Part shown: one piece after another, positions 1 through 64,000 of the stretch
How the letters are laid out: every line of letters starts with the position of its first letter
Position numbering within the stretch: position 1 is the stretch's first letter
Origin: Vitrella brassicaformis CCMP3155
Lineage: Eukaryota; Protista; Chromerida
Length of the DNA stretch: 64,000 nt
Assembly: GCA_001179505.1 (NCBI GenBank)
Contig: CDMY01000336.1
Span: forward strand, 372,001-436,000
Reading direction: 5' to 3'
The notes under the pieces: generated by a model
The model's input: the letters and a program-made list of their open reading frames with translations, nothing else
What the model was told of the DNA's origin: nothing
Databases searched by the model: none
Program-made: the position numbers and the translations under genes

Positions 1-14
1 GCCCCTTCCGTCAG

Positions 15-810
15 GTCTGGTGGTGCCCAACATCAAGAACGTACAGGACCTCAACGTCGTGGAGATCCAGTCGGAGCTCTCCAGGCTCCAGAAACTGGTG
101 GGCGGGGTGGACATGGCCATGCCATCACACACACACGATGGGCCGCTGATCTGATTGTGTGGGTGTGTGTGTGGCAGTCTCAAGACAACAAGTTGTCGAA
201 TGCGGACCTGACGGGCGGCACGGTGTCGATATCCAACGTGGGGGTCATCGGCGGCACATACGTCAAGGCCATCCTATTCGACGGACAGGCAAGCAAAGCA
301 AAGCATGGTGGCACCCTCACAGCCAGCCGGCCAGGGCAGACAGACAGACAGACAGACAGACCAGCTCACACACGCGATGGATGGATGGACCATCATGATT
401 TTCCTTCCTGCCTGCCTGCCTGCCTGTCTGTCCTATCCCATCTCATATATCAGGCCTTGATTTTCGCCCTCGGCAAGACGCAGGCGCTGCCGCGCTTCGA
501 TGACAAGGGAACGGTAGGCGCCGCACCCCCGCCGACAGCTAGCTCTGCGGTCTCATTGATTGGTTGATTGTGTGTGTGCAGGTGGTGAAGTCTCAGGTGA
601 TGAATGTCGGCTACTCTGCCGACCACCGGCACGTTGATGGGGCCACGGTGGCACGATTCGCGACAGAGTGAGTTGCAAGCAGAAAGGCCAGACGCGTCAC
701 CACATCGATCGGCACTGGTTGATGCTCTTGTCTTGTCTGTGTGTGTCTGGTCTGTCAGGCTGAAGATGTACCTCGAGAATCCCGGCATGATGCTCCTGCG
801 CATGGCCTGA
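15..810 (+). CDS. DBT: Dihydrolipoamide branched-chain transacylase (BCKDH E2), last exons; 5' part lies outside the window
   Basis: Spliced translation GLVVPNIKNVQDLNVVEIQSEL..LTGGTVSISNVGVIGGTY..FDGQ/ALIFALGK..PRF..VMNVGYSADHRHVDGATVARF..LKMYLENP matches the 2-oxoacid dehydrogenase acyltransferase catalytic domain (DHR..DG motif). One intron uses a GC donor at 289. Confidence 0.9.
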
Positions 811-1708
811 TCGACATTGTCAATGATAGACGGACAGATCGGAATCGCTGTTTCTCGTTGACTGTGTGGTGTGTTGATGCATTTGTGGGCGGGGCTGCCG
901 GCATGGCATTCACACCCGACGCCCGGCCACACGGTCGGGTGTGAATCCTCATGTTGGCAGCCCCGATCATGCTGCACAACAAACAACACACACAAATGAC
1001 ATGCCTACTCGGTCTCCCTCTCTCTCTCTCTGTGTGTGTCTGTCTGTCTGTCTGAGTGTGTTTTAACTGGCTCATTTGGTCGATTGATCGATTGCTTGAT
1101 GCACACTTACGGCAATTTTGCTGGGGACTGACCGTGACCGAGTGTTTTCAGTTCCGCCTGTTTTGCGTGCTCGGTTGGATGGCCGCCAATGCGTCAGCTG
1201 CATGAAAGGGCCGACCGCTCAGACAGACCGATGACCGCTGCCTGCTCACCGCACTATCTGTCCATCCCATGACAGCCAGGCAGCCTATGGATGGCCATCA
1301 ATCAACGGTGTCGCTCGCCTACAGATACGATACATGCGTACGCACATATATAGCTTAGCTAGGGATTGCAATCAATGACCTGCCTGCCTGCGTTGGATGG
1401 ATGGCTGGCTGGATGGATGGATGTGTGTGTGTACAGATGTTAGTGCGTGGGTAGCTTAGCGTGGGCAATGGATGCATCAATCAATGGATTGTGTTGGTTG
1501 GCGTGACGTGACGTATATTCGGGTGTGCTCTGTGTCTCACAGACGGCCTGGCCTGTGTATGTATGTATTCAATGCCAACCCATGGACCACGCAAAACTCA
1601 AACATGGTCTTCCACCCACCCATCCCGTCCCATCCCATCCCATCCAGCCAAGACGACGTCAGTCAGGCAGCCCTCTGTACACTCACACACTCACACACAC
1701 CATGCCTC

Positions 1709-2106
1709 CTACTCTTCGCTCCACTTCTTCACGCTGGCCCATCTATCCCTGGGCCGACTCATCTGACCCTCACTCCTCCCTTCAACACCACCACTCATAC
1801 CACCGCCAGAGCTGCTCATGAACACACGTCGAGGGGGCGGGGGGGGCGCTGAGGCCAGCACAACACGACGAGAGCCCTTCGTATGGTGCATCGGTGGCGG
1901 CTCCTCGGCACCCTCATCATCCGAGTCGGCGAAAACCTTCCGGCGGCCGGCGAATGGGAAGAGCCGCCCGCTGTCGGTATCAGGCAGGCGCCGCTTCGTG
2001 CCTCGCCGACTGTCGCCCATGTCAAAGCCCACAGCGGCGTCGTGTGCATGTGCTGGTGCACCATAGTCTCCCCCTCCCTCTCCCCCTCCCCCTCCGCCAC
2101 TCTTCT

Positions 2107-2141
<35 letters not shown>

Positions 2142-3013
2142 TGCCTCGCCGCCACAGCCTCCATCCATTCGTGGTGCTTGTTCCGCGGCCGACAGTTGCA
2201 CTGGTCGATGGTGTGCCGGGTGCCCCCACACGACGCACACGTCGCCACGCCGCCGGCGCCTCGCCGGCCACTTGCAGAGTGCGGGCAGTCCCCACAGATC
2301 AGATGGCCTCGTTCGCCGCACGTGACGCACGAAGGCGCGAAGTCCTCCCTGAGAGTCTTCTCCGACACAAACACCGAGTCCTCGTAGTGCTTCTGTGGGC
2401 AGGAGGCCGCCTCGTGGCCCTCATCGCCACACCTCCCGCACCGCACATCGCGATACGGGCACTCGGCAGACAAGTGGGAGGTGTCAAAGCAGTAGAAGCA
2501 CGCCCATCGGGTGCAGTCGCTCGACTCATGGTCGCCGCCACAGAGAAGGCAGTACTGCTGCTGCTTCCTGTCGTAGGCCGCCTGCAGGTCACGAGGCGGG
2601 AAGGCACGGCGCGCCGCCTGAGGCGTCTGGAAGTAGCGGGCAATTGGTTTCCTTTTGACGAATGGAGGCGGAGAGCCGCTGGCCAGCGACAGGCGATCTG
2701 AATCGCCGACAGCGTCAGTTCTGGGCTGTCGCTTCTTGGCTGACACGGTCACCGAGGCTCCCTTGACGTCATACTGGAAGAGCGGCGGCTGGGGATGGTC
2801 GACAATGGCGTTGAACGAGCCTCTTCTTCTCTTCTTGTTGCGTCGCTGGGGGGATGAGGCCTGCTCTGGCGCAGCGAAGGGCACGTAGCTGTCACTGGGC
2901 TTCTTCTTCTTCTTTTTCTTCGCTGGCCTCGCTGACCCGTGCTCCATGTGGCCATTCATATCAGTTTCTCGCGCCGCATCGCTGTCAACGGTTTCACGGG
3001 CGATCGAATTCAT
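1709..3013 (-). CDS. Multi-CCHC zinc-knuckle protein, Air1/Air2 (ZCCHC7, TRAMP)-like
   Basis: Single 434 aa ORF with about 5 CX2CX3-4HX4C-type knuckles (CLLCGGDHESSDC, CFYCFDTSHLSAEC, CGRCGDEGHEAASC, CVTCGERGHLIC, CASCGGTRHTIDQC) and poly-Lys tracts. Confidence 0.75.
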
Positions 3014-3312
3014 CCTGGCGGGCGCTTGCTGTTATTCCCCTCTGCAGACAGACACAGACAGGAGGGGTATATGACAGACACGCAAGACGGCAAAGGAAAG
3101 ACTGCGCATGCAATGCAAGTCAGTCAACCATGATTCCAAACTGCCTGCACTGCATGAAGAGATTGCATCTACACACACACGACAAGAATTGTATATCTAT
3201 CCCTCGCGTACCTTGCTGCTGCGTACCGGTAGCGCCGCAAGGTACGCGCGGGGCTTAGGAACATGTTGCCCGTCAAACCCATAACCGCTGCTGCATAACC
3301 GACCGACCGACC

Positions 3313-4925
3313 ATGAGTCCGTCGGGCGGCGTGAGGAAGGTTATTTTCGACACAGACGCTGGCGTCGATGACGCACTCGCACTGGTGAGTGGGCATCAAG
3401 CGCATGACGTGACGCACACAGCGAGGGAGAGATCTATGCATCGAAGGGCAAGTTCAGATCTGCCTGTTTTCGTCCATCCTTTGTCTGATTGATGGGTGCA
3501 GGTGTTGCTGCTGCGTGCCCCTGATGTGGATGTGATCGGCATCACCTGCTGTGCGGGCAATGTGGAGCTGGACCAGGTGGTGGAGAACGTCCTCAAGGTC
3601 CTCGCCGTGTGCAATGCAAACGTACCCGTCTACAGGTAGCTCTCGCCACCAGTCAGGCAGTGTCCACTCCCGCATTCGTGAAGGTGTCTGTCTGTCTGTT
3701 CTGGTCTGCCTGCAGGGGCGCACCGCACCCGCTCCTTGGTCAGAAAAAGAGAGTCCATGCAGGCTACTACGTGAGCCAACACAGATATATATATATTATT
3801 AGATAATCTGCCTTGTGTGATGGTTGGGTGCGTGTGTGATGGATTGGTGCGATCGATCAGCACGGCAGCGACGGCCGTGGCGACTCTGAGGAGGCCAGGC
3901 AGATCGACATCACAGCCCAGAAGCACCTGGTGTCGACAGAGAGCGCAGCCATGGGCATGTACAAAGTCGCCAAGGAGGCCATGGCGGCCGGCGACAAGAT
4001 CACCCTCATTGCCGTCGCCCCACTGACCAACCTGGCGGCCGCGCACTCCATCGACCCCTGCTTCTCGTCGCTGCTCAAGGAAGTGGTCATTATGGGCGGA
4101 AACATGGAAGGCAAGGTGAGGTCAGGGGGCAGCGACCGATCTCATGGATGATGCATGCGTAACACGCCCATCTTGTTCCCCTCGTGTGTCTATTTGTCTA
4201 CCAACCGATCGTCAGGGCAACATCACGTTATCAGCCGAGTTCAACTTTTACTTTGATCCCGAGGCGGCCAACATCGTGTTGGAGGAGTTCTGCTGCCCCC
4301 TCACCCTCTACACGTGGGAGCTGTGCCTGGAGCATCCCATTCCCGCCACCCAGTTCTCACAGATCGCCCACCCCGGCCACTCCCCCATATCGCAATACCT
4401 TTTCTGGATCAGCCACTACTCCGCCTACACACACCACAACGTCGACCTCGTCAAGATGCACTCGTCGCCCGACGTGCTGGCGGCGAAAAACAACACAGGC
4501 GGTGGCACGGTGGACGGCAATGATGACACTGAGGGAGACAAGGCCTTTGTGACGGCCGACCCCATGGCGGTGGCGTCGTGGATTGATCCGTCGATCGTGC
4601 TAGAGCGGCACACGAGGCCGGTGATGGTGGAGCTGGGCGGCCACTGGACGAGAGGCATGTGCATAGTAGACTGGGAGAAGAAGGCGGCCGATCCCGAGGT
4701 GCTGACGCCGCCCTTCTTCAACAAGGAGGAGCACAGGCGGGGCGTGGGCATCCCTACCAGGCTCGACACACACAAGATCGTACAGGTAGACACACACACA
4801 CACAGGCAGACAGATAGACAGACAGACAGGTGTGTGGTTACAGTTAATAGTATGTGTGTCGTGTATGTGCATGTGTGTGTCAGATGATGCTGAGGGCCGC
4901 GGGCGCCCCGACGGCCGCCGAGTGA
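3313..4925 (+). CDS. Inosine-uridine preferring nucleoside hydrolase
   Basis: Exons give VIFDTDAGVDDALAL (DxDxxxDD motif), GITCCAGNV, HGSDG, LIAVAPLTNLA, IMGGN, AEFNFYFDPEAA and TADPMAVA; GT-AG introns. Confidence 0.92.
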
Positions 4926-5260
4926 TGATGAAAGCAGAGGCACCAGGGTGTCTGTCGTCCCGGTGGTGCTGCGCTCGCTCTGCAGTGAGTTGATTGCCTG
5001 ACCAGCGTCTGTACCGACGGATATCCATCGCTGTTGGCGGACGCATGTCCGCCTGTCTGTCACATAGGAAAGTGCCTGCATTGATTGATGTATTAATGGA
5101 CGGACGCCGATATCACATCGACACCGTAGGGTATGGTATGGTGTGTGCATTGTGTCGCATTGGAATCAGAAACGCCATAGGAAACAATGGAAATGATGAG
5201 TTCGATCGGAAAATTCTCGCTAAGCTCGCCGAGCTCGAGCTCGAGAAGGCAGAGCAGACG

Positions 5261-6177
5261 ATGACGGTTGCTTTCGACACCTCCTTTGACCACTACTGGC
5301 CGTACTTGGCCATGGTTTCGCTGCCGGTGTTCGCCGTGTGGCTCCCATACAACCACCGTCGCCTCCAACAGCAGGAAGGCCGACCAGCCGCCCTCCTCAC
5401 GCTGGGCATCGCTCTCACCCCGCTCTACATGATACATCAAGTATGTAAAGGGCCGGCCGAACTGATCCGCTGTATTCATTCCGTCCCATGCAATCACAGC
5501 GCCTGCCCTCTTGTCTGTATGTGTCGCTTTCAGTTCGAGGAGCACGCCATTGACTGTCTGGGGCGGCGATACAGCTTCATCGACTACTTCAACGCCATCG
5601 CCCCCGCCAAGTTCGGCGCCCTGCTCGACGCCCGCACTATCACACTTATCAACGTGCCACTTACCTGGCTGATCACGCCGCTGTTCGCCATCATGGCCCA
5701 CGGCAAAGGGCGCTTCGACGCCGTCCCCATCTACCTCATGTGGTCAGCAAGAGGTCTTGCACATTTAAAAGAACGTGTGCATGTTTCTGTCAACCGGTTG
5801 GATTATCATGTGATGTGGTGCAGGGGGCTGGCCTTCTTCAATGCGACCTTTGCGCCCATCATGCCGGCCGTGCTGATGCGCAGCTACAACCCAGGCCTTG
5901 TCCAGTCGCTCTTCATGGCGCAGCATACCTCTACACGGCCACCAAGCACCACCAATTCGGCTGGCTGTCGCTGCTCGGGTGTCTGCTGTTCGGCGGGCCG
6001 GTGGGTCATGGGCTGTTTCTATTGGTGCCGCTGCGGCTGCTCACTCAGAGAGCTATCGGACACGCCATATTCGCTGTGTGGTTGCTGACGGGCCTGATGG
6101 CGGTGCCGGTGCTGATCAGCACTGTGCTGCAGTGCGTGGTTAGGGGTGGGGCGAGGGGAGAGAAGAAGGCCGCGTGA
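5261..6177 (+). CDS. HXXEE-domain multi-pass membrane protein with an apparent frameshift near 5917
   Basis: Spliced LYMIHQ/FEEH gives the HXXEE motif, followed by ITLINVP and YNPGL. The hydrophobic C-terminal half (GAAYLY...AVWLLTGLMAVPVL) is in the -1 frame. Confidence 0.7.
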
Positions 6178-6721
6178 TTTGGGTGAAAGGCAGGCGTGGG
6201 GGAGTAGTTTGGTCGATGGGTTGGTTGGGTTGGGTTGGGGGTCTCCCTGTCTGTCCTGCATTGGATTGGCTGTCGTCTTTGGCTGGGTTGTTGGCCGACT
6301 CCTCACTCATTATTGCGGCGAGTGGATTGACTGACATTTTGATGGCGTGCCGTGGTCTCTGTCTGTTGCAGGGTTGGATTGCTGGCCTTTGCTGCTTTGG
6401 TAGTGTATGTAGATGCCTCTGTTTCTTCTCTCTTGCTCACTCGGTCTGCTATGCTATGCCTTTTGTGTGCCGTTGATGCATCCGATGCGTATGGATACGA
6501 ATGGACTGACTGACCCTGCCTGACCCGCTTGACTGAATGCACCTCGCTCTCGCTCATTTCCGGGCGTTTCATTGATTGCACTGCACTGCACCGGATGTAC
6601 GTAACGATCCCTGAAATGCACACACGTCACACACACACGTCCACCCCTTCTCGTCTGCAAAATGTCAAGCTACCGCCACTCCACCCCTCCCCTCCGCTCC
6701 CCCGCAGGCCGCCAGCACTCA

Positions 6722-6777
6722 TCTCTCTCGCTAAGTCTCTCTCGCTAAGTCTCTCTCCCTAAGTCTCTCTCGCTAAG
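6722..6777. repeat. 14-bp minisatellite (tctctctcgctaag) x4
   Basis: Four tandem copies are directly visible; one has a g>c change. Confidence 0.9.
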
Positions 6778-6845
6778 ACAATTGCACTGAGGTGCCGGGA
6801 AAACCGCTGCCCTTCGCCCCACCCCCTCTCTATGTGTGTGGTCAC

Positions 6846-9475
6846 TCAGCCTGCCTTCTCCCCACCTCCCTTTTGTGCGTTGCGGCGCATCTCACACCCG
6901 CCCCCATCTGACTCTCTAACGGGCGTGACCGTGAACCGATTCCGGGCCGCCTCATGCAGCACAGAGGCCAGGTTAAACCGCGGTCGGGGGGCAGGGCACA
7001 GCACGACAGAGGTGAGAGAGGGCAGGACAGAGAAGACCTGAGCTACGGCATCGGCAAACGAGCGATACATGGCCTTGGCGCAGTCGCCATGCAGCCTGTG
7101 TCCCAGATGGATGCTGATCTGCCTGACGGGCCTCTGTACCCCCGTCCCCAGCTCCCCACCACTGAAGACATGCCAGCTGATGGCCCCTCCCCCTCCCTCG
7201 CCATCTCCCCCAGCACCACCACTACCACCCTTATTGTTCTTCTTCTTGCTGCTGCTACCCTGGCTGGGCACATTGTTGATCTCGACAGAGTAGTGGCACG
7301 TCAAGGCTACCTCCCTCCCCTGCCCACTGAGCAGATGGCGAGCACCGAACGGGACCAGACACAGTGTAGCGGTTGGGTCGATGTCGGGTCGCACCCTCAT
7401 GTGGAAGGTGGCCTCCTCCACCGACGGCAGACCCCTCAGCACATCTCCCACACAAACAGCGTAAAACCCTAGCCCACCTCTTCCTCAGCTACAACTATCG
7501 ACCGCACATTCGGCAGATACGAGGCGGGGTTGCCCGTGATGTATGAGGGCAGGGGAAGGTGCCCCCGCGACTCGATCCTGAGCTGTGTGATGCCCGCCCA
7601 CACGAGCGACCCCCACATCTGCCCTGCCTGCTGGCCATGGACGCCCCCGTGCGAGTGGAGGATGCCATGGCCATGCCCGCCGCCGTGCGAGTGGAGGGTG
7701 CCATGGGTGGCGTGTCTGGCGAGGGCCTGGGCTGTGGCGATGGACGGCTGGAGGTCATTGATGTTGCCGGCGAAGGGCAGCTGGATCGCGAGGGGCTGCC
7801 TCTGCCGGCGGGGGTCGCGGCCGTCGGAGAGGTGGTAGCTCTCGAACGCGTTGGGGGCCAGGCAGGTCGTGCGAAAACGATGCAGCTTCTGCACACACAC
7901 AGACAGACACACCGACGCGTTCATTGGGGTGGTGAGCTGAGCGGATGTCTGTGTACCGACCTGTATCTGAGCAACCGACGAGATGGGCCTCATTCCAAAT
8001 TCTATGTGGCGCAGACGCCCCCCTCCCCCTGTCGCTGCCCCTGCCGTGCCTGCCCCAACAGCACCACCGCCGCCATTGTCGCAGATGACGTCGATGAACC
8101 TCTGCAGGTCGATGTTGAACCAGGCCACGTCGGCCCGGAACGCCACGCCAGTGAGGCTCGTGAGCGACGAGGCTGCATGGCACGCAGGCATTGATTGATC
8201 CATGTCATGTGCATCATGAATGCCGCGAGAAGATAGGCCCACCCCACCTGAGGGTGTGCCCTGGAGTGACTGTGTCGCGTCCTCAATCGTCACCTCGCCG
8301 TACAGCTTCGTGTCCGCCTGACAGACAGACACGAGCCAGTCAGCCAGTCAGTGAACCACACAAAACACAACCAGTCAGCCAAGCCGCCTAATGCACCATA
8401 CCCCTCCTCTCGCTGAGCTGACCAGGTCCGAGGTGACGTGAAGTGCCGTCAGCCCGCCGGACGCCTTGGCGATCCAGGAGCGGGGCCCGTGTGTGCTGAG
8501 GTCCACCACGGAGAGGTCGCGCAGGGCCGGGAGGCTGTAGTTGCGCTGCTCGGCAATCGCCGACCACCCGTTGATGATGGTGGCCGTGTGTAGTTGGCTA
8601 AAGGTGAGGGGCGTCTTGTTGGGCATCATCCAGACCTGCTTGCGAACCTGCCCTCGCCCCCGGCGCCACACCAAGTGCCCCTCTGACCAGCAACACACAC
8701 AGAGACAGGGATAAGACCAACACATACACAGATACGGCAACACGTATGACATGAAGAGGGGCCAAAGCGCATTCGTAACAGTCAGTCAGTCAGTCCAACA
8801 AGCGCACCTTGGTTGCGGCGCCCCCAGCCCTTGACGCGCAGGACCCGCAGCGATGGTGCCATGGACTCGAGCACGTGGAGCAGGGATGGGGTGGGGTGGT
8901 GGTCCACACGCACCTCACGACACTCAGACAAACGGCCTGCCGTTTCATGACACGCGGGGCGGTGGTGGTCAGAGAGTTGTGGTGTTGCGTCTGTGGTGTC
9001 TTGCCTTCACTTACCGGTCCATCGCTCGGCGATGTGCTGTTTGGGGCTGCTGTTGAGTTCGAGCATGGGGTGCATGGCCGGCTGCTGGACGAGGGAGCTG
9101 AAGTAGGTGTTGACCGCGATCAGGGACGTGACGCAGGGGAGGAAGCCCAGGTAGGCCCCCACGCCGACACGCTCCCCGTCGCTCAGCCAGAGAGCTTCGG
9201 GCAGACCCTCTATCGTCAGATCGTCATCCTGACACACACACACACACACACATTGGGCGTGTGTGTGGGTGTTTGGTTCGGGCGCGTACGATGTCGTTGT
9301 TGATTCTGTCCATTTTGTCCTCGAGTGTCTTCATCTTCCTCAGCGCCTGCTCCGTCTGCTGCTTGGCCACCACCCCGTTGTGGCGCACCTGCTCCTCGGC
9401 GTCCCCCAGCAGCATCGACACCAACACCCGCATATTCCTGTCCAGATCCTGTACCCCAGGGGTGCGTGAGCACAA

Positions 9476-9508
<33 letters not shown>

Positions 9509-10412
9509 GTGGCTTCCTGAAGGTGAGGGCGTGGGGGGTGTGGTGTGGTGTGATGTGATGTGTTGGTGTGACCTGCACGCGACTCTGTGTGGCGGGTGTG
9601 TCGTTAGGACTGAGGGCGCCCCTCACATCAAACACACGCTTGGCCTGCATACCATCGCATCGCATCGCATCGCATCGCATCGCATCGCATCGCATCACGC
9701 ACACATCACACCACACAGAGAGAGCAATACATGATCATGTAGAGCACGACGGAGCACTACATGATCATCCATCTCGCTCACGTTGTCCCGCAGATTCTTG
9801 ACTCGTGCTAGCTGTTCCTCGAGTGTGTCGGCCAGCTCGTCCAGCGCCGCCAACACGTCAGAAGGGCCCTTCTCCCCCTCCTCTGCTACATCCATATCCC
9901 CACCCTGCACCAACACAACACACACAGATACATACTAATGCTCCGGCCACACCCAACACCATGCATGCCATGGTGTGCTGTGCTCCATCGCTCCCCCTCA
10001 CCTCCATGTCGACGTCATCCGTCGCTATCTGCCCAGCCGCTGCTGCGGCGGCCGCTCCGCCAGCACCGTCCCCGCCATCCGCACTGCCCGCCGCAGACCC
10101 CTCCATGTCATCGCTCCTGGTCACCTTGGCCGCCACCCGCTGCCGCTTTTTGGCGGCGGCTGGTGTGCTGCCCCTCCGACGCTTCTTGGCCTTGTCCAGC
10201 TCCCAGTCAGATCCATCATCCTCCGAAGCCGATGATTCGGCCGCCATCTCCTCGTCATCATCATCCTCCTCCTCCTCATCTCGCGTGGCCATGCGCCGCT
10301 TGCGGATGGGAGAGCGCGATGCAGCAGCAGCAGCTGCGGCCGACGGAGATGCCGATGCAGCGGCAGCAGGAGCCGACGCCTTCCGCTTCGAACGGCTACG
10401 TAGGCCATCCAT
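6846..10412 (-). CDS. Lineage-specific F-box-like/LRR-like protein with acidic N-terminus; apparent frameshift near 7475
   Basis: About 8 exons can be traced. F-box-like segment LPEALWLSDGERVGVGAYLGFLPCVTSLIAVNTYFSSLV; LRR-like patches LPALRDLSVVDL, LPNVRSIVV, LRGLPSVEEATF. The start codon is uncertain. Confidence 0.55.
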
Positions 10413-10699
10413 GCTTGGACTGACCCAGGGCTATCTGAAACGCTCTCTTCACCGGGAAGAGCGGGTGCAGGGGATTCAATTTCAGAAGTATTCTCCAGCT
10501 CGCAGGTCAAGGGTGAAACCGCTGGAAGAGGCAAATGCTGCGAGAGGCAACCGCTGCAAGAGGAGGCCAAGTTTCTGTCGCATTCAGCGAAGGTCTGCAG
10601 CTTTGTCCAGAAGGTGCATGCACGTTGCGCCTGGTGAGTGAGTGAACACATTGTGATTCGTATCCACACGTACACATGAGTGAATCGTGTCACGACGTG

Positions 10700-11782
10700 A
10701 GTCGCCATAATGCTCGTCCCTGCATCCATCCCATCCATCAGTCAGTCAGTCCGTCAGCATGCCTTAGCATGCCTTGCCTTGCTCGTCGACATCGATCGCA
10801 TCTATCCACACATGAATGAATGAAGCCCCACACGCCCTCCCTCCCCTGCCCTCCCCTCTCGACTTCCCATCCCATCCACACGTACACATTCCACCTCAAC
10901 ACATGATGGGCTTGGCCTTGTCGGTCACAGGCCCCTCATGCCGCCGTTGTCGAGCCAGGGCTTGTTCAGTTCATGCGCACCTTGGGGAAGCGGCGGAATG
11001 AATGGCATGCCGTCCTGCCTGCACACAACACAAACAGAGGGAGAGAGAGGGTTCCGTGATCCACACACCGACCGTTTCTCTCCTCGCCCTCCTCGCTGAT
11101 TGGATTGCTGGCGGCTTGCCTTGCCTGTTTGGGTGTGGTGTGCCATCCATGTATGGCGGTGACGCTCTCGATCGATGAGCATTGATGCCGATGGTCTTTC
11201 ATGCCAGAGGGGAAATCGTGGGGGTTGAACAGAATGTCAGGCACCAGACCCGACTCCTGCACACCCCCAACATACACACACATGGAAGGAAGACACACAC
11301 ATCCATCAATATGCCCACCACCGTGCCTGTCCCTCCCCCTCTCTCCATGCTCTCACTCACGGTGAGTGAATGGCATATCTTCGTGTGTGTGGCCAGAGTC
11401 GGCTGAGGATGGGATGCCCTTCTGCCCATGGCATGGCGCGACGAGAACGAACTTGTCGCCGGCCCACAATGGGGTCGCGGTTGCACCGCAGCTTGAGCAG
11501 CACCCTCTCGGCGACCTGTGAGGTCTGCTTGCGGTATGCGGCCACGTCAGGTGGGCTGATGCGGTTGGTTGATGCGCTCACGAAGGCGTCCTCCTCGTCG
11601 TTGCGGATGTTTTCGGCGCGCTTCTCATCCTCACTGTCAGTCAGAGGTGTCGGCATTTAGTTCCGGGTCGCTTCGGGCACGTTGAGTTGTTTGCCCCTCT
11701 TGCGCTTGCGCTGTTCTACTCCACGCAGCGCCTTTACAGAGTCGATCTGACCACACGCAGACAGACAGACAGACAGACAGAC

Positions 11783-11814
<32 letters not shown>

Positions 11815-12712
11815 GACAGTGCACAGCACAGGTGTGTCTGTGGGTGTGGGTGTGTCTGTGCCCACCTGGGCGATTGGTTGTGGTCGCTGAAGGGCGTGAG
11901 TGAGGCCAGGCCATGATGGACAGATGGCATGGCCATTCGACGGCTTTTACTCATCTCCACGTGTGTGTACTGTACTTGACGGGCGACTTCTCGTACAGTT
12001 TGTCGAACTCGTCGTGCAGCCAGCCACACGCTCCGCTCCCAGCCGGCCGGCTCCTTGGGCCGCATCGCTTCTCATCCTCATTCACTCACTGTCAGTCAGT
12101 CAGAGGTGTCGACTCGACATCTAGTTCCTTCCGGGCCGCTCGGTCCTCCCCCTCAGCGCGTTTGTTCTTCTGCCGCTCTCTGCGGGCCTGACGCTCCTCC
12201 TTAGCCTTACTTGCGAATGACTGGCCGGCCGCCTTGATCTCCTGGATCTTGATTGACGTCCTGCTGGCTGGTTGGCGCTGGATGATGAACAAATACGTAC
12301 AAGGATAGTAGAACCTGCACACAACGAAAAGGGGGACACGACAGACACATGGCCAACCCCGCCTCCGCCTCCCATCACGCACACCACACCCTCACCCGCC
12401 ACCCACTCGACTCACCCGCAATTCTGCCCGATAGATAGCGACGATCTCCATCCATGTGTTCGGGCAGCCCAACCAGCGAAGCCGAGTACCTTCCTGCGAC
12501 ATTCTCAGCGACAGAGACACCACACCCGCTCCAGCAGCTTAGCTCCATCTGGAGGCGGCCGATGATGCATGCTATCTATCGGCCGTCCAGGACAGGATGA
12601 TGTGCATCGCACCCACAGGCCAGGCAGCGCAGCCCCCAGGGCGGCGCCTCGTTGGCAGACGTCATCAGGCAGGCACCCGAGACAGACGTGTCAGTCAGCA
12701 CCTTGGCCAGTC
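10700..12712 (-). pseudogene. POLR1B: RNA polymerase I second-largest subunit (RPA2/RPA135) pseudogene fragment, intron-containing, disrupted by many 4-5 nt tandem duplications
   Basis: After removing tandem duplications the minus strand reads [107 protein letters not shown], GKAA and QDGMPFRRF. ILSRLWP and PDILFNPH are the Pol I (not Pol II/III) signatures. In-frame stops, frameshifts and large internal deletions are present. The downstream end near 10700 is approximate. Confidence 0.9.
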
Positions 12713-12906
12713 GGTGGGAAGTGAAGGCCCCCAGATGTTGGGGCGCTCGTCTGCCAGACAGACAGACAGACAGATACAATCAATGCAAAGGGGCAATGCA
12801 GTCAATGTGGGTCTGTCTGTCTGTATGTTCGTGCGTGTTGGTGGGTATGCTATCTTCCCACCACATATGGATGCGTCTTGTGTGAGGTGCAGGAGAAGGC
12901 TGTCGG

Positions 12907-15629
12907 TTACTGGCGTCTGCGGTTGCCATTTCTGTGGACAAGTAAGTAGTGAGTGACACACATAGACAGACAGACAGACAATCGGCTGATGTGTGAAGAG
13001 CCCAATGTGTGTGTGTGTGTGTGTGTGGGCTTGCTTACGGTCTGTACTGGAGGTGGTGGTTGATGAGCCGATTTGCCACCTCGGCGGTGGTGGGTGGTCG
13101 AGTCGGACTGGGGGCCATCCCTAGCTCCCATACCTTGAAAATCTCGTACTCCTCCAGCCGCTCCTCATAGGACAGGAGGGGAGGGGGAGGCGCGTCTCGG
13201 CATGTCAGCCTGCGGTTGGGAGCGGGCGGCGCGTTGGGGTCTCTCTGGAGGATCGTGACCCCGCCGTACACCGGCTTGGCACCGCCGCCCCCTGGGTTGC
13301 CGACTGGTGGACTCGCCGCCGCACAGCTCCCCTTCGGCACCCACTTCTGCCGCCCCTTGGTCCCAGCCTGAGAGGGTGCCGCAGCGTCGCCTTGCTCTTT
13401 GCGCACCTCCTTGGCTACAGCGGCTCCCCCCGACACCACCTGACGCACGACCTTGGGCACCAGCCGGCTCCCCTGCCCCTCTGCCCCACCCTCCCCTGGC
13501 CACTTATCGCCCTCATGCGCCACTGTCACATGCGGCGGCCCGCCAGTCCTCTTGCAGGCAGCCGTCGCCTTATTCCCTTCGGGCTTGGCCTTGCCGGCAG
13601 CCGTCGCCTTATTCCCTTCGGGCTTGGCCTTGCCGGCCGTGCCTGGGGGCTGCTTGGCGGCCGTCACGCTGGCCGTCTTGGTCTTGGGCTGCGGTGGCGT
13701 GGACTTGGCGCTTTGTTTGGCTGCAGGCTTGGCCTTTGCCGGCGGAGGCTTCGGGTGGTGGGCATCCGAGGCTGAATGAAACAAAAGGAAGGAAAAGGCA
13801 GACGAACGACAGAAATGATTTCTCAGGCAGGTGTCACTCGGGTGTGTGTTGTGTGCTTCCACCGCACCAGATGTCCCCTCCGTGGTCTCGGTGGTATGCG
13901 CCTCCTCGGGCGATTCCGCCGCGGCCCGCCCTGCCCCAGCCTCGTCCAGCACTGCTGCGGCTGCAGCTACCGCGACAGGCACCTTCTCACCACCACCACC
14001 ACCACCGGGCGCCTTGCCGTCTGAGGGCGCTTCCTGGGGGAATGGCGAGGCCGACGGGAGAGGGGAGTCCGCAGCTGTAGAAGGACTCACTGGCTCCCTT
14101 TCCTCTGACACACCATATGACACACGCAAAGAGATACATAGATAGATGTGATCTGAGCGCAGCGCAGATGCGATGCCGCCCTCCCCCTTATTCTCCCAGA
14201 AATGATTTCTCAGGCAGGTGTCACTCGGGTGTGTGTTGTGTGCTTCCACCGCACCAGATGTCACCTCCGTGGTCTCGGTGGTATGCGCCTCCTCGGGCGA
14301 TTCCGCCGCGGCCCGCCATGCCCCAGCCTCGTCCAGCACTGCTGCCGCTGTAGCTACCGCGACAGGCACCTTCTCACCACCACCACCACCACCGGGCGCC
14401 TTGCCGTCTGAGGGCGCTTCCTGGGGGAATGGCGAGGCCGACGGGAGAGGGGAGTCCGCAGCTGTAGAAGGACTCACTGGCTCCCTTTCCTCTGACACAC
14501 CATATGNNNNNNNNNNNNNNNNNNNNNNNNNNNNNNNNNNNNNNNNNNNNNNNNNNNNNNNNNNNNNNNNNNNNNNNNNNNNNNNNNNNNNNNNNNNNNN
14601 NNNNNNNNNNNNNNNNNNNNNNNNNNNNNNNNNNNNNNNNNNNNNNNNNNNNNNNNNNNNNNNNNNNNNNNNNNNNNNNNNNNNNNNNNNNNNNNNNNNN
14701 NNNNNNNNNNNNNNNNNNNNNNNNNNNNNNNNNNNNNNNNNNNNNNNNNNNNNNNNNNNNNNNNNNNNNNNNNNNNNNNNNNNNNNNNNNNNNNNNNNNN
14801 NNNNNNGTAGTTTATCGTCGCTGACCAGCAGGGTGCAGCCTCATGTATTCCTTGAGTCGTGTGGTGGCCTCGTCGCGGTCGAGCTGGGCCTGGTAGAGCG
14901 CACTGCCCTCCTTCAACAGCTTCTCCTCGAGCAACTTGTACTGTACGCAGACAGACAGACAGACAGACCCATAGATAGATAGATGTGTGCCCGCAGGGAC
15001 CCGGGAGGTAATATAATCAATCGGTGTGTGTGTGGGTGGGTGGATGAACGAATGGCTTACTTGTTCTTGCATTTCCTGCAGCCTCTCCTCCAGCCGGATG
15101 GCCTCCTGCTCGTAGTGCCGGGCCTTGGCCAACATGTCATCCGCATGCTGAGAACCAAACACTGCAGCCAGACAGCCAGCGAAGGAAGCATAGCATACAG
15201 ACAGAGCACTCACTCATTCCCTCATTCCCTCATTCCCTCTCTCTCTCGTCGGGCTGACTGCGTGGTGCGCTTACCGCTATTGTTGGGAAGGATCGCCATG
15301 ATGACCTGCCCCTCCTCGATGCGGTCAGTGGATGCACTCGACGGGGCAGTGTGGTCCTGCCCGTGGGCCTTGGGGTGCACCTTAGTGCAGCGATAAAGAG
15401 CGATTTGGTCGGCGGCTATGGGGGTGCCCAGCTTGGCCTCCCTGAAGAACCCGCTGAAGTATTCCGCCTGAACTCAATGCGTAAGCGTGCCGTTTTTGAT
15501 GACTTCTTTGCTGTCTGTCGTCCGTCTGTCTATGTGGCTGCCCTCCCTTCTGCTTACCGCGTGTTCGACGGTGCATGAGTGCAGCTTCAGGTCGGTGGCA
15601 TGCAGCCCAGCACACAGCTTGATGGGCAT
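12907..15629 (-). CDS. Lineage-specific protein, paralog A: small N-terminal domain, coiled coil, low-complexity region and C-terminal SUZ-like motif; spans a gap
   Basis: MPIKLCAGLHATDLKLHSCTVEHA/AEYFSGFF... spliced in consistent phases; coiled coil (EQEAIRLEERLQEMQEQ); VTILQRDP...LSYEERLEEYE resembles the SUZ consensus. Confidence 0.6.
13812..14506 (-). repeat. Tandem duplication (unit about 390 bp) of the EEREPVSP exon with flanking intron halves
   Basis: Two near-identical copies differing at a few sites; junction aatcatttCTGggagaat with ctg microhomology; only one copy is present in the right-arm paralog. Confidence 0.8.
14507..14806. other. Assembly gap (300 N)
   Basis: Run of N. Confidence 1.
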
Positions 15630-15867
15630 GCCGCTCAGAACGGGGTGATACACCCGCAGTGCACCGATTCGGTTCGCCCCGATGTGCGTGCAGTGCGCTT
15701 GGCTCAACGAATTCACAGCGATGTGAAACAACCACGGGAAACCAACTTGAGAAGTTAAGCGCTCCTGAAACTGATGGCTGAACCAACTTAACAACTTAAG
15801 CGCAAGCAAAACTGAAGCTGATCTCGCACAGATTCGGTCCCTCCTTTTTTTCATCTCCGGAAACCAC

Positions 15868-17996
15868 ATGGATCCAGTGATGGCATTACGCATCTGCGGC
15901 AGCACAGCCTCACGAAGATGGAAGATCAGCCTCCGCCGGGCAGTTCGCTCCTTCAGCACTGCTGCGGTGGACACTCACTCCCCTGCCGCCTTCCCTGATG
16001 CGATGCCCATCAAGGCCTCTCCCTCTCCCGACTTGGAGATCGACATAGGCGGCGGTCAGAAGCTGATGCGGTATCCTGAGCTGGACCACATCAAGACCAT
16101 GAAGAGCAGCGACCTGCGGCGGCTGTGTGAGAGCGCCGTGGCCACCAAGAACACGACTCTTGAGCTGTGGATTGCCATTGCACAGAGGGCGCTGGAGAGT
16201 GCGGACTCCCTCAAGGTCTGTTCAAATGTAACGCATGGCAGGCAGCCAGGCAGGCAGCCACCATTCGTGAGTGCATCGGATCCCCCACGTGAGCCTTTGT
16301 TTGTATGGGTGTGGTGTGCAGGTGTGGGATGCGATCATCGTGTTGGAGTCGTTTGCAGCGGTCAACATGGTTGACCGCACCCTCTTCCTGGCGCTGGCCG
16401 AGCAGTTCCCCAAGGCGGCCCTCAAGATGGAGCCGCGGCTGATCATCAGCCTGTTCACTGTCTACGAGAAGGCCAAGCTGCGGCCTCGTCTGCTCTATGT
16501 GGAGCTTTTCCACAGCCTGATGAAGCAGACGGACCGCATGTACGGCCACGAGTTGGCCGACGTGCTGGCCATGATGGCGCGGCTCAAGGTCGGCAACCCC
16601 CAGGTGCTGCGGCACATGTGCCGGGCGCTGGTCAAGTATGTGCACCTGCTGCGCTTCCTGCACGTCTGCTGCGTCTACGGGGCGCTACGGAGTCTGGACG
16701 TCACCAACACCACCGTCTATGAGGTGCTGGAGAAACGCGCTGACATGGAGCTGCAGATGCTGCCGGTGCAGGAGCTGCTGGATGCACTGCAGGTGAGTGA
16801 GGTGACCGACTCAGACAGACAGGGCGGGGCGACAAGGGTCCATCCATATCTCTCTATACGCCACGCCCCGCCCCGTGTGTGTGTTGGGCATGGCACACAC
16901 GTATGTATGTCTGCAGTCGGTGGGCAGTCTGGAGTTCAGTTGGCATCCGTTTGAGAAGATGCTGCTCAACGAGTACCTCAAGCGCACTACCAAGTTCGAG
17001 GACGGGCGGGACGTCGACGAGCTTGCCGACCCCTTCGCAGCCATGGACTTCATGCGGGCGCACGGCCTGCTGCACAAGGAGTTCCTCACGGCACTCTGCA
17101 AGTGGTGCGTTAAGGCCACCTACAGACCTGCCAAGAGGTGAGCGAACGGGATGCGGAGTGAGAGCAGGGGCAGATCCATCCACGAGAGCTCGGTTTTGTC
17201 TATCTCATGTGTGTGTACACAACATCCATGCCATGCAGGTCATGGAAGCGGCCGATGAGCCACCAGTTGGTGCAGCTGCACGACATTTGCAGGTAAATAC
17301 ATATGCTCAGGCTTTTAACAGCAAACAGCAAGAGAACAGCACACAGCGTCTGTCTCTGTGTGTGTGTGTGTGTGTGTGTGTTGCGGTGTGTTGCCGTCCG
17401 TCGTCAGGGAGTGGGGCCTGGAGGAGAACCGCGATTTGCAGCAGGCAATTCGTCACTTCGTGTCGACCAAGGGCGGCACCGACCGCTACATGATGTGGCG
17501 GGCAGACATACCCAAGTCCACCACCTACGCCACCCGGCGGCCCTACTTCCTACGCCCAGACCCCCTGGAGAGGTACCAGGCCATCCTGGCCTCACAGCCG
17601 CCAACACATGCAGACCATGACGCTGATGAGGTTGCCGGTGAGGAGGACCAGCAGGAGGAGCCGAGTGAGATTGACGCGCCGGTGGGCGAGAGCACGAGGG
17701 AGGACGGGGCTGTGCCGCAGATCGGCGTCAGGTGGTCGCGGGTGAGTGAATGAGTGAGGGAGCAGACACGACACGACGTGCCGCAACACGGATATCGCAC
17801 ACCATTATGTTGTGTGGTGTTGTCTTGTGTGGTGTTGTGGTGTATTCCGTTCCTGCAGCCGCGTCGTCCCAAGACTGTCAAGGGCAATCCGAATCACCGG
17901 GAGTACACGCTGCCGGGGCGGAAGGGTTTCAATGTGCACACGTGGAAACACCCAAGGCCAGCCAGGCCCAAGAACCTCAAGGCTGTCGACGTGTGA
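15868..17996 (+). CDS. Mitochondria-targeted helical-repeat (HPR/FASTK-like) putative RNA-binding protein
   Basis: Transit-peptide-like N-terminus (RRAVRSFSTAA), alpha-helical repeats of about 37 aa (IIVLESFAAVN..RTLFLALA; ISLFTVYEKAK..RLLYVELF; ADVLAMMARLK..PQVLRHMC), multiple GT-AG introns. Confidence 0.6.
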
Positions 17997-19138
17997 AGTA
18001 TATGCGGATGGATGGATGGACCGAATTAATGCCCCTAGCTTTGAGGCTGACCTAACGGAACGAACTGGTGTGCGTGTAAGTATATGTATGTGTACGTGTG
18101 TTGAGATCTCAACGTACGTACGTGTGTTGTGTTGCGTCATGTTGTGCAATTTCTGACCGCGCGTTCATTGTATATTCACCCGTCGTCCGTCCGTGTGTGT
18201 GTGTGTGTCGACCATGCAACGCACATGTTCGACCGGAAAGGAGACAGCCGATAATACAAAACCAGGAATCACTCACCACCCACACGCCAGCTCTGGGATC
18301 ATCATCCCACCCAACGCTGCACCCAACGCTGGTCGTGTTGGTGACCTTCTTGTGCTTCACACACCGAGAGAGACAGAGAGCGAGAGAGAGAGACACGAAT
18401 ATTGCTCACCGACACTGTCCCTCTCCCTCTCCCTCTCCTCACGTTTGTATGTATATAACCCCTGCTTGTTGTAGATTTGCAATACGTGTGTGAGTGCATG
18501 TCCCACACCACCCCGTGAGGCTTCTGTGGGGCTCCTCGCATTCATGGATAGATGGATGGATGGATGGATACATGGAGTCTGTCTGGCATCAGCCACGCCA
18601 CACTCGAGAACGCCATACAAACCACACTCGTGGTAATGAGGAGCAACAGGAACAAAACGCTGGATGGCGACGAATGCACCAATGGCATGTGTGTGTGCGT
18701 GTTTGTCTGTGTGCCCCGGGGCGTGTGTCTGTGTGAGCAGCGTGCTGTTTATCCGCGGGACAACGACGGCAGCACATAGACAGGCACGGCCTTGCTGTCT
18801 GCATGGATGGCGTGGAGGCAGTTTTTGTCTTGTATGCATGTGAAGGGTGACCGAGAGACTCACGTCCTTGCTGGACGGATGGATGGATGAAAGGATAAAC
18901 CGATGTGTCCTTGTCTGTTCGGTGTATACACAAACACATCCAAGCTGAGCAAAAAGGGTGAGGTGACACACACGCAAACGCACCACACGCACACCAGCAA
19001 TCCAACACATACACAGACACACACACACATGAACGCGTCGCGTCGGGCACACATGTCCTGTTCTCTATCTGCGAGTGCACACATTCTCTCTGTCCGTCCG
19101 CCGACCCCCCCGCCCCCCTCCCCCCACACACAGACACA

Positions 19139-19172
<34 letters not shown>

Positions 19173-19874
19173 CACCCCCTTCACACAAAGGCACCAAATA
19201 GCACGCGATTCGACACGCACACGCACACGCAAGCGCACACAACACACTCTTTTTAGCGTACACACAGTGACGATGGCATGACGTACGTTTATATGGATGG
19301 GTATACAGCGAGTACATACATACATATGATATGGTTTGGTTGCAGTGGGGGAATCACACGACACGACACGACACGACACCACACGACACGACAGCAAGCA
19401 GATACTGAACACCACCATACAGCGACGCGACCGGCAGGTTCCAGCCAAAGCCCCACTGAAGCGCCTTCATGAAACCGCTTGCTGTCGTTTCACGAAGCTG
19501 CTTTTCACCGAGGATTCGAGAGGCACCCCCCCTGCCTGTTGTGTTGAACCAACCGAGTGTGAAACGACACACTTCGGCTCGGCCCCCACCCCCACACCGA
19601 CATGGCTAGCGACCCGGCCCAGGCAACCTAATCTGGTGGATGGATGGACGACTGGCTGAATTACGTCCCGTACAAATGTCTATGACTCACTCCACTCCCC
19701 TCCACTCCCCTCCGCGGCCCTCCACACTTGACCGACAAAATGAGTGGATGCTCAATCAATATAAATACCTATATACAGTGAGTGCTCTTCTGGGTGCGGT
19801 GCATCCCCCTTCATTGCCCTTTCTCTGGCGCGACCTACTTGTCGGCCTCTCTCTCTGTCTGTCTGTCTGTCTGT

Positions 19875-21581
19875 CTATGGCCCAAAGATCCGCTCCCACC
19901 CCAGCAACACCAACTCGTACACACCAAATGTGACGGCTCCAACTGTAACACACAGAGAGAGAGAGAAGGACACCACGCAATGCTTCTGAAAGAGCCGCGT
20001 CAGCTCATGTTGTCTCGCTGCGTCGTACCTGGGAATGCCCGCACGACCGACGGCAACAAGCCGCGTGTGAAACCCCGCCAGCCAGACTACACCGCACGCA
20101 CAAAACACACGGGGGAAGTGACTGACACGAATGAGCGCCCGATGGTATGGTGTCTATGCAGCCCAGCCTGGTCAGCCTGGTCAGGTCAAGTACAGTACCT
20201 GTCTGTAGATGGCTGCTGCGTGTGGCATCCACTTGGGTTCCCACAGGTGTGCTGACGGCCCCCTGGCCTGCAGGGAGCTCTTGACCACATCAAACGGGTG
20301 ACAGATAACTGCAGCCAGCCAGCCAGGCACAACACACAAACCAAGATGTCCACTGTCCACACACACATGTGTGTGAGTGATGCCACAGCTGGCTTGCCGT
20401 GCAGTCATGGCGGCTTACACCATGCGAGTGTGGATGCGGTTCCTCCGGCAGTCATGACCTCCGTGGCTGTGGGTGTGTCGCGATGACCTCTCCTCCGACA
20501 AAATTCGCAACACAGCCACTCGTATGCCCCAAAATACACACCGTAGGTCCTGCCGGCCGCACACACACACGGACAGGGAGAGAGAGAGTTCATGTGTTGT
20601 GTGTTTGCCGCGTATCCATCCTCGTTAGGTTTTATCAGGACTGCTTACCCGGCATCTCTGACGCAGGTTGCTGCCGCCCCGTGCATGAGCCCGCGGATCA
20701 CTCCGTGCTCCCGCATCACCCACATGGCGCACTCCCACGAGTTGCGGAAGTGGGCGGCATCTCGACGCGGCACCACCACCCGCCCCGTGCTCATGGCCCG
20801 GCACATGCCCTCGCCCTCCAGCCCCACCACAAACGGCCGCTTGGGCGCCTCCGGCAGTGGACGGGACGACAGGGGAGAGGCAGTGGAGGGAAGCGGTGAA
20901 GGTGTAGGGGGGTGGTGCATGGCCATGGCCGGCGGTTGGATGGCTGCGGTGGTTATGCGTCTGGGTGTGGGTGAGGTGACGGAGTCGGCGTCCATTTGCA
21001 TGCGTATCTTAATGACATCCATGGGTGTCTGCAGGGGGACGCCGATCAGCCCGGCCGCAGACCCCGCCACCACCACCTGCCAGATGGGCTGCTGCAGCCG
21101 GGACTGTTTCGACGTCGATGACGCCTCGCTTCGCGGGGTCGTTGGGGTCCTCGCCCCGGCGTTGTGGATGCGGTCGATCATGGCGCATGTGTTGCCGTAC
21201 GCCCCGAACACCAATGAGTTGAGAGGCAGGTTGCCCAGCAACGGCGGGGCTAAGCCGCGGAAGAAGGTCAGGATCCCGTCACGCCTCAGGGCCTGCCACG
21301 GGTCCAGAGGACAGAGAGAGAGGGGCTCGAGAGTGTAGAACTACGCGGATTGCTCTCTACCTGTGTGAGGCATTGTGAGGAAGAGGCGAAGATGCCTTTC
21401 GATGTGGACTGCAGCCGGACCTTCAGCGTGTCCATCGGATGACCACACATCACACCGAAAGCCCCTGCAATCGCACCTGAGAGAGAGGCAGACACGCACA
21501 CATGTGATTCGTGTGCATGCCGACCATCGGGCGGCCGACCTGACCTGCTACGTGCTCTGCCCAGAATGAATGGACGGCCAT
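19875..21581 (-). CDS. Mitochondrial carrier (SLC25A29/45-like, basic amino acid or carnitine type)
   Basis: Three PX[DE]XX[KR] signatures (HPMDTLKVR, TPMDVIKIR, HPFDVVKS) plus GILTFFRG, FGAY and GWRGFTRGLLPSVVRAFP; the spliced frame is consistent. Confidence 0.92.
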
Positions 21582-21816
21582 GGAAGGGAAGTGAACGTCG
21601 ATGGCCTCCATCTCGCGATGTATCTATTCGAAGTCTGCTGGGCATTCACCTGACGGCCTGAAGATAGTCTTGAACGCTCTCGATGGCGGGCTGCAGCTTC
21701 CCTCCGCGAGCTCGAGCTCGCACGCCGTCTCGAGCCCCCCTTCGGCCCCCAGGTGATCGCGGCTTCACGTGCACACACTTGACAATCATCTGCACACAAC
21801 GCTGAAAGCAACGAAA

Positions 21817-24800
21817 ATGGCGGACGCGCTGCGTGAATTCATTGATGGCATCTCCAGCGACATATCTATGTATCTGAACCCCTCCACGCCGGCCTCCCTG
21901 CCGCCGCTCGATGTCGACGAACAGTCCGCTGTTGTGCTTTCGCAGCTGAGAGGACTGCTGGTCTATCAAACGTAAGCCGTGGACCGACAAACGGCCGATG
22001 GCTGTCAGATCTGTCTGTGTCTTTGTGTGGTGGATATGCATGTGGCAGTGGGTGTGTGGGCCCGTGCCTGGATCGTTGGGCGTCTGTGATTGAGGATTTT
22101 GGGATGGGCCGGAGCCTCTTTACAGATACGCAGCTGAAAGGTGATCGAGGACGGGTGTATGATTGCTGGCTGCATTTGTGAAGGTATTTTGGATGAATAT
22201 ATGCCTGACGTTGTTTGTGTCTGTCTGCAGAGCTCAAGACGGACCCGTATGTGCATCGGAGGCAAAGGAGGAGGAGCTCACAGGATGTGGTACACATAAC
22301 CACATAACATTGCACACATAGGCCCTTTGGACGCGATATTTATGCTGCCCATGCCCATGCCCTTGTCTGTCTGCAGAGTGAAGCGTTCGGGGCCCCCCCA
22401 CACTCCGCTTCAATCAAGTAAGGAACCCCACATCAATGCTACAAGGCTGCTTTGTGATAGTGATAGTGTATGTCTCACGTCAGCTTCCCCGAGCCCCCAA
22501 TGGAGCACCTCCCCCTGAGGCCACACAATGAGACAACCGCCGACACCAAAATCGCCAGCTCGACACCTGTGAGGTTCTCGAGCCTGTTTGAGAGCGGCAA
22601 CCTCAAGTATGTGGTGTGCACTGACGCGGATGGCCCCTGTACGGAGTATGACCTCGTGCTTGACGAGGATGCCAACACAAAGGGGCACACACAGTGGTTC
22701 TACTTCTGCGTCGCAAACATGCACAAAGACACCACTATCAGGCTCAACATTGTCAATATGGTGGGTGGGGGATGCCAAGAAGCACCTTATTGTGTGTGTC
22801 ATATGTGCGTGTGTGTGTCTTCAGAGGAAGCCCCGTTCTCTGTATGAGGTGGGCATGCAGCCGATGGTCTTCTCAGAGCGAGCTGCCGGGCGAGTGCCTC
22901 TCACGCCATACACCACTGGCAGCAAAGCACCACACCCGCCGTCTGTTGCCCCTGAGGATCGACAGACAATGTGGCTGCCCGAGGGACACCGGATATCCTA
23001 CCAAGTCAACACCGTCCGACGGAGGCCCAGAACGGCGACAAACGAGACAGCGGCTGACGATGGTGCCGGTGATGCAGCAGATGAGGATGCGGGCCGGCCA
23101 GCGAAGCGGAGCAAGGAGTTCTACTACACCGTGACTTTCCACTACACCTTCCTGCACGACCAAGACTGCGCGTTCTTTGCCTACAGCGTGCCGCACACGT
23201 ATTCGATGCTGCGGTCGACGATCGCGTCTCTGACTTCCAACCCTGCCACGAGTGCGCATGTGCGGAGGAAGGCCGTGTGCAGCACGCTGGCCGGGTGTGC
23301 TCTCGACATGCTCAAGATAACAAACTTCAAAAGCGATGACAAGTAGGGAGACACACACAGAGAGGCGGGGAGAGACATGACATACGGCATGGCATAGTGT
23401 CTTTTTCTCTCTGTGTGTGTGCCTGTGTGGGCGTGCAGTGCATACGAGAAGCGTGTGGTGGTGATATCATCGCGTGTGCATCCAGGGGAGACGAATGCGA
23501 GTTGGATGATGCACGGGCTGCTGGTCTTCCTCCTCTCCAACTCACCCGAGGCCGTCACACTCAGGGACCGGCTGTGCTTCCACATATACCCGATGCTCAA
23601 CCCTGATGGCGTCATCACAGGCAACTACAGATGCTCCCTCGCAGGTCAACCAGTCCGCCAGCAGTTTCTCGAGTCGAGATATGCACAGACTGCCCATCCA
23701 TTGTGTCAAGATTGCATGTCTCTGCAGGTGTGGACCTCAATCGTCAGTACCTGTCGCCCCATCCCCACTTTCACCCCACCATAGCCCATTTCAAGCAGGC
23801 GCTGGAGGCTTTGATGACGCCCATGTCCAAGCCTTCAGCCACAGGGGATGTCCAGTCATGGCGGACACCACTGGTGGCGTCGCAGTCGGGAAGTCCTGAG
23901 GCACACAACGGCGACGGCGTATCTGCGGGGGGGGATGGCGCTGGGAATGAAGGAGAGGGGCCGCCCAAGCTGGCACTCTTCGTGGTGAGAGGAGAGCACA
24001 AGAGTGAGACACACACGCCGTGGGCGGGCCAGATTCATGCTGAGTGAGACATGTATGTGTCAGGATTTGCACGGCCATTCGCGCAAGACCGGCATCTTCA
24101 CATACGGCTGCTCGCCCAACGATCCCCAGAAAGACGCATCAGAGTCCGCACACTCACTGATATATCTACACAAATGAGAAACTCTGCATGCCCTCACTCC
24201 TCTGTCGTCAGGTACTTCCAAGCCCGTGTGCTGCCCAAGCTGCTGGCTGTGGTATGCCCCTCCTTCTACTATCCGTTTTGCAAGTACCGAGTCGAGAGGT
24301 CCAAAAGGGGCAGCGGGCGGGTGACGGCCTACTTGGACGTCGGCGTGCAGTTCGCCTACACGCTGGAGGCATCATTCTACGCCCCAGTGCCCCCGAGTCA
24401 GCGCGTGGGCGGCAACAAGGCGGGTCTGACCAAGGACAAGAAGGAGAGTGGTGGCGATGTGGCGGTGCAGTTCAATCAGAGGTCGCTCATCTCGGTGGGG
24501 GTGGCCATCGCCAAATCACTCATTCTCTTTTTCAGGTGTGTCACACCTGCCACACACATGGACGCTGGATGTGTGTCTTATGCGTGTGTGCATGGCATGT
24601 GATGGATGGGATGGCTTGCATGGCCATGGACAGGCTGGGTTCCCATCTGACTCGTGTGGTCAAGAGGCGAGCGAGCTCCTCCTCTGAGCCGTCAGCCTCA
24701 TCGGCCACTGCAACCCCTGCCGCATCTGCTGCTGCTGGCACTGCTGCAGCATTTGCACCGCCAACCTTCCGCCCAATTGCGGGAGGTGCTGCTGATGGAG

Positions 24801-26392
24801 AGGGTGGCAGTGACCGTATGAGCGAGGCTGAGATCGATGAGGACTATATGGCTGAGAGGGACGACCGGAGCGACGCAGGCGAAGGAGAAGGAGATGAGGG
24901 CAGCGAGGAGGCGGACGAGGGAGACGATGACATGAGTGAGGAGGGGGAGGAAGGGCAGGACGAAGACATGAGCGGGGAGGAAGAGGAGGACGACGATATG
25001 GCAGACTCGGACGCTGATGCCGGTGAAGGAGGACGGGCACACACGCCCACATTCATGCCGCTGCCAGCACCGGACGGCACCGCTGCCGATGAGACGCAAC
25101 AATCGCCATTGGTGCCAATCGCCAGCATGGACATCGAGCGGACCCTTCTGCTTTTGCGTGAGGCTCCTCGCGAGCTGGCCGCCACCAGCAGCCCATCCAG
25201 TCTCATGCTCGGCATAGATGACATTGTCGACATGGCCGGAGGCGCTGTGGACACGATTCAGTCTCTAGAGGCAGCTCTCCACCTGGCTGAGGCTGCCGAG
25301 AACGCCGACACGCTTCTCGAGGCCGTGAGTGACATGGACGAGTTCAGCGATCGAGACGACGCATCGCAGCAGGCCTCATCTGTGGGCTCGGACAGCAACC
25401 CGTCTGAAGACAATCTCGCACAGGTTGAGCGGCTGAAGAGGTCCGAGAGTCTACTCAAGCGCAAGCAGCGGTGGTACGCCAAGCACACGCGACGGGGGAG
25501 CGGAGACAAGGGCAGGAAGAAACTGAAGCGCAGAGGGAGGAAACCTCGGCGAAAGAAACGCAAGGAGCAGCGGACACGGAGCGCCCCACCGAGGCAACCG
25601 GAACCCCAAAGGGAGCGAGTGTCGGTTGCATTTGGACGGACCATTCAGCCCGCCAAGCCGTCCTCCCCACCTCGAGATCGCATCATCACATCACCCCCCA
25701 CCGATCGCAGCGGTGCCCTGAAAAGGCCGCAGCTCCCATCAGCCTTTGCGGCAGCAGCAGTCACGAGTGACACGGACGCCACCCGGCAGACACCCTCATT
25801 CCTGCCGCCCCTCCCACCACCAAGACGCCCGGTGTTGCGCAGCGACGCCAGGATCGCGGGGCTGGTGCCCGACAGCCTGCCACTGGCGGTGAGTGCCACC
25901 TCAACATCTCGGGGCGGCCGGCTTGTTCGAGGGGGGACGCCGCTGAGACAGAGGAGGATGGACAGGGAGACCGCTGTTGCTGCTGCTGGGGATGCGACCA
26001 CTGATGTGGAGAGTCCGCTCGTGCGCATCCCGACGCCCCCGTCTCTGACGCAGTCGAGGCGGGACAGCGGCAACACCGGCTACGAGCAGCCTGGTGGTCT
26101 GTTCGGCATACAGCAGCAGAGCGCCCACCACATACACACCCGGTCGCAGCCAAATCTGCAGCAGCTGGAGACGGCACTCAACACCATGTTCCAACCAAGG
26201 CCACCAATCATTGCCGGCAGGCAGCCGCAGCAGCCGTCATTGGCTCGTCAGCACCAGCCGAAGGGTGCGTACAGGGGTCCTGTTGAGGCCTACAGGGGCG
26301 GTCGGGGGGAGGACACAGTCGCGCTGGGGAGAGCGTCGCTGCCAAGACACCTGAGACAGCAGCTGGAGAAGATATTGGGCAAAGATAAATAG
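21817..26392 (+). CDS. Cytosolic carboxypeptidase (M14D, AGBL/CCP tubulin deglutamylase) with a long acidic low-complexity C-terminus
   Basis: [25 protein letters not shown] (HxxE zinc site), [32 protein letters not shown] and YTLEASF. Confidence 0.92.
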
Positions 26393-26900
26393 ATAGGTAT
26401 AGAGGCCGAGACAGAGAGACAGACAGGCATGTATTGGTGTAGAGGGGTACATGTGTGTGTGTGTGAATGCGCATGTGCCTTTGGGTTATGCATATATACG
26501 TCTGTGAAGCAGATTTGACGATTGACGTGTGAGCATCTTGGGGATGGATGATTTCATCACATTCTCGCCTCGTGCTGAGCTTGTTTGGTGACACATCCTC
26601 TGTGTGAGGGGGACGGGTGGTGTGCATGGAGTTGGACAAGAGGTTTGTGAGCATGAAATTACCTTGTGGTCAGTCAGGACGCAGGCCTATATCTGTATGT
26701 CTTTCATTCATTTAGTTGGCCATCGTCCATCAGATCGTACGATATGTAGACAAGAAACGAGTGAATGTATGCCTAGACCATCGACATAGACAGACAGACA
26801 GACAGACGGACAGCCTTTTGGCCTGCATCCCCCCTCCCTCCCTCCTTGCAAGCCACCGCACACAAACCACCACCTCCTCCGACCCCCCCCACACACCCCA

Positions 26901-28119
26901 CTACTTGAATTTCTTCTTTTCTTTTAGCGGTTTGAGTATCTGGAACGAGCACATGAGTGTCTCGTCGACGCTCATCATCGCGCCGGCGTTGTCGAACTCG
27001 CCGCAGTAGTTGGGTGCGGAGAAGAGGGTCACCAGCTGCCGCTTAGCCGCGAACTCGTACCCATCCTCGACCACCTGGTGCGCCCGGCACACCAGGTCCA
27101 TGTCGTGCTTTCTCAGGAAGTTCTGCACTATGTCGGGCCCGTAGGTGTACGACACGCCCCGGTCGTTCTCCTGCCAGCCGTTGGTCTCCTTGTCGGGATC
27201 GGCCCACACCATGTCGCACAGCAGGCCTGCATCGGGGACGTCTGTAGGTCGGACGATCCGGCGGATCTGCTCCATGTTGTTGAGCTCGGGCGAGAGGCCG
27301 GCGTGCACGCAGAAGATCTTCTCGTCGATGATGGCTGCGAATGGCATGCAGTTGAAGCAGTCGGTGAAGGCCTTCCACAGCTTGACGTTGTAGCGCCGCT
27401 TGCACTCGTCGTAGAACCCGTAGATCCGGTTGATCGACGCGATCTCGTGGTTGCCGCGCAACAGAAAGAAATTCTACAGACAGACACAGAGAGACACAAC
27501 ACAAACACCGGCAGACAGACAGTCACCCCTCTGTGTGCTGTGCCGCCACACATCGACATGTATGCCCCTTCCTTCTTTTGGTGTCTGTGTGTACCTCTGG
27601 GAATTTGATCTTGTATGAGAGCAGGAGGCAGATTGTCTCGAGCGACTGTTTGCCGCGGTCGACGTAGTCCCCGAGGAAGAGGTAGTTGGCCTCCGGGGGG
27701 AAGCCCCCGTACTCGAACAGCCGCAACAGGTCATAGTACTGACCGTGGATGTCGCCGCAGATCTTGATTGGCGCCTCCAGCTCCAGCAACGCCGGCTGGG
27801 ACAGAAACACCTCGCGAGCCTTCGTGAGCAACCCACGCACCTCAACCTCTGATGCGGCAATCAACATGTACGCGCAAGGAGAAAGCGTCGGTCGGTCAGG
27901 CAACACCTCGCGCACAACCGTCTCTGGTGTGTGTGGGCACCTGTCAGCTGAACGGGCTTGAAGTTCCCTGGCCTCGCTCCACGCACCTCCAACTTTTCAC
28001 TGATCAACGCAGACAGAAAGGAAGAAATTGAAACCACCATCCAGAGGGGCCCTTTCCGTGTCAGCATTTGGTGTGTTGCCTCACATGACTGCGTCGACGT
28101 CCACATCGGGGGCTGCCAT
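26901..28119 (-). CDS. PP1: Serine/threonine protein phosphatase PP1 catalytic subunit (divergent paralog)
   Basis: [29 protein letters not shown] and [11 protein letters not shown] motifs; four exons. Confidence 0.96.
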
Positions 28120-29694
28120 GGCGCATACGGGGCTTCACAGCGGACCAGATGGCGAGAACGGCGAGAGCGGATGAGGGAGCGGTCAGAAAGCGCCGAGGCG
28201 CCTGCGGGCCAGGCGGGGGCCTCTCCGACGCAAAACACCGGGTTGCGGCCCGCCTCTCAAGCTGCTATCGTGGGCTGCGTGCGGAAAACACACAGCGCGG
28301 GCCCCGGAAAAGTGGTCCAAAATCTGCCACTTGTGTCCCTCATTATCGCCCCGGCCTCTTCTCTCCCGCCCCTCGCCCTTCTCTCCCTGTCTTCTCGTCA
28401 CTCGAATTGTATCGTCGTCCGCTCTCTGACCGCTTCTTGCACGATGATGGTGACGAAGCTTCTGTCCATGCTGGCATTTTCGCCACACACAGTGGAGCAC
28501 AGTGGAAAGACATCCACGGATGTCCATCGCACGAGACATGTGTCTGTGTGCCTTCGTGTGGTTCGTACTTGGAGACGTATGTACGTGCATACGGAGCAGA
28601 TGTATTGATTGACACGTGACCCATCTTCCTCACGGAGGGGATGGGTTTCAGCGCAGTCTCGTCTCCCTTTGCATTTGCGGCTTTGTTTGGTGAAGGTCCG
28701 TGAACGTCCTCTGTGCACGAGTGTGAATTGTGTGAGTGTGTCCGGGGGGTGTGTGGGTGTGAGGTTGACCAAGAGGGGTACACACATTATAAGGAAGGAA
28801 GTTTAAATCAATCACGGGAATGAGTGATACCTACGGACACACACGCATGCATGTACCTATGGATGTCATGGTCATGGATGAAGGAAGCATCAATGAATCA
28901 ATGACTGAATCCACCCAGTCCGTCACTTGTCATTGTATGTCTCGGCACGCACTCACAGACAAGCCAAGGGGGGCTAGCTACGGAATCAGACAGGCACTCA
29001 ATCACTCACTCAGCCACTCAGTCAGTCAGTGGGCGGCGGGGTCATTAGGTAGGATAAAGAGAGAGCACAGCAGAGGCCCCCCGGCACGACAATGCACGTG
29101 CTGCGCACCCATACAAACATACATACGCACTGCTGGTTCAAACAAAAACAGCAGTTAAGTGTAGTGGTGTGATGGACAAGCAGCAGCAGCAGCTGCAGCA
29201 GACACCCGCTGCCGCACGTACATGTGATGTATTCCTTGCTGTCCGTCCGTCTCTTTAAAACACCAACCAGCGATCAATGAATCGGTCAATCAATGGCCCC
29301 AGGCACCTTTCTCGGAAGGACGCCCTCCCTCCCTCCCTCTAATTGCACGCAGGTCTCTGCCTGCCTGCCTGCCGCTGACTGCATCCCTCCGTCCAATCAA
29401 AACGATTCATTTCATTCATTAGGGCCCAACAGGCAGGCACACAGACGGACCGAGACAGACAGACAGACAGGCAGGCAGGCCCGTTGAATTCTTCTGATTG
29501 ATAAATCCATGGTAGATATTCATCTATCCATCCATCCATACCCCATCGCCCCATCCACACGTGCGATCCTTTGATGCGCTCTCACCCACTCCCCACCACC
29601 ACCACCGGCATCGTAGACAGACAGACAGACACACTATGGTTATTGGCATTCACGTAGTCATTCATTTGGAGAAAAACCTTCCGCAAAAGCACGA

Positions 29695-29994
29695 NNNNNN
29701 NNNNNNNNNNNNNNNNNNNNNNNNNNNNNNNNNNNNNNNNNNNNNNNNNNNNNNNNNNNNNNNNNNNNNNNNNNNNNNNNNNNNNNNNNNNNNNNNNNNN
29801 NNNNNNNNNNNNNNNNNNNNNNNNNNNNNNNNNNNNNNNNNNNNNNNNNNNNNNNNNNNNNNNNNNNNNNNNNNNNNNNNNNNNNNNNNNNNNNNNNNNN
29901 NNNNNNNNNNNNNNNNNNNNNNNNNNNNNNNNNNNNNNNNNNNNNNNNNNNNNNNNNNNNNNNNNNNNNNNNNNNNNNNNNNNNNNNNNNNNNN
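29695..29994. other. Assembly gap (300 N)
   Basis: Run of N. Confidence 1.
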
Positions 29995-30315
29995 ACTAGC
30001 CAGCCGCTCGAGAACGCATGCAATGCGTTCCATCGCCAACCCTCCCCCCCGCTCGCCCACCCACTACACACTCCCTCCCTCCCTCCCTCCCTCCGTCAGT
30101 TATCTCTTGGCTATGATCTGCACACACACACACACACAGACAGGCAGGCAGACAGGGAGGCAGGCAGGCAGACAGGGAGGCTGCGTGCGAGCGGTATGCA
30201 GCTGGCTGCATATGTTCGGTGTATCTGCCTCGTGCAGTGCAGTTCAGTGCGTCTGTGTGTGTGCATCTACCTGAGTGCATCAGTCAACAGATCAGTGTGT
30301 GTTGCAGCAGATACA

Positions 30316-32462
30316 TTAAGTCACCTTGCCGCCTTGGCTGATATAGAGATACAACACGTCACCCTAACCAAGCCAAAGCCACACACACAACCGACGAGAG
30401 TAGACAGACAGGGATGATTGTGCGCGTTGAGTTGATGTCCCTACCGGTCTGACTTGCAGATTGGTGAAGCGGTCGTGCTGCAGCCCCACACGCGTCAGCG
30501 GCACCAGCACGGCCGCATCCCTGGGCACCACCTGCAGCCGCAAACCCAGCAGCCGCTCAGCGCCCTCAGGGCGACCTGACACAACCAACCACAACACATA
30601 CACACATCAGAGGTGCGCAGGTGCGCATCGCATCGGCTGTAGTGTGGTTCTCTCTGCCGTGTCGGGTGTGGCGACGCACCGGGTTTCTCCGCAGTGTATC
30701 TTGTTTTGCTGACGGCAATGTCGATGCCCGAGAAGACAGTCGACTCGTGACGCAAGTGGGGCTCAAAGTGATCTGACCCACACATACATACATACACGAC
30801 GGCCACACACAGCATGGCATGGCATGGCATGGCATAGCGTTTGTTATGTGGGGGTGGTCGTTCGATAGATTATGTATGTGGGTCGTGTCGATTTATTGAG
30901 TTGGCTCACTTGGTACGGATAGCCTCTCGACGGTCTGGGACTGAAACAAATCCAACTCATACCTGCACACAACCACACAACACAGCACATTCATGACGCG
31001 ATCGACAAGCACTTGGCCGTCATTCAGCAAGCTGAGTGACTCCCCTCCCCTCCCACCCTGCTCTGCTCTGCTCACCAGTCGTCGAGTTCCTTCTCGAGCG
31101 GGAATATCTGTTTGGTGGCAGGTTCGCCCCTGAGCGGCATCCACCTGAAGGTCTGCATGTCGACGCACCCCCTGGGGCTGTAGAGCGGCACGGCTATCTC
31201 CACCCTGTCCCCCACACAGACCGTCGCCACGTTCTGCACCGTCGCCACGCGCGTCTCGTCCCCGTGGAAGCGGCACATATCCCGATGCACCCACAGCTGC
31301 CGCGAACGGCCCGCCGGCAGCGTCTGGAACTTGTAGCGGTACTCGAACGGGCCGATGCGGGGCGGGCTGGTGCGGACGAGTGCAGGGGGGATGATGGGCG
31401 CCTGTGGGGGGCCGGGGGCGGCGCTGGTGGGCGCCTGGGGGAAGGGAGTCGGCGGCACACTAGTGTCCTCACCACTGCCATGATTCGCGTGGTGGGTGCT
31501 GTTGTCCTGGTGGTCGTTGGCAGCAGTGGGGGTGTGCCGCCCCTCACTCCCACCACCCCCACCCCCACCCCCAGCCGTCGCAGCAGCGGCCACCGCCCCG
31601 AGTGCGAGAGGGAGGGGGTTCATTCTGGCGGATGGGAGAGGGAGGGAGATGCCGACGGGCGACACGCTGCCGGTGGGCGTCTCTGAGCCGGAGGGCACGT
31701 GTGAGGGGGTGGCTGTCTGGGATGAGGGGAAGCGGCGGGGGTTGACGTGCGGGAGGAGCCGAAAGCTCTCACCCACAGTAATCGTGCGACCCACACACTT
31801 CTCAGTCACCTGGACATCAAGTCACATTCACACACAAACACACTCACAATGAGACCAAATCGGCTCGCAACTGTGGCCGACCCCACACAGCCTATCCTGC
31901 ATACCCTGGCGACGATGATGCGATCGATTCTGATGCCGGGATCGGCCACGTGCACCTGCGTCCACTCCACCCTGGTGTGCTCCATCTTGAGGTATGGCGC
32001 GAAGCGTCGGTCGAACTTGCCGTCGACCTCCTGCAAAATGTCATCGACACCCGCCAGCAGCATCATGTACCACTGCGGGCACACCGCAGTGCAGCGCACG
32101 AACGACTGCCCCCACAGGAATGGGATCAGCCGGCGCATCACCGCCGGCTCCAGGAAGGGCATGTGGTTGGCGCGATGCCCATAGTAGGCAGACGGGGAGG
32201 GGGGCGGGGGTGGCAGCGACGACCGTGGCGAGTGTGAGCGGCCTCGTCCGCTGCTGCTGGTGGGTGTGCTGGCGCCTGCAGCGGACACAGCGCTGCCGAA
32301 GAGGTTGGCCGACGCGCGTGAGTGTGCGCTTGGTGGCGGGACCGTCTCGGGCATGGGAGCGCCTGGCGGGCCGAGCCGCTTGATGATGGAGCACCGTATC
32401 TTGAACTTGCGGTCCTCTTTCCGCGCGTCGAAGCGGGAGCTGCCAGACGACACGTTGCCCAT
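30316..32462 (-). CDS. N-myristoylated F-box protein, apicomplexan FBXO1-like
   Basis: MGNVSS myristoylation motif; F-box-like MPFLEPAVMRRLIPFL..CTAVCPQWY; segments LWVHRDMCRFHGDETRVATV, VCVGDRVEI and GLQHDRF..GDVLYLYISQGG recalled as conserved in this family. Confidence 0.65.
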
Positions 32463-32749
32463 CTCTCAAACGCAACAAAAACTACGATTATCGCCGGATC
32501 AAATGCTCGTGTGCCCCAGCGGCCCACAAAGGCCTGCAAGCTCCTGAAAAAGCATGCGAGCGGCTGGAGATCTACGAGCCACCGGAAATGCAATTGTGTA
32601 CCAGGACGGTTTTCGAAGCCGGGAAGGACAAAGGAACAGATAAACGATCTCCGCTGTTTCCCGGCGGATTCTCGTGATCATGCTGAAGTGAGCATGTGCG
32701 TCATAGAGGCCGACAGAGGCCGATAGAGGCGTAGAGCTGTTGTGGCAAG

Positions 32750-34639
32750 ATGACCATCAAGGGCTTTCACAAGCTGTTCGATGATGGACAGAGCTGCTGG
32801 CAGAACAAGACCGCCAAGGTACGCACACCGACTGTGGCGCCCTTGCAAACAACAGAGAAAGGGCAAACAAGGGAGGGCATGATCAAAACAGCATGGTTGT
32901 GCCTGTGTGCAGGACTATGCCGGTCAGAAGGTTGCCATCGATTTTAGCATCCTGCTCTACCAGGTGAGCCGCGACGAGTCAGACCATTCACTGGTTTCTT
33001 GTACATATTTGTATCTTGCCTGCCTCAGGTGTCGACGGTTGAGTCCCACGTGCCGCCCATGCGTACACTGCTGTTCAAGCTGTTGAAGATCCTGGAGGCC
33101 GGCATCATCCCCGTGATCGTCTTCGACGGCGCACCACCACGGCAGAAGCTGCGCACCAAGGGCGGCAGCAGCCTATCCAACCGTGACGCCGATAGACCGC
33201 TGGCCGCCTCGCCCCGACTCACACTCGGTGCCCCACGGCGGTCAAATTTCCCATCGCCACCACGCCCGCCACCCCCTCCCCCTCCCCCTCCCCCACCGCG
33301 CGCATTCCCCGCTCGCACGTGTGGCGAAGACAGCGATGACGACGAGTACGCAATCGTCACCATCGGCGGGGGGCAGACATTGCCACCTGCCGACACACAG
33401 CACATCGCGAGCACCCCTCCCGTGCCCCCAGGTCCGATGACCAGCCAGCCATCGCCATCGCCATCACCATCGTCCCCCCGCTCGTTCGCGCGTGAGAGTG
33501 AGGGCGACATCAAACGGCTGCTGGACATGCTGGGCATCCCGTGGGTGGCGGGGCCGGGTGAGGCCGACGCCACGTGCGCCATCCTTGTCCAGACGGGCAA
33601 GTGCGATGTCGCGGCGTCTGAGGACTATGACGTCATGGTGTTCGGTGCATCTAGGCTCGTGAGGGGGTTGTTGCAGTTCAGCGCTGCCGATAAGAAGCGG
33701 CGGACGTCGCAGAAGATTGCCCGGGTGACGGGTGGCGGGGGCGGGGGCGTGACGGGGGTGCGGGAGTTTAGCCTGCCTAGTTTGTTGGCGCACCAGCAGC
33801 TCACTCGCGAGCAGCTGGTGGATGTTTCGCTGCTCATGGGCTGCGACTACTATCCGGGCGTCAGCTCGCTCGGGCCCGTCAAGGCATCGCAGCTTATTAG
33901 GTCAGAGAAACGCAACGAAACTCCCAGGCCTTTGAATGCATGTGTATATGCGTGTATGTATGTGTGTGTGTGTGTTGGTTGGTTTATACAGGCAGCATGG
34001 GTCGATCGAGCACCTGCCGTCTAACATCAGGAGTCGGCTGCCCCGTCCCCGTGAGCTGTACGAGCTGCGGCAGCTGTTCCTCGCCCCACCCAACACACAG
34101 CAGCTGCGCCAGTCGTCCCGTAGCTACCACCTGGGCCCCCTGCCGGTCAGCAGCGACGCGCAGCAACAGCTGTATAGCTTCCTGATGGGCGAGAAACACG
34201 TATTCAACCAGAGGGGACACTTCGGTAGGTGGGCAGGCCACAGACTCCCTCCCTCTCACCCATCCGCACCCCCAACCGCACCGCCCATGCCATGGATGCT
34301 TTCGTGTGTTCAGAGAGCGTGGTCAATCGTATCGAGAAGCTGGCCGATGCGCGTCGGCAGCCCACCCAGCTGACCCTCAACTCCTTCTTCACGCCATCCC
34401 CCAAACCCAAGCCACAGCCCGGGCAGCGGTCGGCGCGCATGACGATCGGACCCACCCCACACCCCACTGCCCAACCCGCGGCAGCACCACCAGCACATGT
34501 GTTGCCGCAGAAGCGTGGGAGGGGCAACAGAGTGGAGAAGCCGCCCAGGAAGGCGGCACGAGGCGGCGATGTGGGTGGTGCAGGTGCAGGTGGTGTGGGG
34601 ATTGTGAGGGGTGGGCGGGTAAGGGGAGGGCGACGATAG
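32750..34639 (+). CDS. XPG/Rad2-family 5' nuclease, FEN1-like
   Basis: MTIKGF, VAIDFS, VFDG, EADATC, ASEDYD and GCDY acidic catalytic set; H3TH motif LGPVKASQLIR; PIP-box-like QLTLNSFF. Confidence 0.85.
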
Positions 34640-34761
34640 CCGCGCCTGTAGCGTCGCAGCGTATCGAGGTGTCCCTGCTGTCAAGCGATGAGGACGAACC
34701 GTGAGGGCCGCTTGATTGCATGCATGGATGGATGGATGGATAGAGCGTGTAGAGGATTTGT

Positions 34762-35064
34762 CTAGTCTGCTGTGTGTGCATGGCGGTTGGCGCGTGTTTG
34801 CACACGTGTTGCTGCTGACTTGGCGTTAGGTATGTGTGCATATGCATGACGGACACAGCCAAGTTCGATCGTACATGTACATGTCATGCCATAAATCGAT
34901 GAAGGGCTGCAAATCGAGGCACGTCGCTGCCGGTGGTGAGCAGATGTATGTGTGTGGCCGGATTTTGTCCATTCCCCTTGTGTTATGTGTCTGTCCGTCC
35001 AGATGATGTTGAAAGTATTGCATTTATCGCATTGTTCGTACGTGTCTCTTCCGCTGCCAGCCTT

Positions 35065-35095
<31 letters not shown>

Positions 35096-35807
35096 TNNNN
35101 NNNNNNNNNNNNNNNNNNNNNNNNNNNNNNNNNNNNNNNNNNNNNNNNNNNNNNNNNNNNNNNNNNNNNNNNNNNNNNNNNNNNNNNNNNNNNNNNNNNN
35201 NNNNNNNNNNNNNNNNNNNNNNNNNNNNNNNNNNNNNNNNNNNNNNNNNNNNNNNNNNNNNNNNNNNNNNNNNNNNNNNNNNNNNNNNNNNNNNNNNNNN
35301 NNNNNNNNNNNNNNNNNNNNNNNNNNNNNNNNNNNNNNNNNNNNNNNNNNNNNNNNNNNNNNNNNNNNNNNNNNNNNNNNNNNNNNNNNNNNNNNNTCCC
35401 CCCCCCCCCCCCCCCGCCCCGCCCCGACTGGTCGACTATGACTGGACATGTCTGTCCAACGAAGACACGACAAACCTTGCAGCACGTAACCAGGGAATTG
35501 AAGTCTCCCTCCCTTCCCTGGATGGGATGGCCACCACACTGCGATGCATTATCCATGGACGTGTGCGCGTCAGATTCATCTTTCTTCTCCCCCTCCCCAC
35601 CTTGTTCGACGAAGCCGCTGGCTCCCTCGTTGATGTCCCCCGGCACGCACCCACCATCAGTCCGACGCAGCGCCCCCACACACACACAGGGCAAAGAACC
35701 ACACCTGGCTGCCGACCTCGACGAGATCTGCGGTGATCTGCCTCATTCAGCATGTGCTCACTTGCGAGAAGGACGGCCGCACAGAGGACGGTCACAGTAA
35801 GTGCCAT
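34762..35807 (-). CDS. Small secreted Cys-containing protein with a poly-Gly tract spanning a gap; 3' end uncertain
   Basis: Signal-peptide-like MALTVTVLCAAVLLAS; CCKVC..C and CDKC motifs flank the poly-G/gap. Weak support overall. Confidence 0.35.
35097..35396. other. Assembly gap (300 N) flanked by poly-C on both sides
   Basis: Run of N with C homopolymers at about 35066-35095 and 35398-35415. Confidence 1.
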
Positions 35808-35867
35808 TTTTGATGCCAAGATCTTGCTGCCCACGGCCAGGAACAAAAAAGTTGGCCGAGCAGCGCG

Positions 35868-36466
35868 ATGATGTGGTGGATGGTTCTGTCGTTTGTGGTG
35901 CTGAGTGTGAGCGGCCAGGGGAACTCTGAGCTACCCTACCCCCTCACGTGCAGCTCAGCCACATGCTCCAACAACGGACGGTCAGTTCGACGGTCATCCG
36001 GTCTGTCCGTCCTCCTCTGCCATCCATCCATCCATCCAGTGGCATGTGTGTGGCGTGTACGTGTGTATGTGATACTGCAGGTGCACCGTCCAGGGTCTGT
36101 GCGTGTGCGACACATGGTACTCGGGGCTGCGCTGCGACAATGGTCAGATCCACGCACATCCATTCATCCATCGTTGAGAGAAATGGCCTGCCTGTCTGTC
36201 CGTTTCGTTGTTTGCAGAGGTGGAGAAAAAGATATCGTTCGAAGCGGGTCAGTGGGTCAGTCAGGTGGCAGCCCACACTTGGTTGTTGAAGGCAACGCAA
36301 AGATACGTTCTGTGTGTGGTGGGTGTGAATACATGTGTGGCTGGCTGCAGAGGGTATGAGCGACGGGTCCTTTGCCGGCATGATAGTTGCGTGGGTGATT
36401 GGCTTCCCCATCGTCCTCGCCCTCATCGCAGTGCCCGTCTACCTCAAGTTGGTCAGAGCGCAGTGA
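35868..36466 (+). CDS. Small type I membrane protein with a single EGF-like domain
   Basis: Spliced product: signal peptide MMWWMVLSFVVLSVSG; CSSATCSNNG/RCTVQGLCVCDTWYSGLRCDN (6-Cys EGF pattern); TM FAGMIVAWVIGFPIVLALIAVPVYL; very short tail. Confidence 0.78.
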
Positions 36467-36983
36467 CAGACCTCACCAACCTATCCATCCATCCCACCAA
36501 GCAGAGCAATGGGGGAGGAGGGAGGGGAGGGAGGGAGGGGAGAAGACTTACTATGACAGACAGACACCAGTATGACTGACGAAGAAAAAAAGGGCCCCTC
36601 TCTCTCTGTGTGTACCTGCATGAACAAGCGTGTTGTGTACAGAGGACTTTCGTGTGCACCATGCATCGATGGATTGAGTGTCGACTCTACTTAGTAGCAA
36701 CCGATCCGATCCGATCCACGCAGTCAGTCAGTCAGGCATGGCACCACGCAAGCCACCAATCACCCTAGCTATCCACTGTACAAGCAGTACAAGCACATGA
36801 CGATATGCACTGCACGCGTCCATCAATCAGCCATCATGAATGCATCACCTGAATATGAGGAGGGCAAGGAAGGAACTTCCCTCTCGCCTCCCTGCACCTC
36901 TCTCTCTCTCTCTCTCTCTCTCTCAGCTATGTATAGCTACCTCTACGTGAGGCTACATCCACCATCAGCAGTCTCCAACAACC

Positions 36984-39409
36984 TCACTCGAGGAATGACT
37001 TGAGTAGCTTCTCGTCGCTCGGATCGGCAAACGGGCCTGCATGACCCAAACACACATAATAACAATGCCAGAGAACAGGATGTGTGCGAGGTGTTGGCGC
37101 ACCGGGTTCGAAGTTCTTGATGGTGAGTGTGATGACCTCGTCGATGCCCTCACTCTTCTGTCATGCGAACCAATACCATACAAACAAACGCATACACACA
37201 CACACACACATGGCCGAGGGAGGCCACTCGGCCGACCTGTCCACTCCTTCGTCTCTCACTCACCTGCGGCACCTCGCGGTTCTTGTAGAAGGAATGCAGC
37301 ACCTTTGATATATACACACACACACACACACAGACACACAGGGGGAGAGATACGAGTACGGGCGGGCGCAAGTGGTGTGGCGGCGTGGCATGGCAGGGCA
37401 TACCATGGGGGGGATCTTCTTTTTGTGTTCGCGCACACGCGGGTTGAGCTCGCGGTAGGCGTTGAGGTGAAAGCACAAGTCCTTCGGCACGTCCATGTAC
37501 ACGGCACGCACCTTAGCTGACAAACACACACACACACACACACACGCAGACACCGGTAAGCGCGCCATTTGCTCCTCTCTCCCCTTTTGCCCCCGTCCAT
37601 TCCGTTGACCTTTGTATTGTTTGGCGAGGTCTATGTAGGCCTTTCTGGTGCTCTTGTCCTTATTCTGGTTGTCAATGACGGCCGACTGCCCCGCCGCCAA
37701 CGCCGTCTTGCACTCCTTGACACACTTGTTCTTGTCCTTCAACGTGTCCTGCACACACACATCCATCCATCCATCCAACACAACACAGCATAGCATAGCA
37801 CGGTGGGTGGGAGTTGTCACCTACCTGGTTGACGTGCTTGTATGTCGGGAACAGCTTGCGACTGCGCAGAGCAGGGGAGACAGATGCATCATTGTGTGGG
37901 GTATGAATGGCTTGGTTACACTAGGGAGCTCTTGCCGCTGCCCGGCGCGCCAACCAGGATCACCACTGCAGTGCACACGCACCTACAACGCCATGAGTTT
38001 CCAAGCCGCTCGTCCACACACGCACAGACCCACCTACCCTCGGTGTCCTCCACCTTCTTGATCACCGTCGAAGGAGGCACCAAGCCTGCACACACAGGGA
38101 GAGATGGTGCACTGCAGCGGTTGACGGACGGGCTCATGTCATGCGCCTCTGGCCTCTCTGCCTATGCGTGTGTCTGACCCGCCCCACCCTGTCCAAGTGT
38201 GCGGGGATCGAAGTCAAACGTAGTCGGGAAGTTGGAGTTCTGACCTGCACGCAACCAGCCAGCCAGCCAGCCAGCCACAGACACGGCAAACAAATGGTAT
38301 CTATCCACCTCGAGGGCCGTATGGTACGGTACGTACCCAGGAAGGCCTCTTCGGGTGTGAGGAAGCGTATGCCGAGGTTGAGGGCAAACTTGTGATCCGA
38401 GCTGCTGAAGTCCTTCTTGCGACCACCGCTCGCAGGGCGGCCAGCCGCATCACCTGCACCCACCACACCATCCACCACAACCACCGCTGTGCTCTCTGTG
38501 TGTGCGCATGGGTGATTTGGTCTCATACCGACGAACTTGGACTGTTTGCGGTCGATTTTGACGCCGTCGTTGTGCTCGCTCTCCATCAAATCCCACGATC
38601 CAGTGCCTGACCAATACACACACACACACACACAAGTGGATGGTGGACGAAGAGCGTGATATGTGGCTGTCAGGCGGCCTGACGCACATGGCTTCCGGTA
38701 GATATCGTCACGCGTGCTGCCAGTCAGCCAGTCAACACACACATACACACACGACGTCGCAAGGTGGGTGTGAGAACGTGTGTGCGTGTGCGTGTGCGTG
38801 GGGTGTGGTCTTTCAACTTACGCGAGGTAGACGAGCATGGGGACGGCGAGTGCGGCCTGGACGGCATCGAGTTTCTTCTGCAGGTCCTCTAGCTTCTGCT
38901 TGCCCGTCGACACGCCCTTCTGGTTGCTGAACACCACTACCTTGAACCTTATAACCACACACACACACACACAGAAATCCAATGAAGACGTGTCTGCTTT
39001 GCGCGTAGGCCCAACGAACCCGTCGTTGACGTGTTTCTTGAGTACGGTCCTGCAGGAACCGCCGTAGAGCAGCCGCCAGTCGTTGGCATCTTTCGGCCAC
39101 TTGGCGCCGCTCTTGGGGGCGATGAGGGTGCCGTCGAGGTCCAGCCCCAACACCTTGTCCGACGCCGGGCTGTCATAGTCCTTCCAATACACACTACCGC
39201 GCTGCTCCATCGACACACACAGACGCACAGAGCAGGCAGACGGATCAAGGTCTTAGTGCAGTGCAGAAGGTGTCGCGTGTGTGTGAGGGGTGTGTGTGGT
39301 GTGTGTGTTTGTGTTTGTATCTCACCGACTGCCAGACGGCGTTGGGTTTGGTTCTCTTGGCCTCCGGGCAGTCGTCCGGGCCGTCCTCTGCCGCATGCTT
39401 GCTGCTCAT
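36984..39409 (-). CDS. PNKP: Bifunctional polynucleotide kinase/3'-phosphatase
   Basis: HAD motif [46 protein letters not shown]-loop [10 protein letters not shown] and VIDNQN. Confidence 0.93.
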
Positions 39410-39872
39410 GATCAACAACGACAACAACCGCACAACCCTGTAGACGCAACAGCAACAAACGAGATCTGACCTTTGCGGCATCAGCCGTTGTTTGCCCACC
39501 TTCTTGGTTTGGATGCACGACTGGCGTGCTTCAGCAGATGCGAGTGTGCTGCAAAACCACGCGCAAGGCCGCCTGCCGTGGACCACTCAACGCATCCGAC
39601 AAAGCCGATGGCCGATGCCTCGCAACCACAGATTTGCAAAGCGCAGGCAAGCGCCGCTATCGTCAGGCTATAGACGCTATCCCACCACAGTTTTCCTTCC
39701 CTTCAACAGCGGTCAAAAGATTGCGAGCTTTCAGAGCGATCGCTTTGCGCCGCCTTTTCCAGCCTGCGTAGCTTAGTTGCTGTTGCCGCGGTGAGCGTCA
39801 GTCCGCTGCCTGCCCTCTCGTCGCTTTCGTTTCGTTCGGCAAGCCCGCACACCAGGAGATCGTCGTGACGTG

Positions 39873-41588
39873 ATGGCAGACGAGGAGGCCCAGGCTTTGG
39901 TCATCGACAATGGCTCGGGCATGTGCAAGGCCGGGTTCGCCGGCGACGACGCGCCGCGGGCAGTTTTTCCTTCCATCGTCGGAAGTAAGCGGCTCGCTCC
40001 CTCAGCGGACACACACAGATTCAGCTTACAGAAGAGGCAGCATAGCGCGGCATAGGCGGCATAGCGACGGCACGTGTGCTGTACGTGCCACCGGATTGGT
40101 GTACTTACTGCGTGGTGTTTGTGTGCGTATGATGTCCGTCCGTCCGTCAGGGCCGAAGATGCCTGGCATCATGGTGGGTATGGATCAGAAGGACAGCTAC
40201 GTGGGAGACGAGGCGCAGTCCAAGCGGGGCGTCCTCACACTCAAATACCCCATAGAACACGGCATAGTCACCAACTGGTGAGTGAGCCGCACACACCACA
40301 CACAGTGAAAGAGACAGGCGCACGGACAGACGGACGGCTGCAGAGAGGCAAAGAGGGAGGCAGGCAGGTAGGCAGGCAGGGAGGGAGGGAGGGAGGGAGG
40401 ACACTTGTGTGTCTGTGTGTGTGTGTGGAGATGACGCCCCTCTTGCTCTCTCTCTCCCTCTGTGTGTGTGTGTGTGTGTCGACAGGGACGATATGGAGAA
40501 GATATGGCACCACACGTTTTACAACGAGTTGCGTGTGGCGCCCGAGGACCACCCCGTGCTGCTGACCGAGGCGCCGCTGAACCCCAAGGCCAACCGCGAG
40601 AAGATGACCCAGATCATGTTTGAGACCTTCAACGTCCCCGCCATGTACGTGGCCATCCAGGCCGTCCTGTCGCTGTACGCGTCGGGCCGCACCACGGGCA
40701 TCGTCATGGACAGCGGCGACGGCGTCTCCCACACCGTGCCCATCTACGAGGGCTACGCACTCCCCCACGCCATCCTGCGGCTGGACCTGGCGGGCCGCGA
40801 CCTCACCGACTACATGATGAAGATACTCACCGAGCGCGGATACACATTCACCACCACCGCAGAGCGAGAAATCGTACGAGACATCAAGGAGAAACTCTGC
40901 TATGTCGCACTCGACTTCGACGAAGGTACGTAACAGGCAGACAACCCACAGCACACACCGAGGCAAAAGACCACCAGGAGACCACCTTTGTGTTTGTGTT
41001 TGTGTGTGTGTGGTTGGTTGTGTGGTGTGTGTGGTGTGCAGCGATGAAGAACGCGTCTGAGAGCAGCGATTTGGAGAAGACGTACGAGCTGCCGGACGGC
41101 AACATCATCACGGTGGGCAACGAGCGGTTCCGGTGCCCGGAGGTGCTGTTCCAGCCGTCTTTCATCGGCAAGGAGGCCTCGGGCATCCACGACACCACAT
41201 TCCAGTCCATCATGAAGTGCGACGTCGACATACGAAAGGACCTCTACGCCAACGTCGTCCTCTCCGGCGGCACCACCATGTTCAACGGCATCGGAGAACG
41301 GTCAGTACCTTTAACGCACTCACACACAGAGAGGGATGGAGGGAGGGAGGGAGAGACGATGCCATGTGTGTGTGTGTGTCAAAATGTGTGTTCAGGATGA
41401 CGAAGGAGTTGACTGCGTTGGCGCCATCTACGATGAAGATCAAGGTGGTGGCGCCCCCGGAGCGCAAGTACAGCGTGTGGATCGGCGGCTCCATCCTGTC
41501 ATCGCTCTCCACATTCCAGCAAATGTGGATCTCCAAGCAGGAGTACGACGAGTCCGGACCAACCGTCGTACACCGCAAGTGCTTCTAG
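39873..41588 (+). CDS. ACT1: Actin (conventional, alveolate type)
   Basis: [78 protein letters not shown] and VHRKCF. Confidence 0.99.
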
Positions 41589-43592
41589 CCAGCCACTGTG
41601 GTCATACATACACACATCTCCCACAATTCGCCGGTGAGCCAGCACAGCACAAGGAAGGCCCCTTGACGTGCCTGGACGATCTCATGATGTTGATGTGTGG
41701 CTGGTGTTGTGTGTTGTGTGTCGGTCGGTCAGGTGTTCGTGCGTCCGCCGATCGAGTGTTTTGCCTGCCTGCCTGCTTGCGTGTGTGAGAGAGAGCCCAA
41801 TTCGTGTGATGGGTCCATCCATCCATCCACGACTGAAAGCGTGTGCACACGTCCCCTTTCCTGTCTTCCATGCCATGCATGCCACACCTGTGTGTGCAGT
41901 TAATTTGACCCTTCCGTGCGTAACCTTGTTACGTTTCAGCGACTGACTGACTGACTGGATGGATGGCTGACTGGCTGGCTGTATGTCCACTTTTGAGGCC
42001 CACTACCTATGTGACTGACTGACGAGCAGAGAGCCCACACACACAGGAGGGAGAGAGACCCGTAGACAGCTGGATGGATGGATGGAGGGCCGGACGGACA
42101 GATCCTGAGTAGCATTGATCACTGCAAATCGGGGGTGGGGTGGGTGACAAAAGGAGAGGATCTATCTATCTATCTGTAGCGAGCATGAAGGCAGGCTGTA
42201 GGGTAACCCTCAGCTGACACATCAGCCCTCAGATGCTCTCACTGACTGCCTGTCTGCCTGCCTGCCTGCCTGGCTGCCTTCGTCCATCGCACAAACAGAG
42301 GTGTGTGTGTCGAATGCATCTGCCTTCCCGCCTACCTGTGTGGCTGCCTGGCCTCCCTCCCTCCCTCCTTGCGTCCTTTTCTCTCCCCGATGCCTTGCCT
42401 TGCCTTCCCTTGCCTGCCTGGCTTGCCCTGCGGTCGACACACGGACCGTTTTTGATATGCACGGACGTGACAGACACCGATCGCGCTTTCCACTCACACT
42501 CCCTCACTCCCTTCATCCCTCCCTCCCTTGTGGGCCCACTGCCTGCCTGACTGCGGCCTGGCGCCTTTGCCTTTCTTTTCCCGGCCGCAATACTTCCTTC
42601 CTCGCCCACCCACTGGTTTGTTTAAGCCCAACACCGAGTGACCAAGTGCGTGACTGTGAGGCGATTTTGAGCTGATCGACTGACTGATGGATGGATGAGA
42701 CAGGGACGGCCGGCCGGCCGGCCATAGCCACACACACGGTAGAGATAGACAGAGGGAGTGTGCACATGGCTCAGCTCAGCCACCCCACCCAGCTAATCTG
42801 CCCGACCCGCACCGCACCAACACTGCTGTCGGATGCGTAATGCATCATGCAATGATGCAGGCAGGCAGGGTGGGGTCGGGTAGGGTCGGGTGGGGGTCGG
42901 GTGTTTGCCAGGCGGTCACTCAGTTTGAATCCCACATACACTCACTCTCACCTGCTGGCTGGCTGGCTTCCTGGGCCCGCCTATTGATGGCATGCACCCA
43001 CTACTTGCTACTTCGGCTGTTGCGTGTGTGCATGTGTGTTTTCAAGGCCACTTGTGCTCGCGATGTGCGTGACTGACTGCATCAGTGTGGGTGGGTGGGT
43101 GGGCACGAATGCGATGAGTGAGTGAGTGGCCGTCCGTTTGCGTGATCGAATGGCTGCATGCTAAGGCTCCACCTGGCCGGTGACACTGCATGGCATGCAT
43201 GTGTGGGTGTGAGAGATTTATGATGGGTGTGTTGTCAATTGATTGATCTATTCATGGCAATATCCGTCCGCAAAGCTTAAACGACACACTTGACGATGCA
43301 GAGACAGTCAGACAGACAGACAGACAGACATAATTGACCGCACACGAACAGGCCTGTTGTCGAACGGACAAAAAGCTCGCTCAAGCTCGCTCCGCAAGTG
43401 AAATGTGCGAAGATCACACATTGTTTTGCATCCCAACAGGCCTCGTTCTGAGGACTTTCTAAGCCCCCCCCAGGCCCCCGCGCCCGGGACGTCTCGGACG
43501 CCGTCCACTCATCAGCGTCCCATTCATCGCTTCCAGCCACAGCTGATCAGCTGCCTCCCGGGTTCGGCGCGGCAGATCCGCAGCTATCTACC

Positions 43593-45363
43593 ATGATCCG
43601 TTCGCATCCGCGGTTGTATACGATGAACAACAGCTCTTCCCCGACCCCGGAATTGCGTGCAGATACTGATGACGCAGCCAATGGCATGTCTTCATCTGCT
43701 GCTGCCCCTCCACCGGCTCCCGAGAGTGGGCGATCCTCACAGGCAGAGCGTGCAGATGATGATGACGCAGCCATGTCTTCATTTGCTGTTGCCCCTCCAC
43801 CGGCTCCCCGTGCTGCTGCGGATGCAGTCGAAGAGAGCAAGCAGGTCCCGTCGGTCGCCGATGAGGGTCCGGAGGCTTCCGAGCAGGAGGGAGTGTGGGG
43901 TGAGGAGCAAGAGGCTGCTGGTGTTGGTGAGGCTGAGGAGACAGACGCTGCTGGTGTTGGTGAGGCTGAGGCGCCTGTGCCGGCTCTTACACCTCCCGAG
44001 CCCAACCCCAAGCCGAGAGCGATAGGCTCCAGGAAAACCAAGAGAACGGGGGGGCGGGCCAAGGGCATTGGACAGGGACCAGCCAAGCGTGCCACCCGGA
44101 GAAGCCCCAGCACAGCGGCTACAGTGAAAAGTAAGAGGGCAAATGAAAGGCTTCCCAGTATACGCAGGAGGCACTTTTGGAGTCTTGCCTTGCGCTGCAG
44201 GCCAAGCGTTTCGAAGAGAGCGATCAAGTACTACATACACAAACCGGGCCAATGCTGGGAGCCACCGGATTGGTCAGACATGCAGGGATGAGAAACAATC
44301 AAGAAAACAGGAGGGAGTAGACATTCGATCGTGTATTGGGAGACAATCAAGAAAACGGCAAAACACAGAAAAGCCGCCACCATCCAAGAGGCCCAAGCTC
44401 GAGCACAGCGCAACACCAGCGACGGCATTGCTTGAGGAGGGAGACATGGCTCCATCTCCTCGACTCGACCAGCAGTCTGCAGCGGATGCCGATTTTGGCG
44501 AGGATCAGCGTCAGCCATCTTGCAGAGTCAAGTTCGACCTTACTCAGAACCGTCAAACAGGTGTATATCATACAGGGAGGGACCAGCTCATCTACATATA
44601 TCAGATCAGATGCATGTGTCCGTCTGTCTGCCTGTCTGTTGGTTCAGATTTTGACAAAGACTTGCCAGTCACAACGATTCAGAGGCCCTCCAGCAATGGC
44701 AGCCGGCCAAACGCAGCCAGCCAAGCCACCACCACCGGAAACGCCGACGTATTTCGCGTGCATCGAACCATGACGCCCCTCAAGTCTATTCTGAAGAAAT
44801 CGGGAGGGAGTGGGCGATCCTCACAGGCAGAGCGTGCAGATAATGATGACGCAGCCAATGGCATGTCTTCATCTGCTGCTGCCCCTCCACCAGCTCCCGA
44901 GAGTGGGCGATCCTCACAGGCAGAGCGTGCAGATGATGATGACGCAGCCATGTCTTCATTGGCTGTTGCCCCTCCACCGGCTCCCCGTGCTGCTGCGGAT
45001 GCAGTCGAAGAGAGCAAGCAGGTCCCGTCGGTCGCCGATGAGGGTCCGGAGGCTTCCGAGCAGGAGGGAGTGTGGGGTGAGGAGCAAGAGGCTGCTGGTG
45101 TTGGTGAGGCTGAGGAGACAGACGCTGCTGGTGTTGGTGAGGCTGAGGCGCCTGTGCCGGCTCTTACACCTCCCGAGCCCAACCCCAAGCCGAGAGCGAT
45201 AGGCTCCAGGAAAACCAAGAGAACGGGGGGGCGGGCCAAGGGCATTGGACAGGGACCAGCCAAGCGTGCCACCCGGAGAAGCCCCAGCACAGCGGCTACA
45301 GTTGAGCCAATAGGCCGCCCACAGCGTCGCCGAACTGCACAGAAAGCGATAAGTACTCTATGA
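43593..45363 (+). CDS. Low-complexity acidic protein with a large internal repeat and RVxF plus SILK motifs; may continue to about 45640
   Basis: Two phase-1 introns join the ORFs in frame; contains CRVKFDL and PLKSILKK. Confidence 0.45.
43655..45302 (+). repeat. 471-bp direct repeat (43655-44125 and 44832-45302) within one gene
   Basis: The two copies differ at only a few positions by eye and are in the same reading frame. Confidence 0.92.
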
Positions 45364-46468
45364 GGCACGGATCCACTATGTATCGACATTCACTTAATTT
45401 TCGTTGTGGTGCAGATAGAGGGTTGTTTATACAGACACCAACAACGGGATGGAGTACTGGGGCATTAACATGCGAAAAAGGTAAAAATCAGTCTCCACAC
45501 ACCGCGGAATGATCCAAGACATCTTCTCTTAATTCTTGTCTCTCGTCGTTGGCAGGGGAAAAAGATATGTACCACTGGATGCGGAGGGGGAGTGTGCTGA
45601 AGGGCGCATACAGGAAAGCCTTTTTTCCGACCTATGATGGGTCGTTTTGGCTTTTCTTCATGTTGATTTGTGACATGTTTGTCCTCCAGTCATAACACAA
45701 TACGTGGCCATTCAGTGAGTTCATGTAGCAATGTGGATGAAAGCCGATGGCTCACAACATTATTAAACATCTGCTGCCAAGCCCTTGTTTGCCTTAAAGC
45801 TTTGTATGTGTGTGAAGAGCAGGCAGTATAGGCCGTATGGTGCAATACACAGAAGCCTCTCGTACATATATACAAGCGAGACATACAATGAGAGAGAGAG
45901 AGAGAGTACTCTGACATCGGCCGACGGAACATAAGCCGATTGTCACACACACACACACACACAGAGGTGCATCTGTATATGTGTCGTGCTCCCATGCACT
46001 TTCAGTCTGTCTCCTTGTCTGTCTCCTTGTCTGTCTCTTTGTCTGTCTGTCTCTCTGTCCGCCTGTCTGTCCGTCAGGCCTTCTCGTCTCGTGCGTGTGT
46101 GCGTGCGCGTGTGTTGGTGTGGCGAAGCTACGCGTGCGTGTGTCTTTGTAGTTGCTGTGGACAGAGAGAGACGTCGAATGAATGACTCTGCCCCACATCG
46201 ATCTGATTGATCCATACAGTACACGCCAATATCCGTCCGCAGGGCTTAGACGACACAGACAGACAGACAGGCGCAGTACACACACACACACAAACAGGCT
46301 GCGGTTGTCGAACAGATCTGCTGCTATGACCATTGCAAATGGCAACAGGTGGATAAGCCGACGAGATAAGGCAAGATGATCAGAAATCCCGAAGAAATCA
46401 CCTCCATGAGAGCGGTTTCACAGACAGCTCTGGTTCTGCGAGCTTAAAGATCTCTCTCCTGCTTTGCG

Positions 46469-49400
46469 ATGTCCATGACGCACTTGAGCAGCCTCCTGTC
46501 GTGCCTACATCGCCATCAGTGCCACGTGTGGCTCGTCAGCTGCCTATTCTGCCTCAGATCTGTCACGGCCAGCGGCATGCGGTCCGCCGCCTTTCTGCCC
46601 TTCACATCGATATCCACCCTCCGCCGTTCCCACTCGCTCTATGGGGACGGTAGCACACCTTTTGTTCACTTCAGGAAAGGCCTTCCCTTTCTCCGCCACT
46701 CAAACAGCCAACGAACCGGTGGCATGTCCGTCGAGGACGATGTCAGCATCAGCCCACCGCAGCAGCGGCCGCCGACCTCCATAACCACAGCGAGAAGCCC
46801 GTCGCTCGAGAAGGCCGCTGCTGAAGTGAGGGAGAGGAGGGAGGCGCCACAGTCGCAGAGTGCATCTGTACCGTCTTCTTCCTCTGCGCCCCAACGAACT
46901 ATCGGCGAGTTTGCGCGTGAGGGGGGCGAAGTGCTGAGGGATGCTGTCAACCTGGCACTCACAACAGGGTACGTACGGGTGGGGTGGCAACAAGTAGAAT
47001 GCAATGGATGCACCTTGCTGCCCTCCATGTGTGTATGTCAGTCTTCGTCCAGGCATCTTCCGGACGATCCAGGCGTCAACAGCAGCCGCTGCAACCGCTG
47101 TGGAATTTGCTCAGGTGTGTTAACAGGATGAACACTCAGTCAACCAAGCGGCACAATGATCCTGGTGGGGCGTGGTTTTTGCAGGACGTCATCAACCAGA
47201 TGCCCTCGTCATCGTCCGCAGCATCTGCGTCCACTACAGCACGGCCAGCCGACACATCCAGGGGTGCCGCTGAGGCCATCCTCAGCTCACAGGCCCTGTC
47301 GGTGGCTCTCGCATCCACGCCAAAGGCATTGAGGAAGCTCTTCGAGGCAACCAACCATGCCATTCACTCACACTCATGCATGACACGCACACTCAGGATG
47401 CTATGCGGGCGTGTGCTGTGTGTCTGTAGCGGCTGGGAGCGACGTACGTGAAGCTGGGCCAGTTCATCGCCAGCTCTCCCTCCCTCTTCCCTGCTGAGTA
47501 TGTGCTGGAGTTCCAGAAGGTAAACTAACTACACATGTGTCGTGTGGGTGGGGCCCGTTGGGAAGAGACTGACCTCTCCGCCGTTTCCACCCACTGTCGT
47601 GTGTGTGTGATGTGCTTTGTGCCCATCCTCAACAGTGTCTGGACCAAACTCCGCCAACGGGATGGGCGGACATCAGCCGCACCATACAGGCAGAACTGGG
47701 CCGGCCGATGAATGAGGTTTTCGAGTCCGTGAATCCCACACCACTAGCATCAGCGTCCATCGCACAGGTGAGTGACAGACAGACAGTGTATCCAAGTGGG
47801 CAAGGTGTTGTTGTTCCAACATACGTGCATCGCTAACTGTTGTGTCGGCTCGGGTATGTTCAGGTCCACAGTGCCCGGTTGCGTACGGGAGAGGAGGTTG
47901 TCATCAAAGTCCAAAAACCCGAAGTCAGCAGGCCAGAGATAACAAACACCTTTCCGCCCACCCCTCCCTCTCTCCCTCTCTCCCTGCCTCCCTGCCTGCA
48001 CGTGTGTGTCAGGTGGAGAGCATCCTCAAAGCAGACTTGGCATTCGTCCTCATATCCACCCGTAAGTCAAGCCAGGAGAACGACATATATACACGGGCTC
48101 CATGCATGGGCAGGCGCGCGTGTGAATGCATCTGTGTCTGCACTGCGTTGTCTGTCTGTCTGTCTGTCTACAGGGGTGCTTCAGTGGTTGAATCCCGAGC
48201 TGACCCGCATATCGCTGGCTGAGGGGGCCCGCAACATACGCGACTCGATGCTCGAGGAGCTCGACTTCGTCAAGGAGGCTGACAACATCGAACAATTCAG
48301 CGCCTTCCTATCGGTAACAGATTTAGACAGCCACCTCCCCTAGCCACTGGCATGTCCGTCCCTTCGTGTGTCCCGTTGACCAGAGGAGTGGCTTGGATGA
48401 CATGGCGACCGTGCCAAAGGTGTTCCGGCGTTTCAGCAGCCGCAAGGTGCTGGTCATGGAGCGGCTGCGAGGGGTGCCCTTCTCTGATGTCGATGCCGTG
48501 CGGCGCATCACCGACAATCCTGAGCAAGCTCTAATCAACGCCATCAACACCTGGTCGCTCTCACTCGTCATGAACGACTTCTTCCACGCCGATGTCCACG
48601 CGGTCCGTACTTGACGAAAGGAGGCGGGGGGGTGCACACATTCACACGTGTCTGGACGCAGGCTCCTTCCTTGACGTGTGTGTTGCTGTGCTGTGCTGCA
48701 GGGGAACCTTTTGCTGCTGGATGACGGCCGCGTCGGCTTCATCGATTTTGGCATTGTGGGTAGGATCAGCAAGAGCACGTGGAGGTCTGTCCAGAAACTC
48801 ACGGCATGTGCCGCCATGCAAGACTACAAGGTGAGCGAGGAGGGCATCCATCGATGGATCGATGGATCGACCCACACACACAGACGGCACGGCTGGTGTA
48901 GTGCATGCCACGGTTGACCACCTGGCGCGGCGAGTGCATTTGGGTCGTTTCTGTGTGTGTCATTGATCGATCAGGGGATGGCGTCTGCTCTGGTGAGCAT
49001 GGGGGCGGCATCGAGGCAAGTGGACGTCGACCAATTCGGTCAGTCGGTCAGACTGACAGACACACAACGCACCGCACGGACGGGCTTGATGCTATGTGGG
49101 GCAACCAACCGTCTGTGTGCTGGATCTGTAGGTCTTCAGCTCAAGGAGCTGATTGAGGGGTTCGAATCGATTTCAGCCACGCTTGAAATCAAAGAGGTCG
49201 GTCAGTCAGGTCACCATGCAGCGGCCGGACAAGTGCTCCCCAATAAATAGTCTGGGTATCCATCATGTTGTGCCGCAGGCTGTGGATATGTCGAGCAGCA
49301 CAGCTGCCCGGTCGGTGAATGTGCATGTGGATGAGGACGAGGTGACCCGACTCCTGGTGTCGCTGGTCAAGGTGGCCGACGAGAACGGCCTCAGGTTGCC

Positions 49401-49659
49401 GTCAGAGTTCATTCTCTTACTCAAACAGGTCAAGTCGGTCACCTGACCTGACCCACTCACACACCACACCACACGACACACATTCGCTGGTCCAGAGAGA
49501 GTGGGAATGTATGCTGTCTTGTTACCGATCCATCCATCGACGGATGTATCTATGGCTGTGTTTGTTCAGGCGTTGTACTTCAATCGGTACAGTCGATTGA
49601 TAGCGCCCGAGCTGGACTACCTGAGAGACGACAGGATGAAGCTCCAGGACTTCCTGTAG
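46469..49659 (+). CDS. ABC1/UbiB atypical kinase, probably plastid-targeted
   Basis: [52 protein letters not shown] and [18 protein letters not shown]; N-terminal signal peptide followed by AAF and a Ser/Thr-rich transit-like region. Confidence 0.92.
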
Positions 49660-50113
49660 CTAACTAACTACACTAGCTAGTGCATGCACCAGCAGATTCT
49701 GCGTTGAGTCGATGACTCGCCGGGTGGCTAGTGTTTGTGTTGGTTGTGTGTGGACACACATACGCGGCGACGTGTACAGTGAGTGTACATAGACAGACAG
49801 ATGTTGAGCAGACGACAGCGTGCACATGATGTGTTGCAGACAGAGCTCATGAATCGCACGCATAGCCTGTGTCGCCAATCAATGAGTACACGAGTCCATG
49901 TGTGTGCACCGCTCGCGCCGCACGCCAACACACCCAATGATCCGGATGGAACTCACCCCATCCACCCAAAACCGGAATCCACACACTCTCAGCACCTCGC
50001 TCACACGGAGTGCACAAATAAATACCCTTAGGAAGACCATCCACCTAGCTACTCCTCCACCTATGTGCTAAGCAGTGCTAAGCACCAGCAGCATCAATCA
50101 ACAGCACAGGAGG

Positions 50114-51259
50114 TCACATGGTTCTCCTGCGCATGAGGGAGATGATGTTGGCCAGTCGATTCGGCTCCCCCTCCTCAAACCACCTGATGAACCGCTGGGC
50201 AGTGTACTTGACACCGGAGGCCACAGGGCAGTTGCCGTGTAACACGTCACTCTCGCTGATTATCAACATCTGAATGAATGAAATCACACATACTGTGAGC
50301 ATGAAGTGCACTCGTTGCATGCACCCTTCGTCTCCGTGTGTTGCTTGCTTGCTCACTCGCTCACTCACCGGGTCATGGTTGAAGAATATGAGGGCCCTCC
50401 CTTGCCGAGGCTCGATGCGGAGCGATTCACTGTACTCACCGCAGAGAGCGTCGAGAGGCGGCAGGTACTCGTTGCCAAACAGGCTTATCTCCCTGACATC
50501 CCTTCCGTCGCCCTTGATGCCCGCAGCACGCCGCAGCTCAGCACTGTCGACTCGTTTGGCGTAGGGGAAGACCAGCTCGCCGCCGCCGCTGTCGACCGAC
50601 GAGAGGAACACGAGGACGGTAGCCACCCTGCCGGCCGTGATGTTGCTATCCTTGTGCAGTTTGTTCTCCCTCTCGTTGATGTTGTTGTTCCACTCTGAGT
50701 GGCCGGCGGTGTACTTGACTACCTGTATAGAGAATTTAATAAGTCTAACGTTGTTGAAGCAGAAAAGTTGGATCTTCTTAAATCAGACCTGGAACCGCTC
50801 GCCGTGAGATGGGGGATACATAGTCAGCCGGTGCATGCGGTCAATGAGGGCGGCGGTCAGATTGAGCCGCTCTGACAGATTCACCTTGAAGGCCTCTCCT
50901 CTGCGGCCCTTGTGGTGGTGACTGCTGTTTGCATGGGGAGCACTCTCTGCCTCCGCCAGAGCAATAAGACGCCGACACTCCGCGCGCGAGAGAAAGCGTT
51001 CAACGAGGTAGATGCGTGGGGCCTCGGAAACAAGCAGGGGCAGCGTCAGCTGGTTGGATGTCAACTGCTGCCCGAGATAGAAAGAACCAGCGGAGATGAT
51101 GAGAGTGACGGTGCCGTAGAGCAGCACGGTGAGGTAGGGATGCTGCGGTGACGATGCAGAGCGGCGGCCCCGCGCCGCATTGGCTCTCCTGAGCAGCGCA
51201 ATCCCCCCTCCGGCCGCAGCGAGGGACGAAAGGAAGGTGACCGCTGTCAACGAAACCAT
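50114..51259 (-). CDS. Membrane-anchored prolyl 4-hydroxylase-like 2OG-Fe(II) oxygenase
   Basis: Two N-terminal TM segments; PRIYLVERFLSRAECRRLI, ERFQVVKY, HKD (HxD), RVATVLVFLS, GGELVFP and LHGNCPVASGVKY. The start codon is uncertain. Confidence 0.85.
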
Positions 51260-51541
51260 CAATCCTCGGAGATCTGGGACATTCTGCTGCCATCTCGCAT
51301 CAGGCAGCAAGCTGTTGCTCCCTCTCCCCTTCTGGCAAGATCTTCACGTCCGCAGCATTTTCCCTCCGATCGCTGCACAACTCGCACCGCTCATCATGAT
51401 CAGATCCCCCCCTTTTTGCGCACAGAGGACCACTCTGAGCGCGTCTGGCGCCCCTCTGGCCTCCGCGCGCTTTCTCGTCCTCTGATCTGATGCGGCCGTT
51501 CTGAGCCCCGGCCTCATCGCATCCCTGCCCTGCTTGCACTC

Positions 51542-54500
51542 ATGACATCTGATTCAGCAGTTGCGCTAGAGGACGGCATCTGGATTCAGCAGGTCGCTAG
51601 AGGTTACTTCCAGTTTTGCCGCGACCTGTCTGATGGCATCAAGAACCAGCTTGCAGACTACTGCGACAAGGTCAGGGCGTCCCCCCACTACTTCACCTCG
51701 TCGCCGGTGCTGCAGGGCTACCCCAACCTCTCGCGCATCTTTGAGGACGCCACCAGCCAGGAGAATGCCACACTCGAGCTGCTGCGGGTCAGCGACCCAA
51801 GCACCCGAAGCGTGTTGGTCTTAATGCAGACGATTCGGCCTTCGTGTGCGTCTACCGGGGCGAGCCGAAGGCTGCCTCAGACAAGGTCAGGAGGCAGGGA
51901 GGGGGGCACTCCACAGATGGAATAATGATCTGTGTGTTTTGTGTGTGGCTGTGGCTGTTGATTTGGTTTGTCCACACAGAGCATCACGTTGCTGGGTGAG
52001 CTGACGGGTGAGGTGGTGCCGCAGACGCCCGAGGCATGGGACGACCCCCGGTACATCTGGCCGCTGTGCTTCGTTGACGACGCACTCCCGCCACCACACC
52101 CTCCCAACGGCAACACACCCAGCTCCCACTCACAGCAGGAGCCGGAGCCAGAGCAGTCGCTGCAGCGGCCAGCTGTGCCAAAGGACGACAGCCTGATGCT
52201 CGACTTCCGCGCGGCCAAGAACCGCGTGGCCTATTTCCAGCCGGCTGCGGTCTTGCAGGGCATGCAGCAGCGACAATCTAACGCGCAGTTCGCCGTGGTC
52301 GGTCAGCACACGAACGAGTGGGTTGTGGTTGGTGGTCGTGTGTGTGTGTGTGGCCACGTGTGTGTGTGTGTGAGTGTGAGAGAGAGAGAGAGAGAGAGAG
52401 AGTGGTTTGTTGGTTGGTTGTGTATGGGTGCAGGTGTATCATGACGGCTGGCCGCACCTGTTGCTGCACCGCAAGCCCGGCACGGCACTCAACCCGGGGG
52501 ACGAGATACTCATCGACCTGCCCCCCAACATGACAACCAAATACAAGTGCTACATCGCCGAACGACTCTACTCACAAGAGTCGGAGAGTGCCAGGTAGTC
52601 AGTCAAGAAAGGGACCACACGAATATGGATGCGCTCGATGGTGGATGTGATGTGTGTACGTGCATGTCATCAGGGACGCTGCCAGGCTCCGTGAGCTCAA
52701 CGTGCATTTCATGCAGAAGCTGCAGCGTGTCAGTGACGATAGGAACCTGGCTCTAGACGCTGCAGACAAGTAAGCGACAGACAGATGGACGATGAGAGCG
52801 GGATCTTGTGCGGGACTTACCTGTCAGGCTGCGGGATATTATGCGGGACGGTCAGAGGGGCCACGACAAGGAGAAGGCCTCACTCGAAGAGACTATCGCC
52901 AAGTACGAGTGTCGGCAACAGCCTCAGGCTCAAGCTTGACTCGTGGCTGTCTGCATCAATATCTGTCTCGCTGGTTTCAGGCTGCAGTCGAGCAAGAGCT
53001 CACTCGAGGCCGAGCTCACGCACCTCCGCAGTCACCAGACAGACAGGTGAGCGACCACCTGACAGCACTCACCCACCCCCACGGCCATGTATCTCATACT
53101 TTTCATGCACACAAGACAGACAGACAGACAGACGGACAGGCAGGCAGCTCGCTGTATTCACGGGCGGGCGTGTGTGTGTGTGGCTGCAGGCTGAAGCAGA
53201 GTGAGAAGGCCCGCAAGCAGCTCGAGGCGGCCAACCGCGACAAGGACAAAGAGATCAAAAGGTAGGGCCTCGAGTGGATGCACGGGGCCCATCGCCCCAC
53301 CCCGTTCCCCTCTGCTGTGCCGTCTGTCTGTTTGTCTGTCAGCATGCAGGAGCAGCATCGCCGGCAGCTGCAGGAGGAGGCCCAGCGTATCAACAAGTCA
53401 GTCCGTATGGCACCACATGCATAGAAGGAGAGTGGATGCACGGGGCCCATCGCCCCACCCCGTTCTCCTTTGCTATGTATGCCGTCTGTCCTGTCGTGTC
53501 CTGTCAGAAAGCAAGAGCATCATCGCCGGCAGTTACAGGAAGAGCGCCAACGTAGCGAAACGTATGTGCGTGGTGGCCAGGCAGGCAGGCATGCAGGCAG
53601 CATGAGCATGATGGGCGGTCTTCTTTTTGTTTGCGCCTGCAGGGAGATAGCCACGTCCGTATGGCCGCACCACAAGCTTACAGGCAGGCCGATCGTTGTC
53701 TTGTGCGTGTCAGGTTGCGAGAGTCTATGGGGCCGCTTGAGGCGGAGCTGATTAGCCTGCGAGAGAGTGAGAGCGGCCACGTCAAGGAGAAGGCATCACT
53801 GCAAGAGACTATCGCCAAGTACGTATGCTTGTCGGCAACAGCCTCATGCAGGCTCACTTCTGACTCCTGCATGGCATGGCTGTGTGCATCAATCTACCTC
53901 TCTCTGGTGTCAGGCTGGAGGCGAGCAAGCAGTCGCTCGAGACGGAACTCACGCACCTCCGCAGCCAGCAGATAGACAAGTGAGCACCTACCTACATGGC
54001 CACCTTTTCTCCCTTTGCTATTTCCATCAGTTTGAGGGCCTTGCTGACATCGTCTGAGACCGAGCAGGAGCTCTCCCACGTTGTCAAGACCCTCAAGGAC
54101 AAGCAAGATGAGCTGCCGGAGCTACACCGCCTCATCAGGGAGGCCGAGAGCCGACTGGAAGCCGCACACAAGAGGGCCATGGAGCAGCGTGAGGCCGACC
54201 GGCAGGCTGCGGTGGAGCTTCAGCTGCAGCAGGCGGCCCGCGAGGCCAGGGAGACCATCAACAAGGCCAGGGAGGAGGGGCGGGAGGAAATACTCAAGTG
54301 CGCCATCTGCAACGAGGAGGAGAAACGCATCATGCTGATGCCATGTGTAAGTACACACCATCACATCACAAACAGGCCCGAGAGGTCTGTCGTGCACGAG
54401 TGTGTGTGTGTATGTGTGTGTATGTGGGTTCAGCGGCATCTGTGCATCTGTCGTGGCTGCTGTGCTCATATCATGAGCCTGCCTGTGGCGGCCCGCCTCT

Positions 54501-54553
54501 GCCCCGTGTGTCGCCAGAACATCCAAAGACACACCGAGGTGTTTCTGCAGTGA
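51542..54553 (+). CDS. Degenerate SET-like domain plus coiled coil plus C-terminal C3HC4 RING protein
   Basis: LLGELTGEV ... LMLDF..KNRVAYFQP ... NAQF ... GWPHL ... LNPGDEILIDL resembles SET motifs; CAICNEEEKRIMLMPC/RHLCICRGC..CPVCRQ is a zf-C3HC4_3-type RING. Confidence 0.7.
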
Positions 54554-55263
54554 GGCAGGCCAGGCCTTTGGTAGATTGATTGACGTAGCTACGCCCATGC
54601 ACCACACCCAACACATAGCACATAGCACAGCCACTGACTAGCTGTAGATATGTCCACACAAAGCTATGCACGCCCAGAGAGACTTGTTGCGCATGTGACT
54701 GTTGGGAGGGCGTGGCTGCCGGCTTGCACGCCAACCAGTGGCTGGGTGAGGGGAGGGGTCATGCAATGCATGGTTTGTGCATCTCTCTCTGCGGCTTTAT
54801 TGACATCAATCATGTTGTGTGTGGAGGTATGTATACAATTCTTCTTGTATGTATGTATGTACGTAAGATCTTCATCCGACTGTCCACGCGACGTACGTCT
54901 GCACGCAGCGGCTGGATTGTGCACATCCATCCATGTCATGCACACCATGCAAAGTGGACAAAGACTTCATCGACCGCATGTGTGTAGAGAACAAAAGAGA
55001 GCGGACAATGGATGCAAAACCGCAGCAAGCAAGGAGAGAAGAAAGCTCACCTACCTGGCTTGAATCACGCTCCCGCAGAGAGAAAGAGAGAAAGCGAGAG
55101 GTCCGTTTGGCGCGTCCTGTCTGTCTGTCTGTCTGTCTCACCCGCATCCGACCCGCACGCCTACAAAGAAAGGCAATCCCTGATGATACTCATCCACCCG
55201 TCCCTGACTTGCCATGGTAAGCACACTCACACACAAGATGTATGGATGGCCACCTCAGGCCCC

Positions 55264-57080
55264 TCACTCAAACCACTCGACCCTCCCTCCCCCCATGACT
55301 GGCATGAATGCACCGCCCTCATGCATGGGCATCATCCCGTCATACAAGTCGCCCATTCCCCCACCGCCGCCCACCCATCCCTCACCACGCCACACACCAC
55401 CCCTTCCCGCCATGCCGCCCCGCCGCATGCCGCCCCTCATGCCCCGCGCCCTGCCCCCACGCCACATCGACGGCCTGCGCCACAATGTCGGCTGCCGCTG
55501 CTGCTGCTGCTGCTGCTGCTGCTGCGATGTCTCATCCATGCTGTAGCTAGGGGGCATGCTCATGAATGGGCCGGCAACGGGGAACAAGGGCACGTCGTAG
55601 GCAGACGCATTGGATTGGGAGGGTATGGGGGCCATGTGGCCGGGGGGTGGGACGTCGAAAGAGGCGGGGAAGGGATAGTCGGCACCGAAACCAATGGGGG
55701 AGTCGTCGGCAGGGAATGGGGGCAGCGACAAGCCGCTCATCGCGGACTGCCGCTCTGCATAGGGGGAGGAGGCGAGATACCCGACGCGCTGGTCAGGGAA
55801 ATCCTGGACGTGTTGGTCATGATAGGGCTCCCATGCACGCGCTATCCGACCACCCGCAGCACCACCGACGCCATAGCTACCGGCCCCAGCCGTCGCCAGC
55901 TGGTCACCACTGTGACTGAGCGACGAAAAGTCGTTGGTCGACGGCATAGGGAAGAACTCGGGCGCGTCCACAGAGAGGGATTGCTGGGGCACTCGAGAGA
56001 AAGACGTGGGGCCGCTGCGATGGGACACACTCGGTGTGAAGGACGGCGCATTGGGGTCGAGCTGGCTGCTGCTCTCCGATGGCATGGCCGGTGGGGCGCT
56101 GTCAGTCTTCACACCAGGGACCTGGCTCTCCTCAGACACGTCACCCTCCCCCGCCTCATCGCTCTCTGTGTCCTGAGCTGAGGCGAAGGGCTCGACATCA
56201 ACATTGCACAGCGAGTGGAAGGGCGGCGGCGGGGCGGTCGAGGGCTCCTCATCGCCCGTCGGCAGTGTGTCATGATGGCTGGACTCGTCAGCCCGTCCGT
56301 CAAAGGACGACACGACTGCAGCCAGAGGAACAAGGCGAGATAAACACGTGATCGATTCGTCTGGCCTTCACTTTGTGTGCTGACTGACGGACCACTGGCG
56401 TGAGGGAATGGGAGTGCCGCAGCGTCGCCTTGCTCTTTGCACCCCTCCTTGGCTACAGCAGCTGCCCCTGCCACCACCTGACGCACGGCCTTGGGCACCA
56501 GCCGGCTCCCCTGCCCCTCTGCCCCACCCTCCCCCTGCCACTTATCGCCCTCATGTGCCACGGTCACGTGCGGTTCTCGCGCAGCTGCATCGCCCAGCCT
56601 CTGTTTGGTCTGCAGGCCGTTGTGTCCGTCTGACGGCAGGCGTGTGGGCGCGATGCCGATGGATGAGTTGGTGGTTTGAGTGCGGGACTGTGACAGTCGG
56701 CTGTCTTCGGCTGTGGTGGGCGGCTGCTTGGGGAGAGGCTGGGATGGGTCGGCGGGCTGTGCCATGGTGCCGCCGAGAGGATCAGATGCGCCGCCGTCGG
56801 CAGGCAGAGATGCATCGCGGCACGATGAAGTGAATGGACCTGCGTGGATGAGAGAGGAGAAGAGGAGACCATACCATACATGCGATACGTGTGGTGGCTG
56901 GCTGTTGAGCAGCGTGGGCGGGGCGAGGGTGTGGGTGTGGGTGATCTCACCGCCATGCGATGGTGCCGGTGCGGAGAGGCTCCTCATGTGGGTGCTAGGC
57001 CGCTGGCTGAAGTGGTAGAAAGTCTTGGTCACGGTGAACTGCCATCCTGGCGGCACCGCTGCCTTCGATGATGCTAGCAT
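55264..57080 (-). CDS. Low-complexity PAM2/RGG protein (putative PABP-binding RNA regulator); 3' end uncertain
   Basis: Two PAM2-like motifs (QLDPNAPSFTP, LSVDAPEFFP), poly-Gln, RGG tail; N-terminal VTKTFYHF...RSLSAP motif. Confidence 0.6.
56414..56572 (-). repeat. Third, partial copy of a coding segment of the duplicated SUZ-like gene
   Basis: PHVTVAHEGDKWQGEGGAEGQGSRLVPKAVRQVVAGAAAVAKEGCKEQGDAAA matches about 13375-13536 (-) and about 62325-62470 (+). Confidence 0.9.
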
Positions 57081-57116
57081 CGGTATTCCTTTCTCAGGTC
57101 CACTCCACGATTGTAA

Positions 57117-60100
57117 ATGCGACCACAATGCGAGCTCAAACCCGAGGAGATGCGGCGCGTTCACACAGCCACCCACACTCTTTGTGGAGCTTTGCTGCAC
57201 TCTGCCCCTGCACCATCTCGCTCCCAATTCATTCGATCTTCCCATCGGTGCTCATCTGCCCAGCATCGCAGGGCAGCAGCAGCAGCACTGCAGCCACGAA
57301 GGCACCTGTCCACGGCCAGCAGCCCAGCACCCAACGCTCCAACACAGGAGGCTGCCATCTCCACACAAGCACAAGCAGATGAGGTCGAGGCGGACGCGCC
57401 AAAGCGACGAGATGAAGATGTGCAAGATGAGGACGATGCGGCCGCTGCAGAGGTGCTGGGCGACGCTCAAGGGGGCGAGGAGGAGGGCATTCATTCTGCC
57501 GGGTGGGGTGGGAGGCAAACGTTTGAGAACAACGAAATGCTGGCTCGGCTCACTCGGACGGTTGCTACAATGTGTGTATGCTCAGATTGCGCGTTGTTGT
57601 CGACTATCCGTTGGTCTTGCCGGACACGAGCCCTCTGGAGGGCCTTGACGACAAATGGCGGGACCAGCTGGCCTATGCGCCGCTGAAGGAGGCGCTGCGC
57701 ATCGCGCTGCAGGTTGGTGTGTCGCCGGATGCTGATGTGAGGGCTGAGTGGCACCTGTGTGGCGAGAGGCTCAAGGATGTGGCCCTTGACGAGACGGCGG
57801 CCTTCTTTGTGGCCTACCTCATGAGCTACATCGGATACACTGACCCGCAGCTCTGCTTTCAGGTAGCCAAGAGTGAGTCCACAGGATGGCACCACACCAC
57901 AGCCACCAAGGAGGGAAGGCAGCATCAGCATCTGGTGGTGGGCGGGTCATCTGGCTTGATTGTCTCGTGTGCCGGCTGCGTGTGTACAGGTGGTTGAGCG
58001 GCTGGAGGCCCGCTACAATTCGACATCCCTCGACCCAATACCGCACCCTGTAGACCAGACGCACTCGCAAAACACAAAACATACACACACAGACGCAGAG
58101 CTGGCGGAAAGGTCTCTCTCTGGTGTGGTGCCCTGTCTGTGTGTCAGCTGGCGGGACAGTTTGGCGCCAACGGTTCGTTCCGCAGTCTGGTGGACACCAT
58201 GCCGATAGCCATCAAAACCAAACTGCTGCTGGTACGGTACCTAGAAGTGACTGATTGACTGATACAAAGTGGTCTGCCTGCCGTCTTCGTGTGTTGTGTG
58301 TGCAGTGTGACGTGTTTCCCCGGGAGACCGGCCTGCAGGAAATCAAAACGGTGCGCACCTGGCCTGTCTGTCTTATCGTAAATGGAGAGGTGCGTGTACG
58401 CTCCTCCTCCTTCTGTCTGTCTGTCTGTCTGTCTGTCAGGCTCCCCCCGTGAAGCTTCCAACGTGGCAAACAATGGACCTCGTCGAGTGGGCAACGCACT
58501 CACATGCATTGCAACCAACATACATACATACACGTGAGCGTGTGTGTTGGTTGCGCCCGGCGCTTGCCTGCCTGCAGGATGGAGGATTGGGAGGCGAAGC
58601 AGCCCCGTGTGCGACGAATGCGGCACGTGCAGGTCACATCCACACCCACGGCCGCCACCAGGCGCCTCAAGAGCATGCTCGCACTGCAACTCAGGGAGGT
58701 GAGCTCGGCGACACGGCGGGTCCACACTACACTCACTCACTCACTGACTCACTCACTCACAAGCAGGGAGGGAGAGAAGTGCGCATTTGTGTGTGTGCTG
58801 TGCTGTGCTGTGCTGTGCAGGCCATCCCAGGTGCATCCATTGAGAAAATCGCACAGATCGCAACGATTTTCTGGTTGGTAGCACACACAAAGAATCAACA
58901 ATATATACGGTGGCATGGCATTGACCGACCATTGCTTGCTTAATGCGCTTCATTCTTCAGGAACAGCGACCGGCACTACACGGGCAGCTTGCAGGAAGAC
59001 ACACTCGAGCTGCTCTCAAAGAGGTCAGGGCAGATACATAGATAGATAGAAAGAAAGACAGAGAGAGAGAGACGTGTTCCCCCTTCTGTTGCCAATTGTG
59101 TGTTGTTTCTTCCAGGTTGTTGAGCATCCCGTGTGACCTCATCTCGCCCTACGTGCTGACCCTCACATCATCACTAAGACACGCCTCATGCCCCTCCGCC
59201 GCACCACTGTGGCGCCACCTGGCCGACGCCACTCTCCACCCACAGTCATTCGACGTCCACGACCAGGTGCTGCCCTTTGGCTTTCCCATCTGGCCCGGCA
59301 TGTCGGCCGTCCCCATGATGGCTGTCGACCAGTTCGGGGCGCTCAAGGCCGCCAGTGCCATGAAGACTGCGGCTGCCTCCAGGGGCATGGGTCGGCGGGG
59401 TGAGTGGGACGAGGCCACACTCCCATCGCCATTCTCGGACCAGGAGTGGAAGCTGCACGTCTACACCAAGTAAGTACAAACAAACATAGATAAACAGAGA
59501 CCGGAGCAAAAACAGAGACCGTAGTGTATCATGGTAGCTGCTCTGCACGAGTATCTGGGATTCGTTCAGGCTCTTGACAAACTTCTGCACGGCGGCCCAC
59601 ATGCCAAGTGAGATACATACAGGTCACGAGGCGCACACCTGACAGACGGACCCTTACATGCGCATTGCTGTGCGGTCTTCTTCTGCAGGGAGTCCCGATG
59701 TGTTCAACGTTCTCAGCGACCACCTGTCAACGGCCCTCAACGAGACGCTGCATGAGCTGCCGCACGACCGTATCGACCCGGCCACCCTCCCCATTGGCCT
59801 GGGCGAGATGGCCGACATGGCCGACGGCGTTGTTCAGTCGGGGTGGTACCACCCCAACATACTCAGGGGAGTGGAGGCCATCACCATGAGGACACTGTCC
59901 AAAGAGGCCGACTTCGAGGACCTAGAGTCTGCGGATGCGACACTCGCCTCATTACGCGGCAGTCCCGCCGACTTGTGTCGACTCTTCAACGCATTCGCTG
60001 TCTATCGATACAACCAGGTACGGTACGGTACGGTACGCAACTAAAGGAGAGCAAAGCACCGTTGCCCAGGTAGATCCATCTGTGTGTGTTTGTCTGTGTC

Positions 60101-60304
60101 TGTGTGTGTGTGGACCCGCACCCTCAGGAGGTGGAAGTGATGGGTGTGTTGCGGCGTGCGATTGATCCATACGTGTCGTCTCTGAAGGAGCACTATCGGC
60201 TGATGGTTGGCTGCCATGACAGGCCCACCCCTACGAGTGGTGTTGCTGTGCATGTCGTGAGGGAGGAGGCTCCTGATGGGGGCGCGACGGCAGCTAAGCT
60301 ATGA
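57117..60304 (+). CDS. Hypothetical multi-exon protein with a mitochondrial transit-peptide-like N-terminus
   Basis: MRRVHTATH...RRHLSTASS presequence; more than 10 repeat-free exons with GT-AG boundaries; family not recognised. Start is ATG 57117 or 57150. Confidence 0.55.
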
Positions 60305-60597
60305 CCATGCATGGGATGGGATGACTCGTATGCATACGGACGCTGTCTGTCTGATCATGGCCGTTGACGGGTCGCATTTCTCCGACACAGTACGTGACTG
60401 AGACCCTTGGCGCTTCGATTCGTGCATGATGTCACGGGAGGCCTCTTCCGCATGCCCACACGATGGATGTATCATTCATGTCACCACTCTGTCTTGTTTT
60501 CGCTCTGCCTTTTGACTTGCCGATGAATTAATTCATCCCGGCGATGCTGCACATGTATTTGCGGTGTCCCTTGTCTTTGCATGCTGCTAGCGGCTTT

Positions 60598-63155
60598 AAA
60601 AAAAGGGCCCGAATCTGCGAGCTTGAAGCCATCAGCTTCAGTTTTTCGGGGCTTAACTTGTCAAGTCGGTTCGCAGTGGTCTTTCGCGCTGTGAGTTCGT
60701 TGAGCCAAGCGCACTGCAGTCACATCGGGGCGAACCGAATCGGTGCACTGCGGGTGTATCACCCCCTTCTGAGCGGCATGCCCATCAAGCTGTGTGCTGG
60801 GCTGCATGCCACCGACCTGAAGCTGCACTCATGCACCGTCGAACACGCGGTAAGCAGAATGGAGGGCAGCCACATAGACAGACGGACGACAGACAGCAAA
60901 GAAGTCATCAAAAACGGCACGCTTACGCATTGAGTTCAGGCCGAGTACTTCACCGGGTACTTCAGGGAGGCCATGGGCGCGGGCAACCTGGGCATCCCCA
61001 TATCCGCCGACCAAATCGCTCTTTATCGCTGCACTGAGGTGCACCCCAAGGCCCACGGGCAGGACCACACTGCCCCGTCGAGTGCATCCACTGACCGCAT
61101 CGAGGAGGGGGAGGTCATCATGGCGACCCTTCCCAACAATAGCGGTAAGCGCACCACGCAGGCAGCCCGACGAGAGAGAGAGGGAATGAGGGAATGAGTG
61201 AGTGCTCTGTCTGTATGCTATGCTTCCTTCGCTGGCTGTCTGGCTGCAGTGTTTGGTTCTCAGCATGCGGATGACATGTTGGCCAAGGCCCGGCACTACG
61301 AGCAGGAGGCCATCCGGCTGGAGGAGAAGCTGCAGGAAATGCAAGAACAAGTAAGCCATTCGTTTGTCTACCCACCCACCCACCAGACCACCGATTGATT
61401 ATATTACCTACCGGGTCCCTGCGGACACACATCTATCTATCTATGGGTCTGTCTGTCTGTCTGTCTGTCTGCGTACAGTACAAGTTGCTCGAGGAGAAGC
61501 TGTTGGAGGAGGGCAGTGCGCTCTACCAGGCCCAGCTCGACCGCGACGAGGCCACCACACGACTCAAGGAATACATGAGGCTGCACCCTGCTGGTCAGCG
61601 ACGATAAACTACGGCTGGGAGAATAAGGGGGAGGGCGGCATCGCATCTGCGCTGCGCTCAGATCCCATCTATCTATCTATGTGTCTATCTCTTTGCGTGT
61701 GTCATATGACATGTCAGAGGAAAGGGAGCCAGTGAGTCCTTCTACAGCTGCGGACTCTCCTCTCCCGTCGGCCTCGCCATTCTCCCAGGAAGCGCCCTCA
61801 GACGGCAAGGCGCCCGGGGGTGGTGGTGGTGGTGGTGGTGGTGAGAAGGTGCCTGTCGCGGTAGCTACAGCGGCAGCAGTGCTGGACGAGGCTGGGGCAG
61901 GGCGGGCCGCGGCGGAATCGCCCGAGGAGGCGCATACCACCGAGACCACGGAGGGGACATCTGGTGCGGTGGAAGCACACAACACACACCCGAGTGACAC
62001 CTGCCTGAGAAATCATTTCTGTCGTTCGTCTGCCTGCGTTTCCTTCCTTTTGTTTCATTCAGCCTCGGATGCCCACCACCCGAAGCCTCCGCCGGCAAAG
62101 GCCAAGCCTGCAGCCAAACAAAGCGCCAAGTCCACGCCACCACAGCCCAAGACCAAGACGGCCAGCAAGACGGCCAGCGTGACGGCCGCCAAGCAGCCCC
62201 CAGGCACGGCCGGCAAGGCCAAGCCCGAAGGGAATAAGGCGACGGCTGCCGGCAAGGCCAAGCCAAAAGGGAATAAGGCGACGGCTGCGTGCAAGAGGAC
62301 TGGCGGGCCGCCGCATGTGACAGTGGCGCATGAGGGCGATAAGTGGCCAGGGGAGGGTGGGGCAGAGGGGCAGGGGAGCCGGCTGGTGCCCAAGGTCGTG
62401 CGTCAGGTGGTGTCGGGGGGAGCCGCTGTAGCCAAGGAGGTGCGCAAAGAGCAAGGCGACGCTGCGGCACCCTCTCAGGCTGGGGCCAAGGGGCGGCAGA
62501 AGTGGGTGCCGAAGGGGAGCTGTGCGGCGGCGAGTCCACCAGTCGGCAACCCAGGGGGCGGCGGTGCCAAGCCGGTGTACGGCGGGGTCACGATCCTCCA
62601 GAGAGACCCCAACGCGCCGCCCGCTCCCAACCGCAGGCTGACATGCCGAGACGCGCCTCCCCCTCCCCTCCTGTCCTATGAGGAGCGGCTGGAGGAGTAC
62701 GAGATTGTCAAGGTATGGGAGCTAGGGATGGCCCCCAGTCCGACTCGGCCACCCACCACCGCCGAGGTGGCAAATCGGCTCATCAACCACCACCTCCAAT
62801 ACAGACCGTAAGCAAGCCCACACACACACACACACACACACGCACATTGGGCTCTTCACACATCAGCCGATTGTTTGTCTGTCTGTCTGTTTGTCTATGT
62901 GTGTCACTCACTACTTACTTGTCCACAGAAATGGCAACCGCAGACGCCAGTAACCGACAGCCTTCTCCTGCACCTCACACAAGACGCATCCATATGTGGT
63001 GGGAAGATAGCATACCCACCAACACGCACGAACATACAGACAGACAGACCCACATTGACTGCATTGCCCCTTTGCATTGATTGTGTCTGTCTGTCTGTCT
63101 ATCTGTCTGGCAGACGAGCGCCCCAACATCTGGGGGCCTCCACTTCCCACCGACT
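60598..63155 (+). repeat. Right arm of the inverted segmental duplication (partner 12709-15851)
   Basis: Collinear reverse-complement match; homology ends at cccaccgact (63155). Confidence 0.93.
60778..62953 (+). CDS. Lineage-specific protein, paralog B (coiled coil plus SUZ-like C-terminus)
   Basis: Complete spliced ORF from MPIKLC to NGNRRRQ*; differs from paralog A by substitutions and in-frame indels (KTAS duplication, longer Gly run). Confidence 0.65.
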
Positions 63156-63292
63156 CTCAACACCACCACCACCATCACTGTCCCAGGTACAAACCCGAGG
63201 TAGCACACAGCACAGGCAGCAGGGGCTTTTGGGAAGGAAGGAAGGACGGGCAGGCAGCAGCTGAGGCAGCCAGACGTAGCTAAGGGAGCAAC

Positions 63293-64000
63293 ATGAGAGG
63301 CGTGATGGAAGGGTTGTCTGTCGGACATGGCGGGCTGCCTGCATGCATCTTGCAAGTCAAGTCCCCTCTCTCCCTCCCTGTCTGGTCTGCTGCCTGCGTG
63401 TATCCATCTATCTATTAGGTTCTGACAAGCTGCTGGAGGGGTTAGGCGCTCACGAGCTGCACGCGTGCTTCATGCACGTGTCGGTCCAAGGCTGCCTGGC
63501 CCTGCGCACCTCGTGCCGTGAGCTCTACCGCATATTGTCCAGCGACGCCTTGTTCTTCCGCCACCGAGTCAGCGCCCACCCTAAGCGGCGGTTCGCGCCG
63601 TTCGGGGCGTTTTCGCGGTCGCGTACGTGGGAGAGGGCGGCTTGGGTGCTCGAGCAGGAGTGGGACTGGTGCAGATGGGCGTTGTTCTTCCAATTCCTCA
63701 GGTAAGCGACGGACGCGATACATGGGCGGCAGAGCAAGAGGGGCGGGCAGCCACGAGTGTGTGTGTTGCATGGGATATACCAGGTTGTGGTACGACACGC
63801 GTGTGTCGATAAGTGACGATGACTTCGACATGGCTGGCCTGCAGTACAAGACACTGCTCACCCTGCCCGAGACCATAGCGCAATACAGATTCTTCGGTCG
63901 GTCATCCAACCTGACCTCACATACATGCACACACACACACGAGTGAGCAACCGTTCGTTCCATTGTTCTTTGTCTGTCTCTGCCTGTGTGTGTGGTCGTG
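63293..64000 (+). CDS. F-box-like lineage-specific protein, 5' part; continues beyond the window
   Basis: LLEGLGAHELHACFMHVSVQGCLALRTSCRELYRIL is F-box-like; exons have GT-AG boundaries. The start codon is tentative. Confidence 0.5.

Follow-up and report, generated by a model that had tools for sequence, protein, structure and literature searches.

Tandem duplications of 4 to 5 nucleotides dominate the decay of an RPA2 relic in Vitrella brassicaformis

A 64,000-nucleotide stretch of the Vitrella brassicaformis CCMP3155 genome (contig CDMY01000336.1, positions 372,001 to 436,000; hereafter the window) holds the broken remains of an RPA2 gene, and the locus raises the question of what kind of mutation has taken this gene copy apart, and whether the same kind acts elsewhere in the genome. 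An earlier note, made from the letters of the window alone, had placed a hidden RPA2 pseudogene at 10700-12712. Its identification of the gene was borne out: blastn and global alignment show RPA2 homology on the reverse strand from 10902 to 12898, with an intact copy on contig C596 as parent (C596:18229-21132 in the alignment). Both ends of the proposed span had to be moved, as the homology runs on to the position just given and 10700-10901 belongs to a non-RPA2 repeat that is common to contig C512 and the flank of a sister relic. The parent has open exons and intact motifs, and its top matches among solved structures are RPA2/RPA135 of Pol I. Compared with it, the relic lacks ~780 bp, carries a 27-nt deletion, an internal rearrangement and dozens of frameshifts, and has stops throughout all three frames, while the homology continues through introns (two of them in block 1, Table 1) and other non-coding stretches. 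Judged from these alignments, the relic is a non-functional, partial and rearranged DNA duplicate of the intact C596 gene that has kept its introns. It is like other unprocessed (DNA-duplicated) pseudogenes in its intron-inclusive homology, its intact parent elsewhere, its destroyed frame, its truncation and its rearrangement, and is unusual only in its mode of decay.

Table 1. Parts of the RPA2 relic and interspersed DNA, in window coordinates.
Feature	Position	Strand	Corresponding DNA or content	Basis
RPA2 relic block 1	10902..11603	-	parent C596:20494-21132	blastn, global alignment
Former catalytic-loop motif (13 protein letters not shown)	11407..11465	-	four adjacent 4-5-nt tandem duplications	read in sequence
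Displaced second copy of parent segment	11590..11671	-	parent C596:19234-19311	blastn; two copies compared directly
Non-RPA2 filler	11672..11798	.	84-bp repeat also on C770, then (CAGA)n/(AG)n array	
RPA2 relic block 2	11799..12065	-	parent C596:19491-19714	blastn, alignment
RPA2 relic block 3	12099..12271	-	parent C596:19096-19265	blastn, alignment
RPA2 relic block 4	12286..12898	-	parent C596:18229-18744	blastn, alignment

Block 1 comprises three former exons and two introns from the region of the Rpb2_6 domain, and its translation, once the duplications are collapsed, is near-identical to that of the parent. The parent segment of the displaced copy recurs at ~12055-12145, where it bears extra microduplications, and the 84-bp filler repeat has 92-93% matches at C770:216249 and C770:173033. 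The mode of decay is most easily seen in the former catalytic-loop motif. Three of its duplications, GGATG (11407-16), CATGG (11427-36) and GAAC (11445-52), each present twice, lie where the earlier note had placed them, and the fourth, at 11457-64, is an imperfect pair (GCCG/GCCC). All four are absent from the parent, and three of the four are absent from the sister relic, which carries the remaining one as a 4-nt version.

For the alignment with the parent, we used a higher gap-opening cost, because standard values split gaps of 4-5 nt into pieces summing to 4 or 5. Over 1470 aligned bases, we counted 116 substitutions and 50 segments that are extra in the relic. Of these segments, 22 are 4 nt long and 14 are 5 nt long; another 9 measure 8-12 nt, those parsed by eye resolving into adjacent 4+5 pairs, and just 4 fall in the range of 1-3 nt. 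This tabulation against the functional gene, which had been proposed as a check, thus shows insertions of 4-5 nt to dominate the extra segments, and its two main classes bear out the claim of more than 20 events of nearly always this size. Small deletions are few; only 11 segments are extra in the parent, and on balance the relic has gained 285 nt and lost 79 nt. In the former exons of block 1, 19 substitutions stand against 11 extra segments, or 12 duplications. Exact tandem copies make up 17 of the 36 insertions of 4-5 nt (8/23 of those of 4 nt and 9/14 of those of 5 nt), where simulation puts the chance of an exact copy at 2% and 0.8%, respectively. With the relic-specific segments removed, the translation becomes nearly identical to that of the parent and regains strings such as MTIGMLI and WPHEDMPFT. 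In other words, the relic has decayed chiefly by de novo tandem duplications of exactly 4 or 5 nt, about 60% of this class being 4 nt and about 40% being 5 nt, with events of 1-3 nt nearly absent. A three-way comparison assigned about 11 duplications and about 11 substitutions to the stem shared by the two relics, 3 duplications and 6 substitutions to the window copy alone, and 2 duplications and 13 substitutions to the sister copy alone; as both copies have private events, the process continued after the relic was itself duplicated. One intron of the functional parent has also gained a duplication (TCCC).

We considered whether these duplications could be errors of sequencing or assembly, or whether the locus could be a functional gene with insertions that are removed from RNA or somatic DNA. 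Contigs from three independent studies, built from short-read data, match 11313-11506 and 11855-12658 with zero differences, and a 2025 sediment metagenome carries the same duplications, base for base; the duplications are therefore not an assembly artefact. The functional copy has none of them in its exons, large parts of the gene are missing from the relic and an intact parent exists, so that both of these readings are hardly credible. An assembly artefact and the same insertions in the functional gene, either of which the earlier note had named as overturning its own reading, are not what we found. An apparent polymorphism of a GTTCA duplication at 10964, lacking in a contig of the sediment metagenome X11, was rejected as most likely a graph chimera of relic and parent, because the two are identical there over 32 bases and 26 letters of the contig depart from the relic beyond 11000. 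Relic and parent are likewise mixed in another X11 contig, at 11238-11405.

The duplications are frequent in relation to point mutation. In every unconstrained pair tested, we found 0.3-0.6 duplications per substitution. The proposal that a size-specific process rivals point mutation therefore held as to the size-specific process and as to the number of bases changed, which exceeds the substitutions, but not in full as to the number of events, which approaches that of substitutions without equalling it. The outcome is a net insertion bias. Two further paralogue pairs, the inverted repeat of the window and a copy on contig C158, differ mostly by indels of 3, 6, 9 and 12 nt; being under coding constraint, they are uninformative on neutral decay.

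To see how far the signature extends, we compared observed and expected numbers of short tandem repeats in about 200 kb of the 72.7-Mb genome. Across the window, two-copy repeats are in excess for units of 4 nt (540 observed, about 200 expected) and 5 nt (195 observed, about 65 expected) and show no excess for units of 3 nt, and there are 94 tetranucleotide arrays where about 1 is expected. The same signature, with abundant tetranucleotide arrays, is present in all 14 other nuclear contigs sampled, with a 2.0-fold excess for 4 nt, a 2.4-fold excess for 5 nt and 78 tetranucleotide arrays, so that the absence of a genome-wide 4-5-nt peak, which would have spoken against the earlier reading, was not what we found in about 130 kb of Vitrella contigs. 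The plastid-like contig C467 showed neither a 4-5-nt excess nor an abundance of tetranucleotide arrays. As controls we used five eukaryote contigs from metagenomes, where RPA2 was found only as distant homologues (40-55% identity); these held 134 repeats against 138 expected and 0 arrays.

The junctions of the duplications bear on how they arise. Of 31 exact events, 27 lie in non-repetitive sequence, and the 4 that extend an existing array are the only ones with a tandem repeat already at the site, as microsatellite slippage would demand. Among the 27 de novo events, 0, 1 or 2 extra letters of junction homology occur in 44%, 41% and 11%, against a random expectation of 56%, 28% and 10%; this distribution fits random expectation, and microhomology at the junction is unnecessary for the duplications. 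Run lengths across the window agree that it is not required. Among 645 duplications of four bases and 226 of five bases, the surrounding sequence showed no target motif or dyad symmetry, with an information content below 0.05 bit at every position, and the duplicated units are about 45% AT by hand count, against 41% in the background.

These observations weigh differently on the processes that could produce such duplications. A polymerase might re-copy DNA with no staggered break at all, if an error-prone enzyme such as Pol X, Pol theta or a replicative polymerase let the primer realign 4-5 nt further back while replicating DNA or repairing a gap, and so copied the same bases a second time. 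The genome has several Pol X genes, its tetranucleotide arrays clearly expand by slippage, and most short insertions in primates and flies are tandem duplications ascribed to replication errors, so that there, as in Vitrella, the inserted bases copy neighbouring sequence (PMC2374710). Realignment, however, requires terminal pairing, and junction homology is entirely lacking in 12 of the 27 de novo events, in a distribution close to random, with the window-wide run lengths pointing the same way. The lengths of primate and fly insertions, moreover, decay roughly geometrically from 1 bp upward (PMC2374710), whereas Vitrella has a sharp floor at 4 nt, no excess at 1-3 nt and a mode confined to 4-5 nt. 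We therefore hold re-copying by a polymerase to be unlikely. The rates also differ, since Vitrella gains DNA through its 4-5-nt events at the frequency per substitution given above, whereas primate and fly indels are far rarer than substitutions and deletions predominate among them. Other spontaneous tandem duplications in unique sequence, those mediated by microhomology in fission yeast and those of budding yeast deficient in rad27/FEN1, form between short direct repeats already in place and cover a wide range of lengths; the Vitrella events have junction homology at chance level and a fixed length of 4-5 nt.

A fixed length is also what target-site duplications have, and we considered footprints of mobile elements, in which a cut-and-paste transposon or integrase-type enzyme duplicated 4-5 bp and the element then left or never completed its insertion. 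A duplication of 4-5 bp is usual for LTR-type integrases, and at least 64 matches to integrase (rve) were counted in the genome, many of them within long open frames. Yet, at the roughly 54 duplication sites of the relic, no element or remnant of an element end is retained, nothing lies between the copies, the sites share no motif, and insertion and excision would have to proceed at close to the rate of point mutation. In Vitrella, transposable elements amount to only 1.5 Mb, more of it from class I, whose members do not excise, than from class II (PMC4501334). Mobile-element footprints are thus quite improbable, and of the two ideas in the earlier note an integrase is less likely than topoisomerase II, a mechanism that we nevertheless treat as inference. 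Finally, duplicated DNA might be marked or inactivated by a directed process that follows the logic of repeat-induced point mutation (RIP) but acts through microduplication. Every case found so far is a duplicated fragment of a gene, and 4-5-nt repeats are about twice as dense in the relic (27 per kb) as in the window on average (13 per kb); this average, however, is lowered because coding sequence purges such events, and the density rises to 22 per kb in bins of the window that have no known duplicates. Since 14 contigs show the signature in their introns and remaining non-coding DNA as well, and the parent's own intron has gained TCCC, we regard a directed process as very improbable.

The closest known counterpart is the signature of trapped topoisomerase II (Top2), which produces de novo duplications dependent on non-homologous end joining (NHEJ), with a mode of 4 bp and about 13% of 5 bp, and through which new repeats have been suggested to arise (bioRxiv 10.1101/2020.05.03.075358; PMC8795545). 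It is found in yeast carrying top2-F1025Y,R1128G or overexpressing Top2, and as COSMIC ID17 / ID_TOP2alpha in tumours with TOP2A K743N. As in that system, the Vitrella duplications arise in unique, non-repetitive sequence without a need for microhomology, and have a 4-bp mode equal to the stagger of the Top2 nicks with a minority of 5 bp. They differ in that the known events span 2-4 bp, with 2-bp and 3-bp events common and, for an ID17-like signature, none expected above the stagger, whereas in Vitrella 2-3 nt are nearly absent and 5 nt contribute 30-40%; and in that the bases between the nicks are AT-rich in yeast, whereas the Vitrella units are near background composition. The known signature, furthermore, comes from mutant or overexpressed enzymes, drugs and tumours and is not known as the regular germ-line spectrum of an organism in the wild. 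The hypercleavage substitution (human K743N, yeast K720N) is absent from Vitrella Top2, where an exon that aligns gap-free to TOP2A 713-749 and yeast Top2 690-727 has the normal lysine.

Taken as a whole, we consider it probable that the locus is a relic of the C596 RPA2 gene decaying by 4-5-nt duplications that stem from breaks of Top2 geometry, fill-in and NHEJ. Double-strand breaks with 5' overhangs of 4 nt, or sometimes 5 nt, as in cleavage by Top2, would be cleanly freed of the protein adduct by a TDP1-type enzyme; Pol X would completely fill in the overhangs, and Ku-dependent end joining would ligate the blunt ends, so that the bases between the two nicks would be duplicated once per event. 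Some of these duplications may later have been expanded by ordinary slippage into tetranucleotide microsatellites. The genome encodes one eukaryotic Top2 (on contig C234), and has three Ku loci, five loci with a Pol X palm (four of them with the catalytic motif GSxRRG...GDVD read in translation), TDP1-like matches at five or more loci, and two ATP-dependent ligases. The presence of these genes is only permissive of an involvement of Top2 and NHEJ. Separately from this inventory, the window contains an XPG-like gene, whose only matches were a Vitrella protein and archaeal-type flap endonucleases.

Instead of ordinary accidents of Top2, an enzyme or pathway specific to the lineage might cut with a stagger of 4 to 5 nt that is always filled in completely; the cut might be made by a new kind of dimeric nuclease, or by a Top2 whose geometry has changed, in conjunction with the several TDP1-like and Pol X genes. 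We think this rather unlikely. If it were true, Vitrella would be a natural insertional mutator with a genome growing by microduplication, in which redundant genes are killed mainly by frameshifting duplications and tetranucleotide microsatellites are born in the same way.

As far as is known, substitutions and small indels biased towards deletion account for the decay of neutral DNA in nearly every organism studied. We found no published description of the 4-5-nt signature in the literature on tandem duplication, microsatellites, pseudogenes or indels in Vitrella, and the Vitrella genome paper (PMC4501334) does not mention the phenomenon. For work on this genome, the finding means that short false introns in gene models can mask young pseudogenes, and that aligners run with standard gap costs misjudge divergence. 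In Vitrella, a free-living organism related to Toxoplasma and the malaria parasites, a 4-5-nt mode of duplication runs at a third to half of the rate of substitution, and DNA is gained on balance. Should the signature of the sampled contigs extend throughout the genome, it would be a natural counterpart to one known only from mutant yeast topoisomerase II and a handful of human tumours, and Vitrella would both serve as a working example of microsatellite birth and depart from the deletion bias that is otherwise general.

A DNA search of the whole Vitrella brassicaformis CCMP3155 assembly (72,700,666 bp in 1064 contigs; PMC4501334), using positions 10700-12712 as query, identified a parent locus on contig C596 that matches in pieces at 68-85% identity. 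The exons of this gene are open and its motifs intact, ...[30 protein letters not shown] and [11 protein letters not shown] among them. For two of the exons, the best solved-structure matches are the Pol I subunits RPA2/RPA135 from fission yeast, human and budding yeast, which score 12-36 bits above their Pol II and Pol III counterparts; this identifies the parent as RPA2. The relic aligns to it in four blocks, collinear on the minus strand by blastn and global alignment, with ~780 bp of the parent absent between the first two and a short parent segment present again as a displaced second copy. Since the relic keeps the parent introns, it is a DNA-level duplicate, and a retrocopy origin is ruled out. 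Positions 10700-10901 are not RPA2, and match C512 and the flank of the sister, a second relic copy found by the same search at 90% identity, ~19 kb upstream. The pseudogene itself is ordinary. The window spans C336:372001-436000, and this part of the contig is a mosaic of gene-fragment duplicates. It holds segmental duplicates that form a local family (93-95% identical to each other; C158 and C33 carry more distant relatives) and two pairs of young direct repeats.

Coordinates of features in the window and elsewhere in the assembly
Feature	Position	Counterpart or detail
Relic block, minus	10902-11603	C596:20494-21132
Relic block, minus	11799-12065	C596:19491-19714
Relic block, minus	12099-12271	C596:19096-19265
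Relic block, minus	12286-12898	C596:18229-18744
Displaced second copy	11590-11671	
Parent locus	C596:18386-21131	
Sister	C336:363030-363807	
Segmental duplicates	12709-15779	63155-60627 (inverted), C336:442306-442999, C336:364701-365281
Young direct repeats	13810-14119 / 14197-14506	310 bp, 98.7% identity
Young direct repeats	43655-44125 / 44832-45302	471 bp, 99.4% identity
Unconstrained pair	58275-58889	C336:364029-364660
Flap-endonuclease-like gene (XPG-I), +	32999-34024	516 aa
Plastid-like contig	C467:22951-27072	
Ku domain	C33:79893	
Pol X palm domains	C123:97790, C91:76883, C646:288530, C33:71414, C562:17285	
TDP1-family matches	C571:104557-119057	two in tandem
TDP1-family matches	C308:124174-126627, C508:40272-42033, C1019:63456-63818, C307:175-327, C145:150-299	

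Standard gap costs split many gaps into pieces adding up to 4 or 5, and the indel spectrum was counted with a higher gap-opening cost. Across 1470 aligned bases, relic and parent differ by 116 substitutions, and the relic carries 50 extra segments: 22 of 4 nt, 14 of 5 nt, 9 of 8-12 nt, one of 33 nt and only 4 of 1-3 nt. The parent carries 11 (1, 1, 1, 1, 2, 3, 4, 6, 12, 21 and 27 nt). In total the relic has gained 285 nt and lost 79 nt. Compound 9-nt segments at 11019, 11138 and 12034 could be split by eye into adjacent pairs, such as GTGTG twice followed by CCAT twice. Exact tandem copies make up 8 of 23 four-base and 9 of 14 five-base segments; random inserts scored as exact copies in 2% and 0.8% of trials, respectively. 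With its specific segments removed, the translated relic matches the parent at 132 of 154 codons, and three deletions account for most of the others. Former exons are constrained in the parent; over the 426 bases aligned there, the relic shows 19 substitutions and 11 extra segments, representing 12 duplications. The earlier note had reported 4-5-nt duplications throughout the relic, four of them in the Pol I core motif at 11407-11465; all those listed in this GDKF motif are in the window sequence and none in the parent alignment, and independent contigs likewise confirm the observation.

These contigs come from sequencing runs of three studies (X1, X3 and X4), searched as Logan contigs, which cover 10812-11132, 11313-11506, 11484-11748 and 11855-12658 with zero differing letters and zero gaps, and in which the GAAC and CAGG duplications private to the sister appear as a second variant. 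Relic contigs with the same duplications are also present in X11, a 2025 marine-sediment metagenome; one of them, for instance, matches 10996-11204 without gaps and with a single differing letter. The read support consists of short-read contigs throughout. Two X11 contigs that seemingly lack duplications are best read as relic/parent graph chimeras, and were not counted as polymorphism. Given the reads, the existence of an intact parent and the truncation of the relic, we reject sequencing or assembly artefacts as an explanation, and programmed removal is very unlikely. Contigs nearly identical to the Vitrella locus occur in X11 and X13-X15, all marine sediment metagenomes from 2025, which places a very close relative of the cultured strain in that habitat.

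When window, sister and parent are compared across about 500 nt, 6 substitutions and 3 duplications of 4-5 nt fall on the window-private branch, 13 and 2 on the sister-private branch, and 11 and about 11 on the shared stem. As events fall on the stem and on both private branches, the process was active before and after the relic was copied. The functional parent has one TCCC duplication of its own, in an intron. At 11103-11112 and 11407-11416, the window copy has a 5-nt duplication and the sister a 4-nt version, which stems either from recurrent hits at the same place or from a 1-nt change later on. One stretch of the parent has, in addition, been partly deleted in each copy, by different but overlapping deletions (27 nt in the window at about 11511; 26 nt in the sister at C336:about 363710). 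Both are bordered by 2-3 nt of microhomology, and they arose independently at this spot.

To measure the spread of the signature, exact two-copy tandem repeats of primitive units (length k) were compared with Markov-simulated sequence. The 64-kb window contains 540 repeats at k=4 (about 200 expected), 195 at k=5 (about 65) and 52 at k=6 (15), with no k=3 excess against a third-order model, and 94 tetranucleotide arrays of 3+ copies (about 1 expected). Fifteen pieces of other contigs (67 kb) gave 1236 at k=3 (834 under a second-order model), 451 at k=4 (223), 173 at k=5 (73) and 62 at k=6 (21), with 78 such arrays, and every nuclear piece showed the excess. Both excess and arrays are absent from C467 (45% GC, a 1082-aa open rpoB-type frame), which is plastid-like or bacterial-type and therefore serves as an internal negative control. 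Five metagenome contigs with distant RPA2 genes (41.6 kb) gave 134 at k=4 (138 expected), 46 at k=5 (41) and no arrays. The same exact 4-5-nt duplications are found in further unconstrained pairs within or close to the window, one showing 7 such events against 20 substitutions; in pairs overlapping long open frames indels are mostly 3, 6, 9 or 12 nt, as coding constraint predicts. Spectrum and spread together support the earlier note's reading of a pseudogene recording a size-specific duplication process. The density of 4-5-nt repeats per kb is 6-12 in the window's long open frames, 13 on average in the window and 27 in the relic. This possible twofold enrichment could suggest a process directed at duplicated DNA, but the signature also appears in introns and unique non-coding DNA, and direction is not needed to explain it.

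Non-repetitive sequence was the site of 27 of the 31 alignment-supported exact events. Their junctions had 0, 1, 2 or 3 extra periodic letters in 44%, 41%, 11% and 4% of cases, close to the 56%, 28%, 10% and 4% expected if homology is unneeded, and window-wide run lengths of 8 (645), 9 (282), 10 (129) and 11 (77) agree. Every position within 10 nt of 645 four-base and 226 five-base duplications carries <0.05 bit of information, and the duplicated units have background composition. Taken together, this speaks against slippage, microhomology-mediated duplication and site-specific transposons. Transposon footprints are unlikely: the assembly has at least 64 integrase matches, but neither element nor remnant is seen at about 54 sites, no target motif is present, and transposable elements occupy only 1.5 Mb of the genome, class I exceeding class II (PMC4501334). 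The junction and target features match blunt joining of completely filled-in staggered ends.

Trapped yeast Top2 causes NHEJ-dependent de novo duplications, most commonly of 4 bp, the nick stagger, with about 13% of 5 bp; clean enzyme removal by Tdp1 promotes them, and the authors propose them as a route to repeat birth (bioRxiv 10.1101/2020.05.03.075358). The same signature, ID17/ID_TOP2alpha (2-4-bp duplications), occurs in human tumours with TOP2A K743N (PMC8795545). Vitrella differs in that 2-3-nt events are nearly absent, 5-nt events form 30-40% of the 4-5-nt class, and AT preference is absent; its Top2 lacks the K743/K720 mutator change, the equivalent residue being lysine. As these differences are real, we hold Top2 only as the most likely source, with a confidence slightly short of even. 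The assembly encodes one eukaryotic Top2 (C234) and a gyrase-like gene (C305), three Ku-domain loci, two ATP-dependent ligases and five Pol X loci, with the GSxRRG...GDVD catalytic motif read in all four that were translated. At five or more separate loci, matches to the TDP1 (Tyr-DNA phosphodiesterase) family exceed the Pfam cut-off. Eukaryotes mostly have a single gene of this kind, and the multiple loci could be relevant to clean removal of topoisomerase adducts. On C33, a Pol X locus and a Ku-domain gene are only about 8 kb apart; a near-identical Ku exon is also found on C288. The annotated flap-endonuclease-like protein in the window has its best database relatives among archaeal-type flap endonuclease-1 proteins (31-43% identity) rather than eukaryotic FEN1.

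The short insertions seen in primates and flies are largely tandem duplications with lengths decaying from 1 bp upward (PMC2374710), whereas Vitrella is unusual in its sharp 4-5-nt mode, in how often duplications occur relative to substitutions and in its insertion bias. In the open-licence literature, including the genome paper (PMC4501334), we found no published account of this habit in Vitrella. What the relic records is a mutation signature already defined by experiment, here in a new natural form, with Top2 cleavage as the candidate mechanism.
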